Shown here in pieces: positions 1 through 8,163 of a stretch of 8,163 nucleotides of DNA; the first letter of the stretch is position 1; every line of letters starts with the position of its first letter. This stretch comes from a virus (Duplodnaviria; Heunggongvirae; Uroviricota; Caudoviricetes). The translations under genes and the position numbers were made by a program. The DNA lies in IMG/VR virus record IMGVR_UViG_2681813321_000020; one strand, written 5' to 3'. Under the pieces are notes generated by a model. The model saw nothing but the letters and a program-made list of their open reading frames with translations. It had not been told where the DNA came from and did no database searches.

Positions 1-215
1 GTAACGACTGGCAGACGCTGGAGCTGGTGTTCACCGCCGGCAGTGCCACGGTTACTCCGAAACTGAATGGAGTGGCTGGCCCGGCATTCCAGGTTATAAA
101 AGACAGTCTGACACTGGGACTGAATGCGCTGACGCTGACGGATGTTACAAAAAATGCAGCGTATGGCGTTGAGATAGAAAGTCTGATGCTGGAGATAAAT
201 GCACCGGCAGCATAA
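1..215 (+). CDS. 3' end of a prophage late-region gene (copy 1, truncated by window start); C-terminal beta-rich, lectin-like domain. Possibly the C-terminus of a NanS-p/YjhS-like prophage esterase, which is tentative.
   Basis: Open frame from window start to TAA TAA at 210-215. Identical to the C-terminus of ORF 4289..4978. Position immediately upstream of the holin matches the usual location of such genes in lambdoid prophages. Product assignment is from memory only. Confidence 0.5.
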   Translation, partial: NDWQTLELVFTAGSATVTPKLNGVAGPAFQVIKDSLTLGLNALTLTDVTKNAAYGVEIESLMLEINAPAA

Positions 216-217
216 TA

Positions 218-510
218 AAAAAAGCCAGCGACTGACCTGAAAAAGAAGACGCTGGCTAAAAGGCCTTATATGTTTGTAGAGACTTATTTTTCACAGACAG
301 CAATGATGCCTGTCAATATATTATCAATATGCGGATTGTTTCAGTTACAGATGCCTTATTAAGGAAAAAAACAGCCAGCACTGACTTTCGGTGGAGAGGT
401 GCTGGCTCAAAAGGATAGATGTACTTCACATGTTGCTTCTATATGGCAGTACATTTTCTGACAGACAGTGACGGATGTTGTCAAGATATTGTGTCATTTA
501 TAACCTGAAT
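218..510. repeat. Two diverged tandem modules of about 145 bp in the spacer between the late gene and the holin, each with a GCCAGC(G/A)...GCTGGC hairpin followed by AAAAGG and a TTTTC(A/T)GACAGACAG...TGTCAA(T/G)ATATT segment
   Basis: Module 1 hairpin: gccagcg (227-233) pairs with cgctggc (253-259). Module 2 hairpin: gccagcac (371-378) pairs with gtgctggc (396-403). Downstream segments 286-330 and 446-492 align with many matches. Read on the minus strand, each hairpin is followed by a T-run, so they look like terminators for minus-strand transcription. Confidence 0.55.
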
Positions 511-581
511 CAGGGGAGGCCGGAATGTTATCTGGCATTTTTAGCAGAGCCTGAATGCCATAATCACGGCTCCCGGCGTTG

Positions 582-620
582 GCCGTCAGTGGGTGACACT
601 GGCGGCTTTTTTGTTTTTCT
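582..620 (+). terminator. Rho-independent terminator just upstream of the holin
   Basis: 10-bp GC-rich stem 582-591 / 597-606 (one G-U wobble), 5-nt loop ggtga, then TTTTTTGTTTTTCTTT (607-620). About 40 nt upstream of the holin start. Confidence 0.6.
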
Positions 621-662
621 TTACTTTCATTTTCTGTCGGCGGTGACGGAGACATACATCAG

Positions 663-869
663 ATGGAAAAAATCACAACAGGTGTGTCATACACCACGTC
701 AGCGGTGGGGACGGGATACTGGTTACTGCAGCTGCTGGACAAAGTCTCTCCGTCCCAGTGGGTGGCAATAGGTGTGCTGGGAAGTCTGCTGTTTGGCCTG
801 CTGACGTATCTGACAAATCTTTATTTCAAGATTAAAGAAGATAAGCGTAAGGCTGCGAGAGGTGAATAA
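663..869 (+). CDS. S: Phage 21-type class II holin (pinholin S21-like), 68 aa
   Basis: Translation [68 protein letters not shown] is closely similar to the recalled S21 sequence, with two TM segments and a basic C-tail. GGAG at 648-651 precedes the ATG. Its stop overlaps the endolysin start (TAATG). Confidence 0.9.
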
Positions 870-1365
870 TGTCGCCGTCATTACGCAAGGCTGTTGCAGC
901 TGCTATTGGTGGTGGGGCTGTTGCCATAGCGTCTGTGCTCATCACTGGTCCAGGTGGTAACGATGGTCTGGAAGGTGTCAGCTACATACCATACAAAGAT
1001 ATCGTTGGCGTATGGACTGTATGTCACGGACACACCGGAAAAGACATCATGCCCGGTAAAACGTATACCGAAGCAGAATGCAAAGCCCTCCTGAATAAAG
1101 ACCTTGCCACGGTCGCCAGACAAATTAACCCGTACATCAACGTCGATATACCGGAAACAACGCGCGCGCTCTTTACTCGTTCGTTTACAACGTGGGCGCT
1201 GGCAATTTCAGAACATCGACGCTTCTTCGCAAAATAAACCAGGGCGATATCAAAAGCGCATGTGATCAGCTACGGCGCTGGACATACGCTGGCGGTAAGC
1301 AATGGAAAGGGCTGATGACTCGCCGCGAGATTGAGCGTGAAGTCTGTTTGTGGGGGCAACAATGA
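869..1365 (+). pseudogene. R: SAR endolysin (R21-like lysozyme) with a frameshift: 1-bp deletion in the GC tract near 1163-1168
   Basis: Residues 1-98 match R21 (signal-anchor-release domain [17 protein letters not shown], catalytic E-8aa-D-5aa-T motif [17 protein letters not shown]). Frame 0 then reads ALFTRSF...FFAK and stops at 1235-1237. The R21 C-terminus ([41 protein letters not shown]) is intact in the +2 frame from 1171 to TGA 1363-1365. Our acgcgcgcgctctttac versus the expected acgcgcgGcgctctttac implies loss of one G. Confidence 0.75.
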
Positions 1366-1799
1366 GCAGGGTAACCGTTATTATCTCCGCTCTGGTTATC
1401 TGCATTATCGCCTGCCTGTCATGGGCTGTTAATCTTTACCGTGATAACGCCATCGCCTACAAAGAGCAGCGCGATAAAGCCACATCCATCATCGCTGATA
1501 TGCAGAAGCGGCAACGTGATGTAGCAGAACTTGACGCCAGATACACAAAGGAGCTTGCTGATGCTAATGCGACTATCGAAAGTCTCCGTGCTGATGTTTC
1601 TGCTGGGCGTAAGCGCCTGCAAGTCTTCGCCACCTGTGCAAAGTCAACGACCGGAGCCAGCAGCATGGGCGATGGAGAAAGCCCAGGACTTACAGCAGAT
1701 GCTGAACTCAATTATTACCGTCTCCGAGGTGGAATCGACAAGATAACCGCGCAGGTTAACTACCTGCAGGAATACATCAGGACGCAGTGCTTAAAATAA
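1362..1799 (+). CDS. Rz: Rz i-spanin (inner-membrane spanin subunit), 145 aa
   Basis: ATG at 1362 overlaps the endolysin +2-frame stop (ATGA). N-terminal TM helix [20 protein letters not shown], then a coiled-coil-rich periplasmic domain. Standard S-R-Rz order. Confidence 0.88.
1561..1746 (+). CDS. Rz1: Rz1 o-spanin lipoprotein, embedded in Rz in the +1 frame, 61 aa
   Basis: AAGGAG at 1548-1553 sits 7 nt before ATG 1561. Signal peptide [20 protein letters not shown] with lipobox V-S-A-C, followed by a proline-rich mature region ([15 protein letters not shown]). Wholly embedded in Rz as in lambda. Confidence 0.75.
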
Positions 1800-1836
1800 T
1801 TTTAATTTCACTGAAATTTAACAAGTGACTTTCAGG

Positions 1837-1866
1837 AAAATGCCTCGCAGATGCGGGGCATTTTTG
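1837..1866. terminator. Bidirectional rho-independent terminator after the lysis cassette
   Basis: aaaa-tgcctcg (1841-1847), loop cagatg, cggggca (1854-1860), then ttttt. A-run upstream and T-run downstream. Lies about 40 nt after the Rz stop. Confidence 0.6.
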
Positions 1867-1925
1867 TACCGGTATTTCACCGCGCACCGCAGCGCACAAT
1901 AAACACCGAACCTGACCCTTTGGAA

Positions 1926-1954
1926 GTAAGCGTGCAGCAAGAACCGTATTGACG
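1926..1954. repeat. IS66-family terminal inverted repeat (tnpC-proximal end)
   Basis: gtaagcgtgcagcaagaaccgtattgacg compared with the reverse complement of 4351-4379, gtaagcgtcgtctcagcaccgtctggcag; the first 8 nt are identical, with scattered matches beyond. Confidence 0.5.
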
Positions 1955-1962
1955 GGGATGTG

Positions 1963-3501
1963 TTATTCAGTCGGCAGTGCTACGCGCCAGGGGAGCAGTT
2001 CGCCGACCCGGTTTATCGGCCAGTCGGCTATGACGTCAAGGACATAGCGGAGGTAGCTTTCTGGCTCCACTCCGTTCAGTTTGCACGTCCCGATCAGGCT
2101 GTACAGCAGCGCTCCCCGCTCTCCTCCATGATCCGAACCGAAGAACAGGTAGTTTTTGCGGCCCAGACTGACCATCCGCAACGCATTTTCAGCGATGTTA
2201 TTGTCCGCCTCAGCCCAGCCATCATCTGCATAGTACGTCAGCGCCGGCCACTGGTTCAGGGCGTATGCGAACGCTTTCGCCAGTTCTGAGTGTCGCGACA
2301 GGGTTTTCATCTTTTCACGCAGCCAGCTTTCCAGGGATTTCAGCAGCGGTTTCGTTTTCAACTGACGTTCGGCAAGGCGCTGCTCCGCCGTCATTCCCCT
2401 TATCTCTGCCTCGATGGCGTACAGTTCGCCGATCCGTTTCAGCGCTTCCTCCGTCAGGGCTGACGGGGTGCGAACGTGCACATCGTGGATTTTACGGCGG
2501 GCGTGAGCCCAACAGGCGGCTTCCGTTATCCGGCCATCCCGGTACAGCTCGTTGAACCCGGCGTATGCATCCGCCTGCAGTACACCACTGAACCCCGCAA
2601 GATGGGTCTGCGGATGGATGCCTTTTCTGTCCGGGCTGTAAGCGAACAACACCGCCGGCGCCAGCGTTGACCCGGCGTTACGGTCGTCACGAACGTAGGT
2701 CCATAACCGCCCGGTCTTCGTTTTCTTATTGCCTGGCAACAGCACCGGGACAGGCGTGTCATCAGCATGGAGCTTACCGTCAGTCAGCACATAGTCCTGA
2801 AGCGCTTCTTCCAGCGGTGACAGTAGCCGGCAGCATGCATCCACCCAGCCCGACAGCAGTGAACGACTCAGCTCCACGCCCTGGCGGCCGTACATTTCAG
2901 ACTGGCGGTACAGCGGGGTGTGCTCTGCATACTTTGAGATCAGCACGCGGGCCAGCAGCCCCGGTCCTGCGATACCCCGCTCGATGGGCCGTGAAGGCGC
3001 GGGGGCCTGCACGATGGCATCGCACTGAGTACAGGCATGCTTTTCACGTACAGTCCGGATAACCCGGAAGGCGCTGCGCATCAACTCCAGCTGTTCGGCG
3101 GCATCCTCACCCAGATAGCTCAGTGAGCCTCCACATTCCGGGCAGCATGATGCTGCCGGCAGCAGCCGTTTTTCATCGCGGGGGAGTGATTCGGGGAACG
3201 GTTTGCGGGTGCGGGTTTGACGCAGCGGGCGCTGCACGGCCGGGTCGTCAACCCGACCGGTAAGGGTATCACTTTCTTTCTGAAGTGCCTTCAGGTCAGC
3301 TTCCATCTGTGCGATACGACGGGAGACTTTTTCGGAGCGGCTGCCGAAGTTCATCCGGCGCAGCTTATCCAGCTGTGCCTGCAGATGGTCTATTTCGCGT
3401 TCACGCTCGTTCAGCTTTTCCAGCAGGGCACGGTTCAGCGCCTCCTGTTCGGCAAGGAGACGTTTCAGTGCATTGATATCGTCAGGAAGTGAGCTGCTCA
3501 T
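1963..3501 (-). CDS. tnpC: IS66-family transposase TnpC (512 aa)
   Basis: N-terminal leucine-zipper-like region ([36 protein letters not shown]), zinc-finger-like CCPECGG...CTQC, and a large DDE-type catalytic region. Size and position after tnpB are typical. Confidence 0.93.
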
Positions 3502-3549
3502 ACCGGGTATATTACCAGGCTCATTCAGCGTCGACCAGGATAAAGAGGC

Positions 3550-3897
3550 TTACAACATAGTCAGGGACGTAAGCAGTCTTTTAGGCTGCCGCCAGTCGAT
3601 ACCTTCCAGCAGCATCGCCAGCTGTGCCGGTGTGAGGAACACTTTGCCATCCCGGGCTGACGGCCAGGCGAAGCGGCCGCGCTCCAGCCGTTTGGTCAGC
3701 AGACACAGTCCATCGCCGGTAGACCAGAGGAGCTTTACCTGACTGCCATTACGCCCACGGAAGATAAAAACGTGACCTGACATCGGATCGTCTTTCAGCG
3801 TCGTCTGCACCTTTGCCGCCAGGCCGTTGAAGCCGTTTCTCATATCGGTGATGCCAGCGACCAGCCAGATCTTTGTCCCTGATGGTAATGGGATCAA
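3550..3897 (-). CDS. tnpB: IS66-family accessory protein TnpB (Orf2), 115 aa
   Basis: Translation MIPLPSGTKIWLVAGITDMRNGFNGLAAKVQ... matches the conserved IS66 Orf2 family. Its start overlaps the tnpA stop (ATGA). Confidence 0.88.
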   Translation of the reverse strand: MIPLPSGTKIWLVAGITDMRNGFNGLAAKVQTTLKDDPMSGHVFIFRGRNGSQVKLLWSTGDGLCLLTKRLERGRFAWPSARDGKVFLTPAQLAMLLEGIDWRQPKRLLTSLTML

Positions 3898-4298
3898 CGT
3901 TTGAGCTCCCGTATCAGCAGGTTCAGGATATTTTCGCTGATGGCACCATTCAGACGGAGTGATCCGTGCCGGAACGTCACTTCACAGCTGATATTGAGTG
4001 ATTCAGGTGTCGCAGCAGCTACAGGTTGTGACCGGGGGGAGGTTGTAGGGACAACATCTTCGGCATCAAGTGTTATCGGGAGCAGCTCAGGCACGTTGTT
4101 TTCTGTTGTTGAAGGAGGACGTAGTTTTCCTTCGCGCCAGTACTGGCGCCACTTGAACAGCAAATTATCGTTGATCCCATGCTCACGAGCGAGTTGCGCT
4201 ACGGAGAGCTCTGGTCGATGCGAGAGTTCAACCATTTTGATTTTGAACTCAACGGGATAATTAGGGCTTTTTTTACGCACTGCGGTTAATGATTTCAT
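3894..4298 (-). CDS. tnpA: IS66-family TnpA (Orf1; IS3-type HTH transposase-accessory protein), 134 aa
   Basis: HTH region ELSVAQLAREHGINDNLLFKWRQYWREG is typical of IS3/IS66 OrfA proteins. First gene inside the IS end. Confidence 0.85.
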   Translation of the reverse strand: MKSLTAVRKKSPNYPVEFKIKMVELSHRPELSVAQLAREHGINDNLLFKWRQYWREGKLRPPSTTENNVPELLPITLDAEDVVPTTSPRSQPVAAATPESLNISCEVTFRHGSLRLNGAISENILNLLIRELKR

Positions 4299-4350
4299 GG
4301 ATAGCGTCCACCATATTTGGTGTCCACTATTCTCTCAGGAATTTCAGGAT

Positions 4351-4379
4351 CTGCCAGACGGTGCTGAGACGACGCTTAC
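4351..4379. repeat. IS66-family terminal inverted repeat (tnpA-proximal end)
   Basis: Ends in ...gacgcttac, the reverse complement of the GTAAGCG terminus at 1926. Confidence 0.5.
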
Positions 4380-4978
4380 AGCTGCCGGCAGCCGGAGAGG
4401 CTGCTGCGCAGGGCTGGAGCATTAAGGATGGCGGAATTCAGTTGTCAGATGGTGTATTTAAGATCACCAAGCAGAGCAATAAAACCTGGTCCCTGACGCA
4501 TCCGGTGGATGACGCAATTACCCTGCTGACACAGGGCGGCAGACTGACCTGTAAGTTCCGCCTGTCAGGCGCACTGACCAACAATCAGTTCGGGCTGGGG
4601 ATTTATCTGTATACGGACGCTCCCGTTCCTGATGGTGTGGCGATGACGGGTACCGGTAATCCGTTCCTGATGTCGTACTTCACTCAGACCACTGACGGCA
4701 GAGTGAATCTGATGCATCACAGGAAAGCCGGAAACACGAAGCTGGGGGAGTTCGGCGATTACGGTAACGACTGGCAGACGCTGGAGCTGGTGTTCACCGC
4801 CGGCAGTGCCACGGTTACTCCGAAACTGAATGGAGTGGCTGGCCCGGCATTCCAGGTTATAAAAGACAGTCTGACACTGGGACTGAATGCGCTGACGCTG
4901 ACGGATGTTACAAAAAATGCAGCGTATGGCGTTGAGATAGAAAGTCTGATGCTGGAGATAAATGCACCGGCAGCATAA
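4380..4978 (+). pseudogene. 3' fragment of a prophage late-region gene, truncated at its 5' side by the IS66 element (same gene as 1..215)
   Basis: The frame is open from the IS boundary to TAA at 4976-4978 and encodes a beta-rich, lectin-like C-terminal domain. The ORF-track start at 4289 lies inside the IS, so the first 30 codons are IS-derived, not native. Confidence 0.6.
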
Positions 4979-4980
4979 TA

Positions 4981-5273
4981 AAAAAAGCCAGCGACTGACC
5001 TGAAAAAGAAGACGCTGGCTAAAAGGCCTTATATGTTTGTAGAGACTTATTTTTCACAGACAGCAATGATGCCTGTCAATATATTATCAATATGCGGATT
5101 GTTTCAGTTACAGATGCCTTATTAAGGAAAAAAACAGCCAGCACTGACTTTCGGTGGAGAGGTGCTGGCTCAAAAGGATAGATGTACTTCACATGTTGCT
5201 TCTATATGGCAGTACATTTTCTGACAGACAGTGACGGATGTTGTCAAGATATTGTGTCATTTATAACCTGAAT
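4981..5273. repeat. Copy 2 of the two tandem ~145-bp hairpin modules
   Basis: Same sequence as 218..510. Confidence 0.55.
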
Positions 5274-5344
5274 CAGGGGAGGCCGGAATGTTATCTGGCA
5301 TTTTTAGCAGAGCCTGAATGCCATAATCACGGCTCCCGGCGTTG

Positions 5345-5383
5345 GCCGTCAGTGGGTGACACTGGCGGCTTTTTTGTTTTTCT
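5345..5383 (+). terminator. Rho-independent terminator upstream of the holin (copy 2)
   Basis: Same sequence as 582..620. Confidence 0.6.
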
Positions 5384-5425
5384 TTACTTTCATTTTCTGT
5401 CGGCGGTGACGGAGACATACATCAG

Positions 5426-5632
5426 ATGGAAAAAATCACAACAGGTGTGTCATACACCACGTCAGCGGTGGGGACGGGATACTGGTTACTGCAGCTGCTG
5501 GACAAAGTCTCTCCGTCCCAGTGGGTGGCAATAGGTGTGCTGGGAAGTCTGCTGTTTGGCCTGCTGACGTATCTGACAAATCTTTATTTCAAGATTAAAG
5601 AAGATAAGCGTAAGGCTGCGAGAGGTGAATAA
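5426..5632 (+). CDS. S: Phage 21-type pinholin, 68 aa (copy 2)
   Basis: Translation identical to 663..869. Confidence 0.9.
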
Positions 5633-6128
5633 TGTCGCCGTCATTACGCAAGGCTGTTGCAGCTGCTATTGGTGGTGGGGCTGTTGCCATAGCGTCTGTG
5701 CTCATCACTGGTCCAGGTGGTAACGATGGTCTGGAAGGTGTCAGCTACATACCATACAAAGATATCGTTGGCGTATGGACTGTATGTCACGGACACACCG
5801 GAAAAGACATCATGCCCGGTAAAACGTATACCGAAGCAGAATGCAAAGCCCTCCTGAATAAAGACCTTGCCACGGTCGCCAGACAAATTAACCCGTACAT
5901 CAACGTCGATATACCGGAAACAACGCGCGCGCTCTTTACTCGTTCGTTTACAACGTGGGCGCTGGCAATTTCAGAACATCGACGCTTCTTCGCAAAATAA
6001 ACCAGGGCGATATCAAAAGCGCATGTGATCAGCTACGGCGCTGGACATACGCTGGCGGTAAGCAATGGAAAGGGCTGATGACTCGCCGCGAGATTGAGCG
6101 TGAAGTCTGTTTGTGGGGGCAACAATGA
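5632..6128 (+). pseudogene. R: SAR endolysin (R21-like) with the same 1-bp deletion frameshift (copy 2)
   Basis: The frame-0 product is identical to copy 1 (122 aa) and the C-terminal lobe is likewise in the +2 frame. The frameshift site is near 5926-5931. Confidence 0.75.
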
Positions 6129-6562
6129 GCAGGGTAACCGTTATTATCTCCGCTCTGGTTATCTGCATTATCGCCTGCCTGTCATGGGCTGTTAATCTTT
6201 ACCGTGATAACGCCATCGCCTACAAAGAGCAGCGCGATAAAGCCACATCCATCATCGCTGATATGCAGAAGCGGCAACGTGATGTAGCAGAACTTGACGC
6301 CAGATACACAAAGGAGCTTGCTGATGCTAATGCGACTATCGAAAGTCTCCGTGCTGATGTTTCTGCTGGGCGTAAGCGCCTGCAAGTCTTCGCCACCTGT
6401 GCAAAGTCAACGACCGGAGCCAGCAGCATGGGCGATGGAGAAAGCCCAGGACTTACAGCAGATGCTGAACTCAATTATTACCGTCTCCGAGGTGGAATCG
6501 ACAAGATAACCGCGCAGGTTAACTACCTGCAGGAATACATCAGGACGCAGTGCTTAAAATAA
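6125..6562 (+). CDS. Rz: Rz i-spanin (copy 2)
   Basis: Translation identical to 1362..1799. Confidence 0.88.
6324..6509 (+). CDS. Rz1: Rz1 o-spanin lipoprotein (copy 2)
   Basis: Translation identical to 1561..1746. Confidence 0.75.
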
Positions 6563-6599
6563 TTTTAATTTCACTGAAATTTAACAAGTGACTTTCAGG

Positions 6600-6629
6600 A
6601 AAATGCCTCGCAGATGCGGGGCATTTTTG
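6600..6629. terminator. Bidirectional terminator after Rz (copy 2)
   Basis: Same sequence as 1837..1866. Confidence 0.6.
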
Positions 6630-6780
6630 TACCGGTATTTCACCGCGCACCGCAGCGCACAATAAACACCGAACCTGACCCTTTGGAATGGGCCTTTGAG
6701 GATACCAGTTAGTGCTGGCGAGCCTCGGTGGGCTGGTTTCCTATGCGGCAAAGGTTCATTTCAAAGAAGCAGGCAACGCC

Positions 6781-7329
6781 ATGAATGAATTAATTGCGAA
6801 TCATGACTTCGACTTTCGCCAGTTAGTTACCGCAGCAGAAGGTCAACCGGTAACTGACACCTTCCAGATTGCCAGGGCATTTGGTAAACGCCATCAGCAT
6901 GTGATTAGGGCTATTAAATGTTTGAGATGTTCTGAGGAATTCTCGACAACCCATTTTTGGGCCGTCGAGAAAATCAATGACTTAGGTATTTTTGACAAGA
7001 AACAGATTTACTACCGCATGGACTTTAGTGGCTTCGTTATGCTGGTTATGGGATTTAACGGGGCAAAAGCCGATGCTGTTAAAGAAGCCTATATCAATGC
7101 GTTTAACTGGATGTCAGCAGAACTCCGTAAGTACAGCGAAAGTTATGAAGCAGAACGTAACGCCGTAATGCTGGAGTACATGAAAGAGAAGGATGTCGCC
7201 AGCATGTCAGGCCGTCTGCTCAATCGCTGGGGGAGAACGAAAAAACCTCAATTGCTTGCAAAGCTGGAACGTCTGGAGAGACAGGGACAGTTTTTATTAC
7301 CGGGATTCGATAAAGGTATTCAAGCCTGA
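6781..7329 (+). CDS. Phage regulatory protein, Rha family (antirepressor-like), about 182 aa
   Basis: Motif VTDTFQIARAFGKRHQHVIRAIK plus ...FSGFVMLVMGFNGAKADAVKEAYINAFNWM resemble the conserved core of the Phage_pRha family as I recall it. ATG at 6781 chosen over the upstream GTG at 6712 because the family usually starts close to the FGKRH motif; the start is uncertain. Confidence 0.62.
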   Translation: MNELIANHDFDFRQLVTAAEGQPVTDTFQIARAFGKRHQHVIRAIKCLRCSEEFSTTHFWAVEKINDLGIFDKKQIYYRMDFSGFVMLVMGFNGAKADAVKEAYINAFNWMSAELRKYSESYEAERNAVMLEYMKEKDVASMSGRLLNRWGRTKKPQLLAKLERLERQGQFLLPGFDKGIQA

Positions 7330-7516
7330 CACATTATGCGCTGTATCGTCGCCGTATTCCCGCATTAACCATGACCGTAGCCCGACGGGGAATTCCTTCT
7401 GCGTGAGTGTGCGGGAATAATCAAAAACGATGCACACCGGGTTTTACTGTGCTGACAGACGCAGGGTTACCCTCATAGTCGCTTTTCCGGTGCGATGGTG
7501 GAAGAAACCGGGATGT

Positions 7517-7711
7517 TCATCCATCATCACTTTGGATTGATGTATATGCTCTCTTTTCTGACGTTAGTCTCCGACGGCAGGCTTCAATGACCCAGGCTGA
7601 GAAATTCCCAGACCCTTTTTGCTCAAGAGCGATGTTAATTTGTTCAATCATTTGGTTAGGAAAGCGGATGTTGCGGGTTGTTTTTCTGCGGGTTCTGTTC
7701 TTCGTTGACAT
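7517..7711 (-). CDS. ylcI: Small prophage protein, YlcI-like (DUF3950-type), 64 aa
   Basis: Translation MSTKNRTRRKTTRNIRFPNQMIEQINIALEQKGSGNFSAWVIEACRRRL... closely resembles my recollection of DLP12 YlcI, which also lies just upstream of cos and the terminase gene. The Shine-Dalgarno is weak. Confidence 0.5.
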   Translation of the reverse strand: MSTKNRTRRKTTRNIRFPNQMIEQINIALEQKGSGNFSAWVIEACRRRLTSEKRAYTSIQSDDG

Positions 7712-7849
7712 GAGGTTGCCCCGTATTCAGTGTCGCTGATTTGTATTGTCTGAAGTTGTTTTTACGTTAAGTTGATGCAGATCAATTAATACGATACCTG
7801 CGTCATAATTAATTATTTGACGTGGTTTGATGGCGTAGATGCACGTTGT

Positions 7850-7910
7850 GATATGTAGATGATAATTATTATCATTTTGCGGGTCCTTTCCGGCGATCCG
7901 ACAGGTTACG
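7850..7910. other. cosQ-like region and right-end sequence of a lambda-type genome
   Basis: gatatgtagatgataattattatcattttgcgggtcctttccggcgatccgacaggttacg closely resembles the last bases of the lambda genome, which end in ...CCGACAGGTTACG. Confidence 0.7.
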
Positions 7911-7922
7911 GGGCGGCGACCT
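7911..7922. other. cosN: cosN: 12-nt cohesive-end sequence GGGCGGCGACCT, identical to lambda
   Basis: 7911-7955 (gggcggcgacctcgcgggttttcgctatttatgaaaattttccgg) matches the first 45 nt of the lambda genome as recalled. Divergence begins at 7956. Confidence 0.85.
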
Positions 7923-7959
7923 CGCGGGTTTTCGCTATTTATGAAAATTTTCCGGGATC

Positions 7960-8067
7960 CATGTCCGGTTTCTCTGCAAGTTAACTATATGAAAAATATA
8001 AAAACAGGCTGTCCGTGAACCGGACATGTGCAAAAAACGGACATGTAAACCGGACATGACCGGTTTT
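7960..8067. repeat. cosB: cosB-like terminase-binding region: one inverted copy (7960-7970) and three direct copies (8018-8028, 8037-8045, 8048-8058) of a (A)ACCGGACATG motif flanking an AT-rich segment
   Basis: The repeats are visible directly. The architecture (an inverted site next to cosN, an AT-rich putative bend site, then further sites, about 190 nt before the terminase start) parallels lambda cosB R3-I1-R2-R1, but the repeat sequence differs from the lambda R sites. Confidence 0.6.
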
Positions 8068-8105
8068 GTTGTGATTGTGAGGTGAGAGTTTTTGCGAGGT
8101 GAGGA

Positions 8106-8163
8106 GTGGCTACGCAGACTGAAGTTGCCAGGCATTTAAGTCTGACCGATCGCCAGCTTCGCA
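8106..8163 (+). CDS. Probable 5' end of the terminase small-subunit gene (partial, runs off the window)
   Basis: GTG at 8106 preceded by GAGGTG; translation (M)ATQTEVARHLSLTDRQLR looks HTH-like. The position about 195 nt downstream of cosN matches where Nu1 starts in lambda. Only 19 codons are visible. Confidence 0.3.
   Translation, partial: MATQTEVARHLSLTDRQLR

Follow-up and report, generated by a model that had tools for sequence, protein, structure and literature searches.

What occupies the 447 bp that separate a carbohydrate esterase gene from the holin gene in this prophage, and do these sequences control lysis? The window, that is, the whole stretch of 8,163 nucleotides that was analyzed (IMG/VR record IMGVR_UViG_2681813321_000020, Caudoviricetes), is a lambdoid prophage lysis region in which the 3' end of an esterase gene, a pinholin gene, a frameshifted lysozyme gene, and Rz follow one another on the plus strand (Table 1). 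The esterase stop codon (TAA, 213-215) and the holin ATG at 663 delimit a spacer of 216-662, the length given in the preliminary description, which had found this spacer unusual because lysis genes were expected to follow closely on the upstream late gene. That expectation does not hold here: the interval from Q to S is a known insertion site of lambdoid phages, where morons and convergent sRNA genes are found. The spacer is very probably the published pasA locus of lambdoid prophages of the Stx1/434 type, with two diverged tandem sRNA genes antisense to the late operon, and its elements are already known ones, namely sRNA genes and an ordinary terminator.

Table 1. Features of the spacer, its flanks, and its second copy. 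Arrows give the direction of transcription on the minus strand.
Feature	Coordinates	Strand	Details and basis
NanS-p-like SASA carbohydrate esterase, 3' end	1-215	+	stop TAA 213-215
Putative module-1 sRNA (EcOnc52-equivalent PasA/PasC paralogue, ~69 nt)	about 282→214	-	EcOnc52 mapping, fold
Module-1 hairpin	223-230 with 250-257		AGCCAGCG pairs with CGCTGGCT; terminator on - strand
Module-1 terminator	stem 257→223, U-tract 222→216	-	fold z -6.7
Module-1 promoter-like block	287-316	-	TTGACA 316→311, 18-nt spacer, GAAAAA 292→287
PasA sRNA, major 85-nt form	449→365	-	100% identity to E2348/69 743415-743499
Module-2 hairpin	373-381 with 399-407		AGCCAGCAC pairs with GTGCTGGCT; terminator on - strand
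PasA terminator	stem 407→373, next G, then U7 371→365	-	fold z -4.75
PasA promoter-like block	455-484	-	TTGACA 484→479, 18-nt spacer, CAGAAA 460→455
Long imperfect hairpin	514-574	+	holds GGGGAGG 513-519 and 9-codon ORF 525-554
Intrinsic terminator	581-620	+	11 pairs, loop of 5, tail TTTTTTGTTT; terminator scan; fold -20.5 kcal/mol
RBS GGAG of holin S	648-651	+	S RBS annotated in phage 434 record
Class II (phage 21 type) pinholin S	663-869	+	Pfam Phage_holin_2_1, E 1e-32; phage 434 annotation
IS66-family element, 2454 bp	1926-4379	tnpA, tnpB, tnpC on -	ends GTAAGCGT...ACGCTTAC
Second spacer copy (add 4763)	4977-5383		putative module-1 sRNA 5045→4977, PasA 5212→5128, hairpin 5277-5337, terminator 5344-5383

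Pfam matches on the plus strand are to DUF6645, Phage_holin_2_1, Phage_lysozyme, and Rz. The DUF6645 match is to the C-terminal esterase fragment, which is longer in the second copy (4380-4978); SASA family carbohydrate esterase is the annotation of the identical DNA in phage 434 and E. coli E2348/69. A Rha-family gene and a DUF3950 gene lie farther along the same strand. The lysozyme is a SAR endolysin with a frameshift in both copies (1165/1166 and 5928/5929), where a GCGCGCGC run has lost 1 bp compared with phage 434; its pieces at 869-1237 and 1192-1365 are separate frames. Window 1-1113 is identical to phage 434, and many substitutions and indels follow through R and Rz; the mosaic junction at 1113/1114 falls inside the endolysin gene. 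Within Rz, an ORF in another frame (1531-1746, plus strand) has a lipobox-like LLGVSAC and resembles an Rz1-type o-spanin. The motifs CGGACATG and CCGGACATG are repeated at 7955-8058, just 5' of the start (8106) of a terminase-small-subunit-like ORF, and may be cosB-type binding sites.

Window 190-670 (481 bp) matches positions 743240-743720 of E2348/69 at every base (100%). PasA was published there on the minus strand, running from 743499 to 743415 (85 nt, the major form) or to 743264 (236 nt, the minor form), and was detected with the Northern probe GCCAGCACTGACTTTCGGTGGAGAG (PMC8550237, Table S6), whose sequence is that of plus-strand window 374-398. The published orientation is esterase > PasA < holin >, and PasA at this E2348/69 locus was validated by Northern blot and RIL-seq and depends on Hfq for its stability (PMC8550237); its log2 fold change in an E2348/69 hfq deletion is -2.78. 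The preliminary description had offered small-RNA elements as one of several options for the spacer, and this is the option that holds, the two modules being the published PasA locus with the genes on the minus strand.

In EPEC, PasA is among the best-connected sRNAs of the accessory genome, with 41 Hfq-mediated partners that include LEE and bfp genes. It pairs in trans via the seed GCCAGCACCU, which is given in Fig. S5 of the original report (PMC8550237). In the window this seed lies at 406→397 on the minus strand, within the 5' arm of the PasA terminator, and it is unchanged in the H-19B, CEC0010, and Sp12 variants. The target motif is CUG(A/U)UGCUGG, one instance of which is the esterase 3' end, at window 183. 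At the endolysin RBS (857-864), GAGAGGTG is a perfect complement of PasA nucleotides 49-56 (CACCUCUC); three such 8-mers were found and about 2.3 are expected by chance, so these matches are not evidence for pairing with the late mRNAs. The E2348/69 RIL-seq data also contain plus-strand fragments at window 444-462, antisense to the PasA 5' end and -10 region. These fragments are ligated to the unrelated prophage sRNA PasB and are nearly always RNA1.

The locus is a true member of the PasA family and not merely similar to it, since every defining feature that could be tested is present. pasA and pasC are described as Hfq-dependent sRNA genes between sialic acid esterase and holin-lysozyme genes, exemplified by PasA of YYZ-2008 (NC_011356) and PasC of phage 2B8 (Zhu, Shabalina & Storz preprint 2026). 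The window locus likewise lies between a SASA esterase and a class II holin-lysozyme cassette and is antisense to both. Its spacer is 100% identical to that of phage 434, whose record annotates two minus-strand terminators and one plus-strand terminator, 99.3% identical to those of Stx1a phages including YYZ-2008 (NC_011356), and 95% identical to that of H-19B. Compared with the H-19B/Sp12 type, 11 of the 20-22 differences fall within the 43-nt 5' body of PasA, and the promoter block and terminator are almost unchanged; this is the published distinction between PasA and PasA-2 (Zhu, Shabalina & Storz preprint 2026). Of 5426 complete E. coli genomes, 699 carry the spacer, and the median number of places per genome is about 5. 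Module 1 occurs at 2304 places in the complete E. coli genomes, the PasA/PasC module at 2850, and the terminator unit at 2850.

The two modules reported previously, each of about 145 bp, are confirmed as diverged copies: 216-362 and 363-512 are identical in 102 of 125 aligned columns, 8.3 standard deviations above 500 shuffles. When folded, the GCCAGC...GCTGGC hairpins proved much more stable than shuffled sequences. The T-run of both hairpins is on the minus strand only (plus-strand A217-223 and A365-371), as the earlier reading of minus-strand terminators implied, and they can therefore terminate leftward transcription only. An alignment of nine correctly oriented paralogues (PasA, PasC, and module-1 variants; row L005 was left out) gives 10 consensus pairs in the terminator stem, two of them with compensatory changes (G-C/A-U and U-A/C-G) and one further pair changing to a wobble.

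Searches beyond the known relatives were negative. The pattern ACAGACAG-N11-TGTCAA is too unspecific and gave only chance matches in IMG/VR, and a 19-base family pattern gave no match in IMG/VR and five chance matches, in unrelated MAGs, among GTDB species representatives. The stem covariation thus draws on few E. coli and phage variants, because these scans gave no distant homologues; the absence from IMG/VR and from the GTDB representatives agrees with the confinement to pathogenic Escherichia and Shigella that has been reported. A scan of the whole window against Rfam 15, which holds AgvB and AsxR, gave no match at E ≤ 1, and the spacer is not AgvB, AsxR, Esr41, or STnc100. Since the PasA locus has no Rfam family, covariance scans miss it. 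Once recognized, the locus need not be mistaken in annotation for empty spacer or for spurious ORFs, such as the one annotated in phage 2B8; the longer ORFs of the present spacer (53 aa, minus strand, 494-655; 98 aa, plus strand, 475-771) match no Pfam or PHROG family.

Each module is preceded on the minus strand by a TTGACA-containing block. The TTGACA of PasA starts 35 nt before the mapped 5' end of PasA (484 versus 449), that of module 1 starts 34 nt 5' of the EcOnc52 peak edge (316 versus 282), and TTGACA-N11-CTGTCTGT is common to module 1, module 2, PasC, and Sp4 in an alignment of these four paralogues. The PasA block is nearly invariant between variants, and the transcribed 5' body varies. 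Judged from these sequences, both blocks are likely to be the promoters of their respective sRNAs. The promoter scan called neither block, and the -10 elements are poor (CAGAAA, and GAAAAA in module 1); a longer transcript may be processed to give the PasA 5' end (Zhu, Shabalina & Storz preprint 2026).

Evidence on module 1 as a putative sRNA comes from two pathotypes. In the E2348/69 RIL-seq data, module 1 takes the RNA2 place in all (100%) of the Hfq chimeras that contain it, with escD among the partners, and hence behaves as an sRNA there; RNA2 reads at 743267-743294 map to window 217-244. In EHEC, EcOnc51 and EcOnc52 are the reported PasA homologues (PMC8550237). Mapped on NC_002695.2, which may place them a few bases off the authors' version, EcOnc52 of Sakai prophage Sp4 (1181998-1182075) corresponds to window 205-282, that is, to module 1, and EcOnc51 of Sp12 to window 421-345, the module-2 terminator. 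EcOnc52 was called in Sp4, where IS629 replaces module 2 (all beyond about 337); in these CRAC data, identical module-1 copies could have shared multi-mapped reads. This call counts against a competing reading, to which we give somewhat less than an even chance, that module 1 is a decayed duplicate without a gene, its hairpin serving only as a back-up terminator for PasA read-through. The latter agrees with the published account of a single sRNA, whose 236-nt form the PasA authors take as a read-through isoform (PMC8550237): the 3' end of that form (743264) is window 214, past the module-1 hairpin, and no primary 5' end is mapped near 281. It accounts less well for a TTGACA spaced from the EcOnc52 peak edge much as the TTGACA of PasA is from its 5' end, for a body and promoter block (257-364) that departs from the H-19B type at 1 of 108 nt, and for the occurrence of module 1 without module 2 in Sakai Sp4 and at about 100 plasmid places. 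We hold as tentative at best, and rather unlikely, a joint reading in which independently transcribed tandem paralogous sRNAs, like OmrA/OmrB or PrrF1/PrrF2, are combined with cis action together with the adjacent plus-strand hairpin and terminator. Module 1 would then be an unnamed third family member with the seed GCCAGCGUC instead of GCCAGCACC; the cis action would be antisense to the 400-nt esterase 3' UTR and the late transcript, and the sRNA pair with the hairpin and terminator would insulate the lysis cassette or set a nanS-p/S processing site.

The remaining alternatives concern the right half of the spacer and the plus strand. The preliminary description saw there a strong Shine-Dalgarno sequence and a mini-ORF. 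GGGGAGG (513-519), the ATG at 525, and the ORF (525-554) are present, but they lie within a long hairpin that is kept in 7 of 7 variants despite substitutions and indels in the G-rich tract, and the minimum free energy fold of 505-625 is -45.8 kcal/mol (z -3.25). The Shine-Dalgarno tract varies more than any other spot of the right half (GGGGAGG, GGGGGG, GGGGGTGG, GGGGTTGG, or GGGGGGC, with changes in spacing as well), and in each of the seven variants it forms the hairpin base together with GGCUCCC and the ATG is buried too. Nothing supports translation of the 9-codon ORF. A leader-peptide attenuator, in which translation of this ORF would set the 581-607 terminator and hence holin expression, is accordingly very improbable in our view. 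It could draw on the GGAGG-type Shine-Dalgarno sequence 5 nt before the ATG, on the end of the ORF 27 nt 5' of the terminator, and on the identity of the ORF in all seven variants, which is uninformative because the whole 520-580 stretch is invariant; it appears to lack a competitive antiterminator fold, the best alternative pairing of the terminator 5' arm reaching -11.3 versus -20.5 kcal/mol and being unused in the fold of the full sequence. The same structured body and terminator have the architecture of an sRNA, and a separate plus-strand sRNA of about 105 nt, with two hairpins and a U-tail, divergent from PasA and possibly encoding the 9-residue peptide, is also improbable, though somewhat less so: the back-to-back TTGTCAA could serve both strands, and RIL-seq recorded plus-strand fragments from the esterase-holin intergenic region. 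Those fragments, however, map 5' of the putative start and act as RNA1 (target-like), with just 0-3% as RNA2, neither the EHEC Hfq-CRAC list nor the EPEC sRNA list has a plus-strand call here, and the candidate promoter is poor. Some prophages also have a breakpoint at about 529 that drops the 5' half of the hairpin and keeps the terminator and holin.

A Q-antiterminated unit like pR'/tR', in which a promoter at 478-504 would give a short RNA ending at 620 unless Q acts, was also proposed. The hexamers TTGTCA (478-483) and TATAAC (499-504) do exist, but they are separated by a 15-nt spacer and failed the promoter scan, and TTGTCA overlaps, on the opposite strand, the TTGACA of PasA. A plus-strand terminator about 110 nt 3' of the candidate -10 and the invariance of 486-512 among variants speak for such a unit, the latter being equally explained as the upstream region of the PasA promoter. 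The related phages have their pR'/tR' elsewhere, beside Q and 3-4 kb upstream: in phage 434, with the same spacer, about 3.3 kb separates Q and the terminator behind it from the spacer; in H-19B, where Q precedes stx1, the distance is about 4.5 kb, and in both phages other genes lie between; and in Stx phages pR'-tR' is the StxS unit adjoining Q. The window contains no Q, and no Hfq peak or sRNA is reported on the plus strand here in the EHEC Hfq-CRAC and EPEC sRNA lists. A pR'/tR'-like unit at this position is therefore extremely improbable.

The canonical plus-strand terminator noted earlier about 40 nt before the holin gene, at 582-620, is borne out, with a stem at 581-607 and a T-run at 608-620 (z -2.9). 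The terminator scan found 8 terminator-like sites in 1-2000 versus 1.8 ± 1.3 in shuffled sequences, and the annotation of phage 434 likewise gives 581-620 as a terminator. The plus-strand hairpin and terminator are at least 95% conserved at all 2850 E. coli places. In E. coli N96 (locus L007, 2191-2632), a truncated DUF1737 pseudogene runs into the terminator-holin unit at about window 529. The recombination breakpoint falls within the long plus-strand hairpin, and the terminator thus travels with S.

The 581-620 terminator is the first on the plus strand past the esterase gene and lies on the esterase strand, as a moron terminator does; the promoter of the moron itself is located outside the window. 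It would stop esterase transcription that is not antiterminated before S, an insulating role that we infer from the sequence. Because the module hairpins cannot stop polymerase on the plus strand, esterase and stx1 transcripts would continue through about 400 nt of 3' UTR that is antisense to the two sRNAs, and would end at 620. The promoter scan called none between 620 and S and no plus-strand promoter in 450-662, so the lysis genes would need Q-modified polymerase from pR', several kilobases upstream. In E2348/69 the RNA-seq baseMean values are 102 for the esterase, 3.5 for the holin, 3.2 for R, 1.0 for Rz, and 3879 for PasA; when counts are taken per kilobase, the drop from esterase to holin is about 3-fold at very low counts, and is weakly compatible with 581-620 stopping esterase transcription. 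A moron-type terminator that shields the lysis genes would bear on how toxin or esterase expression in a lysogen avoids triggering lysis.

These features suggest the following working of the locus. The holin-proximal gene is PasA, an 85-nt Hfq-dependent trans-acting sRNA with its seed in the 5' arm of its terminator, and the esterase-proximal gene would be a PasC/EcOnc52-like paralogue; each module has a promoter-like block with TTGACA and an intrinsic terminator to itself. The minor 236-nt form would arise when polymerase reads through the first terminator and stops at the second. Both sRNAs would be present in lysogens, where PasA is established to accumulate in an Hfq-dependent manner from work on the identical DNA, at a time when the late operon is shut off, and would act in trans, through Hfq, on host and virulence mRNAs. 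The plus-strand hairpin and terminator would end ordinary transcription from the upstream morons (stx1 and the esterase), and the holin, endolysin, and spanin genes would be reached only by Q-modified, terminator-resistant polymerase.

According to the family description, pasA copies are not tandem duplicates, and the neighboring diverged module is unmentioned (Zhu, Shabalina & Storz preprint 2026). That PasA has a diverged paralogue in tandem, about 150 bp away, seems to be a new statement; this paralogue carries a promoter-like block of its own and bears on the diversification of prophage sRNA families. Module 1 alone (91% identical) is also found with an esterase 3' stub on plasmids of about 80-90 kb, beside IS600 and the uilS lactonase gene, as at L131 1476-1700 (NZ_CP027444.1). 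The multicopy prophage sRNA HnrS (66 nt; EcOnc10-12) was rejected as a candidate for module 1, since it maps 3 kb off in Sp12 and has no match in the window.

The duplication of the region at 4979-5425 is as stated in the preliminary description: the copy is identical and is part of a 1925-bp exact repeat (1-1925 = 4764-6688). The spacer appears twice because the IS66-family element separates two exact copies of the stretch from the esterase 3' end to Rz. The sequences beside the element, CTTTGGAA and AGCTGCCG, do not form a target-site duplication, and the one on the right is within the esterase gene, which suggests that the duplication arose by recombination between two IS copies. The left junction is spanned by none of the 5426 complete E. 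coli genomes, and the IS66-flanked duplication may be an assembly artefact. The two pasA loci of the window are 4763 bp apart, as against a reported minimum of 22 kb (Zhu, Shabalina & Storz preprint 2026).

Among known systems, the pR'-tR' unit of lambda (6S RNA) and StxS resemble the spacer only in having a strong plus-strand intrinsic terminator, overcome by Q-modified polymerase, before the late genes; they directly follow Q and have a strong constitutive promoter, whereas the spacer lies 3-4 kb downstream and has no scan-called plus-strand promoter. The AsxR and AgvB anti-sRNAs and convergent pairs are likewise short, Hfq-bound, antisense to the late operon, and beside a moron gene, and sRNAs of this type likewise have conserved 3' terminators and variable 5' parts, but AsxR and AgvB have no sequence kinship with the window and sit after stx, downstream of pR', not after the esterase. 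EcOnc51 and EcOnc52 (EHEC Sakai Hfq-CRAC; Tree et al. 2014, PMC4104026) map onto module 2 and module 1, respectively, and were listed only as orphan Hfq sites near a terminator, with no Northern blot or function reported (PMC4104026). PasC (E2348/69 PP5; phage 2B8) and PasA-2 (H-19B, Sakai Sp12) are located likewise, directly beside the esterase stop or the holin, and share with the window the promoter block, the AGCCAGC...GCTGGCT terminator, and the plus-strand hairpin and terminator. PasC spacers differ in having a single module, with a third terminator variant, abutting the esterase stop, and PasA-2 differs from the window PasA in 11 of the 43 nt of the 5' body. PasA itself (E2348CN_0003, EPEC E2348/69 prophage PP2; Pearl Mizrahi et al. 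2021, PMC8550237) is identical in sequence throughout the spacer, has the same genes on either side and lies on the same strand, and differs only in that the window carries the locus twice, through the IS66-associated duplication.

Follow-up and report, generated by a model that had tools for sequence, protein, structure and literature searches.

Gene order at the lysis locus

The window, that is the whole stretch of 8,163 bases analysed here, is the draft Escherichia coli record CYBF01000118.1 (assembly GCA_001285025.1). It carries a lysis cassette of a lambdoid prophage in two copies, with a complete insertion sequence (IS) between them. The features are as follows.

1-1925, + strand: repeat copy 1, with the 3' end of an esterase gene (SASA/DUF6645), a spacer, holin, endolysin and Rz/Rz1
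663-869, + strand: phage 21-type class II holin (pinholin family) of 68 aa, copy 1 (PF04971, E = 1.2e-32)
869-1237, + strand: truncated SAR endolysin open reading frame of 122 aa, copy 1 (PF00959; translation of the reading frame)
1163-1168, + strand: frameshift site, copy 1 (pairwise and multiple alignments to the intact alleles L001 and L002; codon table)
1168-1365, + strand: stranded C-terminal part of the endolysin, A101-Q165 and stop, in the -1 frame (PF00959 positions 78-125)
1192-1365, + strand: 57-aa open reading frame with a GTG start, inside the stranded C-terminal part
1362-1799, + strand: Rz i-spanin gene, 145 aa, copy 1 (PF03245, E = 2.3e-34)
1561-1746, + strand: Rz1 o-spanin, 61 aa, embedded in Rz in the +1 frame (PF06085 call on L007, mapped to the window)
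1926-4379, - strand: complete ISEc22-like element of the IS66 family, 2454 bp
4298-3894, 3897-3550 and 3501-1963, - strand: the IS genes tnpA, tnpB and tnpC (Pfam calls)
4380, no strand: scaffold gap, an N in CYBF01000118.1 (comparison of window and record)
4381-4978, + strand: 3' portion of a SASA/DUF6645 carbohydrate esterase gene, where the second assembled piece starts
4764-6688, + strand: repeat copy 2, 100% identical to 1-1925 and running uninterrupted into a Rha gene
5632-6000, + strand: truncated endolysin open reading frame, copy 2 (frameshift site at 5926-5931)

The first base of repeat copy 1 is exactly the end of the contig, and the esterase 3' piece that precedes copy 2 is longer than that preceding copy 1. 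The Rz1 lipobox ends at the Cys of ...LLGVSAC. Downstream of copy 2 are found, in order, a gene for a Rha-family regulator, a YlcI/DUF3950 gene, a lambda-type cos site and the start of a Nu1-like terminase gene. The cosN sequence and the start of cosB, within 7911-8060 (GGGCGGCGACCTCGCGGGTTTTCGCTATTTATGAAAATTTTCCGG), are identical to those of lambda. Three copies of CCGGACATG/CATGTCCGG are present at 7960, 8020 and 8050, between cos and the Nu1-like gene; these may be binding sites of the terminase small subunit, different from those of lambda.

The esterase and holin genes are separated by a non-coding spacer of 450 bp (216-662 and 4979-5425) that displays several hairpins. One of these, at 581-607, forms a strong stem that resembles a terminator and has a T run after it, and two similar AAAAAA(A)GCCAGC...GCTGGCT elements are also present. 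No Rfam family is matched at gathering thresholds anywhere in the window, spacer included.

The holin reading frame has a single ATG start, giving 68 aa, and an ATA stands three codons before it, where phage 21 has its antiholin start (654-665). Some annotations of the same DNA in other records call a 71-aa holin product. The dual-start holin/antiholin arrangement may have been lost, or a rare start may be used.

Reading frames of the endolysin gene and consequence for lysis

One G is missing at 1165^1166 in the gene for an R21/RrrD-type SAR endolysin, of the GH24 T4-lysozyme-like muramidases, and likewise at 5928/5929 in copy 2. Intact alleles read ACG CGC GGC GCT at the site. In the window, codon R99 is CGC (1163-1165) and the next codon is GCG instead of the GGC of G100, one G of the GG pair having been lost. 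Three-frame translation of 869-1365 gives, in the frame that opens at 869, 99 native residues (M1-R99) and 23 aberrant ones before the stop codon at 1235-1237. The remaining native sequence, 65 residues (A101-Q165) that end in ...CLWGQQ, is in the -1 frame from 1168 and has its TGA at 1363-1365. The first-pass annotation had recognized this split between two frames, with counts of 98 and 63 residues that are here corrected to 99 and 65.

When a G is inserted after 1165, a 165-aa protein is restored. The alignment to R21 and RrrD that had been suggested for this gene was run, and the restored protein aligns end to end, over 165/165 residues, with PDB 4zpu (RrrD; E = 3.5e-107) and with PDB 3hde (phage 21 R; E = 2.6e-106). 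At the DNA level, the closest complete genome, FDAARGOS_1059, shows zero mismatches to window 1-1925 and a single gap, the missing G. At the domain level, the 125 positions of PF00959 are covered from 3 to 70 by the 122-aa reading frame, from 78 to 125 by the 57-aa downstream reading frame, and from 3 to 125 by the restored protein; the whole catalytic fold is therefore not found in the 122-aa frame. The gap, the frame translations and the divided domain bear out the first-pass proposal of a one-base deletion in an R21-type SAR endolysin, with a 122-aa product that has no C-terminal lobe.

Other signatures of the family are retained. The E-X8-D-X5-T triad is present as E35 (971-973), D44 (998-1000) and T50 (1016-1018), in what we take to be the numbering of the R21 triad. 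This is the catalytic motif of such endolysins (PMC9239132). A weakly hydrophobic, Gly/Ala-rich SAR segment is recognizable by sequence at the N-terminus, residues ~6-27 differing from R21/RrrD at one position. The neighbours also fit, in that the PF04971 holin ends at the endolysin start and Rz (PF03245), with Rz1, follows.

The frameshift had been placed at an alternating GC tract. The placement is correct, but the perfect tract CGCGCGCGC is a product of the deletion and not its cause, since the intact sequence is CGC GGC GCT with a GG pair and there was no pre-existing repeat. Correction of a quasi-palindrome (GCGC-G-GCGC to GCGCGCGC) is another conceivable mutational mechanism; it is indistinguishable from simple loss of one G of a GG pair and is not pressed.

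A frame rescue would have to occur where both frames are open, from the last upstream -1-frame stop (1126) to the stop at 1237. This region has no X XXY YYZ slippery heptamer in the zero frame, and the endolysin gene as a whole is free of A or T runs of five or more. A site for programmed -1 ribosomal frameshifting is accordingly not found. No Shine-Dalgarno-like sequence was noticed upstream of the 57-aa GTG reading frame when the sequence was read by eye.

The truncated product retains the N-terminal SAR domain and all three catalytic residues. The C-terminal 66 residues are lost from G100 on, that is, from the invariant GALYSFxYNVG block; an alignment of 22 homologues has 37 invariant positions in this part of the protein, the first of them G100. 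The lost part forms the C-terminal half of the T4-lysozyme-like fold. With these residues gone, the 122-aa product is most likely an inactive muramidase, as judged from the alignment. Structure prediction of a full-length homologue from the 22-sequence alignment gave a mean pLDDT of 49 and a pTM of 0.42, and the solved structures 3hde and 4zpu were used instead.

SAR endolysins are exported by the Sec system, held in the membrane and activated once the pinholin collapses the proton-motive force; the pinholes are too small for a cytoplasmic endolysin (PMC6116005). The pinholin of this prophage would depolarize the membrane and release no cytoplasmic endolysin, so that the host would be killed but not lysed. 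Lysis by this prophage should therefore fail unless a second prophage in the same cell contributes a SAR endolysin of its own. The lysis defect that the first-pass annotation expected is thus reasonable. There may be a second effect on the cassette. The stop codon of the native endolysin frame shares bases with the start codon of Rz (ATGA at 1362-1365), and the premature stop at 1237 breaks this overlap and uncouples Rz from endolysin translation; the loss of coupling may lower spanin translation.

The remainder of the prophage looks intact. On the sister contig L003 (12 kb), the genes for terminase, portal, protease, decoration and capsid proteins, and those that follow, are full length. For prophage induction in enteropathogenic E. 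coli (EPEC), the deletion predicts a lambda-like prophage that is lysis-defective and otherwise complete, whose virions would remain trapped unless another prophage contributes its SAR endolysin.

The insertion sequence and the second copy of the cassette

The two copies, 1-1925 and 4764-6688, do not differ at a single base, and the first-pass annotation was right that both carry the same lesion. The origin of the second copy is a separate matter. The window differs from the deposited record solely at position 4380, where the record has an N and the window a placeholder 'a'; the replacement of the N by a base concealed a scaffold join. Immediately before the N, the IS ends (...GACGACGCTTAC, 4379); immediately after it comes GCTGCCGG..., a sequence from the middle of the esterase gene. 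Thus, the record is a scaffold of two pieces, 1-4379 (repeat and IS) and 4381-8163. The repeat and a multicopy IS make up the whole of piece 1. Piece 2 begins in an esterase stretch that has five SNPs within 50 bp in relatives, and such a SNP-dense stretch is a typical break point of an assembly graph. Relatives have no esterase variant at the position equivalent to 4764 that would account for piece 1 beginning there. Four Ns are found in the esterase gene of L008 (CYAG01000083.1), at window-equivalent 4673-4676; another CY.. record therefore also keeps scaffold gaps.

The flanks of the IS in the window are CTTTGGAA on the left and (N)GCTGCCGG on the right, and these do not match. The 8-bp target site duplication of a simple IS66-family insertion is thus missing in the window. 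The same IS in L001 (strain B1_2, 13198-15651) has an 8-bp target site duplication, GAATATAT, on both sides, and splits the portal gene there. Neither IS junction is present in 5,426 complete E. coli genomes. The left junction, from downstream of Rz into the IS, recurs in an independent assembly, L011 (JHSP01000165.1), which matches window 1-2025 at 100% and has an uninterrupted esterase gene, the frameshifted cassette and 100 bp of the IS. The left junction is genuine.

These observations suggest how the record may have been formed. The IS would have entered one copy of the cassette just past the Rz gene, with a true right flank of CTTTGGAA followed by TGGGCC...; this sequence is found at 6681 onward, inside piece 2. 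A scaffolder would then have joined the two pieces with a negative gap and written one N. Scaffolders such as SSPACE do write a single N for a negative gap.

The junction from Rz into the IS and the uninterrupted junction from Rz into Rha were both assembled. The isolate therefore probably carries the cassette twice, or else there is an IS-insertion polymorphism or mixed population. Single genomes with two Rha and lysis modules are common. The partner junction, from the right end of the IS into Rha, was approached by looking up Rha-encoding contigs, and the matches are all long finished genomes.

Alternatively, the duplication is real: the IS66-family element would mark the joint of a tandem or recombinational duplication that formed after the deletion, and both copies would be mutated. 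That the reads held at least two versions of the point downstream of Rz is in keeping with this, as is a second record reported with a similar contig, and IS-bounded rearrangements without target site duplications are well known. The right end of the IS, however, is linked to the second copy by the N alone, piece 1 holds nothing besides the repeat and a multicopy IS, the junctions occur in 0 of 5,426 complete genomes, and a simple insertion with target site duplication CTTTGGAA would place the right flank at 6681 onward, inside piece 2, and so produce a negative gap. We regard a real duplication as unlikely. The first-pass annotation had offered two explanations of the shared lesion. The assembly alternative is favoured by the N, the missing target site duplication and the absence of the junctions from complete genomes; that the duplication postdates the mutation does not follow.

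The copies are either the same collapsed sequence or true exact repeats, and therefore the shared lesion is not independent evidence and does not tell which event came first. Nor does it prove a mutation in both genomic copies, and the allele state of each genomic copy in this isolate is that of an assembly consensus. This raises the question of whether only one of two cassettes is frameshifted, the consensus having imposed one allele on both while an intact endolysin remains. De Bruijn assemblers collapse near-identical repeats and pop single-base bubbles, and two such modules in a genome are, as noted, common. Against this, the consensus is the deletion in 10 of 10 related assemblies, and in sister strains both of the flanking esterase-variant backgrounds carry the deletion. 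A single mutant copy is accordingly improbable.

The case carries a lesson of method, namely that the same mutation seen twice in an exact repeat of a draft assembly can come from scaffolding. The biological weight of the deletion allele is small, and its value is chiefly methodological.

Spread and history of the allele, and known systems

In the protein collection, 13 contigs from several independent projects encode exactly this 122-aa product, which is annotated there as 'lysozyme [Escherichia coli E128010]' or 'phage lysozome'. The accession series are ADUO, JICA, JHRP/JHSP, CY.., JBNDCV and CDWKEG, with deposits spread over about 15 years. Ten loci of the 13 contigs were fetched, JHRP01, JHSP01, four CY.. 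records and two recent assemblies among them, and all ten are without the same G. ADUO01 is taken to be E128010 by match to the protein name; this EPEC reference strain derives from infant diarrhoea in Bangladesh. JICA01 is S6685, a Kenyan O114 isolate of the EPEC2 lineage, sequenced on the Illumina platform and assembled with Velvet at IGS (PMC4056304).

The deletion allele is found in 0 of 5,426 complete E. coli genomes, and in 0 of the 3,787 that have the gene. The best match among these 3,787 is 99.8% identical, the difference being one gap. In an exact-pattern scan, the mutant 42-mer is absent from GTDB species representatives, IMG/VR and JGI metagenomes, and at least 120 IMG/VR contigs match the intact 43-mer. 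At least 999 contigs encode the exact intact protein. The genomic context of the allele is known from short contigs, and complete or long-read genomes carry none. The allele is limited to a small group of draft E. coli genomes, both nameable ones being EPEC, and is presumably inherited.

Among the 10 loci, the deletion is found on four haplotypes, which differ at 782, 818, 1255 and 1571. The variant 1571A, located in Rz, is seen only with the deletion: it is present at 4 of the 10 deletion loci and at none of ~120 intact IMG/VR loci. This restriction signifies that the deletion allele has a history. The four-gamete test fails among the deletion haplotypes, sites 782 and 1255 showing all four combinations, which suggests either that prophages recombined or that the deletion arose more than once. 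The data fit a single origin followed by recombination as well as recurrent deletion at the site.

We consider it likely that the missing G is a real, heritable one-base deletion in the SAR endolysin gene of a lambdoid prophage, and that the duplicate consists of scaffold-joined pieces. The allele is probably an ordinary lineage-restricted prophage pseudogene and probably lysis-null. The first-pass annotation had held that natural records with a 122-aa end would argue against pseudogenization. Such records exist, and they refute a sequencing error; pseudogenization stands nonetheless, because the 13 contigs are close relatives of one rare allele, as against at least 999 intact contigs.

Perhaps the deletion was favoured by the host as a 'taming' mutation that blocks lysis, and has been kept or spread by gene conversion between co-resident prophages of the EPEC lineage. 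The four haplotypes, the failed four-gamete test, the absence of secondary lesions and the full-length structural genes on L003 are all compatible with this, but we give it little credence.

That the missing G is an error of sequencing or assembly, the endolysin being intact in the real genome, is very improbable. The window is a short-read draft scaffold that contains an N, the site is GC-rich, and finished genomes do not have the allele. An error would, however, have to account for an identical deletion on 13 contigs of unrelated accession series over about 15 years, and for its presence on four haplotypes, one with a private linked SNP. Nor is this a systematic error site, as it is intact on the at least 999 contigs with the exact protein and the at least 120 IMG/VR contigs. 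Bypass or use of the frameshift, by programmed -1 frameshifting, a reversible-slippage lysis switch or a two-piece lysozyme made of the 122-aa and 57-aa products, is hardly credible: the downstream frame is still open, without further lesions, and the allele persists in several strains, but the rescue region has no slippery heptamer or homopolymer, the 57-aa frame has a GTG start with no Shine-Dalgarno-like sequence noticed before it, the change from GG to G is not a repeat-unit slip of a CG tract, and a young allele or gene conversion from co-resident prophages explains the absence of further decay equally well.

Among known systems, the closest are the endolysins R21 and DLP12 RrrD (PDB 3hde, 3hdf and 4zpu). 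The restored protein aligns with these over 165 residues with a handful of substitutions (E about 1e-106) and shares with them the Gly/Ala-rich SAR segment, E35/D44/T50 and the gene order of PF04971 pinholin, endolysin and Rz/Rz1. R21 and RrrD are intact and enzymatically characterized, whereas the allele in the window is broken after R99 and gives 122 aa. The inducible Stx-converting phages 1717, 2851 and Stx2a_F349 have a holin-endolysin-Rz block of 99.3% DNA identity in the same upstream esterase context. Unlike the window, they have the additional G, with 1138 as against 1137 bases aligned, and they are deposited as phage genomes; no stx gene is visible within the window.

The IS resembles ISEc22/ISEc8-type elements of the IS66 family in its tnpA-tnpB-tnpC order and GTAAGCG... 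terminal repeats, and is 99.96% identical to the annotated ISEc22 in L001. It differs from that copy, which has an 8-bp target site duplication, in that its flanks in the window are unrelated and its right junction is an N.

Loss of this endolysin has also come about in other ways. The alleles P0002, P0009 and P0014 have independent upstream 1-bp deletions that lead into the same out-of-frame tail and stop, with 122-aa products; each is a singleton found on one contig, in contrast to the 13 contigs of the allele described here. In O145:H28 genomes (L139 and L141, about 600-2400), the endolysin gene is split or replaced by an IS3-family element, an independent second way in which the endolysin has been lost. 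Frameshifted lysis genes are a routine and already-known form of prophage decay, to which the present allele, already public and annotated as a short lysozyme, belongs.

Follow-up and report, generated by a model that had tools for sequence, protein, structure and literature searches.

A lambda-plan cos region with a probable recognition pair of its own in a lambda-like prophage

The window, that is the whole stretch of 8,163 nucleotides analysed here, very probably carries the cos of a lambda-like prophage, laid out on the lambda plan and equipped with its own recognition pair, i.e. an R element that reads (C)ATGTCCGGTT and residues 1–48 of the small terminase subunit, TerS. This reading is based on sequence architecture, conservation, the covariation of protein and sites, and a predicted fold, from which we infer binding, bending, cleavage and specificity. 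Three packaging specificities had been documented by 2015, those of lambda, 21 and N15 (Feiss et al. 2015, PMC4669245). Judged from the sequences, that of the window is most likely separate from the specificities of lambda, 21 and N15, because its recognition pair differs. The class formed by this cosB and this TerS domain is widespread and apparently uncharacterised.

Positions in the cos region are counted from bp 1, which is window position 7911 and the first base of the cohesive end GGGCGGCGACCT. Lambda was represented by the DE3 prophage copy and phage 21 by OL657228, and the alignments were anchored on bp 1. Over bp 1–45 (7911–7955) lambda is identical to the window at 45 of 45 positions and phage 21 at 41 of 45. 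To the left of bp 1 the lambda right end matches the window at 202 positions over 211 bp, at 56 over 60 bp and at 29 over 30 bp. Ungapped identity then falls to 38/150 with lambda and likewise 38/150 with phage 21 (25% each) over bp 46–195, and because it falls from bp 46 on against both phages, the alignment places a sharp mosaic joint at bp 45/46 (7955/7956), where lambda-type cosQ/cosN passes into a non-lambda cosB. The original prediction had recognised the left end of lambda with its cohesive end at 7911–7922, a resemblance of the preceding 60 bp to the lambda right end and a departure from lambda straight after the identical block; all three hold in the anchored alignment. Staggered cleavage would be expected at 7911–7922.

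In 12 of 15 tabulated relatives the cosQ motif GGGTCCT precedes the predicted end by about 30 bp. Two relatives lack it within the stretch examined, and in the one other, a Pseudomonas-type contig, it is present without a lambda-like end after it. The features of the region are collected in Table 1.

Table 1 Features of the cos region and copies of the repeat, with positions in the window and relative to bp 1 of the predicted cohesive end.
Feature	Window position	Strand	bp	Remarks
cosQ (GGGTCCT), packaging-termination subsite	7881..7887	+		30 bp ahead of the cohesive end; sequence and distance as in the annotated phage 21 cosQ (OL657228 42902-42908)
cosN, predicted cohesive end GGGCGGCGACCT	7911..7922	+	1-12	Inside the lambda-identical block 7911-7955 (bp 1-45)
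R3 equivalent, predicted TerS site CATGTCCGGTTT	7960..7971	+	50-61	Invariant in 9 E. coli lineages; position as R3 of lambda and phage 21 (bp 50-65)
Exact copy CATGTCCGGTT	7960-7970	+	50-60	
I1 equivalent, IHF-like site TAACTATATGAAA	7982..7994	-	72-84	7/9 consensus positions, the same score as lambda I1; within the A+T-rich spacer 7972-8017
R2 equivalent	8018..8029	-	108-119	Opposite in direction to R3; minus strand reads CATGTCCGGTT
Exact copy	8018-8028	-	108-118	
Additional, imperfect copy (minus strand ACATGTCCGTTT)	8035..8046	-		1 mismatch, breaks the CCGG core
One-mismatch copy	8035-8045	-	125-135	
R1 equivalent	8048..8066	.		Minus-strand CATGTCCGGTT (8048-8058) overlapping plus-strand CATGaCCGGTT (8055-8065); invariant in E. 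coli lineages except one flanking base
Exact copy	8048-8058	-	138-148	
One-mismatch copy CATGaCCGGTT	8055-8065	+	145-155	Overlaps the 8048-8058 copy
terS start (GTG)	8106..8163	+	196	Continues beyond the window; codes for helix 1 and the greater part of the recognition helix (VATQTEVARHLSLTDRQLR...)

With at most one mismatch, the repeat ATGTCCGGTT occurs five times in the window, all within 7960–8066, against an expectation of 0.39 copies, and none of 200 shuffles reached five. The exact 10-mer was found in 24 kb of a sister prophage only at the three cosB places. Taken together, these counts exclude a chance origin of the repeats. Read as AACCGGACATG, the motif is exact at 8018–8028 and 8048–8058 and exact but inverted at 7960–7970. 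The set had been described as three direct copies and one inverted around an AT-rich segment. This was essentially right, including the AT-rich segment, since the spacer between R3 and R2 (7972–8017) has 35% G+C compared to 51% in the whole window; the third direct copy (8035–8045) is mismatched in the CCGG core, and a fifth, overlapping copy at 8055–8065 had been overlooked. The 8035–8045 copy (AAACGGACATG) is degenerate (AATAGACACTA and similar) in other genomes, PhiR12 and O157:H7 among them. With the CCGG core, which is universal in the family, broken and the copy not conserved, it is unlikely to be a real site and probably not functional.

The remaining elements are arranged much as in lambda. 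The positions of cosQ, bp 1, R3, I1, R2 and the terS start lie within a few bp of those in lambda and phage 21, and the window has the arrangement expected of a lambda-like cos, in which an inverted R2 follows about 58–61 bp beyond R3 with an IHF site in between. Lambda and phage 21 both have their I1 from bp 74 on, on the strand that also carries it in the window class. The IHF consensus YAANNNNTTGATW is matched on that strand from bp 71–73 in 10 of 11 enteric relatives, at 9/9 positions in four. Among nine E. coli lineages R3, I1, R2 and R1 are fixed while the flanking spacer bases vary; the R2 equivalent is conserved in eight of the nine, with one single-base variant. R2 is found at bp 107–109 in 11/11 enteric relatives, and the minus-strand R1 at bp 137–151 in RMDEC332 and in Enterobacter and Klebsiella relatives. 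A cosQ anchor is available in 13 relatives, of E. coli, Klebsiella, Salmonella, Citrobacter, Enterobacter and metagenomic origin, and in every one of them the R3 core CCGGTT is placed at bp 54–57, counted from the predicted end. The distance from R3 to terS varies among the cosQ-anchored relatives from 21 to 171 bp.

Features that speak against a lambda-plan reading are the orientation of R1, a 3-bp shift of R3, an I1 with only 7/9 consensus positions, and the weak homology of the TerS domain to Nu1 described below. In lambda and phage 21, R1 and R3 point the same way, whereas the exact R1 copy of the window (8048–8058) is oriented as R2 and only the overlapping one-mismatch copy (8055–8065) as R3. 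If the (A/G)TGTC common to the R cores is used to align them, R3 of the window lies 3 bp nearer to cosN than its lambda and phage 21 counterparts; displacements of more than 1–2 bp are harmful in lambda (PMC4669245).

In genomes that are identical to the window over 7853–8163, RefSeq lets a 169-aa 'terminase small subunit' begin with the GTG at 8106, which had been proposed as the probable terminase start; the lambda protein has 181 aa. In sister genomes terS overlaps the gene for a GpA_ATPase/GpA_nuclease TerL and is followed by GpA-type TerL, gpW, portal, protease, decoration and major capsid genes. The Pfam profile Phage_Nu1 (PF07471) matches TerS at residues 49–150 only (profile positions 62–163 of 164, E 1e-18). 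With this match, and with TerL, portal and head genes next to it, the complete downstream reading frame proves terminase-like, as the prediction had it. By analogy with Nu1, residues 49–150 would be responsible for oligomerisation and TerL binding.

Residues 1–48, on the other hand, are unmatched by the Phage_Nu1 profile. The small terminases of lambda, 21, phi80 and N15 align to TerS (tblastn) only from residue 49–73 onward, and relatives over the full length lie elsewhere; residues 1–48 are therefore regarded, from these alignments, as a sequence family distinct from Nu1 of lambda, gp1 of phage 21 and gp1 of N15, carried on a Nu1-type body. A phmmer search of TerS against the PDB gave no Nu1 domain at E values up to 10. 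Aligned by hhalign with the Nu1, gp1 and Monarch domains, the TerS domain reached a probability of 31%, in a register in which window residue i corresponds to lambda i+1. The AF2 model of residues 1–58 (pLDDT 83.6) consists of a strand, helix 4–10, helix 15–22, a wing and helix 38–54, so that the N-terminal domain is predicted to have the same MerR-like winged helix-turn-helix fold as lambda Nu1. Its predicted recognition helix reads T14-D-R-Q-L-R-R-L-Q-K23.

The pairing of this helix with the repeats is strongly supported by covariation. Relatives with the domain and an upstream TCCGGTT were found in Klebsiella, Salmonella, Citrobacter, Enterobacter, Pseudomonas-phage and metagenomic sequences. 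The first scan of viral contigs yielded 80 near-identical loci, and diversity was obtained from divergent queries and exact-protein look-ups; a scan of genome contigs gave only four loci, two of them partial and two of another class. The resulting set comprises 84 distinct combinations of domain and upstream region out of 299 loci, and in these 84 distinct relatives the TCCGGTT core is always upstream of terS. Where residue 20 is Arg, position −2 of CCGG is occupied by G in 129 of 130 sites (ATGTCCGGTT), and where it is Asn, Asp, Thr, Lys or Ser, T takes the place of G in 63 of 65 sites (ATTTCCGGTT, ACTTCCGGTT, GCTTCCGGTT); as these counts are not phylogenetically independent events, they are strong support for, and not proof of, a TerS-site pairing. 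Over the whole protein, the Asp-type relatives P0010 (80% identity) and P0013 (76–77%) are closer to the window TerS than the Arg-type P0034 and P0036 (~60–63%), and the residue-20 pattern thus follows the helix and not simply whole-protein relatedness.

Natural exchanges and losses were observed as well. In a variant with a different cohesive-end sequence, the cosB and the DNA-binding domain are unchanged. A prophage of E. albertii (L008) carries an N15/Monarch-type cosB with GGTTGTTGTT repeats together with the corresponding domain, and the C-terminal part of its TerS is 71% identical to that of the window. A terminase-less island of E. coli JNEC-KY203, whose genes include those for capsid, decoration, primase, Icd-like and PerC proteins, has a natural minimal cos, comprising exactly cosQ through R1 of the window class. 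Its homology to the window ends inside R1, 2 bp into the overlap, and the plus-strand copy is not retained.

The class to which the window belongs was also considered. Phage 21 had been named as a model for a terminase specificity unlike that of lambda Nu1, and a phage 21-class cos would contain 21-type R sequences and a gp1 orthologue and be packaged by the phage 21 terminase. The likeness is considerable. The layout is similar, as annotated in OL657228 (R3 50–65, I1 74–86, R2 107–122, R1 150–166, gene 1 at 189), a lambda-like cosQ/cosN, near-identical to that of the window (41/45 over bp 1–45), is likewise joined to a different cosB and recognition helix, and the R cores have CATGTC in common (CATGTCGGnCC in phage 21 R2 and R1, CATGTCCGGTT in the window). 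The R sites of phage 21, taken from the GenBank annotation and PMC4669245, are AATCGTGTCGGTACTT (R3), AAGGTCCGACATGAAA (R2) and TTTCATGTCGGGCCTTG (R1), with R elements that read CGTGTCGGTAC, CATGTCGGACC and CATGTCGGGCC. Its repeat is CATGTCGGnCCT with the core CCGACATG, and it lacks the CCGGTT that is invariant in the window class, where the core is CCGGACATG. Both bp 56 and bp 59 are G in the phage 21 consensus, which R3 of the window does not match, and single changes at bp 56 and bp 59 already suffice to separate lambda from phage 21 (PMC4669245). The proteins differ as well. Phage 21 gp1 aligns to the window TerS only past about residue 50–70, i.e. over the C-terminal two thirds, and has the helix PRTIERWQSQ (Glu20, Ser24) compared to DRQLRRLQKL in TerS, whereas it can be aligned with lambda Nu1 over the whole length, with ~53% identity in the first 60 residues, and with lambda-class terminases such as that of phi80 at ~53–54% identity over 97–99% of gp1. 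In a blastn search of the phage collection the window cosB matched the five PhiR12 phages only, and not phage 21. A phage 21-class cos is thus extremely unlikely, packaging by the phage 21 terminase would not be expected, and membership of the phage 21 class is rejected on the alignment anchored on bp 1, with 25% identity in cosB and another R core. The prediction of a specificity unlike that of lambda still appears sound; its mention of the phage 21 class, if read as membership, was refuted, the phage 21 cos being devoid of CCGGACATG repeats.

Lambda itself is nearest in plan. Besides cosQ, the 12-nt cohesive end and the identical bp 1–45, the window shares with it an R3 that starts at bp 50, the inverted R2, an IHF-like site from about bp 72–74, a terS start at about bp 190–196 and a TerS C-terminal part that matches Phage_Nu1, but the lambda R element is CGTTTCC(N)TTCT and that of the window ATGTCCGGTT. 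The N15/Monarch class has the R element GAGGTTGTTGTT and a domain with MAFLLNKSDMA at its start. Only one R site is present in N15 itself, and the Monarch type is tripartite with an IHF site, like the cosB of the window. Membership of this class was rejected, as both GAGGTTGTTGTT and the N15-type recognition helix are missing from the window and present in the E. albertii prophage. The class does demonstrate that lambda-like cos phages can hold further pairs of cosB and TerS domain.

Two other explanations of the repeats concern their role. They could be operators of a transcription factor that serves the terminase operon or the divergent DUF3950 gene, with the proximity to cosN being incidental. 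The repeats do lie in a 395-bp intergenic region upstream of terS, proteins with a MerR-like winged helix-turn-helix are usually transcription factors, and in Pseudomonas-type relatives tandem TTCCGGTTCCGGTT motifs are located just 15–22 bp before terS. We nevertheless consider operators highly unlikely, as the spacing of R3 is fixed relative to the cohesive end (bp 54–57) and variable relative to the terS start (here put at 90–171 bp), the sites change in step with a TerS residue, the JNEC-KY203 island keeps cosQ through R1 with neither terS nor the downstream late operon, and the order of R3, IHF site and inverted R2 copies that of lambda cosB. The region could also be a dead relic left in a decayed prophage, a cos that has ceased to serve any packaging and whose repeats were kept only by recent common descent. 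Signs of decay are indeed present upstream, where the endolysin gene is split and a 1925-bp duplication carries an IS66-family element, and TerL is frameshifted, a pseudogene, in a sister genome identical over cos. This cos copy may therefore never be used in cis. The decay, however, touches this copy only and not the element type: the same cosB type is found in isolated phages and at 1920 places in 1185 genomes, the R sites are fixed while the spacers drift, and a defective cos could be used in trans by a resident relative, carriers having a median of two places per genome. A mere relic is accordingly very unlikely. A lambda-plan cos with its own recognition pair remains our preferred reading, and the packaging origin orients the prophage map as had been anticipated, with the gene order lysis genes, Rha, DUF3950, cos, terS.

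In a mechanism modelled on that of lambda (PMC4669245, PMC9026076), the two N-terminal winged helix-turn-helix domains of a TerS dimer would dock at R3 and R2, which an IHF-induced bend at I1 would bring together, and R1 may add stability. The large subunit, TerL, would thereby be placed on cosN, introduce staggered nicks at the 12-nt end, and packaging would start rightwards.

In complete E. coli genomes the window type is about as frequent as that of phage 21. Out of 5426 genomes, the lambda cosB type was found in 4010 (5765 places), the phage 21 type in 1225 (2146 places) and the window type in 1185 (1920 places). Carriers of the latter have a median of two and up to four places per genome and include O157:H7, O55:H7, O103, O111 and O121 strains. 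Among 50,697 phage records, PhiR12_1 to PhiR12_5 are the only carriers of the window cosB, with 95% identity in cosB and 99.4% in TerS; their listed hosts are K-12 and E. coli C. No paper with the repeat or an account of the class was found in the full-text literature covered, which excludes most subscription journals, so that an earlier mention is possible.

Packaging specificity decides which prophages, satellites and cosmids a terminase can mobilise, and EHEC and other pathogenic E. coli hold several lambda-like prophages. Joining the above lines, we lean, with some reserve, towards a fuller reading in which the window represents a fourth specificity among the lambda-type cohesive-end phages, roughly as common in E. 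coli as the 21 class. A foreign winged helix-turn-helix domain, shared with Pseudomonas and Aeromonas phages, would have been grafted together with its TCCGGTT sites onto a Nu1-type scaffold; Arg20 as opposed to Asp20 or Asn20 would read G as opposed to T and create sub-specificities, and terminase-less islands would exploit the class through a copy of the whole cosB and not through a redirecting protein of the Rpp type. If true, the class adds a fourth specificity to the three documented ones, along with a simple, testable protein-DNA code. At least four cosB classes would then predict the defective prophages that are open to rescue and packaging by a functional one, and the islands that can travel with a given phage. 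Possible uses are orthogonal cosmid or packaging systems and the study of TerS domain swaps. The relevance is mainly to packaging specialists and to prophage interactions in EHEC, and the advance is incremental and not surprising, since both alternative cosB classes and mosaic exchange at cos are already established ideas.

More distant full-length relatives of TerS were found in the Pseudomonas phage LPPA33 (43% identity), the Aeromonas phage phiARM81ld (35%), other Aeromonas phages (31.6–32%) and the E. coli phage vB_EcoM-705R4 (33%). The TerS proteins of LPPA33, phiARM81ld and 705R4 have the N-terminal domain family MATQxEVAxHLxL[ST]xRQ... in common with the window. No lambda-type cohesive end is present in 705R4, and none is recognisable in the stretch of LPPA33 examined. 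LPPA33 and 705R4 have TTCCGGTT motifs upstream of terS in a simple cosB, with tandem TTCCGGTTCCGGTT 15–22 bp before the gene in place of an IHF-spaced inverted pair. LPPA33, phiARM81ld and 705R4 have Asn or Asp as residue 20, and the sites, seen in LPPA33 and 705R4, have T instead of G.

The amino acid at residue 20 of the small terminase protein (TerS) goes together with one base of the putative TerS-binding repeats in cosB. Among the relatives of the window's locus (L019–L028 and L110–L299, compared with window 8160–8163), Arg20 was paired with ATGTCCGGTT in 129 of 130 sites, and Asn, Asp, Thr, Lys or Ser at this position with A(T/C)TTCCGGTT (63/65 sites). If the +1 register suggested by hhalign applies, residue 20 corresponds to Asn21 of lambda and Arg21 of phage 21. 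Bp 56 (counted from the start of the cohesive end), which lies in the R3 repeat and is T in lambda and G in phage 21, is the known base pair that tells the two phages apart (PMC4669245).

Between cosN and R3, where the window has TTTTCCGGGAT, lambda carries TTTCCGGTT (bp 39–47; L005 1050–1058), which matches the site of the Asp/Asn TerS subclass. The lambda match may be either a coincidence or a possible basis of one-way cross-packaging, of the kind that the terminase of N15 shows on lambda DNA. Pseudomonas phage LPPA33 and E. coli phage 705R4, whose TerS N-termini belong to the same family as that of the window, have tandem TTCCGGTTCCGGT 15–22 bp upstream of terS (L010 120–165 and L011 560–600, respectively). 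This arrangement appears to be a ‘simple’ form of cosB with the same recognition element. In 705R4, the cosQ-like GGGTCCTTTCCG is retained as well.

Two further genomes bear on the exchange of these modules. E. coli RMDEC332 (L017 1133–1400) shares the cosB repeats of the window and has exactly its TerS recognition helix, whereas the cohesive-end sequence (about GGGCGGGAGCGG) and the left flank are different; therefore, cosN and cosB are exchanged independently. Escherichia albertii NBRC 107761 (L008 1170–1610) has a Monarch/N15-type cosB, in which GGTTGTTGTT occupies the places of R3, R2 and R1. Its TerS has an N-terminus of the N15 type, joined to a C-terminal part that is 71% identical to the window type. 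This locus is a clear example of a DNA-binding domain that was swapped along with its cosB.

A satellite-like island adjoining clpS-clpA in E. coli JNEC-KY203 (L018 1133–1310; L029) includes cosQ-cosN-R3-I1-R2-R1 of the window class, with homology stopping within R1. It encodes major capsid, head decoration, primase, Icd-like, PerC and SSB proteins and is without a terminase. This suggests that the island would be packaged via a copy of the helper's cosB and not by an Rpp-type redirecting protein.

Window 7700–7955 shares 98–99% identity with many lambda-class phages that were deposited recently (Turner, PhiR11, 2H10); in these phages, a lambda-type Nu1 comes next past this stretch.

Genes and elements upstream of cos in the window
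Feature	Position	Strand	Remarks
Endolysin gene, split	5632–6128; copy 869–1365		two overlapping ORFs, 5632–6000 and 5955–6128
IS66-family element (ISEc22-like)	ORFs 1963–3501, 3550–3897, 3894–4298	all minus	between repeat copies
DUF6645 gene	4289–4978		between repeat copies
Rha/ORF11CD3 regulator gene	6712–7329		between lysis cassette and cos
DUF3950 (YlcI/YnfO family) gene	7517–7711	minus	between lysis cassette and cos

The lysis region contains a perfect direct repeat of 1925 bp (1–1925 = 4764–6688) that spans the holin, endolysin and Rz region. Its left junction (1925/1926) does not occur in any of the 5426 complete E. coli genomes searched, and the duplication is either a recent IS-associated event or an assembly artefact. 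The endolysin gene is frameshifted in both copies, since one of its two ORFs corresponds to the N-terminal and the other to the C-terminal half of Pfam Phage_lysozyme, and the prophage is probably lysis-defective.
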